Positions 1 through 64,000 are shown, counted from the stretch's first letter. The stretch: DNA of 64,000 nucleotides from Spirochaetota bacterium (GCA_963664815.2 CAXXHB010000002.1:704001-768000); one strand, 5' to 3'. Notes: generated by a model from the letters alone, not told the origin. Numbers and translations: made by a program.

Positions 1-26
1 GCATGTACATTTTTGCTTTAAATTAT

Positions 27-728
27 TCAGATATCTGATAAATTATATGATTTCAGAATTTTTCTGGATTGTGCCGCACATACAGAATTGCATGTGATGA
101 GATTGATTGTTTCAATTTTAATTTCATAGTTTAAAATATTTTTCATTTTACGAATCTCTTTTAAAAAAAATTCTGACGGTTGCCGGGTGTAACGGCAAAG
201 AGATATATTTCCGAAAAATATATTATTTGAAATATATTGTTTATTATCAGGCAGTCCGGTTTTTTTCAGACCTTTATCAATATCTGTAACCAGTTTCTTC
301 AACTGTCTATCGCAATAACCTATTATAGAAACGCTTCCAGCTAATGATACAATTTCTTCAAAGGTGAATGAAAACGATTTATGTCGTGGAATTATATCCT
401 GGAGCACTTTATCTGCTTTTTCAATATCGTTTAACGTGAAAAGCGGAGGATTATTCGTTGTACGGATATTCTTTATTGTAATATGCAGATTTTCCGGCGG
501 ATAATAATAGTGAAATGGATCAATCAGTTTAAGTGGAGAAATAAGTTTATCATGAATATATTGTACTGTATCTGGTTCAGGGAATGCAACTGAAGTCAGA
601 CAGATTGCATTATCAGTAATATATTCCGGAATCAACCGAAATACATTTGTATCTGCCTGTGGTATATCCGGATTGCTGCAAAGCATTCGCACTACATTTT
701 TCTGCATTTGTCGGTATGGCAGTCTCAT
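27..728 (-). CDS. 2H phosphoesterase (2'-5' RNA ligase-like) family protein
   Basis: First HxT motif (YYPPENLHITI) and typical spacing to a second, degenerate motif (FGNISLCRY). Confidence 0.6.
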   Translation of the reverse strand: MRLPYRQMQKNVVRMLCSNPDIPQADTNVFRLIPEYITDNAICLTSVAFPEPDTVQYIHDKLISPLKLIDPFHYYYPPENLHITIKNIRTTNNPPLFTLNDIEKADKVLQDIIPRHKSFSFTFEEIVSLAGSVSIIGYCDRQLKKLVTDIDKGLKKTGLPDNKQYISNNIFFGNISLCRYTRQPSEFFLKEIRKMKNILNYEIKIETINLITCNSVCAAQSRKILKSYNLSDI

Positions 729-775
729 AGGAACAGACTCTCAATGATGATATTTAATAATCAGGAATAACATGT

Positions 776-2290
776 TTATTGTTGAGCCGGTTGATTTTTA
801 TATTCTGAATAGTATTTAATCAGGGCATCGACAATTCCATTAATGGTAAATTCGTCTGCTGTTATTGCCGGTTTGAATCCATATTTAACAATAGTTTCCG
901 TTGTCACCGGACCTATACTTGCAAGAATAGCTTTGGTTTCAGGAAACATGGTAAAGAAATTGGATGCTGTTGATGAGCTTGTAAATGTGATAATATCAGC
1001 TTTTTTAACCTCGTCCATAAGCTTTTCATCAATGATTTGAGGTATTTCTGCTGAATAGATATGAATCCTGTCAACATTGGCACCCATTTCTTTAAGTCCG
1101 TCGGTAAGTGTCATTCTTGCATCAGAAGAACATGGGATTAGAATTTTTTGCCCGGTAATATTATATTTACTGAATTCATCAAGAAGAGATTCGGCAACAA
1201 ATTTATCAGGTATCATATCCGGTAAAATTCCGTATTTTTTAAGTTCATCACCTGATGCTTTTCCTATTACGGCAATTTTATTACCTCCAAGCGCCCGTAC
1301 ATCTTTTCCTGAAGTGAACAGTTCATCAAAAAAAATATTAATTGCATTTTGTGAAGTGAATATAATCCAGTTATACTGTTCTATCAATGAAAGGGATTTT
1401 TTTAAAGGTGAGAGATTATTAAGCTTTTTTATTTCTATAGTGGGAAATTCGATAACCCTTGCTCCGAGAGATACAAGCATTCCGGTGAGTTTTGAAGCCT
1501 GATTTCTTGTTCTTGTGACAACTATTTTTTTGCCAAAGAGAGGCTGAGTGTCAAACCATCTGAGTTTATCTCTAAGAGAGACCACTCCCCCCATTATTAT
1601 TATTGCCGGTGGAACAAGTTTTGCGTTCTCTGCAGCTTCTGCAATATTTGATAGCGTTGATGTAACAACGTTCTGTTCAGGTCTTGTTCCCCATGATATA
1701 ATCCCTACAGGCGTGTTTGCAGGAAATTTTTTTTCTTCGATCAAAGTATTACTTATATGTTTTAAATTTTTCATCCCCATAAGAAATGCGAAAGTTTTCT
1801 CAGGATCAAACTCGGGGAAGTTTACATCCTCGGTATCATCTGCATCAGATCTTCTGTGCCCGCTGATAACTTCAAATGCGTTTGCAAAATCCCTGTGTGT
1901 AAGAGGAATTCCCGCATAAGCTGGTGCGGAATAAAATGATGAAATTCCCGGGATAACAATAAACGGTATATTCTTTTCTGCCAGGAGCTCTGCTTCTTCA
2001 CCGCCACGCCCGAAGATGAATGGATCACCACCTTTGAGCCTTACTACAGTTTTCCCCTGCAGGGCTTTTTCCGCAATAAGCTCATTTATACCTTCCTGCT
2101 TGAGCGTATGGTTGCTTCCCTGTTTTCCAACGTAAATAATTTCACAGTCGAGTCCGTCAAGCAGGCTTTTCTCTGCAAGATAGTCATATATGATGCAGTC
2201 CGCTTCATGCAGTACCCTCATACCTTTAACAGAAATAAGTTCCGGATCACCAGGACCGGCCCCTACAAGATATACAACACCCTTCTTCAT
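776..2290 (-). CDS. cobA: Bifunctional uroporphyrinogen-III C-methyltransferase / uroporphyrinogen-III synthase (CobA-HemD)
   Basis: VYLVGAGPGDPELI and VVRLKGGDPFIFGRGGEE (SUMT); C-terminal HemD domain (KIVVTR, IIFTSQNA, FTSSST, SIGPVT). Confidence 0.95.
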   Translation of the reverse strand: MKKGVVYLVGAGPGDPELISVKGMRVLHEADCIIYDYLAEKSLLDGLDCEIIYVGKQGSNHTLKQEGINELIAEKALQGKTVVRLKGGDPFIFGRGGEEAELLAEKNIPFIVIPGISSFYSAPAYAGIPLTHRDFANAFEVISGHRRSDADDTEDVNFPEFDPEKTFAFLMGMKNLKHISNTLIEEKKFPANTPVGIISWGTRPEQNVVTSTLSNIAEAAENAKLVPPAIIIMGGVVSLRDKLRWFDTQPLFGKKIVVTRTRNQASKLTGMLVSLGARVIEFPTIEIKKLNNLSPLKKSLSLIEQYNWIIFTSQNAINIFFDELFTSGKDVRALGGNKIAVIGKASGDELKKYGILPDMIPDKFVAESLLDEFSKYNITGQKILIPCSSDARMTLTDGLKEMGANVDRIHIYSAEIPQIIDEKLMDEVKKADIITFTSSSTASNFFTMFPETKAILASIGPVTTETIVKYGFKPAITADEFTINGIVDALIKYYSEYKNQPAQQ

Positions 2291-3195
2291 ATATATTTTT
2301 CAGCTCCTTGTGATTTTATTTTAACTGAAAGCTCCGCTCCTACGCTTTCAGGATCTTTTCCCTCTACCTTTGCCCTGGCCACGAAAGAACCATCTTCCGA
2401 GGCAATAACTCCATCAAGTACAATACAATCTCCTTTTAAAGAAGCATGTGCTCCTAATGGAATGTGGCATCCTCCACCAAAATTTTTCAGAAATGATCGC
2501 TCTGCAGTTACTAGAACTTCGGTTAGTTCGTGGTTAAGTTTTCTTGCGATATCAAAAGTATACTGATCATTGACTCTCACCTGCAGGCCCAGGGCTCCCT
2601 GTGCCGGTGCAGGAAGGAAAATATTTTCATCAAGTACCTGTATAATAAATTCTGTAATGTCAAGTTTGATTCTGTCTACAGCAGCTTTCGCCATTACAAT
2701 GGCATCATATTCGTTTTCTTTGAGTTTTCTGAGTCTTGTATTAACATTTCCCCGCAGGGCTTCAATTCTTAGAGTGTTGTCAAATGCTTTAAGCTGCGCC
2801 ATTCTCCTTACAGAGCTGGTTCCAATCATGGAACTACCTTTTATATTAATATCTTTTCTTTTTTCATAAGCATCGGGATGCATTATAATCATATCATGAA
2901 AATCTCCCCTTTCAGGTATTGCAGCAAGTCTTAGTCCTTTTACATCTTCGGTAGGGAGATCTTTTAACGAATGAACAGCAAGATCAATTTTATTAGAAAG
3001 TAGTGCTTCCTCAATTTCCTTAGTAAAAAAACCTTTACCCTCCATTTTGTTGAAAGAAACGTTCTGTATTCTGTCTCCCTCGGTTTTTATAATTACCAGT
3101 TCAGTATTTTCTTCACCTATAAGAGCTGATATATATTTAGCCTGCCACAGTGCAAGTTCGCTGCCTCTTGTTCCGATTCTAACTTTTTTTGCCAT
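2287..3195 (-). CDS. hemC: Hydroxymethylbilane synthase (porphobilinogen deaminase)
   Basis: IGTRGSELALWQA, GKGFFTKEIE, AVHSLKDLP, GTSSVRR, LRGNVNTRL, GGCHIP; 4-nt overlap with cobA. Confidence 0.97.
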   Translation of the reverse strand: MAKKVRIGTRGSELALWQAKYISALIGEENTELVIIKTEGDRIQNVSFNKMEGKGFFTKEIEEALLSNKIDLAVHSLKDLPTEDVKGLRLAAIPERGDFHDMIIMHPDAYEKRKDINIKGSSMIGTSSVRRMAQLKAFDNTLRIEALRGNVNTRLRKLKENEYDAIVMAKAAVDRIKLDITEFIIQVLDENIFLPAPAQGALGLQVRVNDQYTFDIARKLNHELTEVLVTAERSFLKNFGGGCHIPLGAHASLKGDCIVLDGVIASEDGSFVARAKVEGKDPESVGAELSVKIKSQGAEKYI

Positions 3196-3546
3196 AAAGA
3201 TTCAATCCAGCACAACATTATTTTTTGTTTATAGACAGTAGTATTCCTTAAAATATCATTTAGTGAAAAAATATTTTACCAGCACGCTGTCGTTATGATA
3301 AAACATTTTGGTAATAAAAATTAAGGTTCAAGTATATTTTTATGTTACAAATTTCAGTCGTTATATGTCAATGTATTATTTCACTTAATAACTCAATCAG
3401 ACTATGATTAATACATGATTTTACTTTTATATATAAAAATGGAGTTTATTAATTCATCCGATGTTATTTCTTGACTAAAATGATATTTGCAGTTTAAATC
3501 GTAATAAATTACCAGCAGACAGTATAATTATATTGAGGAGTTTTAT

Positions 3547-4551
3547 ATGAAAGATTATTCCATTAAATGTTTAATAACATTTATTATTGTATCGGCAATC
3601 CTTGTTGCAGCAGGATGTGGGAGAAGTGGCAAATCTGAGAAAATTTCAATTGGTATTTCGAAAATTGTTTCTCACCCCGCACTTGATAGTATTGAAAAAG
3701 GGATCCAGGATGAGCTTAAAGAAGAGGGATATACTAATCTTACATTTGACCTTCAGAATGCTAATGGAGAGATTTCAACTGCAGCTTCAATCGCTCAGAA
3801 ATTCAGGGCTGATCAGGTTAAAATTGCTGTTGGTATAGCGACGCCTACTGCGCAGGCTTTAAAAAATACCATGAAGGATTCAATAGTAATATATGCTGCT
3901 GTTACAGATCCAGTTGATGCCGGGCTTGTCAAATCCTTGACAGTTGGAGAAAAAAATGTTGCGGGCGTATCAGATATGACACCGGTGAAAGATCAGATTT
4001 CATTTTTAAAAAAGGTTAAAGATATTAAAAAACTTGGACATATTTATGCAAGTCATGAGGCAAATGCAGTGACGCTTGCTAAAATGGCAAAAAAAGCCTG
4101 TGATGAACTGGGAATCGAATTTATTGAATCAACTGTAACAAATTCATCTGAGGTAAAACAGGCAACTCAGGCAATTGCGGGAAGAGTGGATGCATTTTAT
4201 CTGAGTACGGATAATACTGTTATTTCGGCTTTGTCTGCAGTTGTTGATGTTGCAAAGACAAAGAATCTGCCCATAATGTCAGCTGATCCGAGTTCAGCTG
4301 AGAAATTTGAAGTCTTCGCTGCGTGGGGGTTTGACTATTATAAAATGGGAAAGGCAACAGGAAAGCTTATTGCAAGAATATTAAGTGGTGAGAAACCGGA
4401 AAATATACCGACTGTCTTCATGACAGAGCCTTCAGATGTGGACCTTCTTCTGAATCTTGATGTAGCAAAAAAACTGGGAATAACGATTCCGGATAAAATT
4501 ATTTCCCAGGCAAGCCGAATAATTAAAGATGGAAAGATGACTAAGAAATAG
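3547..4551 (+). CDS. ABC transporter substrate-binding lipoprotein (TrpX/ABC_sub_bind type)
   Basis: Lipobox-like AAGC; VSHPALD, IATPTAQA, AVTDPV, GVSD, TDNTV motifs; SD GAGGAG. Confidence 0.85.
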   Translation: MKDYSIKCLITFIIVSAILVAAGCGRSGKSEKISIGISKIVSHPALDSIEKGIQDELKEEGYTNLTFDLQNANGEISTAASIAQKFRADQVKIAVGIATPTAQALKNTMKDSIVIYAAVTDPVDAGLVKSLTVGEKNVAGVSDMTPVKDQISFLKKVKDIKKLGHIYASHEANAVTLAKMAKKACDELGIEFIESTVTNSSEVKQATQAIAGRVDAFYLSTDNTVISALSAVVDVAKTKNLPIMSADPSSAEKFEVFAAWGFDYYKMGKATGKLIARILSGEKPENIPTVFMTEPSDVDLLLNLDVAKKLGITIPDKIISQASRIIKDGKMTKK

Positions 4552-4591
4552 ATTAAAAAGAAAGGCTAGCCTGAAATGATGGTCGGCCTTA

Positions 4592-6970
4592 CTACTTTTC
4601 TGTTATGACTTTTTTTATTATAATTGATAATTCAGAGGCTAGATAAGGTTTATTCACAGTTTCTTTTACTCCCATCTCAAGTGCTTTAACTTTTAATTCA
4701 TTATCAAACATACCTGATGAAATAATTGCTTTAACCTTCGAATCAATTTTCTTCAATTCCTGGAAAACCTCAATTCCTGATTTTCCCGGCATTGATAAGT
4801 CAATTAATACAGCGGAGATTTCAGAATGCTTATTTTTAAAGATTATTATTCCCTTATCAGCCCCTTCGGCAGTAAATACATTGTAACCATATTGTTTAAG
4901 AAATCCTTCTGCAATAGACAGGATCACAGATTCATCATCAATAACAAGCACAGTTCCGTTACCGTATGTAATCTCCTGATCAATATCATCCCTGCTGATG
5001 TTATCATAATCGGTGTAAACAGGGAAATAAACTGTAAAACATGAACCCGAACCTGGCTCCGAATATACGTTAATAAGGCCACCATGTTTTTGAATAATGT
5101 TGTATGATATGGCAAGACCTAAACCTGTGCTTTCGTTCTTGCTTTTTGTCGAGAAGAATGGTTCAAAAATTTTCTGTTTAATATCGGGAGGAATTCCGAC
5201 TCCGGTGTCTGATATTTTTATTCTGATCCAATAGTGTACCTTTCCGACATCATTTGGATGGTTTTCCTTTATTATATAATCAATATAATCAGATTTTACT
5301 TTTTCCGCTGTTACAGTAAGGGTTCCCCCCTGTTTTTCTCCCGGGCTGCGCATTATCGTCATCGCATGGGATGCATTTATGCAGAGATTAAGAAGTACCT
5401 GTTCGATCTGGACAATATCCCCTATTATTATCATTTGCGATTCTTCAGTATGGAAATTGAGCTCTATCGATTTTGGAAAACTATTTCTGCATAATTCATA
5501 TATATGGTTAACAGAATCTTTTATATCAAGAGGAGAGAGTTTGATTTCGTGTTTCCTGGATAGTATAAGGAGCTGATTAATAAGTCCGGCAGAACGTTTT
5601 GATGATTCCAGTCCGAGACTGATATATTTTTCAATATATTCCCCGTTATTGAGATTTTCCTTTTTCAGCGCAATGGATACAAGATTAAAGCTTCCTATAA
5701 TTCCGGCGAGGAAGTTGTTGAAATCATGGGCAAGACCGCCCACCAGGGTTCCGATGGCTTCCATTTTTTGTGATTGTGCCAATTGATCTTTAATCTTTTG
5801 CCTTTCCTGTTCCATGGCTATACGGTCGCTTATATCCCTTGTTATACCAACAAGACCAACAGGATTACTATTTTTATCCATAATGAATGAAATTTTCAGT
5901 TCGGCAGTAAAAACCGTTCCGTCCTTTTTTATATGATTAAGTTGAAGTATAATAAGTTTTAATGGATCGAGGGATTTTATTTTATCTGGTTTAAGATCTT
6001 CATGGAAAATTTTCATAATTTTACGGTATGATTCAGGAGTAAGCGCATTTTTCAGAGGAAGATTCATTGCTTCATCAACAGTATAACCGAACATCCGATA
6101 TACTGACGTGCTGATAAAAGAGAAACTAAGATTCATATCGGCTGACCATATCAGGTCATTGACATTGTCCGCCAGGAGGCGATAGCGTTTTTCACTTGCT
6201 TCAAGTTCATCATTATTCTTTTTCAGAGCGAGAGTCCTTTCTGATACAATATCCTCCAGATGGTCACGATGTTTACGCAGTTCTATCTCAGCATGCTCTT
6301 TCATTCTCATCTCATCTCTGAGAAGAAGATTTGCTTTTTCGGTTTCCTCTTTTGCTTTTGCAAGCTTCTCTTTTTCAAGAAGGAGTTTCTCCTGTTCAGT
6401 TTCCATTGCCTGCTTATATTTTTCACGAGAAGATTCATAGCTGTATGTAAAAATAAAGATCATGAAAAAAGTTGGAATATAGCGCGTTATAAACTGTGGA
6501 CTGTAAGTGTAATGGGATAAATATGAAGACGGATTAATGATTAACGATATCATTACGAATGCGCATGAAATTGACCATAACAACCCCTCTTTTTTGCCGA
6601 GAAGATAAAATGAAAAAAGCGGATGAAGCATTGCCCAGATGCTCGCATAGCCCTGACCGGTACCGGTTTTTATCCAGTAAAGCAGAGTAAATGAATAAAG
6701 AAGATCAACAACACGATAAACCGGTTTACCGTTTATAAGATTTCGAAGCAGAATAACAAAAATGGTCATAATCAGTGTAAGAAGAAAATCTATAATTGCA
6801 ATATCATAAAACCCTTTAGAAAGGTGATATATACCGAAAATAATATCGGCCGGAATATTCATGAATAGGAAAACCATCAGCAGTGTTCTTCTACCCGTTT
6901 CTTCTATACTGAGCGGATGGCGGGATATTATCGGACTTAAAAGCTTTTTTATATTACCGTTAAATCTCAT
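4592..6970 (-). CDS. Membrane hybrid sensor histidine kinase (TM-coiled coil-PAS-HisKA-HATPase-REC)
   Basis: Hydrophobic N-terminus, PAS (RYRLLADNVND...GITRDISDR), H-box LAHDFNN, N/G boxes (NLCINA, DTGVGI, TGLGL), receiver (VIDDE, DLSMP, KP). Confidence 0.93.
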   Translation of the reverse strand: MRFNGNIKKLLSPIISRHPLSIEETGRRTLLMVFLFMNIPADIIFGIYHLSKGFYDIAIIDFLLTLIMTIFVILLRNLINGKPVYRVVDLLYSFTLLYWIKTGTGQGYASIWAMLHPLFSFYLLGKKEGLLWSISCAFVMISLIINPSSYLSHYTYSPQFITRYIPTFFMIFIFTYSYESSREKYKQAMETEQEKLLLEKEKLAKAKEETEKANLLLRDEMRMKEHAEIELRKHRDHLEDIVSERTLALKKNNDELEASEKRYRLLADNVNDLIWSADMNLSFSFISTSVYRMFGYTVDEAMNLPLKNALTPESYRKIMKIFHEDLKPDKIKSLDPLKLIILQLNHIKKDGTVFTAELKISFIMDKNSNPVGLVGITRDISDRIAMEQERQKIKDQLAQSQKMEAIGTLVGGLAHDFNNFLAGIIGSFNLVSIALKKENLNNGEYIEKYISLGLESSKRSAGLINQLLILSRKHEIKLSPLDIKDSVNHIYELCRNSFPKSIELNFHTEESQMIIIGDIVQIEQVLLNLCINASHAMTIMRSPGEKQGGTLTVTAEKVKSDYIDYIIKENHPNDVGKVHYWIRIKISDTGVGIPPDIKQKIFEPFFSTKSKNESTGLGLAISYNIIQKHGGLINVYSEPGSGSCFTVYFPVYTDYDNISRDDIDQEITYGNGTVLVIDDESVILSIAEGFLKQYGYNVFTAEGADKGIIIFKNKHSEISAVLIDLSMPGKSGIEVFQELKKIDSKVKAIISSGMFDNELKVKALEMGVKETVNKPYLASELSIIIKKVITEK

Positions 6971-7131
6971 TAAATTAATATACTTTTTTTATAATAAAAA
7001 ACAAGCAATAAATTCCTGTGTTGTTTTTGAAAAATTTACAGACGATGTTCAAGATTAATATTAATTTGAAAAAAAAACTTGTTAAATATAATAATAATAT
7101 TAACATGTAATTTTGTGTGTCAAATTCTTGA

Positions 7132-8412
<1,281 letters not shown>

Positions 8413-8455
8413 AAACGTGAAAACGAGATTTTTTATTTATTTTCTTTAAATTATG

Positions 8456-8484
8456 TTGACAGTCAAAAACCTATTTTGTACAAG
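8456..8484 (+). promoter_or_regulatory. Sigma70-type promoter of the tRNA-Lys/tRNA-Glu pair
   Basis: TTGACA, 17-bp spacer, TACAAG; about 20 nt upstream of tRNA-Lys. Confidence 0.55.
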
Positions 8485-8503
8485 GTCTTTACTTTGAGAA
8501 TAT

Positions 8504-8576
8504 GAGGCGTTAGCTCAGTCGGTAGAGCAACTGCCTTTTAAGTAGTGGGTCCGGGGTTCAAGTCCCCGACGCCTCA
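8504..8576 (+). tRNA. tRNA-Lys(TTT), CCA not encoded
   Basis: Acceptor GAGGCGT/ACGCCTC, D arm GCTC/GAGC, anticodon arm ACTGC-CTTTTAA-GTAGT, T arm CGGGG-TTCAAGT-CCCCG. Confidence 0.97.
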
Positions 8577-8596
8577 ATCGAAAAGTTGCAAAGCAT

Positions 8597-8669
8597 GTCC
8601 CCGTCGTCTAGGGGTCTAGGACACCGGGTTTTCATCTCGGCAGCAGGGGTTCGAATCCCCTCGGGGATG
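8597..8669 (+). tRNA. tRNA-Glu(TTC), CCA not encoded
   Basis: Acceptor GTCCCCG/CGGGGAT, anticodon arm CCGGG-TTTTCAT-CTCGG, T arm AGGGG-TTCGAAT-CCCCT. Confidence 0.96.
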
Positions 8670-8677
8670 CATAAAAG

Positions 8678-8710
8678 AAGGCCGCTAATTGTAAGCGGCC
8701 TTTTTATTTT
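8678..8710 (+). terminator. Intrinsic terminator after the tRNA pair
   Basis: AAGGCCGCT-AATTGTA-AGCGGCCTT followed by TTTATTTT. Confidence 0.85.
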
Positions 8711-8861
8711 AAAACATTGAGACGAATTTAAATTTTTTCATCTGATATTCCGCAATTTTTTCAAGTTATAAATTACTAAAATCCCGTGGTTCTTCACAAA
8801 GATAATTGACATTTTTTAACATTAAAATGTTATATTAATTATAATTCAGCTGGAGAAAATA

Positions 8862-8897
8862 ATGCCGGACCCTTTAACGTATCCTTTAATTATATAA
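8862..8897 (+). CDS. Putative proline-rich leader peptide of mgtE (MPDPLTYPLII), MgtL-like
   Basis: GGAGA SD at 8852-8856, ATG at 8862, TAA at 8895-8897; 3 Pro in the first 8 codons; lies downstream of TTGACA (8806) and TG-n-TATATT (8828-8836), in the 5' leader of a Mg2+ transporter. Confidence 0.55.
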   Translation: MPDPLTYPLII

Positions 8898-9102
8898 TGC
8901 ATGAATAAGCTGTCTCCCGTTGAGTAATATTCAACACGATATTTACTCCCCGAAAATGGCTTATAGATGCCATTGGAGTGTTGAGTAAAAAGCATCCACC
9001 TTAAATTTTTATAACGGAAAATGTTTTAATTTTAATCAACATTTATATTAATGATCCGCAGATATTCAGCTATATTCTTTTATTAGATCCGGAGGCCCTT
9101 TA

Positions 9103-10482
9103 ATGTCTGGAAAACTTTTATTGCCTGAAATTATTGAACTGGTGGACATGAAAGATTTTAAAGCTCTTAAAGAGATTATCAGTGAATGGCACCCGGCAGA
9201 TCTTGCGGAGCTTATTTCAGATCTCCCCGAATCGCAGCAATTCATAGTATTCAGGTTCCTTCCCAAAAATCTTACATCGACTGTTTTTGATTTTCTCGAG
9301 GTTGAATCGCAGAAAAATATTCTTTTATCAATGGGGAAGAAAGAGGTGGCTTCAATCATAAATGAACTCTCCCCGGATGACCGTACATCTCTATTTGAAG
9401 AGCTTCCTCATTCTGTTGTTAAAAATATGCTTATGCTTCTGACAAAGGAGGAGAGGGAAATTGCAAGAACACTATTGGGTTATCCCGAGGAGAGTGTAGG
9501 GCGTTTGATGTCCCCTGAATATGTATCAGTAAAAGAGGGGATGACAATAGAGGATGTTCTTGATAGAATAAGGAAATACGGTTCTGATAGTGAAACTCTT
9601 GATGTACTTTACGTAATTGACGATGAAGGTAAACTTGTTGATGATATAACAATAAGGGAAATTCTTCTCTCATCGCCAAAAAAAAAGATTAGCAAACTGA
9701 TGGACCATAAATTTGCTTATCTCAATGCAACGGATGATCAGGAGATGGCGGTTGAGAGTTTTAAAAAGTATGAATGCTATGCTTTACCTGTTATTGACAA
9801 TGACGGCTTTCTCATCGGCATTGTAACAATAGACGATATACTCTATGTCGCTGAAGAGGAAACAACAGAGGATATCCATAAAATCGGAGGGGTTGAAGCC
9901 CTGGATGATTCGTATATGAATACTTCTCTTTTAGAACTGGTAAAGAAAAGGGCGAGCTGGCTAATAATACTTTTTGTCGGTGAAATGCTTACCGCTTCGG
10001 CTATGGCAATTTATGAAAAGGAGATTGCTAAAGCCGTTGTACTGGCCCTTTTCGTTCCACTCATTATTTCAAGTGGCGGTAATTCAGGATCCCAGGCTGC
10101 TTCGCTTATTATACGTGGGCTGGCGCTGAAAGAATTTGGTTTCCGCGACTGGTGGAAGATTATGAAACGGGAAATTATTACAGGTTTTCTTCTTGGTCTG
10201 ATACTTGGTGTTATCGGTTTTATACGGATTTCAGTATGGCAATTTGTAAGTGGTATTTATGGACCTTATTGGCTAAACGTCGCTGTTGTTGTCATGTTCT
10301 CTTTAATTGGTGTTGTAATGTGGGGAACACTTTCAGGTTCTATGCTACCGCTATTATTAAAAAGGTTCAAGCTTGATCCGGCCACATCATCAGCGCCATT
10401 TGTGGCAACACTGGTTGATGTAACGGGTCTGGTTATATATTTTACGATAGCACATATTCTTTTAAATGGTAAATTATTATGA
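9103..10482 (+). CDS. mgtE: Magnesium transporter MgtE
   Basis: HPADLA N-domain, tandem CBS domains (YPEESVGRLM, GIVTIDD), TM region with SGGNSGSQA and DPATSSAPFVATLVDV. Confidence 0.97.
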   Translation: MSGKLLLPEIIELVDMKDFKALKEIISEWHPADLAELISDLPESQQFIVFRFLPKNLTSTVFDFLEVESQKNILLSMGKKEVASIINELSPDDRTSLFEELPHSVVKNMLMLLTKEEREIARTLLGYPEESVGRLMSPEYVSVKEGMTIEDVLDRIRKYGSDSETLDVLYVIDDEGKLVDDITIREILLSSPKKKISKLMDHKFAYLNATDDQEMAVESFKKYECYALPVIDNDGFLIGIVTIDDILYVAEEETTEDIHKIGGVEALDDSYMNTSLLELVKKRASWLIILFVGEMLTASAMAIYEKEIAKAVVLALFVPLIISSGGNSGSQAASLIIRGLALKEFGFRDWWKIMKREIITGFLLGLILGVIGFIRISVWQFVSGIYGPYWLNVAVVVMFSLIGVVMWGTLSGSMLPLLLKRFKLDPATSSAPFVATLVDVTGLVIYFTIAHILLNGKLL

Positions 10483-11522
10483 TACTATTTTTTATTAAAA
10501 GGAGTATTCAATTTAGTATTCCAGCTTTGATATTTATCTTCTCTTTTGCCGGGTGTAATGATAATATTTCTGTAATCAGCAGACCACTGCTTGGGACAAT
10601 TGTGACTATAACAATTGCAGATGATGCCGGAGATATTGCCGGAGATTTTGAAGCTGCTTTTAGTGAAATTGAAAGAGTACAGAAGAGTTTCAATACCTAT
10701 GATCCGGAATCTGAAATTTCAATTATAAATAAGACAGCGCCAGATCGGCCATGCAAAGTCAGTGATGTTTTATTTTCACTTATAAGTGATTCACTTAAAG
10801 TTTCTAAAGTTACAAATGGAGCATTTGATATAACATTTGCTTCAATCGGAAAGTTATGGGATTTTTCCAGTCATTCCAGGGAAGATTTTATGCCTCCTGA
10901 AGATAAAACAATAAAAGGTCTGCTTCCCTTCATTTCATATAAAAATGTTATTCTGGACAGTAATGCCAGGACAGTACGGTTTCTGAAGAAAGGTACAAGA
11001 ATAGGGCTTGGCGGAATAGCAAAGGGTTATGCAACCGGCAGGGCAATCTCTGCACTGAAGGGCAGACATGTAAAAGGTGCCATTGTCGCCTGTGCCGGAG
11101 ATATACAGGTTCTCGGGAATAATAATGGCAAACAATGGAAACTCGGAATAAAAGATCCAAGAGGGGATTCTGTTCTTGGAACCGTTGATATGAATGACGG
11201 TGAATCAGTAGCAACTAGTGGTGATTATGAGCGTTTCAGGATAGTAAATGGGAAAAGATATCATCATATTATTGATCCAGCTAAAGGCTTTCCTGCAGAT
11301 TCAGGACTGATTTCAGTTACAGTTTTCTGCAGCGACCCGGAGATGGCAGATGCTTACGGATGCGGTTTTTTTGTTTCAGGACTTGATAAATCCAGAAAGA
11401 TACTGGAATCTATGAAAGATATTTCGGCTGTGTTTGTGACGTCAGATATGAAAATATATGTTTCAATGAATTTCAAAGATAGAATTACTTTCCGAGATGG
11501 TCTGAGAATAGTTTATTTTTAA
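10479..11522 (+). CDS. apbE: FAD:protein FMN transferase (ApbE family lipoprotein)
   Basis: Lipobox FAGC; GAFDIT, LGGIAKGYA, ATSGDYER, YHHIIDP; ATGA overlap with mgtE. Confidence 0.95.
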   Translation: MILFFIKRSIQFSIPALIFIFSFAGCNDNISVISRPLLGTIVTITIADDAGDIAGDFEAAFSEIERVQKSFNTYDPESEISIINKTAPDRPCKVSDVLFSLISDSLKVSKVTNGAFDITFASIGKLWDFSSHSREDFMPPEDKTIKGLLPFISYKNVILDSNARTVRFLKKGTRIGLGGIAKGYATGRAISALKGRHVKGAIVACAGDIQVLGNNNGKQWKLGIKDPRGDSVLGTVDMNDGESVATSGDYERFRIVNGKRYHHIIDPAKGFPADSGLISVTVFCSDPEMADAYGCGFFVSGLDKSRKILESMKDISAVFVTSDMKIYVSMNFKDRITFRDGLRIVYF

Positions 11523-11729
11523 ATGACAGGCATTCTGTCTCAAAGCATAATTTTCATGCGAGTCTAAAACAGATTCCTTCCTGATTTTTTATATTGTTTT
11601 TTTATTCAAACGCAGATAAATTAAAAGAAACATTCTCTTTTGTGAGAAAACATAATAAAATATTCATTGTTGACAAAAAAAACATATATGAATTTTTTTG
11701 TAAGACGATTATAATCAGGGGTGATGTAT

Positions 11730-12164
11730 ATGCACGATAATATAAATTTACAGGATGAAATACAGGAAGGTTTTATCATGAACCTTGACGGTGATCTTGC
11801 TAAGGTACGTGTTGCTCCCAATGCTGATTGTGATAATTGCGGGGCATGTAATATAGTTCATATGGAGATACTCGCATATAATCCGATAGCGGCAAAACCA
11901 GGTCAGAAGGTGAAATTTACAATGATACAGGATAATATGCTTAAAATATCTTTTATGCTTTTTCTTCTTCCGCTTATTGCGGTATTGTCAGGTATATATG
12001 CCGGGTCGCTTGTAGTATCATATTCCGGCTATAATGGAATGTCTCCCATGGTTGCCGGGGCGCTTTTGTTCCTTTCTGTGGCTATTTTTTTCATATACTC
12101 ATATGATAAAAAATATAAATTAAACAAACAGAATTTTCCTCAAGTAATAGAAGTTATTAAGTAA
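11730..12164 (+). CDS. rseC: RseC/MucC family membrane protein
   Basis: CDNCGAC, A-KPGQKV, two C-terminal TM helices; precedes rnfC; start chosen from the AGGGGTG SD (ORF track starts at 11721). Confidence 0.85.
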   Translation: MHDNINLQDEIQEGFIMNLDGDLAKVRVAPNADCDNCGACNIVHMEILAYNPIAAKPGQKVKFTMIQDNMLKISFMLFLLPLIAVLSGIYAGSLVVSYSGYNGMSPMVAGALLFLSVAIFFIYSYDKKYKLNKQNFPQVIEVIK

Positions 12165-12175
12165 ATGAGGTATCT

Positions 12176-13510
12176 ATGCTTAAAAGAATAAAAGGCGGAG
12201 TTCATCCGCACGACGAGAAGAAAAGTACAGAGGACAGGAAGATAGAAAGTCTTCCTGTTCCTAAAAAACTTTTTGTCCCTGTTAGCCAGCATATAGGTCA
12301 GCCCTCGGTTCCGGTTGTTAAGGTCGGGGATGAAGTAAAAAAAGGGCAGCTTATAGCTGAATCTGCTGACGGAAGGGGTACCCCGGTACACAGCCCTACA
12401 TCAGGAAAGGTTTCCGAGCTTGCAAATTATCCTCACCCCATCTACGGTAAATCTCTCTGTATTGTAATTGAGTCTGATGGGCTGGATCAGTGGCAGGATG
12501 GACTTCTGACAGAGAGAAACTGGGAGTCAATATCAGTAGCTGAAATGATCGATATAATTTTCAAAAACGGTATAGTAGGTATGGGGGGAGCGGCATTTCC
12601 AACGCATATAAAGCTTTCACCCCCAAAGGACAAAGTAATCGATACTTTAATTGTAAACGGAGCGGAGTGTGAGCCATACCTTACTTCCGACTACAGGACA
12701 ATGATGGAGTACCCTGATGATGTTATAAAGGGAACTCTCATTGTAATGAAGATTATGGGTATAGAGAAGTGTTACCTCGGGATAGAAAACAACAAACCTA
12801 AAGCTATAGCACTAATGAAAGAGAAATGCAAAAGTACGAAGATTGAAGTTGTTGAACTTGCTACAAGGTATCCTCAGGGTGCAGAAAAGATGATGATAAA
12901 GGCCATAACAGGGAAAGAGGTTCCATCCGGAAAGCTTCCAATGGACGTGGGATGTGCTGTTCAGAACGTAGGTTCACTCAAGGCAGTTGCTGACGCTGTG
13001 GAAAAGAATATTCCTCTTATTGAGAGGATTGTAACTGTCGCAGGGAGCACTGTGAAAAATCCAATGAATGTTATGGCTAAGATGGGTACGCCATTCAGTG
13101 AACTATTCAACCATTGCGGCGGATTCACCGGCAGAAACGGTAAACTCATTATGGGCGGTCCTATGATGGGACTTGCACAGGTCAATATAGAGACAGTCGT
13201 TGTGAAGGCAACTTCAGGTATTGTGGTCATTGCTGAGAATGATCTGGATTTTAAAGAGGAGAAGGCATGTATTAGATGCGGACGCTGCCTTGAGGCATGT
13301 ACTATGCATCTTATGCCGAATGTACTGAGCATTTTAAGTGAAAAGGGACAACACCAGACAGCGCAGACAGATTATAATCTTATGGATTGTGTTGAATGCG
13401 GGTGCTGTTACTATGTATGTCCTTCAAGAAGGAATATAGTTCATTATATCAGGCAATCAAAGGCAAAAAATGCCATGTTCAGGAACACTACAAAAACAGG
13501 GAGTAAATGA
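12176..13510 (+). CDS. rnfC: Rnf electron transport complex subunit C
   Basis: GGVHP, QHIG, GIVGMGGAAFPTH, NGAECEPYLT, YPQGAEK, two CxxCxxCxxxC ferredoxin motifs. Confidence 0.97.
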   Translation: MLKRIKGGVHPHDEKKSTEDRKIESLPVPKKLFVPVSQHIGQPSVPVVKVGDEVKKGQLIAESADGRGTPVHSPTSGKVSELANYPHPIYGKSLCIVIESDGLDQWQDGLLTERNWESISVAEMIDIIFKNGIVGMGGAAFPTHIKLSPPKDKVIDTLIVNGAECEPYLTSDYRTMMEYPDDVIKGTLIVMKIMGIEKCYLGIENNKPKAIALMKEKCKSTKIEVVELATRYPQGAEKMMIKAITGKEVPSGKLPMDVGCAVQNVGSLKAVADAVEKNIPLIERIVTVAGSTVKNPMNVMAKMGTPFSELFNHCGGFTGRNGKLIMGGPMMGLAQVNIETVVVKATSGIVVIAENDLDFKEEKACIRCGRCLEACTMHLMPNVLSILSEKGQHQTAQTDYNLMDCVECGCCYYVCPSRRNIVHYIRQSKAKNAMFRNTTKTGSK

Positions 13511-14577
13511 TGGAGACTAAAGAAACTACAGCCAACATCGAGAAACCGGAAAGACTGGTAATTACCTCTTCTCCACATGTTCATGATACTGAAAGCGTTT
13601 CGAAGATCATGTGGATAGTAAACCTTACCCTGCTTCCGGCTGCGATATTTTCAGTTATAAATTTTGGACTTCCGGCGCTCTTCACAATGCTGATATGTAT
13701 CACAGGGAGTGTGGCTTGTGAAGCTGCCATACAGTACTGGAGAAAAAAAGAGATTACAATATATGACGGAAGCGCTGTACTTACAGGGCTTCTTCTTGCG
13801 ATGTGCCTTCCGGCAAAGATTCCCTGGTATATTCCACTTATAGGTTCAGTTGCAGCGATAGGTATTGCAAAACATACGATGGGTGGATTGGGGCACAATG
13901 TTTTTAATCCGGCTCATATAGGGAGGGCCTTTATCATGGCCAGTTATCCTGTTGCAATGACAACATGGGCTGTTTCACGCATAGGCATTAAAGGTGATTT
14001 TCCGGGCGCAGTAAGTAAAATCGGGAATCTGGACGTTGTAACAACGGCAACACCTCTTGGAATACTGAAACAACAGGGTTATCAGGCGCTTGTTGATTCA
14101 TTCGGAGGCCAGGCGGTGATGTATAAAACCCTTCTTATCGGCAACAGAGCGGGAAGCCTTGGAGAAACATCGGCAATACTTCTTATACTTGGCGGACTTA
14201 TACTTATAATAAAGAAATATATAAAGTGGCAGGTTCCGGTTGTAATGATAGGAACAGTGGGTCTTCTTACATGGGCTTTCGGTGGTAAGGCAGGCCTGTT
14301 TACAGGAGATCCCATATTACATATGTTGTCGGGAGGACTTATTATAGGTGCTTTTTTCATGGCTACAGATATGGTTACAACACCTATAACAACAAAGGGA
14401 CAGGTTCTCTTTGCGGCAGGATGCGGGATAATTGTTGTACTGATAAGGCTTTATGGCGGTTACCCTGAGGGGGTCTGTTATTCAATATTGCTGATGAATG
14501 CAGTTACACCTCTAATTGACAGGTATATATTCCCGGTTAAATTCGGTTCTCTTTCTGAACCTGCGAAAAGGAGTTAG
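13507..14577 (+). CDS. rnfD: Rnf complex subunit D
   Basis: SSPH, GGLGHNVFNPA, FMN site DVVTTATPL, GSLGETS, AFFMATD, GGYPEGV. Confidence 0.97.
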   Translation: MMETKETTANIEKPERLVITSSPHVHDTESVSKIMWIVNLTLLPAAIFSVINFGLPALFTMLICITGSVACEAAIQYWRKKEITIYDGSAVLTGLLLAMCLPAKIPWYIPLIGSVAAIGIAKHTMGGLGHNVFNPAHIGRAFIMASYPVAMTTWAVSRIGIKGDFPGAVSKIGNLDVVTTATPLGILKQQGYQALVDSFGGQAVMYKTLLIGNRAGSLGETSAILLILGGLILIIKKYIKWQVPVVMIGTVGLLTWAFGGKAGLFTGDPILHMLSGGLIIGAFFMATDMVTTPITTKGQVLFAAGCGIIVVLIRLYGGYPEGVCYSILLMNAVTPLIDRYIFPVKFGSLSEPAKRS

Positions 14578-14579
14578 AA

Positions 14580-15176
14580 ATGGCACATACAGATCACAAT
14601 AATAACAGTATGTTTAAAATAACTCTGAATCTGACAATGGCAACGCTATTTGCAGGGATAATCATTGGAACTGTATTCTACTTTACTGCACCAATCGCGG
14701 AGATTCAGAGGATAAAGCAAAAAGAACAATCCATGAAGGAACTTGTACCGGATGCAACCAGGTTTATCGAAATTGAAGGAAAGCAGGAATGGTTCAAAGC
14801 AGAAAAAGATGGGAAGGCAGTGGCGTACCTTGTTCTTACTCACCAGAAGGGTTTTGATGGTCATATAAAGATGTTTGTGGCGGTAACTCCTGATAAAAAG
14901 GTTATAGGTTACAAGGTTCTTTCACACAAGGAAACACCGGGACTTGGAGATCAGGCTTTCAAACCGAAATTTGCAGGCCAGTTCACGGGCAAGGGTATTG
15001 AAAATATGGAGCTTGTGAAAATTCAGGAGGATGGTAAGATCCTTGCAATTACAGGCGCCACGATAACTTCGCGGGCTGTTACTACAGCAGTTAAGAATGT
15101 CCTCACTGAGCTTGATGCATATCTTAAAGAAAGTAATGCTGAAAGTAAAACTGAAAGTAAAAAAGAAAGCAAATAA
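14580..15176 (+). CDS. rnfG: Rnf complex subunit G
   Basis: N-terminal TM, HKETPGLG, FMN-attachment motif AITGATITS. Confidence 0.96.
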   Translation: MAHTDHNNNSMFKITLNLTMATLFAGIIIGTVFYFTAPIAEIQRIKQKEQSMKELVPDATRFIEIEGKQEWFKAEKDGKAVAYLVLTHQKGFDGHIKMFVAVTPDKKVIGYKVLSHKETPGLGDQAFKPKFAGQFTGKGIENMELVKIQEDGKILAITGATITSRAVTTAVKNVLTELDAYLKESNAESKTESKKESK

Positions 15177-15185
15177 GAGGTCGGC

Positions 15186-15821
15186 ATGAATCTGTGGAAA
15201 GAATTTACCAAAGGTCTGGTTGCGGAGAATCCTATTTTCCGCCTTGCACTGAGTCTCTGTCCCGCGCTTGCAGTTACCTCGAATGTATATAATGCGCTGG
15301 GTATGGGTCTCACCGTTATGTTTGTTATTACATGCAACAACATGGTTGTTTCAGCATTCAGAAATGTTATTCACCCCAAGGTAAGGGTTCCTGTGTACAT
15401 CATTTCAATCGCCACAATTGTTACTGTGGCAATGCTGGTGCTTGAAGCGTTTCTTCCGGTGTTGTTCAAGGAACTGGGGATATATCTTTCTCTGGTTGTT
15501 GTATTTGCAATTATTCTTGCAAGGGCCGAGGTCTTTGCAGCGAAAAATAAAGTAATACCATCGATGATTGATGGTCTGGGTATGGGTGCAGGTTTTACCC
15601 TTGGAATGGTAACTATTGGTGCAGTCAGGGAGATGATAGGAAACGGCTCGTTTCTCGGCTACCAGGTTTTTGGAAGCTGGTATCATCCTCCACTTATTAT
15701 AATTCTTGCTCCCGGAGGTTTCATTGTTATAGGGTTTATCATAGGCTTAATGAATCTAAATGAAAAGCGCAAGAAAGAAAAAAGTGAAAAAGCTGAAATT
15801 ACTGCCGGAGGTACAATATGA
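15186..15821 (+). CDS. rnfE: Rnf complex subunit E
   Basis: ENPIF, LCPALAVT, KVRVP, RAEVFA, DGLGMG, APGGF. Confidence 0.95.
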   Translation: MNLWKEFTKGLVAENPIFRLALSLCPALAVTSNVYNALGMGLTVMFVITCNNMVVSAFRNVIHPKVRVPVYIISIATIVTVAMLVLEAFLPVLFKELGIYLSLVVVFAIILARAEVFAAKNKVIPSMIDGLGMGAGFTLGMVTIGAVREMIGNGSFLGYQVFGSWYHPPLIIILAPGGFIVIGFIIGLMNLNEKRKKEKSEKAEITAGGTI

Positions 15822-16399
15822 GTGAATATTTTCTGCTCTTCATGGGTGCGGCCATAGTAAATAACTTCGTACTGACACGTTATCTGGGGTTATGTATATT
15901 TTTCGGTGTGTCGAAGAATTACCATGCATCCACGAGCATGGGACTGGCTATTATCTCCATTATGACAATGAGTTCAATGCTTACATGGGTAATTGAGCAT
16001 TTTATTTTAGTTCCGCTTGGTCTCCCTTTTCTGAAAACAATTGTTTTTGTTGTTGTAATTGCTGTGTTTGTTCAGCTCCTTGAGATGGTGATAAAAAAGT
16101 TTATGCCTACGCTTTATAATGTGTGGGGCATATATCTTCTCCTTGTTGCAACAAACTGTGTAATTCTCGGTGTACCGCTGATCAACTCTGAAGCAAATTT
16201 TACTTTTGTGAAAAGTGTCGTAAATGCTCTCGGTTCAGGTACCGGTTTTGCAATTGCCCTTATCCTTTTTGCAAGCTTACGTGAAAAACTTCAGTTTTCA
16301 GATGTGCCGAAATCACTTGAAGGTCTTGGTATAGCGTTTATACTGGCAGGTATGCTTGCCCTTGCGTTCCAGGGTTTCAGCGGCATGATACCGTTATAA
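15818..16399 (+). CDS. rnfA: Rnf complex subunit A
   Basis: VNNFVLTRYLGLCIFFGVSK, TNCVILG, LAFQGFSG. Confidence 0.95.
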   Translation: MSEYFLLFMGAAIVNNFVLTRYLGLCIFFGVSKNYHASTSMGLAIISIMTMSSMLTWVIEHFILVPLGLPFLKTIVFVVVIAVFVQLLEMVIKKFMPTLYNVWGIYLLLVATNCVILGVPLINSEANFTFVKSVVNALGSGTGFAIALILFASLREKLQFSDVPKSLEGLGIAFILAGMLALAFQGFSGMIPL

Positions 16400-16417
16400 T
16401 GAGAAAAAGGAGCAATT

Positions 16418-17269
16418 ATGTTAACAGCAATATATGCAATATTAGTTATGGTTGGCCTTGGCCTGTTTTTCGGGGTTTTCATTTCGTTCGCAAATAAAAA
16501 ATGGGCTGTTGAGGTCGATCCGAGAATACATGAAGTTGATGAGATTCTGCCAAAGGGACAATGCGGTTCGTGCGGTTATCCCGGGTGTATGGCTTATGCC
16601 GAAGCGGTTGTAATGAACCCGGATGTACCCGCAAATCTCTGTGCACCGGGTAAGGATGCAGTTGCGAAGAAGGTAGCCGAAATAACAGGTAAAAAGGCGG
16701 AGGCTCTTGAACAGAAGATTGCCTTTGTCAGATGTGCAGGTACTTATGAAAAAGCAACAAGAACGGGAGAATACAGGGGTGTTAAGGATTGCGTTTCAGC
16801 GAATATACTTGTCGGCGGAGATAAAGGATGTACTTTTGGATGTCTTGGCTACGGTACATGCGTTAAAGTCTGCATGTTTGATGCGTTACACATGAGCCCG
16901 GAGGGTATTCCGATAGTTAATCCCGATAAATGTACAGGGTGTGGAAAATGCGCAACTGTCTGTCCGAGAACCGTTATAGCACTTGTTAAACCGAATATTA
17001 TGGTTAAGGTAAACTGTAATTCTCATGACAAGGGCCCTGTGGTGAGAAAACATTGCAAGGCCGGATGTATAGGATGCGGAATGTGTGCGAAAGAGTGCCC
17101 ATTCGGTGCGATTAAAATTGATAATTTCCTTGCAATAGTGGACAGTACAGTCTGTCTTGAAAAGTGCTCAGACCCTGTGTGTATGGTGAAGTGCCCAACA
17201 AAGGTATTAAAACCGGCAATATGGGGTACAGTTCCCGGTTTCGAGGTGAAAGAGGAACAGAAAGCCTGA
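16418..17269 (+). CDS. rnfB: Rnf complex subunit B (polyferredoxin)
   Basis: N-terminal TM, LPKGQCGSCGYPGC, CAPG, several CxxCxxCxxxCP motifs. Confidence 0.96.
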   Translation: MLTAIYAILVMVGLGLFFGVFISFANKKWAVEVDPRIHEVDEILPKGQCGSCGYPGCMAYAEAVVMNPDVPANLCAPGKDAVAKKVAEITGKKAEALEQKIAFVRCAGTYEKATRTGEYRGVKDCVSANILVGGDKGCTFGCLGYGTCVKVCMFDALHMSPEGIPIVNPDKCTGCGKCATVCPRTVIALVKPNIMVKVNCNSHDKGPVVRKHCKAGCIGCGMCAKECPFGAIKIDNFLAIVDSTVCLEKCSDPVCMVKCPTKVLKPAIWGTVPGFEVKEEQKA

Positions 17270-17305
17270 TAGAAAATATTTTAATCTTTAATCAGTTATA
17301 GTGGG

Positions 17306-17340
17306 AAGGACGTCCGGCAAAGGACGTCCTTTTATTTTAT
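17306..17340 (+). terminator. Intrinsic terminator of the rnf operon
   Basis: AAGGACGTCC-GGCAAA-GGACGTCCTT followed by TTATTTT. Confidence 0.85.
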
Positions 17341-17373
17341 AAATAGCATTGAACACAATAAACTGAAGTTTGT

Positions 17374-17413
17374 GAATTATTTCAGTGAATATATTTATTC
17401 ACTGAAATAATTC
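17374..17413. repeat. Perfect 18-bp inverted repeat spanning the glyQS stop codon
   Basis: GAATTATTTCAGTGAATA-TATT-TATTCACTGAAATAATTC. Confidence 0.9.
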
Positions 17414-18777
17414 TTTATGTATTCACTTAGCGTTGCAATGGCAATACGTTCCTGTTTCATGGTATCGCGGTCACGAATTGTTACCGTATCTGATAGACTG
17501 GTATTATCACCTTTTCCGATAGTATCAAAATCTATAGTGACACATAATGGTGTACCAACTTCATCATTTTTACGATATGCCTTCCCTATATTGCCGCTGT
17601 CTTCAAAATAGATTCTGCCAACGCCCAGTTTCATTAATAGAGATTTTACCTGCCGGGCTTTTTCAACAATTTCGTGATTATTACGCGCAAGGGGCATAAC
17701 AGCTACTTTAATAGGAGATAAATGCGGTTTGAGTTTAAGAACAATTCTTTGTGTGCCGTTTTCAAGAGTTTCTTCAGTATAGGCCTCAGTTAAAACAGCA
17801 AGTACACCGCGATCGACTCCGGCAGATGGTTCAATAACGAATGGAACAATCTGCTTCTGAGTTTCAAAATCCATAATAGTGAGTTTTACTATGGAATCAT
17901 CATTAGGTTCAACATGGGCAGTCAGGCCAAGATCGTCGGATTTTTTTGAATGAGAACCAAGGTCATAATCAGTCCGGTTAGCAATACCTTCAAGCTCTTC
18001 GACTCCATGTGGAAAACGATAGAGGATATCAACGGTCGCTTTAGCATAATGAGCAAGCTCTTCTTTTGTTTGATGGTATTGCTGGAGGTTGTCACTGGTA
18101 AGACCCTGCTCTTTCCACCAGTTAATACGTTGTTCAACCCATCTTGCATGCCATTCATCATCAGTGCCCGGTTTTACGAAATATTCAAGCTCCATCTGCT
18201 CGAATTCGCGAACCCGGAAAATGAAATTTCGGGGTGTAATTTCATTTCGAAACGCTTTTCCTATCTGTGCAATACCAAAAGGGAGCTTTCGCGATGTTGA
18301 ATCAATAACATTTTTAAAGTTGCTGAATATTCCCTGTGCAGTTTCAGGACGCAGATATGCAAAGTTGTCATCATCAGCGACGGGCCCAACTGTTGTTTTG
18401 AACATCAAATTAAATGGACGCGGTTCAGTGAGGTTGTTTCCTCCGCATTTTTCACAACGTCCCTTTTTAAGCTGGTCCGCGCGCCAGCGGCTTTTGCAGT
18501 CTTTGCAGTCCACCATCGGATCGGTGAAAGTTGCTTCATGTCCCGAATGTCGAAGTACATAACGGTGAGTTAATATTGCAGCATCGAGTCCTTCGATATC
18601 ATCACGTTCGTATACCATAGAACGCCACCAGGAGGATTTGAGGTTGTTTTTTAGTTCAACACCAAGAGGACCATAATCGTATAAACCTTGAAGACCGCCG
18701 TAAATATCAGAACTTTGAAAAATGAAACCGCGTCGTTTACACAGCGATACAAGTGAATCCATGGTTTTTGCAGGCAT
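17395..18777 (-). CDS. glyQS: Glycine--tRNA ligase, homodimeric (alpha2) type
   Basis: [44 protein letters not shown]; start MPAKT at 18777 has a GGAG SD. Confidence 0.97.
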
Positions 18778-18943
18778 GTTTAATCTCCAAAAGGATATAA
18801 AAAGATAAGTACTTGTTTGTATAAAAGGCATTGTCTGTCAACAGAGAAAAAATTTAATATAAATAAGATTTCTTGAAGCTGAGAGATCAGCTATTTTGTT
18901 GACAAAAAAGTAATAATATTTTTTATGAATCATATTCTGTTAC

Positions 18944-19000
18944 GGGAAGATCAGGTATTAACCGGGCCCACAGGCAGTGACATTTGTCACGGGACTTCCT
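18944..19000 (+). ncRNA. Compact NiCo (czcD)-like metal-sensing riboswitch
   Basis: Four-way junction: P1 GGAAG/CTTCC, ATCA, P2 GGT-ATTA-ACC, GG, P3 GCC-CACA-GGC, A, P4 GTGAC-ATTT-GTCAC, GGGA. CAGG, CCGGGC and GGGA junction words occur in NiCo order, directly upstream of a CDF gene. Confidence 0.7.
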
Positions 19001-19114
19001 TCAATTGCTTAAGCCTGGCTGAAAACAGCCATACATAAAAATTGGAGAAAGCGGCCGGTTTTATTTTTACTATTTAAATCCCCGCCCCTTACTCCTCAGA
19101 AGTTTGAGGATACC

Positions 19115-19975
19115 ATGAATAGAAAACAAAAAACTGCCAGACTGTCGATTTTATCAAATTCATTATTAATTATAATTAAGCTTGTGGTTGGAATTATTAC
19201 CGGATCTGTGAGTATTATTTCAGAAGCAATACATTCAACCATGGATCTGCTGGCAGCGATTATTGCCTTTTTTTCCATAAAGATTTCGTCCATGCCTGCT
19301 GATGCCGAACATAATTATGGTCATGAAAAACTTGAAAATATTTCTGGAGTTATTGAAGCATTACTTATTTTTCTTGCTTCCGGTTTTATAATTCATGAAG
19401 CAGTTAAAAAAATGATCAGCAATGAGCCGATTGCTTCTATCGGCATGGGTTTTATTGTTATGTTTATCTCTGCCCTGATCAACTATTTTGTTTCCAGAAA
19501 GCTTTATAAGGTTGCCAGAGAGGAAGAATCCGTGGCTCTTGAAGCCGATGCTCTTCATCTCAAGGTTGATGTTTATACATCAATAGGTGTCGGTTCCGGA
19601 CTTTTACTGATACATATAACAAAAATTAATATTCTTGATCCGATAGTAGCAATTCTTATTGCACTTTTCATCCTGGTAGAAGCGTACGATATGCTTAAGA
19701 GGGCCTTTTTCCCTCTTGTTGATGAAAAAATTTCTGATGATGATATTAAAATTATTAAGTCTTCAATAGAACAGTTTCATGAGAGTAAGGTTGACTTTCA
19801 TGACTTGCGTACACGCAGAAGCGGACATATCAAACATATCGATTTTCATCTTGATATTCCTGAAAACATGACTGTTGCGCAGGCACATGAGATTTGTGAC
19901 CGGATTGAAATTGAAATTGAAAATAAACTTCGTAATACAAAAATACTTATTCATGTAGAGCCGCGTAAAACCTGA
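19115..19975 (+). CDS. Cation diffusion facilitator (FieF/CzcD family) transporter
   Basis: EAIHSTMD, PADAEHNYGHEKLE, ALEADALHLKVD, LDP, HDLRTRRSG, IHVEP. Confidence 0.95.
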   Translation: MNRKQKTARLSILSNSLLIIIKLVVGIITGSVSIISEAIHSTMDLLAAIIAFFSIKISSMPADAEHNYGHEKLENISGVIEALLIFLASGFIIHEAVKKMISNEPIASIGMGFIVMFISALINYFVSRKLYKVAREEESVALEADALHLKVDVYTSIGVGSGLLLIHITKINILDPIVAILIALFILVEAYDMLKRAFFPLVDEKISDDDIKIIKSSIEQFHESKVDFHDLRTRRSGHIKHIDFHLDIPENMTVAQAHEICDRIEIEIENKLRNTKILIHVEPRKT

Positions 19976-20029
19976 AATACTTTTTTCCGGAAAATATTTC
20001 AGGTTTATAAAAACTGATTAGCAAGGGGA

Positions 20030-20767
20030 TTATTCAATTCCGAAGAAACCGCCTGTATCACCACCAACCCACCCATCTTTTTTACAGGCCGGGAAATACA
20101 TAATTGCGAGTTTTTTAAAGGCGTCTGATGCGCTGATATCTTTTCCCTCCCATCCTTTCGGTTCTGCTATTCTTCCATTCCAGTTCCCTTCAACTCTGAT
20201 CAGTCCCATAACATAAATTCCTCCGCCGACCGGATAGATGCTTCCGGACTCATTATGTGAATAGACTGCAATATACACACTGTTTTTAGTACCATTGTAA
20301 TGATTTATTATAGGGAGTTTTTTCTTTGTCCATTCATCAGCCTCGTGGTTTATGACACTGGATCCGTCTGTCCATACATAAATGAACGAAGGGAGAGCTT
20401 CAACATTATTGTCTGATTCCCCTGTCGGAAATTCGCTGCCGGATAACAGGGAATTAATTGATCCCGCGAAATCTTCCAGGTTATCAATGTTAAAGTAGGT
20501 CTGGTTATTAATAATCATAACCGGCATGCTGATAGATCCATCTTTATATTTTCCCGAAGTACGGATTTTAACCCACATTTTCTTGTTTGCATTTGTATCT
20601 GATGTTGAATACTCTGTATATCTGATTTTATTGCTTTTAAGATAATCAAGAATATAAGCACATCTGCCGCATCCCGGTAATGTAAAAATTGTAATCTCAC
20701 CGTTGGTATCTGCAAAAAGAACAGCTGATAATAAGATGAAAAAAGTAGATATCAGAAATTGTTTCAT
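20030..20767 (-). CDS. Exported protein: glutaredoxin-like domain plus uncharacterised C-terminal domain
   Basis: Signal peptide (VLFA-D), FTLPGCGRC, SMPV cis-Pro motif, acidic linker, second domain ending GGDTGGFFGIE. Confidence 0.7.
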   Translation of the reverse strand: MKQFLISTFFILLSAVLFADTNGEITIFTLPGCGRCAYILDYLKSNKIRYTEYSTSDTNANKKMWVKIRTSGKYKDGSISMPVMIINNQTYFNIDNLEDFAGSINSLLSGSEFPTGESDNNVEALPSFIYVWTDGSSVINHEADEWTKKKLPIINHYNGTKNSVYIAVYSHNESGSIYPVGGGIYVMGLIRVEGNWNGRIAEPKGWEGKDISASDAFKKLAIMYFPACKKDGWVGGDTGGFFGIE

Positions 20768-21085
20768 ATTTTTCCTCGGAGTTGTGTAAATATTTATTTA
20801 TCAATGGTAAATTTAATTTTATAACTTTGTCAAATCAACTTCTTTTTATCTTTATCATACTTGCCATTTAGCGGTATTTTCAAACAAGCGTTTGTAGCAT
20901 TAAGGAAATTTTTGGAAGTTTTTATAAGGTTTCACACGGTATATCCTGTAAAAAAAAAGATAAAAAATCATTTTATCATAAAATATTTTAATTCAGCTCT
21001 ATTGTTTAAATACTAAAGCTTTGTAATCCATGATTCTTAAGAGTTTATAGCAAAATGTAATTTATAATAACAGCTTTATATGAAT

Positions 21086-21115
21086 AAAAAACCGGCAGAT
21101 TCAAAACTGCCGGTT
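21086..21115 (-). terminator. Intrinsic terminator downstream of the small ORF
   Basis: On the minus strand AACCGGCAG-TTTTGAAT-CTGCCGGTT followed by TTTTATT. Confidence 0.8.
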
Positions 21116-21174
21116 CGATTCTTAAATAAAAAACCGGGAACAACGGAATAGAAAGACGTTATTCCTTACAGAAA

Positions 21175-21336
21175 TCATTTTCCATTAATAATTTTGTTTG
21201 TCAGAAAATCTGTCTGCATGGGATTAAGATCAAATTGTTTACTGGTATCCTCAATAAGTTTAAGTTTATCGGCGGTTGGAGTATCCCTGAGGATATCGCT
21301 GATATACTTTACGGCTTTTTTCATTGTATCATCCAT
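21175..21336 (-). CDS. Small hypothetical protein, 53 aa (missing from the ORF track)
   Basis: SD AGGGGAAG; MDDTMKKAVKYISDILRDTPTADKLKLIEDTSKQFDLNPMQTDFLTNKIINGK; amphipathic helical pattern; terminator downstream. Confidence 0.75.
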   Translation of the reverse strand: MDDTMKKAVKYISDILRDTPTADKLKLIEDTSKQFDLNPMQTDFLTNKIINGK

Positions 21337-21431
21337 AGCACTTCCCCTTAATTATTTCAACATATTTTATAATCAAATTAGCATCATCGTGATGTTAATG
21401 GGCTGCCTTACCAAAACAGCACGATAAATAA

Positions 21432-22316
21432 TTACAGCGCCCTCATATGTTCAGGTTTTAAAATTCTCTCATCTTTTGTCGTAATTACCTTATCAATCAT
21501 TTTCAATACCGCACTCTGTTCTTCCGGGAGGTTGGCTTTAATTGGAAGATAATTAGATGCATGGTTTGAAGTAAAATAACATTTCCTCCTTACGTTCATA
21601 TTCTTTACAATTATCTTCAGTTCTTCAAGAAGGCCGAATTTATCCGGGAGGACAAACGTACCATCCTGGTATTCTCTATAAAGCTGGGTATTTGGAAGTA
21701 TCATAACTGTAAGTGCCGATGCAAAGTCTGGAGACATTTCGCCGAGAAGCTTCCCGGTATCACGGGCATGTTCATGAGACATCTCCCTGCCGCCAATTCC
21801 AAGAAGAACTGTCTGTGAAAGTTTTATGCCGGAATCAATAACCTTTGATGCAGCCTCTTTCATTCTGTCTGGGAATGCACCTTTGCGTATTTTACGCAGA
21901 ACATCCTTATTCCCGCTCTCTATCCCCTGGTATATAACTGTGAGCCCCGCGTTTTTTAAAGCCCTGAGTTCTTCTGGGGTTTTACGGAGAATTGCCTTTG
22001 CGTTTCCATAAACATTTATAGTTTCAATAGCCGGATTTTTCTGTTTTATATAATTCATTATTCTTAATATCTCCTCAGTCGGGAGTATAAGAACATCACC
22101 GTCGGCAAGAAAAGCCTTTGTAAAATTATACCTGTAACTTGATGCTTCGTCAATATCTTTTTTAACAGTTTCCCAGTCTTTAATACGGAATCTGGATATC
22201 GGATCTTTATATGTACCGCAGAATGTACACATATTGTGTGAACACCCCACTGTTACCTGTATTATCATGCTGTAAGCCTCGGAAGGGGGTCTTATTACGT
22301 GTCCTACATAATCCAT
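21432..22316 (-). CDS. Radical SAM protein of unknown function
   Basis: IRPPSEA, GCSHNMCTFC (CxxxCxxC), FLADGD, GIESG, SNHASNY; SD GAGG. Confidence 0.9.
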   Translation of the reverse strand: MDYVGHVIRPPSEAYSMIIQVTVGCSHNMCTFCGTYKDPISRFRIKDWETVKKDIDEASSYRYNFTKAFLADGDVLILPTEEILRIMNYIKQKNPAIETINVYGNAKAILRKTPEELRALKNAGLTVIYQGIESGNKDVLRKIRKGAFPDRMKEAASKVIDSGIKLSQTVLLGIGGREMSHEHARDTGKLLGEMSPDFASALTVMILPNTQLYREYQDGTFVLPDKFGLLEELKIIVKNMNVRRKCYFTSNHASNYLPIKANLPEEQSAVLKMIDKVITTKDERILKPEHMRAL

Positions 22317-22385
22317 TTACTACCTCTGTAAAATTATTATAATTTTAAGAAAAGATTTATCTCTTTATGTTACCATATTTTTCAT

Positions 22386-23015
22386 TCATTTAAAATTCAC
22401 AATTTTATGAAGCTGAATATTAAGCCGAATATTCAATTTATCCTTAATAATCAGGTTTGAAAGAACCCAGGGTTCCATCAAACCTGAAGCCGGTGAAAAA
22501 TTTATAACAGATTCTACTCCTTTAAGCTTCTCTTTAATGAATGATTTTGCAAATTCATAATCCTCCATTACCGATATAACAAATTTCAGTTCATCATTTT
22601 TTTGCAGGAACTTAATATTTTCTTCATTAAATGAGTTTACTTCGCCGCTTGATGGAGTTTTTACATCTGCTATAATTCTTACATTATCAGGAATTATTGG
22701 GAATAGTATAGTTCCATTTGTTTCAACCTGGGTAGAGTATCCCTCTTCCGTAAGCCTTTGAAGGAGATAAAGTGCTCCATCCTGCAAAAGAGGTTCCCCC
22801 CCGGTAAGTGTGATGTGATGAAAAGGTTTGTTCCTGTTAACCTCTTCTATGATGTCATCAACAGTCATCTCTACTCCCCATTCTCTGGCTTTTGGAGTAT
22901 CACACCATGAGCAGTTGAGATTGCAACCGGCTAACCTTATAAAAAGTGAAGGAAATCCTGCTGAAGTCGTTTCTCCCTGAATAGAGTAGAATATTTCATG
23001 TACTTTCAGTTTCAT
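22386..23015 (-). CDS. queE: 7-carboxy-7-deazaguanine synthase-like radical SAM protein
   Basis: EIFYSIQGE, FIRLAGCNLNCSWCDT, TGGEPLLQ, ETNG, KFVI, QLHK. Confidence 0.85.
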   Translation of the reverse strand: MKLKVHEIFYSIQGETTSAGFPSLFIRLAGCNLNCSWCDTPKAREWGVEMTVDDIIEEVNRNKPFHHITLTGGEPLLQDGALYLLQRLTEEGYSTQVETNGTILFPIIPDNVRIIADVKTPSSGEVNSFNEENIKFLQKNDELKFVISVMEDYEFAKSFIKEKLKGVESVINFSPASGLMEPWVLSNLIIKDKLNIRLNIQLHKIVNFK

Positions 23016-23133
23016 AAATTATACCTTTTTACATTATCTCATCAAAAGCTGCATATATACTACTAAATTTTATAAATTAGCATAAAAAATTTTCGGTATT
23101 AATTCTTTATTTTAAAGAAAAATATTAATTTAT

Positions 23134-23266
23134 CAGGGCTGTTAAGAGCAGGGGGGTGGTAGTATTTATATATTAAGGGATACTACCCTGAGTTATTATA
23201 CTTGGCGTGGAATCACGGGGGAATACGCAGGCCATGTACTGCTGAAAGCTGTTTTAACAGTATCTG
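23134..23266 (+). ncRNA. Unidentified structured RNA candidate
   Basis: GC-richer island closed by CTGTTAAGA/TTTTAACAG with internal hairpins GGTAGTAT/ATACTACC and CGTG/CACG; G-U pairs favour the + strand; T-rich tail. Confidence 0.4.
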
Positions 23267-23339
23267 TTCTTTTATTTTTTATTGAAAGAATGTTTTTTAT
23301 ACCAGGAAAGATCATAAAAAAAGGCAAAAAAAGCAGTTA

Positions 23340-23370
23340 AAAAAACCTTTGAATCAATCAAAGGTTTTTT
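23340..23370 (-). terminator. Intrinsic terminator after htpX (probably bidirectional)
   Basis: AAAAAACCTTTGA-ATCAA-TCAAAGGTTTTTT. Confidence 0.75.
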
Positions 23371-23400
23371 ATTAAAAGTAAGTAGTTTAATGTCGGTCTG

Positions 23401-24279
23401 TTACATCTGCTGAAGTCTTGCGATACGGTCTTCAATTGATGGGTGTGTTGACCAGAGTGACACTCTTCTATTGGAGCTGATTTTGGCAATAGCGAATGAA
23501 TCTTTCTGAGTAGGTATCTCTGCCGCACGGGCGAGTCTTTTTAACGCATTAGCCATTGAAGATGGAGATGTTATTTTTGCAGAACCTTCATCTGCCTTAT
23601 ACTCCCTGTATCTTGAGAAAGCTGCAATTGGTATTGTCGCAAGAAGCATGAAAACCGTTTCAAGAAGATTCACAACTATTATGTATGCAAAAAATCCAAG
23701 ACCGCCATCTCCATCATCACCTCTGAGTACATTATCGATTATACCGGCAATTATTCTTGAAAGAAACATTACAAGCGCGTTTGCAATACCAGTAAGGAGC
23801 GTCATCGTAACCATGTCACCATTGGCAATGTGTGATATCTCATGACCGGCTACTGCTTCTACTTCATTTTTATCCATTGCATTGAGAAGACCGGTGGAAA
23901 AAGCTACAATGGACTTGTTTTTTGAAGGACCTGTAGCAAATGCATTAGGTTCTGCCGACTGATATACTCCAACTTCAGGGACTGACTGAAGACCTGCCTG
24001 TCTGGAGAGGCGGGCAACAATCTGATAGATTTCTCTTAGTTCATAATTCTGTTCGTTCCCATTAATTGTCTGGATATTATAGACTTTTTTTGCCATCCAC
24101 CTGCTCATTGCAAGTGAAATAAATGCACCAACCATTCCGAATACTCCGCACATCACAGCAAGACCGGTTACTCCTCTTGGGCTTATTCCGAGCATGGGCA
24201 ATGCTATATTAAGAATTATGCTCACTGTGATTATTACAAGAAAGTTTGTGAGAAGAAAAAGACCTATACGCTTTAACAT
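23401..24279 (-). CDS. htpX: Membrane zinc metalloprotease HtpX
   Basis: KRIGLFLLTN, PNAFATG, HEISHIANGDMVT, FSRYREYKAD, STHPS. Confidence 0.97.
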   Translation of the reverse strand: MLKRIGLFLLTNFLVIITVSIILNIALPMLGISPRGVTGLAVMCGVFGMVGAFISLAMSRWMAKKVYNIQTINGNEQNYELREIYQIVARLSRQAGLQSVPEVGVYQSAEPNAFATGPSKNKSIVAFSTGLLNAMDKNEVEAVAGHEISHIANGDMVTMTLLTGIANALVMFLSRIIAGIIDNVLRGDDGDGGLGFFAYIIVVNLLETVFMLLATIPIAAFSRYREYKADEGSAKITSPSSMANALKRLARAAEIPTQKDSFAIAKISSNRRVSLWSTHPSIEDRIARLQQM

Positions 24280-24541
24280 ATTAACCCTCTGAAAAAATTC
24301 ATATTTAATTCACAGGAGATGATTTCTCTACTCCGTGTGTTTTTCAGTTATTTATTTAAAACCTCAATAAAGTCAAGGATTATAGATAGTTTTAGTATTG
24401 AGAGTTATTATATGTTACATTCAAAATAACTTTTTTTATTATATCCTGATATTATAGTAATAATTTTAATTTGGATATAGAGTTTTATTAGAGGTTGAAG
24501 TTTCCATGTTTCCTGTTTCCAGAGATATCTGGAAACAATGG

Positions 24542-24578
24542 AGGGGGGAGTCATTTTTAATAAAAACCATCCCCCCTC
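24542..24578 (-). terminator. Hairpin downstream of the enoyl-CoA hydratase gene
   Basis: GAGGGGGGA...TCCCCCCTC inverted repeat; weak U tract. Confidence 0.45.
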
Positions 24579-24604
24579 TTTTGACTTGTCTGCTGATAAG
24601 TCTT

Positions 24605-25372
24605 CTATTGTACTTTGTTCATTTTAAGCGCCGCACCCATTGCAAGGAGTGTCTGGTTCCTGTCTTCAATATTTAATGCCTGTTCCATCCCACCCGCATC
24701 CAGGTTCATGTTTATAGCTTCTTTGGTAAGACGGAGACCCATGTGGTTTTTGCTCATCAGGATTTTTGCGTATTCCATGGCTGTTTCAATCAGTTTATCT
24801 TTTTCAACCATTTTTGATACAAGACCAAGGTTAATGGCTTCTTCCGATGACATAAACCTTCCGGTATACATAAACTCGTAGGCTCTTCCGGCTCCAATCA
24901 TCCTGGGAAGAAAGTAGCTGCATGACATATCCGCTCCTCCGAGACCGATGTTTATATATGCAGCGCAGAATTTAGCATCCGGACTGATTATCCGTATATC
25001 GGAAGCAAGAACAAAACTGAATCCCTGCCCAGCCGCAGCGCCATGAACTGCTGTAATAATCGGTTGGGGAGCTCTTCTCATATGAAGGTTTATTCTCCCA
25101 AGTCTTGCCTGAAACCTATAAAGCTCCTGGGGTCCCATTTTAGAGAGAGATTCGTCAGATTCCTTCATGTCAAGCCCTGCGCAGAAACCTTTTTCGCCGT
25201 TACCTTTAAGTATTATCACGCATGTATCAAGATCATAGAGCCTTTCACGCCAGAAATGTTCAAGTTCCTCCATCATCTGGTGATTAACTGCATTATAAAC
25301 ATCAGGTCGGTTCAGGCTGAGCTGCATAACTCCTTTCTCAATTGTTGAGCATTGTATTGTGCTGTATTCCAT
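24605..25372 (-). CDS. Enoyl-CoA hydratase/isomerase family protein
   Basis: LNRPDVYNA, FCAGLDM, AVHGAAAGQG, ASDIR; start MEYST at 25372 has an AAGGAG SD (the longer ORF overlaps the upstream gene). Confidence 0.92.
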   Translation of the reverse strand: MEYSTIQCSTIEKGVMQLSLNRPDVYNAVNHQMMEELEHFWRERLYDLDTCVIILKGNGEKGFCAGLDMKESDESLSKMGPQELYRFQARLGRINLHMRRAPQPIITAVHGAAAGQGFSFVLASDIRIISPDAKFCAAYINIGLGGADMSCSYFLPRMIGAGRAYEFMYTGRFMSSEEAINLGLVSKMVEKDKLIETAMEYAKILMSKNHMGLRLTKEAINMNLDAGGMEQALNIEDRNQTLLAMGAALKMNKVQ

Positions 25373-25397
25373 AATATGTTCTCCTTTATTTAGTTTA

Positions 25398-26363
25398 TTA
25401 TATATGGTTTCCGGCGAATTCAGTTGCCCTGGTTTCATGCCAGAATTCACCGCTGTTTCCGAAAGTGATGAAACCCACATGCCCGCCGTTTTCAGGCACT
25501 TCAAGAAAAAGTCTGTCGTTCTGCATAGCATCTTCATAAGGATAACAACGCTCGCCAAGTATCGGATCATCTTTGGCATTTATAATCAGGGTGGGGATTG
25601 CAGTATTCCTGATATATTTACCTGAACTGCACTTTTCCCAGTAATCATAAGCATCAGCAAATCCATTCAGTGGCCCTGTAAAATTATTATCAAAGTCCTT
25701 CAATGTTTTAATTGAAGAATAATTTCTTGTTATTCCGGGGGGAAGAATACCCTCTTTTTCTTTCATTTTATCAATCAGTGTTAAAAGAAATCTTTTCGAG
25801 TAGAGATAGTTTTTCTTTTTATGAAGTTCAATGGAGGATGATAATAAATCACATGGGGCGGATATCCCTATTGCGCTTTTAATCTCATGAGAAATCCTTT
25901 CCCCTCTTTCACCGGCATATTTAAGCGTGAGGTTTGCTCCCAGGCTGAATCCTACAAGTGAAATAGACTTATAGTTTCCAGTACGAATTACATAATCGAT
26001 AACGCATTGAAGATCATCCGTTCTACCGCTGTGATATGTTGCGGAAGAACGGTTAGGCACGCCGCTGCATCCCCTGAAATTGAATGAAACTCCATCCCAA
26101 CCCCGTTTGTTGAATGCCTTCATCATTCCAAGCATATATGCCCTCTCTGAATTGCCTTCAAGTCCGTGTGAAAGTATTACAATCCTGTCCGATCCATTTA
26201 CGGAGAAGTCGATATCAAGAAAATCTCCATCAGATGTTTCTATTCTTTCCCGTGAATAATTTATCCCTTTTACCTTACGCAATAGTGTAGGGATTACCGT
26301 TTGAAGGTGACTGTTTTTAAATATAAACGGGGATTTGTATGTTGATTTTTCTATTACAGGCAT
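25398..26363 (-). CDS. Alpha/beta hydrolase, YheT family
   Basis: HLQT, HGLEG, NFRGCSG, GFSLG nucleophile elbow, AKDDP, GGHVGF. Confidence 0.92.
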   Translation of the reverse strand: MPVIEKSTYKSPFIFKNSHLQTVIPTLLRKVKGINYSRERIETSDGDFLDIDFSVNGSDRIVILSHGLEGNSERAYMLGMMKAFNKRGWDGVSFNFRGCSGVPNRSSATYHSGRTDDLQCVIDYVIRTGNYKSISLVGFSLGANLTLKYAGERGERISHEIKSAIGISAPCDLLSSSIELHKKKNYLYSKRFLLTLIDKMKEKEGILPPGITRNYSSIKTLKDFDNNFTGPLNGFADAYDYWEKCSSGKYIRNTAIPTLIINAKDDPILGERCYPYEDAMQNDRLFLEVPENGGHVGFITFGNSGEFWHETRATEFAGNHI

Positions 26364-26492
26364 TTAAGCTCCTTGTTATATTATTTCTGTGAACAGGGAT
26401 CGGATAATCGAGTTGATTGCATTAGATGTTTAACGATCAGACTTCGTTTACCAATCCACTGTTACACATGGGGAAAAATAGATCCGGCTAGA

Positions 26493-28883
26493 CTACAGCA
26501 TCAGGGTTTTCCCCTTAGTTGCCATACTCTCTGCCATCATTTGCGTGTTCTTTGTTTTCCAGAGATCTACAAACGCCTCTCTTTCAAGTTTAAACATGTA
26601 ATCTTCAGATATGTAACTGCCTGAAGAAGCATCACCACCAGAAAGGACATATGCAATTGTTCTTGCTATATGAGCCATGTGCGGCGTTATCTGACCTGCC
26701 TTAAGCATGTCTGGCAGGTTTCCATCAATAGGTCCCATCGCAGCATTTCCCATTACTTTAACAGGAGTTTTTGCAGGTGGAACATAACCTTCATCAGCAA
26801 GTTTGAGTACTTCTTTTTTTGCTTCACCTATAATATAATCCCTGTTGAAAATAATTCTGTCCTGTTGTCTTAAAAAGCCTGCTTTTTTAGCGTCCATAGC
26901 CGACCCTCCGACTTTAGCCATTGAGATTTGCTGAAATGCATGGAGAAAGACAGGAAGCAAGTCATTAATTGGCGCAACAGGTGCTTCCATAAGCCTTCTC
27001 CAGTAGTTTACACATCCCCCACCTGCGGGAAGCAGTCCCGCTCCGATTTCAACAAGACCCATATAAAGCTCGCAGTGGGCTACAATTTTATCAGCCCATA
27101 GACATGATTCACAACCGCCGCCGAGAGCCATCCCGTATGGAGCTGCAACCATCGGGAATGCCGCATACTTCATGCTCATCATACCGGAGTGAACATTGGC
27201 GATAAAGCTGTCAATTTCACTGAATTTACCTGCTGCTGCGAGGCCAAGCATAAATTTTAAATCAGCGCCTGCACTGTATGCAGCTCCCTGGCTTCCCATT
27301 ACAAGACCCACGCCGTTTTTCAGAACATATTCGACAATCGGAGGTACCATATCAACTATTTCACCATTGGCGGCATTCATCTTTGTGTGGTATTCAAAAC
27401 AGAAAACTCCATCACCGAGGTCGATTAGTGATGCACTTTTTGTTTTAAGAACCTCTTTTGTTTTATCGGTTTTTATATTATCAAGAAATATCATCTGGGG
27501 GCTGTAGAGTATATCTTTATAGCTCTCAGAGACGAAATCCCAGTACTGTTTTTTCCCGTTCTGAACTCTGTAGAATTTATCAGCACCTTTATCGATCATT
27601 TTTTTAACTTTTAATGGAACAGCATATCCGGACCATTCAATATTGGCGATGGAATCTTTTATACCAATATTATCCCACATCTCGAAAGGACCAAATTCCC
27701 ATGCGTAACCCCATTTCATCCCGTTGTCTATCTCTACTATTGTATCGGCAATCTCGGGAATCCTGTTTGCAGAGTACGAGAACATTGCTGAAAGAATGGT
27801 TTTTGTGAATTCGTTATTATTGAAGAGATACTTCATTTTTTCGGGGGTAGAGGAGATGCTTTTAACGGCTTCAACGCTTGGATATACTGCTTTTGTGTCA
27901 TAGTCAACATGCTGAAGTGTCTTTATATCGAGAACTTTTTTAAACTTTTTACCGTCAGGCCCTTTCCCTGAAAGGTAAAACCCTCCTTTGTCTTTAGCCT
28001 TGTTTCCATACATCCCTTTTGCCATCATTTCCTTGAAGAACTTCGGAGTTTTGTATATTTCTCTTTGTTCATCATCCACGAGAAGTTCGTATGAATTATC
28101 TGCAATATGGTCGGTTGTATCAGCACCGACAAAGTCTGTTAAACCGAATATTGCAGTTCCGGGGAATCCCATAGGCTTTGAAAAAATTGCATCAGCCTCG
28201 GGAATCGATATCATCTCTTTATCTATAAGTCTTAAAGCGACGCAGATAAGAGCCATTCCTATCCTGTTCCCGATAAAATTCGGGGTATCTTTCCCCCAGA
28301 CTATCCCTTTACCGAGGATCTGTTCTCCCCATCTGGCCGTGAAGTCGCATACTTCTTTTTTAGTCTCAGGTCCGGCAATCATTTCAAGAATCTTCATATA
28401 ACGCACAGGATTAAAGAAGTGTGTAATAAGAAAATGTTCCTTAAAATCTCTGCTTCTTCCTTCTGCCATCTGGGCTATAGGGAGTCCTGATGTATTTGAA
28501 GCGATTATTGATCCAGGCTTTCTGATTTTTTCAAGCCGTGAAAAAAGATCCTGTTTAATTTTCAAATTTTCTACCACAACCTCGAAGATGATGTCGCAAT
28601 CAGAAAGCTTCTCGAAATCGTCTGTAAGATTTCCTGTTTCTATAAGTGCCAGATCGTGGCTCCTGTCCATAAAAGCTGCAGGTTTTGCTTTTATCTGAGC
28701 TTGCAGTCCGGTTTCTACTATTCTGCTCTTTGCAGTCCGGCTGTTTTTTTCTTCATCTGTAAGATTAAAGGGAGCGATGTCGAGCAGCAAAGTCTTAACA
28801 CCGGCGCTTGCACAAAGAGCAGCGATACCTCCACCCATAATTCCGGAGCCTATTACGGCTGCTTTTGCAATTCTTCTGTTCAT
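26493..28883 (-). CDS. 3-hydroxyacyl-CoA dehydrogenase / enoyl-CoA hydratase (FadN-type)
   Basis: GSGIMGGGIA, ASNTSGLP, HFFNPVRYM, KDTPNFIGNR, C-terminal crotonase domain (SAGADL, ALGGGCE). Confidence 0.95.
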   Translation of the reverse strand: MNRRIAKAAVIGSGIMGGGIAALCASAGVKTLLLDIAPFNLTDEEKNSRTAKSRIVETGLQAQIKAKPAAFMDRSHDLALIETGNLTDDFEKLSDCDIIFEVVVENLKIKQDLFSRLEKIRKPGSIIASNTSGLPIAQMAEGRSRDFKEHFLITHFFNPVRYMKILEMIAGPETKKEVCDFTARWGEQILGKGIVWGKDTPNFIGNRIGMALICVALRLIDKEMISIPEADAIFSKPMGFPGTAIFGLTDFVGADTTDHIADNSYELLVDDEQREIYKTPKFFKEMMAKGMYGNKAKDKGGFYLSGKGPDGKKFKKVLDIKTLQHVDYDTKAVYPSVEAVKSISSTPEKMKYLFNNNEFTKTILSAMFSYSANRIPEIADTIVEIDNGMKWGYAWEFGPFEMWDNIGIKDSIANIEWSGYAVPLKVKKMIDKGADKFYRVQNGKKQYWDFVSESYKDILYSPQMIFLDNIKTDKTKEVLKTKSASLIDLGDGVFCFEYHTKMNAANGEIVDMVPPIVEYVLKNGVGLVMGSQGAAYSAGADLKFMLGLAAAGKFSEIDSFIANVHSGMMSMKYAAFPMVAAPYGMALGGGCESCLWADKIVAHCELYMGLVEIGAGLLPAGGGCVNYWRRLMEAPVAPINDLLPVFLHAFQQISMAKVGGSAMDAKKAGFLRQQDRIIFNRDYIIGEAKKEVLKLADEGYVPPAKTPVKVMGNAAMGPIDGNLPDMLKAGQITPHMAHIARTIAYVLSGGDASSGSYISEDYMFKLEREAFVDLWKTKNTQMMAESMATKGKTLML

Positions 28884-29012
28884 AGATCCTCCTGTGAAAG
28901 TCTTTATTTAAGTTGATAAATTCAGCTTATCACTTTAAAATTTTGTAACGCATTTTAAGCGTTATTGTAAATTTCAAATAAACTTTAAGTGCAGGTCTGA
29001 TTTACTCAGAGA

Positions 29013-29054
29013 ACAATAAATTTAATTGAACATTCAGTTAATTAAATTTATTGT
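29013..29054. promoter_or_regulatory. 15-bp inverted repeat, candidate operator in the divergent fadN/acyl-CoA dehydrogenase region
   Basis: ACAATAAATTTAATT-N12-AATTAAATTTATTGT. Confidence 0.4.
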
Positions 29055-29194
29055 ATGGTTTTGTCAACATTTTTTCCGGCAGAATATGCCCACCCGCCTC
29101 AACACTAACCGTTATAATTCATAAAATTTAAACTTCAGATTCTGCAGAAAAAGAGAAATAAAAAAATAATGAAAAAAAACATTGACAGATAATT

Positions 29195-29216
29195 TTATTG
29201 AATGCCCAGTCAATAA
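29195..29216. promoter_or_regulatory. Candidate TetR/FadR-type operator overlapping the acyl-CoA dehydrogenase promoter
   Basis: TTATTGA-ATGCCCAG-TCAATAA just downstream of TTGACA (29182-29187). Confidence 0.45.
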
Positions 29217-29252
29217 GATTCGGTAGTGAAAAATCATGTAGGGAGATAGTAT

Positions 29253-31058
29253 ATGGCAGAAAAATTTTACAGTGAAAAAAACCTGAAATTTACCCTTTAT
29301 GACGTACATAAAGTGGAAAATCTGTTGTCGTACGGTAGGTTCAGTGACTATAACAGGGAAAGTTTCGATATGATTCTTGATACGGCAAAAAATATAGGTA
29401 TCAATTTCATGTTTCCCCTGTTTACAGAGATGGATAAAAATCCGCCAGTATATACAGGTACTACAATAAAAGTAAACCCGGCCGTTAAGGAATATATGAA
29501 GACATCCGGAGAGGGTGGTTGGATAAATGCGATGTTTTCTCTGGAGCACGGTGGTCAGCAGATGCCGTTGTCACTTTTTAACGCTTGTATGTTCATTTTT
29601 GCCGCAGCGAATTATTCAATGAGCGTTTATCCCGGTCTAACATCAGGAGCGGCCGGTTTAATATATAATTATGGTACAAAAGAACTGCAGGAGAAATATG
29701 CTGAAAAAATGGTCGCAGGGAAATGGCAAGGTACTATGGCTCTCACTGAACCTGAAGCAGGGAGTTCACTTGGTGACACAAAAACATCAGCAGAACCGAC
29801 AGACAAAGGATACTATATTGTCAGAGGACAGAAGACCTTTATTTCGGCAGGTGATCATGATAACACTGAAAATATAGTACATCTTATGCTTGCCCGTATA
29901 AAGGGTGCACCAGCTGGTGTTAAAGGTTTATCGTTGTTTGTTGTTCCAAAATACCGGCTGACTGAATCGGGAAGCCTGGAGTTCAATGATGTAAACTGCG
30001 CTGGGTGTTATCATAAGATGGGTTATCGCGGGGCTCCTATTGCCCAGCTCAGCATGGGGGAAGTCGATGATTGCCGGGGGTATCTTGTAGGAGAGAAGAA
30101 TTTCGGACTCGGTTATATGTTCCAGATGATGAACGAGGCAAGGATAAATGTAGGTCTTGGTGCCACAGCTATTGCTTCTGCTGCCTATTATGCGGCACTT
30201 GAGTATACAAGAGAAAGATGCCAGGGGCGCAGAAATGACGAGAAAGACCCTACAAAACCGCAGATCCCTATAATTGAACATGCGGATATAAAGAGAATGC
30301 TTCTTCAGCAGCGTTCAATTTTCGAAGGAGCCTTTTCGCTTGTTGTTTATGCCGGGAAACTTGTAGATCTTACAAATATCTCCACAGGTGAGGAGAAGGA
30401 AAAGTATGAACTTTTTCTTGATTTCATTACTCCTATAGTTAAAACATATCCATCTGAAATGGGTATTATCTCTACCAGTCAGGCGATCCAGTGCCTTGGA
30501 GGTTATGGTTACAGCTCCGAGTTTCCAGTTGAACAGTATATGCGCGACATAAGGATACACCCGATACATGAAGGAACAACAGGCGTGCAGGGGATGGACC
30601 TGCTCGGAAGAAAAATAACAATTAAAAAAGGTGCTGCCCAGAAAATCTTCCTTGAGGAGATAAAAAAAGCAACAGATGAAGCTTCCGGATCGGATAGCTT
30701 GAAAAAATTTGCGCTGGCTCTTACAGATGGTGTATCTCTCTGGAAGGAGACTACAAACAGTCTGCTTGGAATTGCAGCAAGAGGGGAAATTGACCTGTTT
30801 CTTGCGGATTCAACTCTTTACCTGGAATTGACAGGTATTGTTTGTATTGCGTGGCAGTGGTTGCTGCAGGGAATAGCCGTACAAAAGATGCTTGCCGAGC
30901 GGGCGTCAGAGATCGATAAAAATTTTGCTGAAGGTAAGATGTTCACTCTTAGTTATTTCTTCGAGTATGAACTTCCTAAAATTCATGGACTTGCTATGCG
31001 ACTCAAAAACTCAGATGGGCTTACTGTTAAAATGAAACCTGAGTATTTTGAAGATTGA
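29253..31058 (+). CDS. Acyl-CoA dehydrogenase
   Basis: GTMALTEPEAGSSL, GQKTFIS, GLSLFVVPK, HKMG, MFQMMNEAR, GGYGY, IHEGTTGVQ. Confidence 0.96.
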   Translation: MAEKFYSEKNLKFTLYDVHKVENLLSYGRFSDYNRESFDMILDTAKNIGINFMFPLFTEMDKNPPVYTGTTIKVNPAVKEYMKTSGEGGWINAMFSLEHGGQQMPLSLFNACMFIFAAANYSMSVYPGLTSGAAGLIYNYGTKELQEKYAEKMVAGKWQGTMALTEPEAGSSLGDTKTSAEPTDKGYYIVRGQKTFISAGDHDNTENIVHLMLARIKGAPAGVKGLSLFVVPKYRLTESGSLEFNDVNCAGCYHKMGYRGAPIAQLSMGEVDDCRGYLVGEKNFGLGYMFQMMNEARINVGLGATAIASAAYYAALEYTRERCQGRRNDEKDPTKPQIPIIEHADIKRMLLQQRSIFEGAFSLVVYAGKLVDLTNISTGEEKEKYELFLDFITPIVKTYPSEMGIISTSQAIQCLGGYGYSSEFPVEQYMRDIRIHPIHEGTTGVQGMDLLGRKITIKKGAAQKIFLEEIKKATDEASGSDSLKKFALALTDGVSLWKETTNSLLGIAARGEIDLFLADSTLYLELTGIVCIAWQWLLQGIAVQKMLAERASEIDKNFAEGKMFTLSYFFEYELPKIHGLAMRLKNSDGLTVKMKPEYFED

Positions 31059-31104
31059 TTGTCTGTTTAAATTGATAAAAAATAAAAGAATGTAAAATTA
31101 TTGG

Positions 31105-31132
31105 ATCCCGGGATTTTATACCCGGGATTTTT
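31105..31132 (+). terminator. Intrinsic terminator
   Basis: ATCCCGGG-ATTTTATA-CCCGGGAT followed by TTTT. Confidence 0.75.
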
Positions 31133-31299
31133 CTGATCTTTTTACTCCATAATGGATTATATTTCAAACTATCTACAGATTTAATATTGGATTTTTTAGT
31201 TCTTGACCATTAGTAAATATTTGTTTTAATTGTTGAAGATATTATTAATATTGAATATATACAAGCAGTTGCTTAATCAAATTTAACGATAAAAAGAGT

Positions 31300-31899
31300 A
31301 TGATAAAAAAACGACAGAATGCCGAACTAAGAAAACCGGATATACTGAAAAATTACTACCAGGTGATACTGAAAGAGGGTATAGAGGGTGCTTCCATTGC
31401 TAAAGTAGCAAAAAGAATGAAGATTAACCCCAGTCTTATTATTCACTATTTTTCAACTAAGGATAATATGGCTATCGAGCTTGTAGATTATCTGAGCAGA
31501 ATCTATAACAAGCTTTTTACTGAAATGAAAATAGAAACCGGTGATCCGCAGAAAAGGCTTGATCGTCTTGTGGAAATTTTTTGCAGTGATGAATGGTACA
31601 ACAATACTGATATTTCAGGAGATTATTCGATAATTTCTCTCAGTTTCAGGAATAAGAAAGTTTTTAAACGCCTTCAGTCTATGTATAATGCTTTTATTAA
31701 ACTGATTATATATGAAATTGAACTGGCTACTGCAACTGGAGAGGTAAAAATTACCAATCCCAAAAGGACAGCAGAAATTATGGTTACAGCCCTGGAGGGA
31801 TACAGACACTTCAAACATCTGTTCATTGATGAATCTGCCTCTGAAAGTTTCAGGCAGGACCTGGCAAAACTCTTGAGGGACATTTTAAAAAACGGATAG
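31300..31899 (+). CDS. TetR/AcrR family transcriptional regulator
   Basis: N-terminal HTH (EGIEGASIAKVAKRMKINPSLIIHYFSTKD). Confidence 0.9.
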   Translation: MIKKRQNAELRKPDILKNYYQVILKEGIEGASIAKVAKRMKINPSLIIHYFSTKDNMAIELVDYLSRIYNKLFTEMKIETGDPQKRLDRLVEIFCSDEWYNNTDISGDYSIISLSFRNKKVFKRLQSMYNAFIKLIIYEIELATATGEVKITNPKRTAEIMVTALEGYRHFKHLFIDESASESFRQDLAKLLRDILKNG

Positions 31900-32115
31900 C
31901 AATGCAGTATTTAAAAAAGTGTTTTTTAAAATTCAGATTTTTAAAATACGAAGCATTGCTTTTCCAATGTATAGTCCCTGCATTATCAATACTGCCGGTT
32001 TATAAAAGATCTCTACGGTATAAGATTCTTGACAATTCTTAATTATAATGTTTCAATTTATAATATCTGGTGAAAAGCCATTAACTATGGGTTTCAATAA
32101 CAGGTAAAAAACAAT

Positions 32116-33660
32116 ATGGATAGACTATTCTCTTTTTTTATTCCGGATTCAGAGAGTTTGAGTTTTGATGTTCTTTTAAAGTCAAAGACCCTTGTAGCTT
32201 TTTCAATGATAATTATACTTCTTGTACCTCCTTTATGGATTCTCCTTGTTGCCATGCTGAAACATTCTATAATTTCGATATTAAGTCTTTTTTTCTTTAT
32301 TGTAATTGTTTCAAACATCCTGTCGCTGTTTATAATGCGGAAGGGATACTACAACGTAGCTGCTAATATCTTTATTTTTACTTCTTTATGCGGTTTCAGT
32401 TTATATCTGCTGTTCGGGTCATTTAAGTTTGTGGAGGGAATAATTGTTTCCAGTTACAATCTGTTTATATTCATTATCTTCAGCACACTTTTCTGCACGC
32501 GAATGGTTACACTTTTAGTTTCCGTTTTCATACTGCTTATACATGTAGTTTCACTCTCTTCTGCCGGTGGATTAACCCGGGGGCTGAAGATTATGGCTTC
32601 AATTAATTTCAGTTTCGAATTGATAATTATTACCGCTATCTGTTACCTTATAATTAGTATAACGGAAAAAACAATGCAGCGACTGAAAGAAGAAGCTGAT
32701 AACAGGGAAAATCTGGAGAGTACAAGAAATCTTCTTATAACTGTTACAGGATTCTCCAGGCGACTTGCTGAATCCTCTTCTCTTATGTCAAACACGACAG
32801 ACAATTTTTCAGCGAATGCGCAAAATCAGGCTGCTTCGGCGGAGGAAATTACCGCTACTGTGGAGGAGATTTCAGCCGGAGTTGAAAGTATTTCTGATAT
32901 TGCCAGTTTTCAAATGACTAAAATGGAAGGACTTACTGCAAGGCTGGATGAACTTTCCGGTCAGATAAACAGCATGAAGAATATGATTATTGAAACCCTT
33001 ACAATGACAGTTTCGATTTCCAATGAAGCCCGAAATGGTGAAGTCTCTCTTAAACAGATGGATGATAATATGAAGTCTATGAATCAACGATCAGTGGAGA
33101 TGGCTGATATTATCTCGATAATTAATGATATCTCGGACAAAATAAATCTTCTTTCCCTTAATGCAGCTATTGAAGCGGCAAGAGCCGGCGATGCAGGACG
33201 TGGATTTGCTGTTGTTGCAGATGAGATTTCCAAACTTGCTGATAAAACGTTCAGCAGTGTTAAGGATATAAGCTCTTTAATAAAGGCAGGTGAAAATGCA
33301 ACAAAACATGGGATTGGCACAGTCAATAATGTTGTAAATTCACTGTCTAAAATAATTGATGGAGTTAGCCGAATTAATAAAATGGTTGAATCAATGTCTG
33401 TTTTTATGAACAATCAGTTTTCCACCAACCAGGAAGTAAACAGGGAAGCCTTTGACGTTCGGGAAAGATCAGAAGAAATTAAAAATGCTGCGGTTGAACA
33501 GAAAAATGCAACAACAGAGATTGTGAAATCCATATCAACTATAACTGAACTGACGCAGGCAAACGCAGCAGGTGCAGAAGAGATGGCAGCAAACGCAAAA
33601 GAAATTTCCGAGATAGCAGTTAACCTGAATGACAGTGTGAAGGAATTCAACAGGGATTGA
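32116..33660 (+). CDS. Methyl-accepting chemotaxis protein with multi-TM N-terminus
   Basis: About six TM segments; [33 protein letters not shown] hairpin tip. Confidence 0.95.
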
Positions 33661-33690
33661 CTTATAAAATATTAAAAAACTTACTTAAAT

Positions 33691-33746
33691 CTGAGATTCC
33701 TATAAAAAAGGTTTTATAAGGGATCCTTTTTTTATAGGAATCTCAG
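33691..33746. terminator. Long inverted repeat between convergent genes (probable bidirectional terminator)
   Basis: CTGAGATTCCTATAAAAAA...TTTTTTATAGGAATCTCAG, 19-bp perfect arms. Confidence 0.6.
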
Positions 33747-34933
33747 CGTTTGGCCTTTCTTGTAGCAACGTCAAATATTACGGCGATCGCAAGTACAAGT
33801 CCTCTTATAATGTACTGCAGGGAAGCATCCGAAGTAGTTGACCATAAATTCATACCATTCATCAGCGACATGTAAACAAGGGCTCCGATAAGTGAGCCTG
33901 TAATCTTGCCCACTCCTCCGGCAGCGGAGACACCACCAATATATGCTGCAGCAATTGCATCAAGTTCAAAAAGAGTTCCGGCAGTGGGTGATGCCGATTG
34001 AAGGCGTGAAGCAAACATGATTCCTGAAAGTGCGGAAAGCATCCCCATGGAACCAAAAACAATCATTGTGATTTTTTTTACGCTTATTCCTGAAAGTTCT
34101 GCAGCCTCGGGGTTTCCACCGACAGCATAGATATGGCGACCAAGAACTGTCTGGCGCGCTATCCAGTCATATCCCAGAACAACAACGAGCATTATAACAA
34201 CAGTCCATGAAATGCCATTGGAACCTGATAAGACCCATGTAATAGAACCGATGATTATAGCAAGTATAACCTGCTGAAGAATAAACAAATAAAAAGGAAC
34301 AACCTCAAAGTTGTATAACTGTTTGCTGTTTCTCATGCTGATATTTCTGAGGATAATCCATATTACGGCAACAATGCCAAGTAAAATTGTCAGCTTATGA
34401 ACTCCAGGCATAATATTAATTATTGATAAAAAATCAGGAAGACTGCCGTTGCTGATTGCGATGAATACAGGATCGGAAATTATTATAGTTCCGGTCCCTG
34501 AAGTTACCATCAGGAGTATTCCGCGGTAAATAAGCCATCCGGCAAGTGATGCCACGAATGAGGGAATTCCCAACATCGCAACAGGGAGAGCCGTCATACA
34601 GCCTGCAAGGATTCCCAGGAGAAGTATAATGGGAATGACAAGATAAACAGGGAGCCCCCAGCTGGTTAACCCGATTGCAGAGGCAGCACCTAAACAGCCG
34701 GCTAAAAATCCGACTGAAAGATCTATATGTCTTATGATGATAATGAAAGTCATTCCCACAGCAAGTACGGCAATGTACCCAGTCTGATTCATAAGATCTG
34801 CTATATTCTGCGGTTTAATGAAATTTCCCCTGGTTACTATCGCAAAAAAAACGATTATCATCAACAGAGCAATATACATTCCATAATCACGGACATTAAG
34901 CCTAAGCATTTTTTTTAGATCGTTAATACTCAT
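33743..34933 (-). CDS. Multiple-sugar/xylose ABC transporter permease (GguB/MmsB type)
   Basis: HIDLSVG, GRHIYAVGGNPEAAELSGI, FELDAIAA; start MSIND at 34933 has a GGAG SD. Confidence 0.92.
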   Translation of the reverse strand: MSINDLKKMLRLNVRDYGMYIALLMIIVFFAIVTRGNFIKPQNIADLMNQTGYIAVLAVGMTFIIIIRHIDLSVGFLAGCLGAASAIGLTSWGLPVYLVIPIILLLGILAGCMTALPVAMLGIPSFVASLAGWLIYRGILLMVTSGTGTIIISDPVFIAISNGSLPDFLSIINIMPGVHKLTILLGIVAVIWIILRNISMRNSKQLYNFEVVPFYLFILQQVILAIIIGSITWVLSGSNGISWTVVIMLVVVLGYDWIARQTVLGRHIYAVGGNPEAAELSGISVKKITMIVFGSMGMLSALSGIMFASRLQSASPTAGTLFELDAIAAAYIGGVSAAGGVGKITGSLIGALVYMSLMNGMNLWSTTSDASLQYIIRGLVLAIAVIFDVATRKAKR

Positions 34934-34946
34934 TTTTTTCTCCATT

Positions 34947-36470
34947 TTATAACCTGGTTGCCAGACGCATGATATTTTCCTGGTTTGCTTCGTTTCCTGA
35001 AAGTTCACCGCTGATATTACCTGCTGAAACTACATATATACGGTCACTCATTCCCAGTATTTCGGGAAGTTCCGATGATATCATTATTATACTCATCCCC
35101 TGAACGACAAGCCTGTTCATTATAGTATAAATTTCGTATTTTGCCCCGACATCGATCCCTCTTGTCGGTTCATCAAGTATCAGAACATCGGGTTCAACAA
35201 AAAGCCATTTTGCAATAGAAACCTTCTGCTGATTTCCTCCGCTAAGATTCATAATTGTCTGTTCAAGGCTTGGAGTTTTGATGTTCAGTGCAGTCTTATA
35301 TTCTGTGGCATGTATGATTTCGGCATTATTGTTTATAACACCCCTTCCGGCGATTTTCTTCAGACGAGCAAGAGTGATATTCCGCTTTATATCCTGAATC
35401 AGGATAAGACCGTTACCTTTACGATCCTCTGAAGCATAGGCGATGCCCGCATCAATGGCATCTTTTGGAGATCTGAAATTCCTTTTCCTGTTTTTCAGTG
35501 TCATTTCTCCGGCTATTTCATAACCATCGGGATTTCCGAATATACTGTGAGCCAGCTCTGTCCGTCCTGAACCTATAAGACCTGCAAAACCTATTATTTC
35601 ACCCTTATGAAGTTTGAAGTTTATATTTTTAAGCACTGTCCGACCTGGTTTCGGATCATATACGTTCCAGTTTTTTACTTCCAGAATAATTTCATCAGAT
35701 CTGGTATGATCTCTCTCCGGGTAGATATTATTTATTTCACGGCCGACCATGTTTTTTATGAGAACGTTTTCATTAATCTCCCCTTTTACCGAATCAAGAG
35801 TGCATATTGTTTCACCATCACGCAGGACTGTAACCGTGTCTGCAATGTCAATTACCTCTTTTAGTCTGTGAGAGACGAGAACGCTGGTTACTCCTTTATT
35901 TTTAAGTTCCCGTATAAGGGCATAAAGATTGTCACAGTCACTGTCATTAAGAGACGCAGTAGGCTCATCGAGTATAAGGAGTCTAACATTTTTGCACAGA
36001 GCCTTGGCTATTTCTATCAGCTGCTGCTGCCCAACGCCAAGATCCCTGACCTTTGATTCAGGGTTAATATTAAGACCGACACTCTTAAGCATTTCTGTTG
36101 ATTTTCTGATTGTTTCCTGCCAGTTTACAGTTAAACCTTTCTTTATCTCATGACCCAGTAGAACATTTTCATAAACCGGGAGTTCGGGGAAAAGGGCAAG
36201 TTCCTGGTAAATAATTGCTATACCTGCAGCTTCACTGTCAGAAATACCTTTAAATTTCTGAATACTGCCGTTAAAAAGGATCTCTCCGGAGTATTCGCCA
36301 TATGGATAAACTCCGCTTAAAACCTTCATCAGAGTAGATTTCCCTGCGCCGTTCTCACCCACAACGCAATGGATCTCGCCCCGGGCAACCTGAAAACTTA
36401 CATTATTCAGAGCCAGCACACCGGGAAAGGACTTTGATATTGACTTCATCTCGAGTATGGGAGTGTTCAT
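34947..36470 (-). CDS. Sugar ABC transporter ATP-binding protein (GguA/MmsA type)
   Basis: GENGAGKST, LILDEPT, LSGGNQQKV, DEPTRGIDVGAK; two ABC domains. Confidence 0.95.
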   Translation of the reverse strand: MNTPILEMKSISKSFPGVLALNNVSFQVARGEIHCVVGENGAGKSTLMKVLSGVYPYGEYSGEILFNGSIQKFKGISDSEAAGIAIIYQELALFPELPVYENVLLGHEIKKGLTVNWQETIRKSTEMLKSVGLNINPESKVRDLGVGQQQLIEIAKALCKNVRLLILDEPTASLNDSDCDNLYALIRELKNKGVTSVLVSHRLKEVIDIADTVTVLRDGETICTLDSVKGEINENVLIKNMVGREINNIYPERDHTRSDEIILEVKNWNVYDPKPGRTVLKNINFKLHKGEIIGFAGLIGSGRTELAHSIFGNPDGYEIAGEMTLKNRKRNFRSPKDAIDAGIAYASEDRKGNGLILIQDIKRNITLARLKKIAGRGVINNNAEIIHATEYKTALNIKTPSLEQTIMNLSGGNQQKVSIAKWLFVEPDVLILDEPTRGIDVGAKYEIYTIMNRLVVQGMSIIMISSELPEILGMSDRIYVVSAGNISGELSGNEANQENIMRLATRL

Positions 36471-36580
36471 AATAATCCTGCCTTTAGTAAAAAGAGTTCA
36501 TTCGAGTTATTGCAGAACTGCGCTTCATACCTACAGTGAATCTGCCCCCGGGGTGATTCTCAAGGGTTTCCGTCCCATTG

Positions 36581-36621
36581 TTCAAATTTTCCGTCGCGCT
36601 GAAACGCGACAGAAAACTGAA
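36581..36621 (-). other. Strong intercistronic hairpin after the binding-protein gene (probable mRNA stabiliser)
   Basis: Minus strand TTCAGTTTTCTGTCGCG-TTTCAG-CGCGACGGAAAATTTGAA. Confidence 0.6.
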
Positions 36622-36654
36622 TTGTTTACTGATATTTTATTTATAAGATTAAAT

Positions 36655-37734
36655 TTATAATCCTTTGAAATCTTTTGCTTCATAATATCCTGAATTAATA
36701 ATTGTTTCCTTAACATTTTTTCTGGTAACGGTTGTTACCTCGGAAGGCTTGGCCGGAACATCAATCTTTCCGTTATTGTATGCTTTTGTTTTTTCCGGAA
36801 TCTTACCTTCACTCAATGCGATAGCGGCTTTAATGGCATCATTAACAAGAACCCGGACATCTTTCAGAACAGTCATTGACTGTTTCCCGTCAATAATATA
36901 CTGAATTGACGCCTTCTCGGCATCCTGCCCTGTAATAAAATATTTTGTAACTTCTTTATCCTTGCTGAAAGCGTCAGCTATTGCACGTGCGGTTCCGTCA
37001 TTTGGCGCCACAATATAGACCTGCCCTTTCTGGTCTTTTTTTGCAGATATAAGATTTGATTCAGCTTTGCTTTTGGCTACATTGAAATCCCAGTTTGTAG
37101 TTATCTGCCCTATTATAGATGATAATTCATTGCGGGAAAGATCTGTTTTTTTAGAAAGACTAACTGCTTTATCGGAGTTCATTATTGTAAATGTACCATC
37201 GGCAATTTTAGGCTGAAGAACACTCCATGCTCCCTGAAAAAATATAAAGGCATTATTGTCAGATAAAGCTCCTGCGTAAAGGTAGAGATGATTTCCTTTT
37301 CCCTGCGCTTCTGAAACCAGATATTTACCCCATGCCGCACCTACATTTAAGCTGTCAAAAGTTACATAATAATCGACGGATGCTGTATTTAAAATAAGGC
37401 GATCATAGGAGACAACTTTTACCCCGGCTTTTTTTGCGGCATCAGCGGCAGCTGCAGCGGCAGCACCATCGTGAGGACAGATAACCAGAACTTTTATACC
37501 CTTTGTTATAAGAGTTTCAACATTAGCTTTTTCCTTGGCAGAGTCACCCTGGCTGAAAAGAACCTCCGCTCCAATTCCCTCTTTTTTCAGGGCATCTAGA
37601 AATCTGGTCTGATCCTGAATCCATCGTGGCTCATCTTTTGTAGGAAGGACAATCCCGATTTTTGTTTTGGTTTCTGAACATCCGAAAAACATCATGAAAG
37701 TAAAAGCGATAAAAATAACAAGAATACGTTTCAT
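36655..37734 (-). CDS. Sugar ABC transporter substrate-binding lipoprotein (ChvE/XylF type)
   Basis: Lipobox FFGC; GIVLPTKDEPRW, SYDRLI, DYYVTFD, APNDG, TGQDAE; start MKRIL has a GAGGTG SD. Confidence 0.92.
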   Translation of the reverse strand: MKRILVIFIAFTFMMFFGCSETKTKIGIVLPTKDEPRWIQDQTRFLDALKKEGIGAEVLFSQGDSAKEKANVETLITKGIKVLVICPHDGAAAAAAADAAKKAGVKVVSYDRLILNTASVDYYVTFDSLNVGAAWGKYLVSEAQGKGNHLYLYAGALSDNNAFIFFQGAWSVLQPKIADGTFTIMNSDKAVSLSKKTDLSRNELSSIIGQITTNWDFNVAKSKAESNLISAKKDQKGQVYIVAPNDGTARAIADAFSKDKEVTKYFITGQDAEKASIQYIIDGKQSMTVLKDVRVLVNDAIKAAIALSEGKIPEKTKAYNNGKIDVPAKPSEVTTVTRKNVKETIINSGYYEAKDFKGL

Positions 37735-37918
37735 ATTACACACCTCATTTAAATTTTGTTTGCTTATAAAATTTATTATATTTTTATAGTTAAATCAAGT
37801 TGCAGCAGTAGCAGATTTTAAAAAAAAAGGAGAAAACCCGTTTTTTTTTAATTATAATATACGTTGTTATATGATGAATGTAAGTAATTAATTTTTTAAA
37901 ATAAAAAAGGAGTTTAAA

Positions 37919-38299
37919 ATGAAGATAGAACATACAGCTTTATGGGTAAAAGATCTAGAAAAAATGAAAAACTTCTATTGTAGCTATTTTGAAGCCGTTG
38001 CTTCTGAAAAATATAATAATAAACAAAAAAGGTTTTCCTCCTATTTTCTTTCATTTAATGGAGAGACCAGGTTGGAGATAATGTATAAGCCAGGCTTGGA
38101 ACTGTCATCTTCTGATGACTCATACGGATGGGCGCACCTTGCTGTTTCTGTTGGTACCAGGGAGATAGTTGACAGTTTAACGGAACGGTTAAAGAAGGAT
38201 GGTTATAAAGTTGAAGGGGAGCCCAGAACTACAGGAGATGGATATTATGAAAGCGTATTATTAGATCCGGAAGGGAATAGACTGGAAATAACAGAATGA
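37919..38299 (+). CDS. VOC/glyoxalase family protein
   Basis: MKIEHTALWV, RLEIM, GWAHLA, PRTTGDGYYES, DPEGNRLE. Confidence 0.92.
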   Translation: MKIEHTALWVKDLEKMKNFYCSYFEAVASEKYNNKQKRFSSYFLSFNGETRLEIMYKPGLELSSSDDSYGWAHLAVSVGTREIVDSLTERLKKDGYKVEGEPRTTGDGYYESVLLDPEGNRLEITE

Positions 38300-38381
38300 C
38301 CCCATTAAAGCAGACAGCACTCAGAACATATAAATGGATCCATCTGTAATGGGTATACAGATTATTTTTTTGTATTTCTTT

Positions 38382-39065
38382 TTAGTTTCCAGATCCGTTT
38401 GTCTTTTTCTGTAAAAAAACAGTGATTTGTCTGTTAAAAACAAAAAAAATAAAAATTGGGATTACCACCACACAGAGAAGAAAATAATTTCCGGCCAATG
38501 CGTGAAAATCGATTATAGCGGCAACAAGTATTCCTGTAAGAGCTCCTCCAAGATGTGCATCGTGTGCGATGCCGCCGCTGGTTCTCTCTGCAGCATAAAT
38601 TGATCCGAAGACAAAGAGTATTGCATAAGCCCATGCGGGAATAGGGATAGGGATTGGAAATACAATGATATTTCCACCGGGGATTAAAAATATTGAGGCA
38701 AAGATTATTCCACATACTGCCCCTGATGCTCCCAGCGCCCTGTAATTTCTATCATTCCTGTGAAGAAAAAGTGACAGTATTCCGGCGCCGAGTCCGCTGA
38801 AAAAATATAAATATGCAGTTACTTCAAATCCGTATTTCGTCTCGATCCCTTCAGCAAATGCATAAAAACTGAACATGTTAAACAGTAGATGCCCCATGTT
38901 TGCATGAATAAAAAAAGAGGAGATAATTCGGTAATAATCACCGGATTTAATTATTGCTTCAGTTGAAAAGATCGCTTTATTTAAAAACGATTCATTTTTA
39001 AAAGCATAAAGTGAAACGGCTGAAGTGATTCCAATTATCATATATGTAAAAATACACTGGTTCAT
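38382..39065 (-). CDS. Rhomboid family intramembrane serine protease
   Basis: FIHANMGHLLFNM, GASGA, AHDAHLGGA. Confidence 0.94.
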   Translation of the reverse strand: MNQCIFTYMIIGITSAVSLYAFKNESFLNKAIFSTEAIIKSGDYYRIISSFFIHANMGHLLFNMFSFYAFAEGIETKYGFEVTAYLYFFSGLGAGILSLFLHRNDRNYRALGASGAVCGIIFASIFLIPGGNIIVFPIPIPIPAWAYAILFVFGSIYAAERTSGGIAHDAHLGGALTGILVAAIIDFHALAGNYFLLCVVVIPIFIFFVFNRQITVFLQKKTNGSGN

Positions 39066-39381
39066 TTTTTACCTTCTTTAAACCGAGATTTATAAAATTG
39101 GTAGAATGAATGTCAAGTAGTTCATATTTAAATATTCTGTATCTTATTGTTGATGCGTAAAATGATTAATTATGATTCCGGATTAAATTCAATATAACAG
39201 AAAAATATAGTAATTTATTTTCGGATTAAATTTATATGATTCATTGACAGCTTTTTTATATGTATCTAGAATTGATTCATTGAATAAAATATGGGATATA
39301 TATTTTAATCGTACTTGGATTCAAAATACATATCTTGAATAATGCGTATAATATAAATTTTCGGGATATGGTATAAGTAGA

Positions 39382-40548
39382 ATGAATGAACCGGTACGGC
39401 CATTGCTTGATTTTCTGATTATTGCAGAATTTTCTCAGACAATTCTCCTTATTTTTATTTTACTGGTTATGGAGAAAAATAAAAAAGCCAACATTTTCTT
39501 TGCGGCATTTCTCTTCATCCTATCATCTAATTTTTTCTCATTTTACCTTTTTAAATCTGATTTAGGGGTTTTGTCATTCATTTTTGCATTGTTTTCAGTC
39601 CCGGGAATTTCTATAACAGGAGTATTAATTTATTTTTACGCGCTTTCAATAACCGGACTTCTTGAAAGTTTTTATAAAAAGCAGCTTTTTCATTTTTTAA
39701 TATTTCCTGTCAGTTTTATTTTTTTTATAGTTGCCGTACATACGGTAAATGGTGTTCCACATGAATCCGATTCTTTCCGGAAAGCTATTTTTATAATAAT
39801 AAGTATTGGACTATTAAACTCGATTTCATATATCGCTTATACAATGGTTGTTCTACACAGGTATTATCATAAGATAGAAAACTATTATTCTGATCTTGAC
39901 AGGATGAATCTTAAATGGCTTTCAAGACTTAATCCGCTTACATTTATCACTCTTGCATTCTGGTGTGTCGGATTCTGGACTGCCCACCTGGGGATAGTTT
40001 CGAAAAGCCCCGCAGGTTTAACTATAAACATTTCAATGCTGATAATAATTATCTTTATTACAGCATATAACCTCATTAACCAGCCAGAAGTATTCAGACA
40101 GAATATTGAGATGAATCACCTGATAGAAGATCATATTGATTCAGCAGAATCTGAAAAATACGCAAGGCAGAGTATAGATGAAAGCATGCAGGACGAATAT
40201 CTCGCTAAACTGAATATGTTTATGAATCAGTATAAGCCTTATCTTAATGAGAATATTACTATTAAAGACTTGGCAGAAGAATTACAGATTCCTTCACATC
40301 ATCTTTCAATTGTAATAAATAACCGGTTAAATAAGAACTTTTATACTTTTATAAATGAATACAGGATAAAAGAAGCAGCAGCAATTCTTGAAAATCCTGA
40401 TAATTCCGAGGCGAGTATTATTGCTATAGCCTTCAGATCGGGTTTCAATTCAAAATCAACTTTTAATTCTGTTTTTAAAAAAATTACAGGGCAGACACCC
40501 TCCGAATACAGGAGCAGAAACAGTTTCAGGTCTGAACTTGCAAGTTAG
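39382..40548 (+). CDS. Membrane-anchored AraC family transcriptional regulator
   Basis: About seven TM helices, then AraC HTH (PYLNENITIKDLA, FINEYRI, SGFNSKSTFN, TPSEYR). Confidence 0.93.
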   Translation: MNEPVRPLLDFLIIAEFSQTILLIFILLVMEKNKKANIFFAAFLFILSSNFFSFYLFKSDLGVLSFIFALFSVPGISITGVLIYFYALSITGLLESFYKKQLFHFLIFPVSFIFFIVAVHTVNGVPHESDSFRKAIFIIISIGLLNSISYIAYTMVVLHRYYHKIENYYSDLDRMNLKWLSRLNPLTFITLAFWCVGFWTAHLGIVSKSPAGLTINISMLIIIIFITAYNLINQPEVFRQNIEMNHLIEDHIDSAESEKYARQSIDESMQDEYLAKLNMFMNQYKPYLNENITIKDLAEELQIPSHHLSIVINNRLNKNFYTFINEYRIKEAAAILENPDNSEASIIAIAFRSGFNSKSTFNSVFKKITGQTPSEYRSRNSFRSELAS

Positions 40549-40620
40549 GACTATATATAAAACGCTGTTACGTGCAAACTTGTAAGCCCGGTCGACAGAA
40601 CTCATTTTTTTTGATATGGT
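40530..40620 (+). promoter_or_regulatory. Two related 22-bp sites 42 bp apart plus a -10-like hexamer; candidate AraC-activated promoter
   Basis: GTCTGAACTTGCAAGTTAGGAC (40530-40551) and GTGCAAACTTGTAAGCCCGGTC (40572-40593); TATGGT at 40615-40620. Confidence 0.5.
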
Positions 40621-40653
40621 AATTCCAGTTTAACAAATTATTGAGGTTACCAA

Positions 40654-42060
40654 ATGAGGCTTAGGTTTTTTATTTTATCAGTTATTGCATTTTTACTGTG
40701 CATGCCCGCTTATTCTGAGGAAGCCGGACAGGAGAGAAAGACTATTTCCTATAATGTGTATATTTCCGGAATAGAAAAATCGCTTCCTGAACTTAAAAGC
40801 AACGATATAAATGTTCTTTCAGCAGAGAACAAAGTTAAAAGCGCAAAATCTGGTGGAGATATATCACTCAAGGCCGGTGGGAATGTGTATTCAAATAAAG
40901 AATATTCAGGATTGGACAGGGGCGATGTAAAGGGGTATGAGTATTACGCGGGTCTAAGCAAAACTATTACCTCCACAGGGACAACTCTCAGCAGTACTTA
41001 TAATTATTCGAAGAACAGCTACAGCAATTTCAGCTCCATCACCGATTATTCTGCTTATGAACCTTCAGTCTCTGTCAAGGTTTCTCAGCCGCTTCTTTAT
41101 AATTTTCTTGGAAAAGTGGACAGGTACTCGGAGAATAACGCGAACATGCAGCTTGAAATTGCGAAGTATCAGCTTCAGGAAAACAACAAGAGTGTACTCA
41201 ACGCTTATAAGAAGCTATACTTCCAGTGGATAATGTGCAAAGAGAATATTAAAAATCTGGATGAGGCCATCAGTAATTCAAAAGTTCTTATGGCGCAGAT
41301 AAAAAGGAAAGTTGATGCAGGTCTTGCCGACAATGACGATTATCAGGGCTCGGTCGCCTCAGTTCTCAGCTATGAGAACCAGAGGAGGGAGTACCAGACG
41401 CTGCTTAAAAATATTGAGAACCAGATAGCTGTTTATATAAATATAAACAATAGTCTCCCGGATGAAAAAGAATTTAATGAGTACTATTTTAAAGCCATAC
41501 ACTCCAGACTTGAGGAGAAGGATTTTAAAAGTACATTATCTGCAAAAATAATGGACTTAACAATGAAAAATTATGTCTATTCAAAGGGTGTTTATGAAAA
41601 CAGACTTTTACCCGAATTTAACATTTTTGCCGGGATGACAAAGAAGGATATTGCGGAATCGCAGACCTATGGGGCCAAAGATACTGATTACAGCGTTGGA
41701 TTTGAGTTCAGGTATTCACTTGAGAATAACTCGGCGGAAAGCAGTTTAAAGGATATAGAAATACAAATCAAAGGGCTGGAGTATGAATATGATGCAGTAC
41801 ATAAAAGTTACAGGAAACAGCTGCTCGGATATATGGAATCTTCAAACGGAATTACAGAGCAGCTTGAAAACATGGCGAGATCATTAAAGGCGCTTGAATC
41901 CAAACTCGTGACGGAAAGGAAAAAATACAGTCAGGCAAGACTTAACCTGTCATATGTAATAAATACGGAGAACAGCATAACATCTGAAAAGAATAGTTTA
42001 CTTGCATTGAGGTACCAGCTTATAGGTAATTACATTGATTATATGGACCTGGTTAAATAG
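40654..42060 (+). CDS. TolC family outer membrane efflux protein
   Basis: Signal peptide, VSQPLL strand, long amphipathic helices repeated twice, LLPEFNI; precedes the RND gene. Confidence 0.8.
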   Translation: MRLRFFILSVIAFLLCMPAYSEEAGQERKTISYNVYISGIEKSLPELKSNDINVLSAENKVKSAKSGGDISLKAGGNVYSNKEYSGLDRGDVKGYEYYAGLSKTITSTGTTLSSTYNYSKNSYSNFSSITDYSAYEPSVSVKVSQPLLYNFLGKVDRYSENNANMQLEIAKYQLQENNKSVLNAYKKLYFQWIMCKENIKNLDEAISNSKVLMAQIKRKVDAGLADNDDYQGSVASVLSYENQRREYQTLLKNIENQIAVYININNSLPDEKEFNEYYFKAIHSRLEEKDFKSTLSAKIMDLTMKNYVYSKGVYENRLLPEFNIFAGMTKKDIAESQTYGAKDTDYSVGFEFRYSLENNSAESSLKDIEIQIKGLEYEYDAVHKSYRKQLLGYMESSNGITEQLENMARSLKALESKLVTERKKYSQARLNLSYVINTENSITSEKNSLLALRYQLIGNYIDYMDLVK

Positions 42061-42247
42061 GGAGATATTTTTTAAATAAAAAATTAAATTAAGGACTGTA
42101 GTTGTTAATAAGCATTAATTATAAATTATTTTTTAACAGAATTAATTCTGACCTGGGAATCTGAATGTTTTAAAAAAGATTTCTTACACATAGAGTTGAT
42201 CCTGGTTTGAATAAAAGATATGTTAAATGTATTAAAGAGGAATAAAG

Positions 42248-45200
42248 ATGAATATAGCAAAACTCGCGATTAAACGCCCTGTATTTATATCATGTATAGT
42301 AGCAATCATAGTTATTGTAGGTGGAATTTCTTATCACAACATCGGTGTTGAGCTGATGCCCGACATGTCATTCCCGACAATCGGTGTAACGACAACTTAT
42401 GCAGGTGCGTCTCCAGAGGAGATAGAACAGCTTATAACAAAACCGCTTGAGGATGAATTGGGATCTTTATCAGGTCTTAAACACCTGAGTTCAGAGAATA
42501 TTGAGAGTCTGTCAACCATAACACTTGAGTTTGATATGACAGTTGATGCGGAAAAGGCTGCCCAGGATGTGCGTGACAGGATTAATATTGTGAAAAACAA
42601 TCTTCCGGACGATCTTACCGATGATCCGGTTGTGCGTAAGTTCGATCCGGATTCATCAGCAGTTATCAGACTTGCACTTATCTCAGATCTCACTACTGCG
42701 GAGATATATGATCTTGCGAAGGAGACAATAAAACCAAAACTGGAAAGGATCAAGGATGTTGGCAGCGTACAGATTACGGGGGGCAGTCGAAGGGAGATAC
42801 AGATTGAAATTGACCAGGCTAAACTCAATTCATATATGATTCCAATGACAAGCGTGGTGGGGCAGATTAAAAGCTCAGGTTCTAATATCCCCGTAGGGAA
42901 AAAGGAACATGGGAATACACAGACCGTTTTCAGAGCAATGGGTGAATTCACAGATCTTAATCAGGTAAGGAATACTCTGATATCTTTCTCGGGGGATCTT
43001 GGGAACTCGGTAAGTGTTAAAACTCTCGGTGTGGTTAGTGATGGCAACAAGGACATCGAAAGTATTGGATATATCTATACTCCGACTGTGAAAAATGATA
43101 AAAACAACAGAGATAATAAAATGAGCGGAGTCGGGATTGTTCAATCCTGTATATATCTGGATGTTATCAAGCAATCCGGTAAAAACACGGTTGAAGTAAC
43201 AGACAGTGTGAAATCACAGATAGTTAAAATAAATGAAAGCCTTAAACCAGCAAAGGGCAATTCACGTATCATAGTTACTTCGGACCAGTCCAAATGGATA
43301 AAGACAAATGTCAGCGAAACCGTAAGCACAATTCTCATTGGAATATTTCTCGCTGTGCTGGTTGTCTACCTTTTTCTCGGAAATATACGATCAACAATCA
43401 TTACGGCAATTGCAATACCTAACAGTCTTCTTGGCGCAGTTATACTAATGAATGTAATGGGGTATTCTTTTAATATAATGACACTTATGGCGCTTTCACT
43501 TGTAGTTGGGCTTCTTGTTGATGATGCTATTGTTGTGAGGGAAAACATATTCAGAAAGCTTGAGAAGGGTGAGAGCTCTTTCAGGGCTGCTGAATCAGGC
43601 ACTACTGAAGTTATGTTAGCTGTTGTGGCAACAACACTCGCTATCCTGTCGGTATTTTTCCCAATAGGCATGTTAAGTGGTGTAATAGGGAAACTCTTCA
43701 AACAGTTCGGATTTACAGTTGTTTTTGCAATGATTGTGAGTCTGTTTGATGCACTTACGGTAGCCCCATTTCTCAGTGCATATTTTGCCGGTGACGGGAG
43801 AAAATCCTCCAATATTTTTACGCGCTCGTTTGAACGGTTTCAGGATAAAGCAGAAGAACTTTATTTAAAGGTTATGGGATACTGTCTGAAGCACCCAATA
43901 ACAGTAATTATTGTAACAACACTTATATTTATCAGCAGTATAGTTCTTCTCTCTTTTGTAAAGAAAACATTTATAGCATCCGGTGACAGAGGGGAGTTCG
44001 CTGTTAATATAGAGATGCCGGCAGGGACAAGCCTTCAGGGGACAGGGGAGATTCTTAAAAAGATAGAGGAAAAGATTAAAAATATTAAGGATCTGGACTA
44101 TTACAGTGTAACGGTGGGGAATTCAAGCGGAGAAGTAACGGAGGGTGAAATTCATTGTGTACTAAAAGCAAACAGAGAGAAGACTACTGATCTGTATAAA
44201 GAAGAAATGAGGAAAGTACTCTCTGAGTTTGCATATGCCAACCCGACTGTAAATGACAGTCATGCTAGCGGAGGTAAATCAAGTCCGTTTCTTCTTATTG
44301 TCTCAGGACATGATCTGGTGTCAGTGGAAAAAGCATCATCTATGATATTGGAAAAGGTAAAGACGATACCAGATCTTGTAGATGTTGATTCATCCATGAA
44401 AAAAGGTAATCCGGAATTTAGAGTTAACTTTAACCAGGAGAGGATGCAGGCTCTCGGTGTAATAAACACAGTGGCAGGAACGGAACTCAGGTATAATATA
44501 ACCGGAGCGGTTGTGGGGAAGTTCCGTGAAAATGGTGTAGAATATGATATCCGTGCAAGACTAAAACCGGAGCAGAGGGACCTGGCCGGTACATTCAATA
44601 CGACTAAGGTTGCCAATACCTCAGGGAGAATGGTACCATTAAATGCTGTGGCATCAGGAGAGAAGACGACGGGATTCGCGCAGATAAGCAGGCAGGATAA
44701 AGCGTACGTTGTTAAAATTACCGCGAACCTTTCAGAAAACGGAGCTGTTGGTAATGCTATGAACCAGACAAAAAAACTTATAAATAATATACAACTCCCT
44801 GCCGATGTCACGTATAGTTTTAGCGGGGAATCTGAAGTTTTTGCTGATACTGCATCGAGCGTTGTATTTGCGTTGATAATGGCTATTGTTTTTATCTATC
44901 TAGTTCTCTCAAGCCTTTATGAATCATTCATCACTCCCTTTACAATACTTGTTGCGGTTCCTCCCGCACTGACGGGGGCACTTCTTGCACTTTTTATTAC
45001 AGGTTTTATGCTCGATCTCTTCAGCATGATTGGGATGGTAATGCTTATGGGGCTTGTTACGAAAAATTCAATATTGCTTGTGGATAACGCTGTACATGGT
45101 GTTAATTCCGGGCTTGGCGCGAAAGAGGCTGTTTTGCTGGCGGGGCAGAGAAGGCTGCGCCCTATTCTTATGACGACATTTGCAATGCTTGCCGGGATGC

Positions 45201-45451
45201 TTCCGCTTGCGATGGGTATTGGTGAAGCAGCAAAAATGAGGCAATCAATGGGGATTTCAATAATGGGGGGAGTTATAGTTTCAACCCTGATAACTCTCAT
45301 CGTCGTACCGGCAGTATTTGAATATATAGACAGATTCAGGGTGGCGACAGAGAGTAAAATTCTTGTAAAGGATAAAAATTATTTTCTGGAAGAAACGGCT
45401 GGAGTTGAAAGCATGCAAGGAGTGAAACCTGCGGGTAAAAGAGGAAAATAA
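42248..45451 (+). CDS. RND efflux transporter permease (AcrB/AcrD/AcrF family)
   Basis: IKRPV, YAGASPEEIE, GLLVDDAIVVREN, GLVTKNSILLVD, RLRPILMT. Confidence 0.96.
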   Translation: MNIAKLAIKRPVFISCIVAIIVIVGGISYHNIGVELMPDMSFPTIGVTTTYAGASPEEIEQLITKPLEDELGSLSGLKHLSSENIESLSTITLEFDMTVDAEKAAQDVRDRINIVKNNLPDDLTDDPVVRKFDPDSSAVIRLALISDLTTAEIYDLAKETIKPKLERIKDVGSVQITGGSRREIQIEIDQAKLNSYMIPMTSVVGQIKSSGSNIPVGKKEHGNTQTVFRAMGEFTDLNQVRNTLISFSGDLGNSVSVKTLGVVSDGNKDIESIGYIYTPTVKNDKNNRDNKMSGVGIVQSCIYLDVIKQSGKNTVEVTDSVKSQIVKINESLKPAKGNSRIIVTSDQSKWIKTNVSETVSTILIGIFLAVLVVYLFLGNIRSTIITAIAIPNSLLGAVILMNVMGYSFNIMTLMALSLVVGLLVDDAIVVRENIFRKLEKGESSFRAAESGTTEVMLAVVATTLAILSVFFPIGMLSGVIGKLFKQFGFTVVFAMIVSLFDALTVAPFLSAYFAGDGRKSSNIFTRSFERFQDKAEELYLKVMGYCLKHPITVIIVTTLIFISSIVLLSFVKKTFIASGDRGEFAVNIEMPAGTSLQGTGEILKKIEEKIKNIKDLDYYSVTVGNSSGEVTEGEIHCVLKANREKTTDLYKEEMRKVLSEFAYANPTVNDSHASGGKSSPFLLIVSGHDLVSVEKASSMILEKVKTIPDLVDVDSSMKKGNPEFRVNFNQERMQALGVINTVAGTELRYNITGAVVGKFRENGVEYDIRARLKPEQRDLAGTFNTTKVANTSGRMVPLNAVASGEKTTGFAQISRQDKAYVVKITANLSENGAVGNAMNQTKKLINNIQLPADVTYSFSGESEVFADTASSVVFALIMAIVFIYLVLSSLYESFITPFTILVAVPPALTGALLALFITGFMLDLFSMIGMVMLMGLVTKNSILLVDNAVHGVNSGLGAKEAVLLAGQRRLRPILMTTFAMLAGMLPLAMGIGEAAKMRQSMGISIMGGVIVSTLITLIVVPAVFEYIDRFRVATESKILVKDKNYFLEETAGVESMQGVKPAGKRGK

Positions 45452-45489
45452 CAGCCTGATCTGGATAGATAAAAAGTAACATATATTCT

Positions 45490-45520
45490 GTGTGTATGTG
45501 TTTAATTAATACATACACAC
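45490..45520. promoter_or_regulatory. 10-bp inverted repeat upstream of tetR (operator or hairpin)
   Basis: GTGTGTATGT-N11-ACATACACAC. Confidence 0.4.
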
Positions 45521-45600
45521 TGAATATAACATTTAACAGGAGAATAGATTCTTTGTACAGAGCTTATAGAGATTCAGTACAAATTAAAAAGGAGGGTAAA

Positions 45601-46257
45601 ATGATAAGCAGAGAGAAAATTATAAGCGCAGCTGTTACTGTTTTCTCGGAAAGAGGCAGGCATGGCGCACGTGTCGAGGAGATAGCAAGATGTGGGCACA
45701 TAAACAAGGCGATGATATATTACATTTATAGCAGTAAGGATGAGCTATATTTTGAAGTTATAAAGTTTATCCATGAAAAGCTGATTGAAACTCTCGCTCC
45801 GGTTGCAGAAAAACTTTCACAGGTGAATAGCAGTTATAATGACGAGTTGAACCATTTTTTATCTTCATATACTCAGTTTTTTAATGAATATCCGGATTAC
45901 AGGAATATTCTTATTGATGCTATGAGTAATGGGCCGGAAGAGACACTTAAAGTCATAAAATATATCAATGAAACTTACAAAGATAAGAATATTGCAGTTT
46001 TTATGAAAGACTTTATCGATAGGGGGAAATCGGCCAGATATTTTCGTGATATTGATACAGAACAGATAATGATCAGCATTTACGGCATGCTTATATTAAA
46101 TTCTCTGCCTGATTTTTTTCTCGGGAGAACCGGTTTAAAGACTGATGATAACAGCCGCAACATTGATACAAGTAATATAAATATTATAGATGTTCTGCTG
46201 AATGGAATAGTAGAGGGGAAATCCCGGAATGAAAAAATACAGGATCTGACTATATAG
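45601..46257 (+). CDS. TetR/AcrR family transcriptional regulator
   Basis: REKIISAAVTVFSERGRHGARVEEIA...KAMIYYIYSSKDELY; start at 45601 has an AGGAGG SD. Confidence 0.92.
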   Translation: MISREKIISAAVTVFSERGRHGARVEEIARCGHINKAMIYYIYSSKDELYFEVIKFIHEKLIETLAPVAEKLSQVNSSYNDELNHFLSSYTQFFNEYPDYRNILIDAMSNGPEETLKVIKYINETYKDKNIAVFMKDFIDRGKSARYFRDIDTEQIMISIYGMLILNSLPDFFLGRTGLKTDDNSRNIDTSNINIIDVLLNGIVEGKSRNEKIQDLTI

Positions 46258-46265
46258 AGTGATCC

Positions 46266-47570
46266 TTATGGCATCAGCTTCCCCCTTATATGAGTTATAA
46301 TCTCAATAAGGCTTATGTCGTTGGCATTATCCATGTAAAGCACTCCGTTTTTAATTAATGGAGAAAGAATGGAGTAGATATCCTCGGTGAGTCCCCCATA
46401 TTGACTCATAAAAGATTCAATACGTGATCTGACGCTGAACTCTATTTTCTCTCTTGAAGAAAGTGAAAGGTATGAATCAATTACACTGAGCATTCTTTCC
46501 CTGTCATATGGTAAACTGCCTTTGATGTTTAACAGGTTAGGTGCACTGTCACTGACGATTTCTGTTTTACAGGTGGTTTCAGATATAAGTGTACGAATCT
46601 CCCTTACTACATCCTCTTCCGATGCTTCGGTAAAACTGCCATTACACCTCATTGAATCGAGACCGGTTCCGGGAAAAATTTCAAGGGTACGGAGTCTCAC
46701 AAAATCGGGTTCTATGGCGCTTAATATTCTGGCGGTTTCTTTTGCGTTTTCTTCAGATAATGCTTTTCCACCAAGTCCAGGCATTACATACACTGAGCAG
46801 GAAATGCCTGCATCCTTTGTTTTAAGTGCACCGTTTATATGGTCTTCAGAGGTTAAACCCTTGTTGACAAGCTCAAGGACGCGGTCGCTGCCGCTTTCAA
46901 GTCCAAAGTGTACGCGGTTTATTCCAGAGTCAGCATATATCTTCAGGTCACCGGGAGTCCTTATTTTCGCTGCGCTTTTTGTCCTCCCGTAAATCGTGAT
47001 GCGGCCAATAGAGGGGAATGTCTCCCTGACTAGCGAAGAAACATATGCAATAAACTCAGGTTTAAGTACCAGTGAATCTGCGTCGCCGAAGAAACATGTT
47101 TTACCTCCGTACATCCTCCATGAGAAGATGTGCGTAAAACTGTCTTCAGTTGTAGGCTTGTCCTTGAACCATGAAAGGAACCATTTTATTCTTTCGTCAG
47201 AAACTGTAGAATCTTCAAGGTTATTGCTCTTTTCATTAATTGATGGAATTGACCCGGCCTTGAATCTTGCGCGTTTAATTTCAGTGATGAGCGAATATAG
47301 CGATGATTCATCATATGATGAAGTGGAGAGGCCGGAGATTCCTTCATCTCTAAGGAGTGAATCAATGATTTTTGCGCGTTTAATATCAGCTTCAACTTCT
47401 TCAATAGTTCTCTTTGAAAATCTTGAACCGGTTTTGTAAACAGGGCAGAAACCGCATTTGTTCCAGTAACAGTTTCGCGTAAGTCTGAAAGTAAGGCTGT
47501 TGTTTTCTGTAGGTGGGCGTATTGAGCATATTTCAAATGGTTCAAATTCTGAATAATTGATGTTTCGCAT
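46266..47570 (-). CDS. Radical SAM protein of unknown function
   Basis: IRPPTE, RNCYWNKCGFC, FFGDAD, GLESGSD, MPGLGG; start MRNIN has an AAGGAGG SD (ORF track starts at 47612). Confidence 0.88.
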   Translation of the reverse strand: MRNINYSEFEPFEICSIRPPTENNSLTFRLTRNCYWNKCGFCPVYKTGSRFSKRTIEEVEADIKRAKIIDSLLRDEGISGLSTSSYDESSLYSLITEIKRARFKAGSIPSINEKSNNLEDSTVSDERIKWFLSWFKDKPTTEDSFTHIFSWRMYGGKTCFFGDADSLVLKPEFIAYVSSLVRETFPSIGRITIYGRTKSAAKIRTPGDLKIYADSGINRVHFGLESGSDRVLELVNKGLTSEDHINGALKTKDAGISCSVYVMPGLGGKALSEENAKETARILSAIEPDFVRLRTLEIFPGTGLDSMRCNGSFTEASEEDVVREIRTLISETTCKTEIVSDSAPNLLNIKGSLPYDRERMLSVIDSYLSLSSREKIEFSVRSRIESFMSQYGGLTEDIYSILSPLIKNGVLYMDNANDISLIEIITHIRGKLMP

Positions 47571-47673
47571 ACGAAAACTCGCCTCCTTTGAATCGCTGGC
47601 ATTTACTCTCATGAAAAAAGAGGGAAGAGGATTTAATCAGAATAAAGGTTAAAGAAGAAAATTCAATTATTTT

Positions 47674-48222
47674 TTACAAAATCAGATCAGGGTAAAGCTT
47701 TCTGGCACATTTGGGGCAAATAGTGTGTGTAAATTCAGCGTCAGTGTGATCATGAATATATTGTTCTATCTGCTGCCAGTATCCCCTGTCATTCCTTATG
47801 TTTTTGCATGAAGCACAGATTGGCAGAAATCCCTTTAATAGTTTAACTTCATCAAGGGCCTTATTTAACTTTAAAGATAATTCTTTCTCCATTTCTAATG
47901 AAATCCGTATTTTAGATAACAAAATAGAAAGCAACATGAATGATATCAGACGGATACCTCCATTCAAAATGTAATATATCCAATGGGAATATGTATGCCC
48001 TGATTTAAAATCAACATATGTCCATATGATGGCCGAAAAGATTGAAGAGAATATTGCACATCTTTTTCCAATGTACCATGCAAAATAACTGATAGGCATA
48101 TAATAAAAAACAAAAAAACTGAGTTCATAGCCGGTTATGTAATCGATGACGCCGAGTACTACTGTCAGTAAAATGGAAAAGAGTATCATAGTTGTTTTTA
48201 ATCTGAGTATATTTTTAATCAT
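47674..48222 (-). CDS. Four-TM membrane protein with C-terminal Cys4 (zinc-ribbon-like) domain
   Basis: DUF4118-like TM region (DYITG, FYYMPI), short coiled coil, LPICASCKNIR...FTHTICPKC. Confidence 0.75.
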   Translation of the reverse strand: MIKNILRLKTTMILFSILLTVVLGVIDYITGYELSFFVFYYMPISYFAWYIGKRCAIFSSIFSAIIWTYVDFKSGHTYSHWIYYILNGGIRLISFMLLSILLSKIRISLEMEKELSLKLNKALDEVKLLKGFLPICASCKNIRNDRGYWQQIEQYIHDHTDAEFTHTICPKCARKLYPDLIL

Positions 48223-48413
48223 GTATCAGTCTCTTTTTCGTTAAAAGAATTTATTCTGTTATCAGGATTTTGCAGTAGTAATTTTTTAAGTATAATAAAT
48301 CCAAAGTCAAGCTCTATTAAGGATGATATTAATGATATATCCAGGAAAAATAATGAAAATTTTCATCCGAATTTAAAAAAAGATAAGGCAGATTGTTTGC
48401 TCAAAAATTAATA

Positions 48414-48441
48414 TTGACAAAAACTTCACTATTTTTAGGAT
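48414..48441 (+). promoter_or_regulatory. Sigma70-type promoter of the rpmH cluster
   Basis: TTGACA, 16-bp spacer, TAGGAT. Confidence 0.5.
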
Positions 48442-48530
48442 AACCCTTTGAAATACTCACATTATTAATCTGAAAAACCTGTAATGTAAATATAAACAGT
48501 AAATTAATCGTATAAAGAGAGGTAATTCAT

Positions 48531-48689
48531 ATGAAAAGGACATTCCAGCCAAGCAAGACTAAAAGGGTAAGAAAACATGGATTTATGTCAAGAATGGAGT
48601 CTGTTGAAGGAAGAAAAGTAATTATGAGAAGAAGAAGAAAAGGAAGAAGAAAACTGACTGTATCAGATGAAAAAAGGATGCCTAAATAA
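48531..48689 (+). CDS. rpmH: 50S ribosomal protein L34 (missing from the ORF track)
   Basis: [52 protein letters not shown]; SD GAGGT. Confidence 0.98.
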
Positions 48690-48707
48690 TTATAAATTAT
48701 TCATGAT

Positions 48708-49082
48708 GTGAAAAGGGTATATTCGTTAAAAAGCAGGGAATCTTATAAGTATATTTTTTTGAAAGGAAAAAAAATAAAGGGCAGGGGCAATATCATTTTT
48801 GTTTTAAAAAGCAGTGCCATTGATAAAGGTAAAGACAAATCAGCTTTCAGTGATATTAAAATTGGGATAGCCATAGGTAAAAAATTAGGGAAAGCTAATA
48901 AAAGGAACTGGATAAAAAGGCGTATCAGAGCTATTTGCAGCGAATTAATTGTACAAATGAATGATGGATTTTCAATAATAGTCAAACCTGGCCCGGAGAA
49001 TGAAGCGATGAGTTTTGAAGAACTCAAAAGAGATATTGTAACACTTTTCAGAAATGCCGGAGTACTGAATGAGGGTAATTAA
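48708..49082 (+). CDS. rnpA: Ribonuclease P protein component
   Basis: GIAIGKKLGKANKRNWIKRRIR (RNR motif); synteny with rpmH; GTG start. Confidence 0.93.
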   Translation: MKRVYSLKSRESYKYIFLKGKKIKGRGNIIFVLKSSAIDKGKDKSAFSDIKIGIAIGKKLGKANKRNWIKRRIRAICSELIVQMNDGFSIIVKPGPENEAMSFEELKRDIVTLFRNAGVLNEGN

Positions 49083-49347
49083 TATTATAATTAATTTATC
49101 AGGAAAAGCTGTTTCCGGTTTTGCTGTGTATATAATTAAGTTTTATAAGTTTTTTATATCTCCAGTGTTGCCTGCTGCATGCAGATATTATCCTACATGC
49201 TCTGTTTATTCAATACAGGCGATAAAAAAATTCGGATTTATTAAAGGGGGTTTCCTCTCTCTTAAAAGGGTACTCTCATGTAATCCTTTAGGTGGTACGG
49301 GATTTGATCCTGTTCCCGAGGTTTTTAGTTTTAAAAAAGCTTCTTAA
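49069..49347 (+). CDS. yidD: Membrane protein insertion efficiency factor YidD
   Basis: ISPVLPAACRYYPTCSVY, CNP, GFDPVP. Confidence 0.95.
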   Translation: MRVINIIINLSGKAVSGFAVYIIKFYKFFISPVLPAACRYYPTCSVYSIQAIKKFGFIKGGFLSLKRVLSCNPLGGTGFDPVPEVFSFKKAS

Positions 49348-49449
49348 TCTTTTTCAGATTTCTGCATTAACAAATACCTCTTTTTCACTTCTGGCAATAA
49401 TAGTTTATTATTAATTGTACAAATAATTTTACGCACAAAGGAATAAAAA

Positions 49450-51105
49450 ATGGAAAAAAGAACATTACTGGCAGTTCTACTTACCATGGTTGTCTGGATT
49501 GGATGGTTCTGGTTTTTCGAACCGAAACAACCGGTACAGATAAATCAGAACCCGATAGTTCATGATATCAATACCGTAAAACCGGTACAGACTGATAGCA
49601 ATACTGTTAAGCCTTCTGTCTCCAATAATGAAATAACCACTGCTAAAAAACAGGTAAAGGAAGAAACAGTTAGTTTAAAAACAGATAAATTTAATTTTGA
49701 GCTTACTAACAAAGGAGCTTCGATATCAAAAGCAAATTATACCCAGAGAAATATTGACCTTACGCTTAATGAAAAGCTCTTTGGATCTTCGGGAAACCTC
49801 GATTTTTCAGTACACTTTTCAGAGAACGATTTTTTTAACGGAAATACGCTGAATTCTGACTTGTGGAATGTGATAAAAGTCGACGAAAAGACAGTTAAAT
49901 TTTTTACAGATATCATTGTTGAAGGAAATCCTCTGAGGCTGGAAAAGATTTTTAAATTTACCGACAAGGGTTATGATTTTAACATTGAATACAAGTTTGT
50001 TAATACAGGGAAGAATCCTGTTAAATTCAGAGACGGAAAAGCGATTTTTTCCTCTTCGGATACTCTTGGCCCTAAACTTAATTATACTAACAGGTATAAT
50101 CATATGGTGGGTATTTACTCTGCTGATGACAGTTATACTCAGAACATGAAAGGAGGAGGTTTTTTTTCCAAAGCGGGTGATTTAAAGAAAAAAAGTGGAA
50201 AGATCGATTATACCGGTATTATGAGCAGATATTTTCTTCTAATAATGATTCCCGAACAGTTCAGTGGTACTGAAATGATTTTTGACAACAGAGAGAATAC
50301 CGGTTCACGTACTGGTATGTATGTTGATATGAGTGAGATTCTTCCTGGCAAGGAGCAGTCCAGGTCTTTTAAAATTTATCTTGGCGAAAAGGATAAAGCA
50401 ATGCTCAGGAGTGTAGACCCGAGAATTGTAAAGGCATCTGACGTAAGTACAATTATCGAACCTATCAGGTATTTTGTAGTATGGTGTTTGACATGGATTA
50501 ATAAACTGTTTGGGAATATGGGATGGTCACTGGTAGTCTTTTCCGTTCTTACTAAGATTGTATTTATGCCTTTGACAAAAAAATCTACCGATTCAATGAA
50601 GAAGATGCAGGAGTTAACACCACAGATTAATAAAATTAAGGAAAAGTACAAAGATAAGCCTGATGTTCTTCAGAAAGAGACAATGAAGCTTTACAAGGAT
50701 AATAAAGTTAATCCTTTGGGAGGATGTCTGCCATTGCTTCTGCAAATGCCATTTTTCTTCGGTCTTTACAGTGCTTTGATTAATTCAATAGATCTCTGGA
50801 ATGTTCCGTTTATGTTATGGATTAAAGATTTATCAATGCCTGATACTGTTTTTGCAATTTCAGGATTTAACATAAATATACTCCCTCTGCTGATGACTGT
50901 TTCAACAATTATTCAACAGAAGCAGACAATGGTTGATACTGGAAACCAGCAGCAGAAAATAATGATGTATATGATGCCTTTTATTCTGCTTTTCGTGTTC
51001 TGGACTATGCCTTCAGGACTTGTTCTATACTGGTTCCTGCAGAATCTATACCAGATTGTAAATCAGGCAGTTGTTAATCAGATAGGCAAGAAAGCTAAAG
51101 CTTAG
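49450..51105 (+). CDS. yidC: Membrane protein insertase YidC
   Basis: N-terminal TM, periplasmic domain, SMKKMQELTP, NPLGGCLPLLLQMP, WIKDLSMPD, PSGLVLYW. Confidence 0.97.
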   Translation: MEKRTLLAVLLTMVVWIGWFWFFEPKQPVQINQNPIVHDINTVKPVQTDSNTVKPSVSNNEITTAKKQVKEETVSLKTDKFNFELTNKGASISKANYTQRNIDLTLNEKLFGSSGNLDFSVHFSENDFFNGNTLNSDLWNVIKVDEKTVKFFTDIIVEGNPLRLEKIFKFTDKGYDFNIEYKFVNTGKNPVKFRDGKAIFSSSDTLGPKLNYTNRYNHMVGIYSADDSYTQNMKGGGFFSKAGDLKKKSGKIDYTGIMSRYFLLIMIPEQFSGTEMIFDNRENTGSRTGMYVDMSEILPGKEQSRSFKIYLGEKDKAMLRSVDPRIVKASDVSTIIEPIRYFVVWCLTWINKLFGNMGWSLVVFSVLTKIVFMPLTKKSTDSMKKMQELTPQINKIKEKYKDKPDVLQKETMKLYKDNKVNPLGGCLPLLLQMPFFFGLYSALINSIDLWNVPFMLWIKDLSMPDTVFAISGFNINILPLLMTVSTIIQQKQTMVDTGNQQQKIMMYMMPFILLFVFWTMPSGLVLYWFLQNLYQIVNQAVVNQIGKKAKA

Positions 51106-51248
51106 ATAGTAATGATACATGAATCAACTGGAAGGAAACTCTCCCATTGCTCCGGGCATTGGGAGGATATAACAAACCCTGTTTCTTAATTTATCTTGTA
51201 TGTGGATTGTGGAAATATATTATATCATAAAGTCGGGAGGCTTGCTAA

Positions 51249-51893
51249 ATGAAAGTTATTGAAGTAGAAGGACGAACTCCGGATGACGCGACTAAAAAAG
51301 CCATGGCAGAGCTTGGTATCAGGGATACCTCCAAAGTTACAGTTGAAGTTATTGACGCGGGGAAGAGCGGGATTTTTGGATTTGGAGTATCAAGGCCTGC
51401 AAAAGTCAGAATTTATTATAATGAAAGTACCGAAAATGTCGGAGATAAGGTTAAAGAGTACCTGATGGCTCTTTTCTCAAGAATGGATATTGAAGGTGGA
51501 GTTAAAGATATTAAGGAGAGTGAAACCAAGGTCTATGTTGAACTTGAGAGCAAGGCCAGCTCCGGGTTGCTGATAGGTAAAAAGGGGAAAACACTTGAAG
51601 CGCTTCAGTTTATGATTAATCTGATGATCAATAACAGCACTGGGAGTGAGAAAAAAATTATTCTTGATATTGAATCCTACAGGGATAAAAGAGAGAAAGC
51701 TCTGAAAAAAATGTCAAGAGACATAGCATTTAAGGTAATCAAAACCGGAAGGCCAATGATTCTTGAACCGATGAATCCATTTGAGAGAAGGCTTATACAC
51801 CTGACCCTGCAGAATGATAAAAGGGTTACAACCAAGAGTGAAGGGCAGGGAATTTACAGAAAAATAAAGATTTCCCCTGCAAATAAAAAATAA
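51249..51893 (+). CDS. jag: RNA-binding protein Jag/EloR (KhpB)
   Basis: Jag_N (GIFGFG), KH (LIGKKGKTLEALQ), R3H (LEPMNPFERRLIH). Confidence 0.95.
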   Translation: MKVIEVEGRTPDDATKKAMAELGIRDTSKVTVEVIDAGKSGIFGFGVSRPAKVRIYYNESTENVGDKVKEYLMALFSRMDIEGGVKDIKESETKVYVELESKASSGLLIGKKGKTLEALQFMINLMINNSTGSEKKIILDIESYRDKREKALKKMSRDIAFKVIKTGRPMILEPMNPFERRLIHLTLQNDKRVTTKSEGQGIYRKIKISPANKK

Positions 51894-51894
51894 A

Positions 51895-53250
51895 ATGCTG
51901 GAAGATACAATCTGCGCACCGGCCAGTGCGCCGGTTAATTCATCCCTTGCAATAATAAGAATAAGCGGTCCTGATTCATATAGGGCCGCTTGCTCTTTCT
52001 TCTTGTCTCCTGAAAAAATAAAACACAGGTATGCAGCATACGGATCGATTACTGATGGCAGTATTATTCTTGATGATGTAATTCTTGTATACTATAAAGC
52101 TCCATCAAGCTTTACCGGAGAAGACATGGTGGAGATATTCTGCCATGGGAATCATCTTGTTGTAAGAAACATTATTCGCATGCTCTACAGGTTTAACATC
52201 AGAATAGCGGAACCTGGCGAGTTTTCCAAAAGGGCTTTCCTGAATGGGAAGATGGACCTTACGGAAGCCGAGGCTATTAATACACTCATTAATGCAAGAA
52301 GTGATTGGGAGATCAGTATTTCCATCAGTCAGATGCATGGATCGCTTAAAAGAGTTGTAGATAAACTGCGTGATGATGTTATTCTTCTGAAAGCGGACAT
52401 TGAAGCAGGAATAGATTTTTATGACCAGGATATAGAATTTGTTTCAAGCTCAGCAAGCCTTATGACAGTAAAAGAGATTTTTAATACACTTGTTGATTTG
52501 AAGGGAAGATGTTCAATCGGAAACAGAACCGCGAGAGGAATTGATGTCACTCTTGCCGGGCGACCGAATGTAGGCAAGTCGAGCCTTCTTAATCTTATAC
52601 TTAATGAAGAGCGTGCAATTGTTTCCGAAATTCCAGGTACGACAAGGGATCTTATAAAAGAGAGTGTTCAGATCGGTGGCGTCAGAATTAATTTAACCGA
52701 TACTGCGGGGCTTGGAATACCGGGAGATGATATTGAAAGAATGGGGATTGAACTTTCCAGAAAAAATATAGGAACGGCTTCTCTTATACTCATGATAGTG
52801 GATGCTGTATCAGGCTTAACAGATGCTGATAAAGAAATTATTTCTTCATTACGCGGTAAGAAGGTAATATATGTTCTCAACAAGATTGATATTGCCGGTT
52901 GTGAAAAAATAGGGAGAATATCTGCTGAAACCGGAATACCTTTCATTCCTGTTTCTGCAAAGGTTGGGACTGGATATAAAGAACTGGAAAGTGAAATCAT
53001 ATCAGTAATCAGCGGTGAATTTGTGGATTTCAGTAATTCATTTCTTGCCGATGAAAGAATTCTTTCCCTCATAGACTCTTCAACAGACATTGCAGAAAGA
53101 ACATCCCGTCTTCTTGAAAGAAATGAGCCGTCAGAAATAATAGCATTTGAGCTTGTTGAACTTATTCAGAACCTTTCTGATATTACCGGTGAAATCACGA
53201 CAGAGGATATACTGGGGTCAATATTCAGCAGGTTTTGTATTGGGAAGTAG
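51895..53250 (+). CDS. mnmE: tRNA modification GTPase MnmE
   Basis: SFTGEDMVE, RAFLNGKMDL, GRPNVGKSS, GTTRD, DTAG, NKID, FSRFCIGK. Confidence 0.97.
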   Translation: MLEDTICAPASAPVNSSLAIIRISGPDSYRAACSFFLSPEKIKHRYAAYGSITDGSIILDDVILVYYKAPSSFTGEDMVEIFCHGNHLVVRNIIRMLYRFNIRIAEPGEFSKRAFLNGKMDLTEAEAINTLINARSDWEISISISQMHGSLKRVVDKLRDDVILLKADIEAGIDFYDQDIEFVSSSASLMTVKEIFNTLVDLKGRCSIGNRTARGIDVTLAGRPNVGKSSLLNLILNEERAIVSEIPGTTRDLIKESVQIGGVRINLTDTAGLGIPGDDIERMGIELSRKNIGTASLILMIVDAVSGLTDADKEIISSLRGKKVIYVLNKIDIAGCEKIGRISAETGIPFIPVSAKVGTGYKELESEIISVISGEFVDFSNSFLADERILSLIDSSTDIAERTSRLLERNEPSEIIAFELVELIQNLSDITGEITTEDILGSIFSRFCIGK

Positions 53251-53259
53251 GTTCGGCGG

Positions 53260-54060
53260 TTATTCTTTCCTTATGAAAATGCCTTTAATTATATCAAAAC
53301 TTTCTGCATTATATGCAATGGCATAATCTTTCAGAGCAAACCCATTTTCAATTATTGCCTTATAATCAAGATCATGACCGTTCAGGTATTTCAGTTTTAC
53401 ACCAGCATTCAGCAGTATTGGAATAGCTCCGGCCCAGTCCCACAGATATGATTTCCCTATGAAAGCCAGAAGCCTGTTGCGCCTGTTGTCTGCAGTGAGG
53501 CATGCGTGAAGAGCCGTTGATCCGAGGTTGCGTACTTTACCTGGAAAGTCTATCTTAACATCATGAATTTCGGAGGAGTAAAAAATGTTGGTTTCATTTT
53601 CAATGATAACAGATGGATCTGATACGAGTTTTTTACCGTTAAGGAACGAATCATTTCCATTATTGTAGAAGAGAAGATTTGATCCAGGGGAATAAACAAA
53701 TCCATAAACAGGTTTATATCCTTTGAAAATACCTACAGAAACACACCATATCGGGAGACGCATACTGAAGACAGCTGTTCCGTCTATAGGATCAATTATT
53801 ACAGATATTGTTTCTTCCGTAAAACTTAAATTAAAATTTGTCTTCTCTTCAGAGATGATCTGGAAATTCTTAAATTTTTCTGATATCTTTTCAGTAAGAT
53901 AATTCTGAACCCATAAATCCACTTGTGTAACTATTGAACTGTCCTCTTTTCTCTGAATTTCCAGGATGCCTCTCTGCATCTGAAGAGCGGTTGCACCGGC
54001 GCTATTTATTATTTCCAGGAAATATCTGAGGTCGTTTTGTGAAAGAAAGGTTTCGTTCAT
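53260..54060 (-). CDS. Inositol monophosphatase family protein
   Basis: SIVTQVD, ISEE, IIDPIDGT, GS, WDWAGA. Confidence 0.88.
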   Translation of the reverse strand: MNETFLSQNDLRYFLEIINSAGATALQMQRGILEIQRKEDSSIVTQVDLWVQNYLTEKISEKFKNFQIISEEKTNFNLSFTEETISVIIDPIDGTAVFSMRLPIWCVSVGIFKGYKPVYGFVYSPGSNLLFYNNGNDSFLNGKKLVSDPSVIIENETNIFYSSEIHDVKIDFPGKVRNLGSTALHACLTADNRRNRLLAFIGKSYLWDWAGAIPILLNAGVKLKYLNGHDLDYKAIIENGFALKDYAIAYNAESFDIIKGIFIRKE

Positions 54061-54078
54061 AACATCCGTTTGCCGGCT

Positions 54079-54822
54079 TTATTCACCCAGGTATGCAGCT
54101 TTAACTTTTGGATTAATAAGGAGATTGCTGCTGAGATCTTCAAGTACTATATTTCCGGTTTCCATTACATAACCTTTGTTGGAAATGCTTAGAGCCATTT
54201 TTGCATTCTGCTCAACAAGAAAGATCGTCACTTTGTCTTCCCTGCTTATACGGGATATTGTTGCGAAAATATTCTGAATTATTATAGGGGCAAGACCGAG
54301 TGCTGGTTCATCCAGAAGCAGAAGTTTTGGTGAACTCATAAGTGCCCTGGCTATGGCGAGCATCTGCTGCTCCCCTCCAGAGAGAGAGCCGGCCAGCTGT
54401 TTTCTTCTGTCATGCAGTATTTCGAACATCGAATATTTTTCATCTATGCGGCGTTTCTTTTCAGCCTTATCATTTAAAAGGAACGCGCCCATTTCAAGAT
54501 TTTCAAGAACTGTCATCTCCGGGAACACTCCCCGCCCCTCCGGTACCATTGAGATTCCTGATGCTATGATTTTATCTGTGGAAAGGTTATGTTTTGAATT
54601 TTTCGCGGATTCTCTTATGGGAGTTCCATTGAGTATAATATTTCCATGATTCAATGGTTCGAGTCCGACAATTGATTTGAGTAGAGTTGATTTGCCCGCA
54701 CCGTTTGCTCCGATAAGGGATACGATCTCCCCTTCATCAACGCTTATGTTAATTCCTTTTAATGCTTCTATATTCCCGTAGCTTACGCGGACATCTTTAA
54801 GTTCAAGTATTTTTTTACTCAT
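54079..54822 (-). CDS. livF: Branched-chain amino acid ABC transporter ATP-binding protein
   Basis: GANGAGKST, VPEGR, LSGGEQQMLA, VEQNA, AYLG. Confidence 0.93.
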   Translation of the reverse strand: MSKKILELKDVRVSYGNIEALKGINISVDEGEIVSLIGANGAGKSTLLKSIVGLEPLNHGNIILNGTPIRESAKNSKHNLSTDKIIASGISMVPEGRGVFPEMTVLENLEMGAFLLNDKAEKKRRIDEKYSMFEILHDRRKQLAGSLSGGEQQMLAIARALMSSPKLLLLDEPALGLAPIIIQNIFATISRISREDKVTIFLVEQNAKMALSISNKGYVMETGNIVLEDLSSNLLINPKVKAAYLGE

Positions 54823-55597
54823 CAGTTTTTCCTAAGTATGCTTCTATTACTTCTTTGTTATTCTGAACCTGCGCAGGTGTTCCCTCTGCTATTTTTTTTC
54901 CGTAGTTTAAGACTACGATTTTATCACAGATATTCATAACCAGTTTCATGTCATGTTCAATCAGCACAATTGTAATACCAAGATCGCGAATCTTTTTAAT
55001 CGTTATCATCAGGCTATCTGTTTCCTGAGGATTCATGCCGGCGGCAGGTTCATCGAGGAAAAGTATTTCCGGTTCAGTGGCAAGCGCTCTGGCAATTTCT
55101 AGCTCTCTCTGTTTTCCGTAAGGGAGATTTTTTGCATACTCATCACGCATTTCCAGCAGATTGAAAAATCCCAACCATTTAAGGGAGTTCTCGTAAATAT
55201 CCTTTTCCTCTTTTTTTACATAAATTCTTCCAAGGAGAAAGTTGACAAATTTATTTTTTACAATTCTCGGATGATTTCCCCTGAAATGCCTCCCTATCAT
55301 TACATTTTCAAATACAGTCATCTCTTTGAAGAGACGTATATTCTGGAAAGTTCTGGCTATTCCGCTTCTTGTTATTTTGTAAGCGGGGAGTTCAGTAATA
55401 TCCTCACCCTTAAAAAAGACATGCCCGCTTGTCGGGAAATCAAGACCGGTAATTGTGTTGAAAAGAGTAGTTTTCCCTGCTCCGTTGGGACCGATCAATC
55501 CCGTTATTGAGTCTTTATATATCTCAATATCAACATCGGCAACCGCTATAACCCCGCCGAACTCTCTCCTTAAATTTTGTGTGTATAGTAGAGGCAC
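54815..55597 (-). CDS. livG: Branched-chain amino acid ABC transporter ATP-binding protein
   Basis: GPNGAGKTT, ARTFQNIRLF, LPYG, DEPAAG, IEHDM. Confidence 0.93.
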   Translation of the reverse strand: MPLLYTQNLRREFGGVIAVADVDIEIYKDSITGLIGPNGAGKTTLFNTITGLDFPTSGHVFFKGEDITELPAYKITRSGIARTFQNIRLFKEMTVFENVMIGRHFRGNHPRIVKNKFVNFLLGRIYVKKEEKDIYENSLKWLGFFNLLEMRDEYAKNLPYGKQRELEIARALATEPEILFLDEPAAGMNPQETDSLMITIKKIRDLGITIVLIEHDMKLVMNICDKIVVLNYGKKIAEGTPAQVQNNKEVIEAYLGKTDE

Positions 55598-55598
55598 T

Positions 55599-56519
55599 TT
55601 ACTTCTCCAGATTTAATATTTCTTCTTTAACAATTTTAGCGTAGTTGAGTTTTATCCTCCCGATTATTCCCTGCGGTCTGTATATCATCATGAACACAAG
55701 GATAAATCCGAAGAGAATCTGGTTGAGCTGCGGTGGTATAATATGGGAAATTCCGAGAAGCCTCGGAAGTTCGGATGCAATTACAATTATAATTGTACCG
55801 ATTACAGTGGCTAAACTGTTTCCCAGACCACCAAGCACCGCCATGCATAGAATCATTATTGACATCATGAAATCAAATGTCAGTGGTGCAACAGATTGGT
55901 TAAAAGCAGCAAAGAAACTACCCGCTATGCCACCGAGGAACGCGCCGGTTGTGAATGCTCCGATTTTATATTTTGCGGTATTTATACCCATAGAGGAAGC
56001 TGCGATTTCATCTTCCCTTATTGCTTCAAGGGCTCTTCCAACCCGGGATCGGACAATACGTCTTATAAAATAAAATGTAATTGCCACACTGCTCCAGATA
56101 ATAATCATCCACTCAACTTTATCCATGGATGAGAGAGTTATTCCGAATATTGATGAATCGGGTATTCCGTTAATTCCCATGGGCCCTTTTGTGACGCTGT
56201 CCCAGTTGATTATAATGTTTTTTACAATCTCCCCGAAGCCGAGTGTCGCAATAGCCAGATAGTCCCCTTTAAGTCTGAGAGTAGGTATACCGATAATAAT
56301 ACCGAAGAGTGATGCAATAAAACCTGAAATAAGCACCGATTCCCAGAAGCCGATGTGGCAGGTTGTCATCAGCACGGCTGTAGTGTAGGCGCCGATTGCC
56401 AGAAACCCTGCCTGGCAGAGTGAGAGAAGCCCTGTATAACCTACAATAAGATTGAGTCCAAGAGACGCTATGGCATAGATCCCTATATAAATAAAGATAA
56501 GTAATATAAAGTTGAGCAT
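55599..56519 (-). CDS. livM: Branched-chain amino acid ABC transporter permease
   Basis: GLNLIVGYTGLLSL, LRLKGDYLAIATLGF, AIREDEIAA, RPQG. Confidence 0.93.
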   Translation of the reverse strand: MLNFILLIFIYIGIYAIASLGLNLIVGYTGLLSLCQAGFLAIGAYTTAVLMTTCHIGFWESVLISGFIASLFGIIIGIPTLRLKGDYLAIATLGFGEIVKNIIINWDSVTKGPMGINGIPDSSIFGITLSSMDKVEWMIIIWSSVAITFYFIRRIVRSRVGRALEAIREDEIAASSMGINTAKYKIGAFTTGAFLGGIAGSFFAAFNQSVAPLTFDFMMSIMILCMAVLGGLGNSLATVIGTIIIVIASELPRLLGISHIIPPQLNQILFGFILVFMMIYRPQGIIGRIKLNYAKIVKEEILNLEK

Positions 56520-56521
56520 CT

Positions 56522-57454
56522 CTATACCTTTTCCCTTATATTCTTGATTAAAATTCCGCTTGGTTTGAGGAGGAGAATAAGAATCAGAACTGAAAATGCG
56601 ATAGTGTCTTTCAATCCCTGCGGTATGCCGAGAATAACAACCCCAAAAGTTTCAAGAAGCCCTAATATTATACCACCGAGCATTGCACCGCTGATATTGC
56701 CTATCCCTCCGACAACAGCGGCGATGAATGCTTTCAGGCCTGCCATCGTTCCCATGGTTGGATAAACCTTGAATTCAAGAGCCATAAGAACACCGGCAAC
56801 AGCCGCTAGAGCCGAACCTATGGCGAATGTCAGTGATATTATAAGGTTTACATTTATACCCATCAGGGCAGCAACCGGCTGGTTTTGGCTGGTTGCTCTC
56901 ATGGCTTTTCCAAGCTTTGACCTGTCAACAAATAGCTTTAATCCCGTCATCATTATAAGGCCAACGGCAAGTATCATAAGCTGGTTTGGAGTAACACTGG
57001 ATTCTCCGATCTGTATTGATGTGTTGTCGAAAGGATATTCAAATCTTTTGGATTTTGTTCCGAAGAAGAGGGCAGCAGCATTTGTAAGAATAATTGATAC
57101 CCCGATAGCACTTAAAAGTGGTGCAAGCCGCGGAGCTTTACGCAGCGGTTTGTATGCGATTTTTTCAATCGCAACTCCCAGGAATGCACTGGAAATCATT
57201 GAAATAAGCAGAGCGGCAATAAAGATACTTATAGTATATGTTGATCCCTTTGATGGATCGTACAGGAAAAAATAAAAATAATACCCGGCATAGGTTCCGG
57301 CCATGAGAATTTCACCGTGAGCAAAGTTAATAAATTTAAGTATTCCATATACCATTGTGTAACCAAGGGCAATAAGTGAGTATATTGCACCAAGGGTTAA
57401 TCCGTTTATCAGGTGCTGAAGCAACTCATTCGATGGTATGTTAAAAAGATTCAT
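56522..57454 (-). CDS. livH: Branched-chain amino acid ABC transporter permease
   Basis: ALGYTMVYG, INFAHGE, GKAMRA, KAFIAAVVGGIG; start MNLFN has an AAGGA SD. Confidence 0.93.
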   Translation of the reverse strand: MNLFNIPSNELLQHLINGLTLGAIYSLIALGYTMVYGILKFINFAHGEILMAGTYAGYYFYFFLYDPSKGSTYTISIFIAALLISMISSAFLGVAIEKIAYKPLRKAPRLAPLLSAIGVSIILTNAAALFFGTKSKRFEYPFDNTSIQIGESSVTPNQLMILAVGLIMMTGLKLFVDRSKLGKAMRATSQNQPVAALMGINVNLIISLTFAIGSALAAVAGVLMALEFKVYPTMGTMAGLKAFIAAVVGGIGNISGAMLGGIILGLLETFGVVILGIPQGLKDTIAFSVLILILLLKPSGILIKNIREKV

Positions 57455-57480
57455 TCTTTTATATCCTTTAAATCTATGCA

Positions 57481-57514
57481 TAAGAGAGGCCGCAGTTTTG
57501 AGCGGCCTCTCTTA
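57481..57514 (-). other. 13-bp hairpin between livK and livH (probable mRNA stabiliser or partial terminator)
   Basis: TAAGAGAGGCCGC-AGTTTTGA-GCGGCCTCTCTTA; no U tract on the coding strand. Confidence 0.7.
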
Positions 57515-57522
57515 AAAGAAAA

Positions 57523-58710
57523 TTATTTTATTTCAACGAGCTTTTCGCCGTCAAGTTTAAACATTTTAAGCTGTTTGAATTTTTTATTTTCTACAGTATA
57601 GATACCTATATTGGCAACCAGGTCTCCATTTTCAGTAAAAGTAATTTTTCCGGATGCTCCGTTATAATCCTTTGTTTTTGCGACCAAATCTCTTACTTTA
57701 TCTCTATCGACTTTGAGGTCTCCACCCATGCTTTTACCGGATGTAACTTTAATTGCATTGAGGATGATTTTAGCTCCATCATAAGCATTAAGGCTGAATG
57801 CATCAGGTTTTTCACCCCATTTTGCCTGATACTTTGCTTCGAAATCCTTTTTTATCTGACTAGCGGGCTGCTCTGCTGCCTGTGTATAAATTACACCATT
57901 AGCAAGATCTTTGGCAAGTTCAAGAATCTGAGGGTTGGAAAATCCGTCAGCGCTGTAGAATTTAGTTTTTAAACCAAGCTGTTTCGCCTGTTCGAGAATC
58001 TGTGCAATTTCAGCAACATAGTTCGGGATATAAAGGGCTTCCGGATTAGTTCCTTTAATTTTTGTCAATTGTGTTTTGAAGTCTTTATCGCCCTGTAGAG
58101 CAGTTTCAACCGAAACAACTTTACCCCCTTCTTTTTCATACTGGTCTTTAAAGCCCATTGCAAGACCCTGGCTGTAATCGTTTTTAACATAAAGGATAGC
58201 GCAGGTTTTTACATTTTCATTTTTCGCAAGGTATTTCCCGAAAACTATCGCCTGAAGTCCATCACTAATAACATCTCTGAAGATAAATTTACCTTTATCA
58301 GGAAAGTCTTTATGAGTTGTTGATGGAGAGATCATAACGATTTTTGCAGCTTCTGCTTTTGGAGCTACAGCAAGGGACACTGAACTGAAAACAGCTCCGA
58401 CCAATCCAATAACTTTGTCAACGCCTGCAAGCTTTTCAATGGCAGGACTACCCTTTTCAACTTTTCCTTCATCATCTTCAACGATAAGCTCAGCTTTAAA
58501 ACCATCTGCTCCGCCTGCCGCATTAAATTCTTCAACAGCAATTTTAACAGACTGGCTCATAAGCTTGCCGTAATTGCCTGCATCACCGGTCATCGGTCCC
58601 ATAAAACCGATTTTGATGGTCTGTCCTGACTTAATTACATCAGAATCTTTTCCGCATGCAATAAATGAAAGAAGCATGAGAGAAAAGAGAACAGCGAGAA
58701 ACTTTTTCAT
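57523..58710 (-). CDS. livK: Branched-chain amino acid ABC transporter substrate-binding lipoprotein
   Basis: Lipobox FIAC; IKIGFMGPMTG, EDDEG, ISPS, FR, NDYSQG, DFKTQLTKI, AYD. Confidence 0.92.
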   Translation of the reverse strand: MKKFLAVLFSLMLLSFIACGKDSDVIKSGQTIKIGFMGPMTGDAGNYGKLMSQSVKIAVEEFNAAGGADGFKAELIVEDDEGKVEKGSPAIEKLAGVDKVIGLVGAVFSSVSLAVAPKAEAAKIVMISPSTTHKDFPDKGKFIFRDVISDGLQAIVFGKYLAKNENVKTCAILYVKNDYSQGLAMGFKDQYEKEGGKVVSVETALQGDKDFKTQLTKIKGTNPEALYIPNYVAEIAQILEQAKQLGLKTKFYSADGFSNPQILELAKDLANGVIYTQAAEQPASQIKKDFEAKYQAKWGEKPDAFSLNAYDGAKIILNAIKVTSGKSMGGDLKVDRDKVRDLVAKTKDYNGASGKITFTENGDLVANIGIYTVENKKFKQLKMFKLDGEKLVEIK

Positions 58711-59218
58711 AATAAACGCTCCTTCTTAAAATTAATTGGTTATATTATTAGGCGCGAACGCCTGAAATATACAGAGGTTGAACGCTCCCGGAGAGACTTT
58801 TAATAATGAGTCCCTCTTATTATCCGTAAAATCAAGATACAATGACTATAATAATTTTTCAAGTCAACAATTCCAGTACTTTTCCTGAATTTGCTTTTCA
58901 GTTTGTTAAAATAATTCAGATAATATGCCTCTCTGCTCAGTCATGTCGCAGTTGAAATTATAATTACTGTATCATTTGCATTGTTATCTGATATCATTTT
59001 GGCTTTTATAAGAATATGTCAATTATATAATCTGATGACAGCACACATTTTGCATGATTCTTTAATAAGAATCTGAAGATGAGAGAGAACATTCTTGCAG
59101 GATAAGGACTTCTGTCTTGCATAATTTGAACATGATTCAGATTTGTCCAGACAGAGAAGTTATTTCTATAACGATAATAATTATTGACACTTTTTAGTTC
59201 AGGTTATGGTTTTTAATT

Positions 59219-60208
59219 ATGATAAAATTTACATCAAACACACTTTTTATGGCTCCAATGGCGGAGATAACCACTCCGGCTCTCCGAAGGTGTATAAGAA
59301 AATTCGACAGGGAGACTGTACTCTATTCAGAGATGCTGAGCGGGGCCGCAATTGCATGCGGTTCATATCACAATGAACCACTTACAGTTGTAAACGAAGA
59401 GGATGAACCCTTTGTTTTTCAGCTTCTCGGAGGTGACCCCGATTTAATGGCTGAAGCGTGTAGAATTCTTTCTGAAAAAAAATGTTCGGGAATAGATATC
59501 AATATGGGATGTTCAGCTCCCGATATTGTGAAAAAACTCCAGGGCTCAAGACTTCTCTCTGACAAGACTGCGACAAGGAAGATTATGGAAAAGTGCAGGA
59601 AGGCATATAGTGGCACATTGTCGGTAAAAATGCGAAGTGGTTTTGAAGAAAGTGATAATAAGTATCTGGTGGATTTTGCACGGATGCTTGAGGGGGAGGG
59701 AGTCGATTATATAACACTTCACCCAAGGCACGGGAAACTCTCTTTCAGAAGGACGGCTGACTGGGGACTTGTAAAGCTTCTTAAAGAAAGCATAAAGATT
59801 CCTGTTGTCGGGAATGGAGATATTGCAACCCCTGAGGATGTACAGTGGCGTTTTCGTGAAACCTCCTGTGACGGTATTATGATAGGGAGAAATGCTGTTG
59901 CCTTTCCATGGATTTTCAGGCTTTCAAGAGAGTTTATGGAAAATGGTACATACAGTATGGAGGTTAACCTTCAAGAAATCTTCAGGGATGTGCTTCTTGG
60001 AATTAAAAATGATCTTCCGGACCATCTCCATAAGAGCAGGGGGCACAGGTTTGCATTCTATTTTTCAAAGAATTTTATTTTTTCACATGAAATTTTTAAA
60101 AAAATAAGAAATGTTGATCAGATAGATTTAATGATTGAAATTATTGATGATTATGTTTTAAGGAATCCAGAAGAGAGGATAAAGGTTTTAACAGGAGGAA
60201 TCATCTGA
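59219..60208 (+). CDS. tRNA-dihydrouridine synthase family protein
   Basis: MAPMAEIT, YSEM, QLLG, IDINMGC, VKMRSG, LHPR, VGNGDI, DGIMIGR. Confidence 0.93.
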   Translation: MIKFTSNTLFMAPMAEITTPALRRCIRKFDRETVLYSEMLSGAAIACGSYHNEPLTVVNEEDEPFVFQLLGGDPDLMAEACRILSEKKCSGIDINMGCSAPDIVKKLQGSRLLSDKTATRKIMEKCRKAYSGTLSVKMRSGFEESDNKYLVDFARMLEGEGVDYITLHPRHGKLSFRRTADWGLVKLLKESIKIPVVGNGDIATPEDVQWRFRETSCDGIMIGRNAVAFPWIFRLSREFMENGTYSMEVNLQEIFRDVLLGIKNDLPDHLHKSRGHRFAFYFSKNFIFSHEIFKKIRNVDQIDLMIEIIDDYVLRNPEERIKVLTGGII

Positions 60209-60513
60209 TGGAGTATATGAGAGTCTGGAAAGAGATTGATATTGAGGATGTTCAGAATCATATAATAATGGTTGAAGACAAATACGGCCATTGTCCCGGA
60301 TGCAAACAAATTGGTATAGAATTGAAGGATTTAAAAAAATGCCCAGGTTGTGGAAGAGTGTTTAAATTTGTTACTTCCAAAGATGCCCGAAGCGGGAAAG
60401 TAGATATAGTGGGGAGGACCAGAAAAAAACTTCCGGATCTTGTTTTTGTGGATTATGATGATTATGAAAGGGTAACAGGTAAAAAGAAAGCGGAGAGTCT
60501 GTTCAATATATAA
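60208..60513 (+). CDS. Small zinc-ribbon-like hypothetical protein
   Basis: Two CPGC motifs; TGATG overlap with dus; SD GGAGG. Confidence 0.75.
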   Translation: MEYMRVWKEIDIEDVQNHIIMVEDKYGHCPGCKQIGIELKDLKKCPGCGRVFKFVTSKDARSGKVDIVGRTRKKLPDLVFVDYDDYERVTGKKKAESLFNI

Positions 60514-60514
60514 A

Positions 60515-61009
60515 TCAAAGAAAGTCGTCCTTTTCACCTTTGATTTTTTTATAATAGTGGCGGTAGTAAGTAAATGCTTTGTATTCATCTCCAAGTAGAT
60601 CATATACCACACCCATATTATAGAGAGCTTCTATATATGTTTTGTCTCTGTTGTATGCTTCTTTAAATGAATGCAGAGATCCAATTAATTTACCGGAAAC
60701 CATTTCAGCCAGTCCAAGTTTGAACCATCCTCTGACAAAACCGGGATCAAGTGAAACGGCGATCTTTAAATGCCTTATAGCATCAGGAGCTCCCCCTTTT
60801 CTGAGAATGTAAACTCTCCCAAGCCCGTAATGCCCCAGAACATAAGATGGATTAATTTCCAAAGCGTGTTTGAAATTTTTTTCAGCCTCGTTTAAATCTC
60901 CTGCCTTGAATGATTCTACCCCTTTCATGTAGTAAACAGTGGAGTTTTCTGCGAACGCAGACGTTTGTATAATTAGCAGGAAAAGGAGAATTGTAACATA
61001 TCGTTTCAA
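60515..61009 (-). CDS. Exported tetratricopeptide repeat protein
   Basis: Signal peptide (AFA-E); about four TPR motifs (ALEINP, GHYGLG, SLDP, ALYNMG). Confidence 0.85.
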   Translation of the reverse strand: MKRYVTILLFLLIIQTSAFAENSTVYYMKGVESFKAGDLNEAEKNFKHALEINPSYVLGHYGLGRVYILRKGGAPDAIRHLKIAVSLDPGFVRGWFKLGLAEMVSGKLIGSLHSFKEAYNRDKTYIEALYNMGVVYDLLGDEYKAFTYYRHYYKKIKGEKDDFL

Positions 61010-61013
61010 TACA

Positions 61014-61469
61014 TCATCCGGCTTTAGGGATCATTTTTTTTAAATTCTCGTAAAAGAATTTTTCAATCCCTGTACTGAAGAAAAAATAAATGATAAAAAC
61101 AATCCATAAAATGATAGTAAGCAGACAAAGAAAACGCAGAAGTTTTTCAGAACCTGAATCATCTGCTTTAAAAAAAATGATTATAAGAGCAAGGGGCCAT
61201 ATTATAAACATGCCTGCAAAAGTTATAATAAGCAATTCTTTAAGGAATTCAATAATTGAAATATACCAGCCTATTTTAAATGCTGTAAAGCTTGCGCTGA
61301 TCTCGGTGAAAAAAAACCATAAATAAAAAAAGAAAATCAGGGTGGCGATAAGTTTCCAGAAGAGTTCAATCCTGGGCCTGAACCAAAGTAATAAAACAGT
61401 TATCCCCCAAACTGTGAAAAATAAAAAAATTGATTTTAACATTAATACATTATTCACCATAAGGCTCAC
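61014..61469 (-). CDS. Hypothetical membrane protein
   Basis: Four hydrophobic segments; 4 nt from the TPR gene on the same strand. Confidence 0.7.
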   Translation of the reverse strand: MSLMVNNVLMLKSIFLFFTVWGITVLLLWFRPRIELFWKLIATLIFFFYLWFFFTEISASFTAFKIGWYISIIEFLKELLIITFAGMFIIWPLALIIIFFKADDSGSEKLLRFLCLLTIILWIVFIIYFFFSTGIEKFFYENLKKMIPKAG

Positions 61470-61683
61470 CTGTAATATTTTTTCGATATAATTTTAGACA
61501 AATACACAATAATATAATCTGCGATAAGAAGCCGTTAATCATTTCAGAAACCGCTAATAGCTTTTGCCGATTAAAAAAACAATGTTTTTTAATAGCCATT
61601 AATTTATTATCGAAATTTTATTGCATTATTGCAATAAAAATATCGGATGTAAAAAGCAGTTATCATTAATTTAAAGGATTACA

Positions 61684-62091
61684 ATGAATTATTTAAAGTC
61701 CGGTCTGGCAACAGCACTGTTTTCATTTCTGTTTCTTTTTTCATGCAGAGAGCCAGTCTCTTTCAGCAGAATCGAATATAATATTCCTTCTCATATAAAC
61801 ATAAAAACGGATGAGTTAGAGGATGCTTTTAAAGAGATGAAATTAAATCCTTCAGCAATACTGTATATTAAGGTGACTGTTTATAGTTATTCCTCAGGCT
61901 CTGAAACAATAAGCTTTTCAGGGGAGGATGTTAAAACGATAAAATCTGGCGGAAAAATCAGGGTTCTTATAAAAGTGATGGATAATAAAAAAGTTATTAG
62001 GGCAGAATTTGCTGAAGGCGCAGGAAATAGTAAGAAGGAATTGTTATCAACACTCGTAAAAGATGTTCAACAAAAACTTAGAGTGAAGTAG
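61684..62091 (+). CDS. Hypothetical lipoprotein
   Basis: Spirochetal-type lipobox LFSC after a Phe-rich H-region; SD AAGGA. Confidence 0.7.
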   Translation: MNYLKSGLATALFSFLFLFSCREPVSFSRIEYNIPSHINIKTDELEDAFKEMKLNPSAILYIKVTVYSYSSGSETISFSGEDVKTIKSGGKIRVLIKVMDNKKVIRAEFAEGAGNSKKELLSTLVKDVQQKLRVK

Positions 62092-62116
62092 AAATCAGAT
62101 CTTTTTCATGAAATAA

Positions 62117-62133
62117 GGGGGCGCTTTGCCCCC
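62117..62133 (-). terminator. Hairpin between convergent genes
   Basis: GGGGGC-5 nt-GCCCCC followed on the minus strand by TTATTT. Confidence 0.5.
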
Positions 62134-62147
62134 GACTAGGAGTGGTA

Positions 62148-62585
62148 TTAATTTTTTTTGTCGCTGCTTTTGAATATGTCTTCAGGAATAATTTTATTTC
62201 TTTCGTATTCGGCTTTGATCACATCTCCGGCTGAAGTCCTCAAATCATTTGCTATAGTACATCTACCTTCAAGAAGAACACCGTTTTGTATTATAAGTTC
62301 AGGAGTTCTTATATCCCCATATACTTTCGCTGTAGGCATTAGAAGTACACGGCTTGTCGCGTTTATATTTCCCATGATAAGCCCTTCAACAATTACCGAT
62401 ACAGCCTCAATTGTCGTTTTAACTTTGCCGTCAATTCCTATATAAAGCTGGTCTGCTTTAAGAGATTTTCCCTCAAAGCGGCCGTCTATTCTGAGAGAAC
62501 CGTTTATACTGAAATTACCGGTGAAATAGGATTTTTCACCAATTACATTATTTGATATATCCCCGGTAGTTTTAACTAATGCCAT
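62148..62585 (-). CDS. Bactofilin (polymer-forming cytoskeletal protein)
   Basis: VIGEKSYFTG, LRIDGRFEG, VIVEG, AKVYGDI, GVLLEGRC beta-helix pattern; SD AAGGAG. Confidence 0.92.
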   Translation of the reverse strand: MALVKTTGDISNNVIGEKSYFTGNFSINGSLRIDGRFEGKSLKADQLYIGIDGKVKTTIEAVSVIVEGLIMGNINATSRVLLMPTAKVYGDIRTPELIIQNGVLLEGRCTIANDLRTSAGDVIKAEYERNKIIPEDIFKSSDKKN

Positions 62586-62812
62586 GACTTTAATCTCCTT
62601 AATTTAACATATACATTTTTTATTTTTTTTTAATAATGTCAACTTCAATTTGTAATGCATAACATAAAGTGTCGACGAAATATACAGTTAAAATCCCAAT
62701 AGTTGTAATTTCGACTTTTTTATATGCTCTATTGTAATATTTTTTATAATTGCTCAAAATTTTCTCGACAAATATCATCAATAATATTATTCTATTTTAG
62801 AGTTTGATTAAA

Positions 62813-63160
62813 ATGAGTTTAAATTACGAAAAAAAAGATAAAGTCATCATTGTTCATGTTGAATCCCCTCTTGATATAGGTAATTCACCTTTAATACAGA
62901 GAGATATAAGTTTACTGATAAATCAGTATCCTGATTATGATATGATTCTGAACATGAACAAGGTTGAATATATGAACAGCGCCGGGCTTGGTGTGCTTAT
63001 TATTGCTACAAAAAAGCTTGAATCGCTTCATAGATGCCTGAAAATAACAGATTTGAATATTTCTGTTAAAAAAGTTATTCATATACTCGATGCGCATGAA
63101 ATTATAAATATTTACGATAATGAAGAACAGGCACTTAAATCATTTGTTCACATGATATAA
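62813..63160 (+). CDS. STAS-domain anti-sigma factor antagonist
   Basis: LD, ILNMNKVEYMNSAGLGVL with the conserved phosphorylatable Ser; alternative TTG start at 62804. Confidence 0.9.
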   Translation: MSLNYEKKDKVIIVHVESPLDIGNSPLIQRDISLLINQYPDYDMILNMNKVEYMNSAGLGVLIIATKKLESLHRCLKITDLNISVKKVIHILDAHEIINIYDNEEQALKSFVHMI

Positions 63161-63248
63161 TAATTTTTTCTTTTATTAATTAATAACTTTCCTTTATCTT
63201 CTGTATAAAAATAAAAATGAATGATCATTTCATGGAAAAAATATACTG

Positions 63249-64000
63249 ATGAATAAAATTCTTCTAGTTGGAATAAATGCACGTTACACGCATATAAACC
63301 CTGCTCTGCTTTATCTTAAAAGCAGTATTGCCGATCTTGATGTTCATGTAGATTTAATTGAATTTTCAGTTGCTGAAAGCATAGCAAAGATTGAAGAGGA
63401 GATATGTCTCATTAATCCTGATATTCTTGCTCTATCTGTTTATATCTGGAATGCTTTTACGATAAAAAAAATCCTAGAAGTTATAAAAAGTTCTCTTCCT
63501 GAATTAAAAATTGTACTAGGCGGTCCGGAGGTAAGCTTTAACAGCGAGGAGTGGATTGATAATTTCAATACGATTGATTTTATAATAACAGGTGCGGGGG
63601 AGGCGGCATTCAGAAACCTGGTTATTTCCGGTTTTAACAGATCAAAGGGGGTTATTATCGGAATGAATCCTCCTTTCAGAGATGTCAGATTCCCATATAC
63701 CGATGATGATATGATAAGGTTAGAAGGGAGATATATATATTATGAAAGCAGCAGAGGATGCCCTTTCAACTGTACATACTGTCTTTCTTCTTTAAGTGGT
63801 GGAAAAGTGGAGTACCGGACATTACAGCAGGTTATCGATGAACTCGATTTTTTTTTATCATATAATCCACCTCTTGTAAAATTTGTTGATAGAACCTTTA
63901 ATTTGAAAAAAGAGCACTACATGCCGATCTGGGAGCATGTTATAAAGAAGTATAAAGGTTGCAGTACGTGTTTTCATTTTGAGATTTTCCCGGAGCTCCT
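63249..64000 (+). CDS. B12-binding radical SAM protein, truncated by the window end (missing from the ORF track)
   Basis: MNKILLVGINARYTHINPAL, SVYIWN, IVLGGPEVS, GAGE, YYESSRGCPFNCTYCLSS, KFVDRTFN; no stop before 64000. Confidence 0.92.
   Translation, partial: MNKILLVGINARYTHINPALLYLKSSIADLDVHVDLIEFSVAESIAKIEEEICLINPDILALSVYIWNAFTIKKILEVIKSSLPELKIVLGGPEVSFNSEEWIDNFNTIDFIITGAGEAAFRNLVISGFNRSKGVIIGMNPPFRDVRFPYTDDDMIRLEGRYIYYESSRGCPFNCTYCLSSLSGGKVEYRTLQQVIDELDFFLSYNPPLVKFVDRTFNLKKEHYMPIWEHVIKKYKGCSTCFHFEIFPEL

Follow-up and report, generated by a model that had tools for sequence, protein, structure and literature searches.

The window analysed here is a stretch of 64,000 nt from a Spirochaetota bacterium (GCA_963664815.2, CAXXHB010000002.1:704001-768000), numbered throughout from its first letter. 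Its plus strand carries a gene for a CDF metal exporter with Pfam matches to Cation_efflux (9.4e-51) and ZT_dimer (8.4e-21), bearing out the CDF gene assumed in the original prediction, which was made from the sequence alone and placed a stripped-down, apparently translational NiCo/czcD riboswitch upstream of it. NCBIfam scores for the exporter are 236 bits for the CDF superfamily, 220.9 for MntE and 180.7 for FieF (both far under the respective cut-offs of 500 and 420), 86.2 for ZitB and 40.8 for the Co/Ni family DmeF, and the closest solved structure in the PDB is FieF/YiiP (3.6e-35). The protein thus appears to belong to a FieF/MntE-like branch, an assignment that is compatible with iron export and no proof of it. 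The elements from the promoter region through the aptamer, and the exporter gene about 115 nt downstream of the latter, are as follows.

18899-18904, plus strand: likely -35 box TTGACA, as read from the sequence
about 19 nt after TTGACA, plus strand: TATGAA-like sequence, putative -10 box
18944-19000, plus strand: predicted compact NiCo-type aptamer (MFE and centroid fold, match to the Rfam consensus, matches to covariance models R1 and R2, covariation)
18944-18949 with 18995-19000, and the pair C18952-G18993, plus strand: P1
18954-18963, plus strand: P2, 3 bp, loop AUUA
18966-18975, plus strand: P3, 3 bp, loop CACA
18977-18990, plus strand: P4, 5 bp, loop AUUU
A18953, GG 18964-65, A18976, GG 18991-92, G18993 and A18994, plus strand: junction letters
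19115-19975, plus strand: CDF metal exporter, 286 aa (open reading frame and Pfam; HxxxD motifs in TM2 and TM5)

The putative promoter would likely start transcription at about 18935-18940, just upstream of P1. TTGACA and an A-run are kept in the two other window-type leaders described below (G028 and the metagenome copy L151), and the DNA farther upstream is not conserved; a promoter scan returned no site satisfying its criteria. Elsewhere in the window, the translation of 17395-18831 (minus strand) looks by eye like a single-chain glycyl-tRNA synthetase and that of 16418-17269 (plus strand) like an RnfB-type iron-sulfur protein, and two adjacent tRNA genes lie on the plus strand at 8504-8576 and 8597-8669 (71.6 and 55.6 bits).

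Structure and identity of the predicted aptamer

With RNAfold, the MFE structure of 18940-19005 (-18.9 kcal/mol) and its centroid structure are both four-way junctions, exactly the clean P1-P4 arrangement that had been claimed. The words on which that claim was built are likewise where they had been placed (GGAAG at 18945-49, CTTCC at 18995-99, AACCGG at 18960-65, CCGGTT at 19055-60, TCCTCAG-AAGT-TTGAGGA at 19093-19110 and ATG at 19115), and ATCAGG, CCGGGC and GGGA are also present. Taken alone, the fold is weakly better than chance and proves little, with a z-score of -1.87 and 9 of 200 shuffles folding equally well; the window holds a single occurrence of the aptamer core pattern, for which 100 shuffles give an expectation of 0.00. 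The aptamer is raised above chance by its conservation, its recurrence before metal-transporter genes in many genomes and the covariation of its helices. From GGAAG to CTTCC the core spans 55 nt, the shortest in the set of 43 sequences assembled below.

The original prediction had suggested that covariance models may miss such an element and had proposed a search with the Rfam NiCo model (RF02683). Rfam 15 at gathering thresholds reports nothing at the aptamer site in a scan of the whole window, NiCo yields no match even at E<=10 on 301 nt around the aptamer, and RF02683 run over the whole 5.2-Mb genome has no match at this site. The gathering cut-off of 37 bits is an operational criterion and not a biological one. 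The element was compared directly with the Rfam NiCo consensus and structure line, as read from a weak and unrelated match in the genome (L001, 17.7 bits). This consensus starts with P1 (acuG-Ag-C), A, P2 (GGCc...gGCC, 10 bp with a Gg bulge) and GG, and ends with P3 (GCCgc-auua-gcGGC), A, P4, GG and G-A-Cagu. Aligned to it, the window reads GAAG-AU-C, A, GGU-auua-ACC, GG, GCC-caca-GGC, A in its first half and GUGAC-auuu-GUCAC, GG, G-A-CUUC in its second. The junction letters equal the consensus at every position, and only distal parts of P2, P3 and P4 are absent.

For the NiCo structure 4RUM, the accessible part of 10.1101/2025.08.02.668262 gives G40-42 (J2/3) and G81-83 (J4/1) as the metal-binding guanines and G83-C11, G40.A12, G42-C55 and G81.A56 as the junction-closing pairs. 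Mapped through the consensus, these positions correspond to G18964-66, G18991-93, C18952, A18953, C18975 and A18976, all kept at the sequence level, so that the six guanines and two adenines of the metal sites described in that part of the source are all present in the window. The window lacks an equivalent of G18, the fourth cobalt site, which lies in P2; since this site is reported to be unimportant for the conformational response (PMC9389577, Xu and Cotruvo 2022, in the portion available), we do not take a long bulged P2 as defining NiCo. The element thus scores below the Rfam cut-off and lacks a long P2 with an internal bulge, and it has the four helices around a junction, the conserved junction letters, the metal-contacting bases (by sequence) and a place in the leader of a metal-transport gene.

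Relatives and covariation

A BLAST search of the leader against 60 related genomes returned one true homologue (G028, 82% identity), which differs from the window in the P3, P4 and SD-hairpin loops; the remaining matches were short AT-rich pieces and were discarded. A covariance model built from these two sequences (R1) matches two of the 64 genomes of the window's family, and in a 151-genome sample of the phylum it identifies two further real copies, G214 (36.9 bits) and G188 (33.3 bits). Two other R1 matches (L036, 20.6 bits; L037, 19.7 bits) were rejected for alignments without P3 or P4.

Pattern searches with the fixed words GGAAGATCAGG, CCGGGCC and GGGACTTCC extended this set. The first pattern, applied to genome contigs, returned at least 100 loci; among the matches listed, 16 carry a 3' half of the form YGGGACTYCC and 84 are coding-sequence false positives in high-GC genomes, for instance in a conserved helicase motif. 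The recurrent coding motif GAAGATCAGGC....GACCGGGCC.ACCG.AT.GGGCAG, which is probably helicase motif VI of SNF2-type proteins, was caught in many phyla (L039, L040, L042, L044, L046, L056, L084, L100, L112, L118 and L131), a warning for pattern-based riboswitch searches. A second pattern, which fixed the 3' strand in place of the 5' strand and was run on metagenomes, returned 54 loci, about 23 of them real and about 31 false positives. One locus (L155) that has the 5' words and lacks both J3/4 and P4 was not passed by R1 and was left out, as were six loci with cores that are, by eye, the same as those of genome loci (L139, L142, L154, L160, L178 and L188) and four duplicates (L153, L179, L184 and L189). 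The 61 loci submitted to R1 contain 32 distinct compact copies that the model recognises, and these occur, among the matches listed, in Spirochaetota, Dictyoglomota, Chitinivibrionales, Planctomycetales, Omnitrophota and metagenomes.

When 17 distinct compact loci were searched with RF02683 under permissive filters (E<=10), eight were matched, at 43.1, 37.0, 36.9, 33.2, 30.6, 30.5, 28.3 and 25.8 bits against the cut-off of 37, and the other nine, including the window, were unmatched. One locus (L038) is missed by cmscan in gathering mode and yet scores 43.1 bits in E-value mode; the fast filters of Rfam, besides its threshold, lose compact NiCo copies.

A second model (R2) was built from the 32 compact sequences alone. 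At E<=0.1 it has matches in 17 of 122 genomes of the window's class, and 11 of its 16 new loci are Rfam NiCo matches, 10 of them at 37 bits or more, with long-P2 loci ranging from 36.1 to 51.4 bits. These long-P2 loci have a bulged P2 of 24-31 nt and classical terminators. R2 matches without Rfam support (L201 and L203-L206, 20.9-27 bits) were left out of the joint alignment. Two genomes of the window's own genus, G003 and G006, carry canonical long-P2 NiCo elements (loci L198 and L200, about 1500-1590 of each locus on the minus strand, 51.4 and 50.7 bits), and the window's genome has a compact copy only. The original prediction had placed a stripped-down variant in another phylum: a compact copy in Spirochaetota is indeed what we find, and its occurrence there is made less remarkable by long-P2 NiCo elements above the Rfam cut-off within the window's class and even its genus. 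The intermediate Rfam scores, the recovery of long-P2 members by R2 and the joint alignment tie the compact copies to the NiCo family. P2 length in the 43 aligned sequences is bimodal, at 9-12 nt in 33 and 24-31 nt in 10, with none between.

Collecting homologous leaders for covariation had been proposed as a check, and the joint alignment of 43 sequences, whose fit to the model limits the statistics drawn from it, shows that the helices covary and that the junction nucleotides are conserved. Across the alignment 95.7% of cells are paired and 12 of 18 pairs have compensatory changes, a level of covariation reached by none of 500 shuffles, and sliding the partners leaves 21-47% paired. All five P4 pairs are compensatory, already in the compact-only set, and the junction letters are invariant in 43 of 43 sequences. 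Among the compact copies there is little variation in P1, in P3 or in two of the three P2 pairs, but part of this invariance was imposed by the fixed words of the search patterns, and we do not use it as evidence. Independent covariation comes mainly from P4, from the third pair of P2 and, in the long-P2 sequences, from P1.

We conclude, with a probability of roughly 0.82, that 18944-19000 is a compact NiCo (czcD) ligand-binding domain through which metal excess would switch the CDF exporter on.

Genes downstream of the compact copies

Pfam places a metal-transporter gene downstream of 28 of the 32 compact copies. CDF genes follow 18 of them, P-type ATPases (Cation_ATPase_N plus E1-E2) nine and an Nramp gene one; a truncated N-terminus that looks by eye like the same CDF and an apparently fragmented Nramp bring two more by eye, and the two remaining loci run off their contigs. 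In the available part of PMC9389577, the genes behind NiCo riboswitches include P1B4 ATPases (many predicted riboswitches), an MgtA-like P-type ATPase (one characterised riboswitch), CDF-type genes and non-ATPase genes, and the associations of the compact copies therefore lie within the NiCo range known from that gene list.

Three Spirochaetota-type loci have a hydrophobic open reading frame of 74-90 aa, without a Pfam match, between the riboswitch and the P-type ATPase gene (L035:1240-1464, minus strand; L059:1595-1819, plus; L043:1199-1471, minus), and its SD is the one adjoining the aptamer. At two plus-strand loci (L034:1585-2400 and L051:1580-3023) a conserved open reading frame of 34-38 aa stands between the riboswitch and an Nramp gene. 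The Nramp gene of L051 is intact (424 aa, 2.3e-73), and that of L034 looks fragmented in L034, where the Nramp-like stretch holds no open reading frame of at least 80 aa. Nramp-type proteins form a family of mostly importers, which makes an ON switch before one of them odd.

The leader downstream of the aptamer

Between the aptamer and the start codon, the leader contains the following elements.

18995-19006, plus strand: switching strand CUUCCUUCAAUU, its first 5-6 nt being the 3' strand of P1
19001-19045, plus strand: stem-loop II, UCAAUU (19001-06) with AAUUGG (19040-45), enclosing a hairpin at 19016-19031 (RNAalifold, three leaders)
19044-19047, plus strand: putative GGAG pseudo-SD (anti-anti-SD), with two alternative partners, CUUC in the switching strand and CUCC at 19092-95
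19049-19090, plus strand: stem-loop III, AAG.GGC.GG with CC.GCC.CUU and a variable AU-rich loop (RNAalifold)
19093-19110, plus strand: SD-sequestering hairpin, UCCUCA(G) (19093-99) with (U)UGAGGA (19104-10), SD GAGGA at 19106-10

The switching strand is identical in the window, G028 and L151 and can pair with AAUUGGAGAAAG (19040-51) at 11 of 12 positions, with one C/A mismatch. The pair at G19058 in stem-loop III reads G-C, A-U and G-U across the three leaders. The stems of the TCCTCAG-AAGT-TTGAGGA hairpin, which had been proposed to bury the SD of the CDF gene, are identical in all three, changes being confined to the loop. The second helix proposed at that time, in which CCGGTT would invade AACCGG, does not hold up: it is not conserved, the closest relative (G028) having CCGATA at this place. 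Three further candidates were rejected. The free MFE pairs UCAGGUAU with AUACCAUGA, but neither G028 nor L151 conserves this pairing; an intrinsic terminator formed by GCGGCCGG and its U-run has no stem partner, and its U-run is conserved in neither of these leaders; and a leader peptide in the spacer has no start codon at a suitable distance from GGAG. No terminator-like site was found between 18944 and 19114.

The invariant segments of the leader can form a chain of four pairings, GGAAG/CUUCC, CUUCCUUCAAUU/AAUUGGAGAAAG, GGAG/CUCC and UCCUCA/UGAGGA, which suggests a relay from the aptamer to the SD. By analogy with characterised NiCo riboswitches, cooperative binding of excess Fe2+, Co2+ or Ni2+ at the junction would hold P1 (GGAAG/CUUCC) closed and take CUUCC out of the alternative 12-bp helix with AAUUGGAGAAAG. 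The freed GGAG would then pair with CUCC (19092-95) and lengthen stem-loop III; because CUCC belongs to the anti-SD strand, the SD would open more easily and the CDF exporter would be translated, making the element an ON switch. In the window, the unconstrained MFE contains the CUUCCUUCAAUU/AAUUGGAGAAAG helix together with UCCUCA/UGAGGA, and the MFE with the aptamer enforced contains GGAAG/CUUCC together with GGAG/CUCC. The predicted cost of opening the region from SD to AUG in the three window-type leaders is 4.34, 4.32 and 5.20 kcal/mol with the aptamer enforced and 8.93, 7.78 and 7.71 kcal/mol with P1 blocked, energies that fit an ON switch acting on translation. The RNAalifold consensus of the three leaders retains the SD hairpin alongside the folded aptamer, and so do the aptamer-forced MFEs of G028 and L151. 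The relay is thus a model derived from ensemble energies and from the complementarity of invariant segments, which in three nearly identical leaders offer no covariation to check it by.

Since the leader is without a terminator and its SD lies in a conserved hairpin, control of the CDF exporter is probably translational. Of the translational platform in the original prediction, these two features stand, and the opening of the SD by the aptamer is the step that we infer. The 60-nt spacer at 19000-19058 is nearly invariant in the window, G028 and L151 (2-3 changes), and the aptamer loops and the promoter spacer diverge. This spacer is more constrained than the proposed SD relay needs, and the relay explains its conservation incompletely.

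Among the relatives, the 3' strand of P1 (GGGACUUCC) either shows direct complementarity to the SD region (GGAGUCCC or GGAAGGAG) or itself supplies a terminator's 5' arm. Many high-GC copies have GGAGUCCC at the SD, where it is complementary to GGGACUUC; the Nramp-linked copies have GGAAGGAG after CUUCC; and the Dictyoglomota copies use CUUCCUGC as the 5' terminator arm. To judge from these arrangements, the strand would act in these relatives as an anti-SD or a terminator arm, a role that may account for the constancy of GGAAG/CUUCC. Three loci from Planctomycetales and Omnitrophota (L075, L090 and L116) have a distal element (GAUCUUCC, GGUCUUCC and GGUUUUCC) followed by a U-run, 30-60 nt past the aptamer and complementary to the P1 5' strand and its A-rich flank; the resulting terminator-like helix would enclose the whole aptamer, an unusual 'P1-swap' platform.

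Discussion

The accessible text of PMC9389577 reports dissociation constants of about 1 uM for Fe2+, Co2+ and Ni2+ in three canonical NiCo members, describes a poor response to Mn2+ and argues for Fe2+ as the physiological ligand. By analogy, the predicted aptamer most likely turns the exporter on in Fe2+, Co2+ or Ni2+ excess. The original prediction had raised the possibility of a different metal preference, for which we find no support, all metal-contacting bases being kept. A variant riboswitch with the same fold and a selectivity shifted, for example, to Mn2+, strictly to Fe2+ or to Zn2+ seems to us very unlikely. It would be in keeping with the genes served by the compact copies (FieF/MntE-like CDFs, PMR1/SERCA-like or MgtA-like P-type ATPases and Nramp), many predicted NiCo riboswitches preceding P1B4 ATPases instead (PMC9389577, available part), and with the much shorter P2 of the window, a helix described in 10.1101/2025.08.02.668262 as packing beside P4 in the folded state. 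However, no guanine or adenine of the metal sites is changed, canonical NiCo elements also precede CDF and MgtA-like ATPase genes and are reported to discriminate against Mn2+ (same part of PMC9389577), and the exporter scores with MntE and FieF are far below the cut-offs of 500 and 420. The partners of the compact copies (FieF/MntE-like CDF, PMR1-like ATPase, Nramp) are also in line with a compact-P2 subtype that is a functionally distinct minimal sensor of about 55 nt, with CUUCC as a direct anti-SD and a metal tuning towards Fe2+ or Mn2+, a reading that we consider quite unlikely.

Other alternatives concern the step under control and the nature of the element itself. A NiCo aptamer might act through Rho-dependent termination or mRNA decay in the 115-nt spacer rather than on translation start: RNAalifold keeps the SD hairpin whether the aptamer is folded or not, the spacer at 19000-19058 is more conserved than the aptamer loops, which a simple SD relay explains incompletely, and the long-P2 relatives of the class use transcription terminators. 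We regard this as unlikely, given that the leader has no intrinsic terminator, that G028 and L151 do not conserve the U-run after GCGGCCGG, that many compact relatives have a direct anti-SD/SD arrangement and that the SD costs 2.5-4.6 kcal/mol less to open with the aptamer enforced. Far less probable is a conserved leader structure without any metal-sensing role (for instance a protein-binding or stability element) and has a NiCo-like junction only by resemblance. There is a precedent in the NiCo look-alike 'Sensei', which bound no metal on re-test (PMC9389577, in the part available), but the scores of the compact copies grade continuously into sequences above the Rfam NiCo cut-off, their junction letters are identical to those of NiCo, and every readable downstream gene is a metal transporter (28 of 32 by Pfam and two by eye, with two off the contig). 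The modest z-score of -1.87 and the missing Rfam match speak for a chance fold in an AT-rich intergenic region, but this explanation is refuted by the conservation, the covariation and the gene association.

NiCo is a known class, to which the window element adds a sub-threshold member; its compact subtype should be represented in the family seed. The literature searched, a set that does not cover the original class paper (Furukawa et al. 2015), yielded no account of compact NiCo members or of NiCo members from spirochaetes; the available part of a 2022 survey counts 783 NiCo representatives (PMC9481103). The standard covariance model under-counts the class, with 15 of 17 compact copies below threshold and nine of 17 unreported, and because it misses these copies NiCo reaches further than database matches suggest. 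The 55-nt core is a candidate minimal metal-binding unit that could serve biosensor design and could help to dissect which aptamer parts set metal selectivity. For genome annotation, the CDF gene gains a predicted regulatory logic, namely induction by excess Fe, Co or Ni.

Comparison with known systems

With canonical NiCo (RF02683, 4RUM) the window element shares the P1-P4 four-way junction, the same nucleotides at that junction (C-A before P2, GG plus G at J2/3-P3, A at J3/4 and GGGA at J4/1) and a position before CDF or P-type ATPase transporter genes, and the 3' strand of its aptamer may likewise double as the switching strand. Its P2 is shorter, with 10 nt (3 bp closed by a 4-nt loop) where the consensus has about 29 nt and a 2-nt bulge, and so are its P3 (3 versus 5 bp), its P4 (5 versus 6 bp) and its core (55 versus about 87 nt). 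It is below the Rfam threshold and unreported, it has no terminator, and its SD lies in a distal hairpin past a conserved 115-nt spacer. The long-P2 elements L198 and L200 have the same core words (GAUCAG...CGGGCC...GGCAGCAG...GGGACUU) and, by eye, a CDF-like gene next to them; in contrast to the window, their P2 measures 26-28 nt with a GCGG bulge, their terminator overlaps P4 and P1, and the downstream protein is a different one of 306-319 aa. The same NiCo-like four-stem architecture is found in other members of Rfam clan CL00122, among them presumably the NiCo-AnGGAG variant. Lower-scoring overlapping clan matches exist at the loci; NiCo is the best-scoring member in every match, and the window carries the NiCo junction letters with none altered.

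The yybP-ykoY Mn2+ riboswitch is also a metal-sensing leader before exporters, including P-type ATPases, and contains a four-way junction; according to 10.1101/2025.08.02.668262, its metal site is, unlike that of NiCo, remote from the junction. Its conserved sequence differs, and its Rfam model has no match in the window or in the loci scanned. The look-alike RNA 'Sensei' came from a search with a relaxed NiCo description and was proposed as an Fe2+ riboswitch in a paper since retracted, and the accessible portion of PMC9389577 reports it as unresponsive to Fe2+ or Co2+. Unlike 'Sensei', the window element has the full NiCo core and is tied to the canonical members by intermediate scores.
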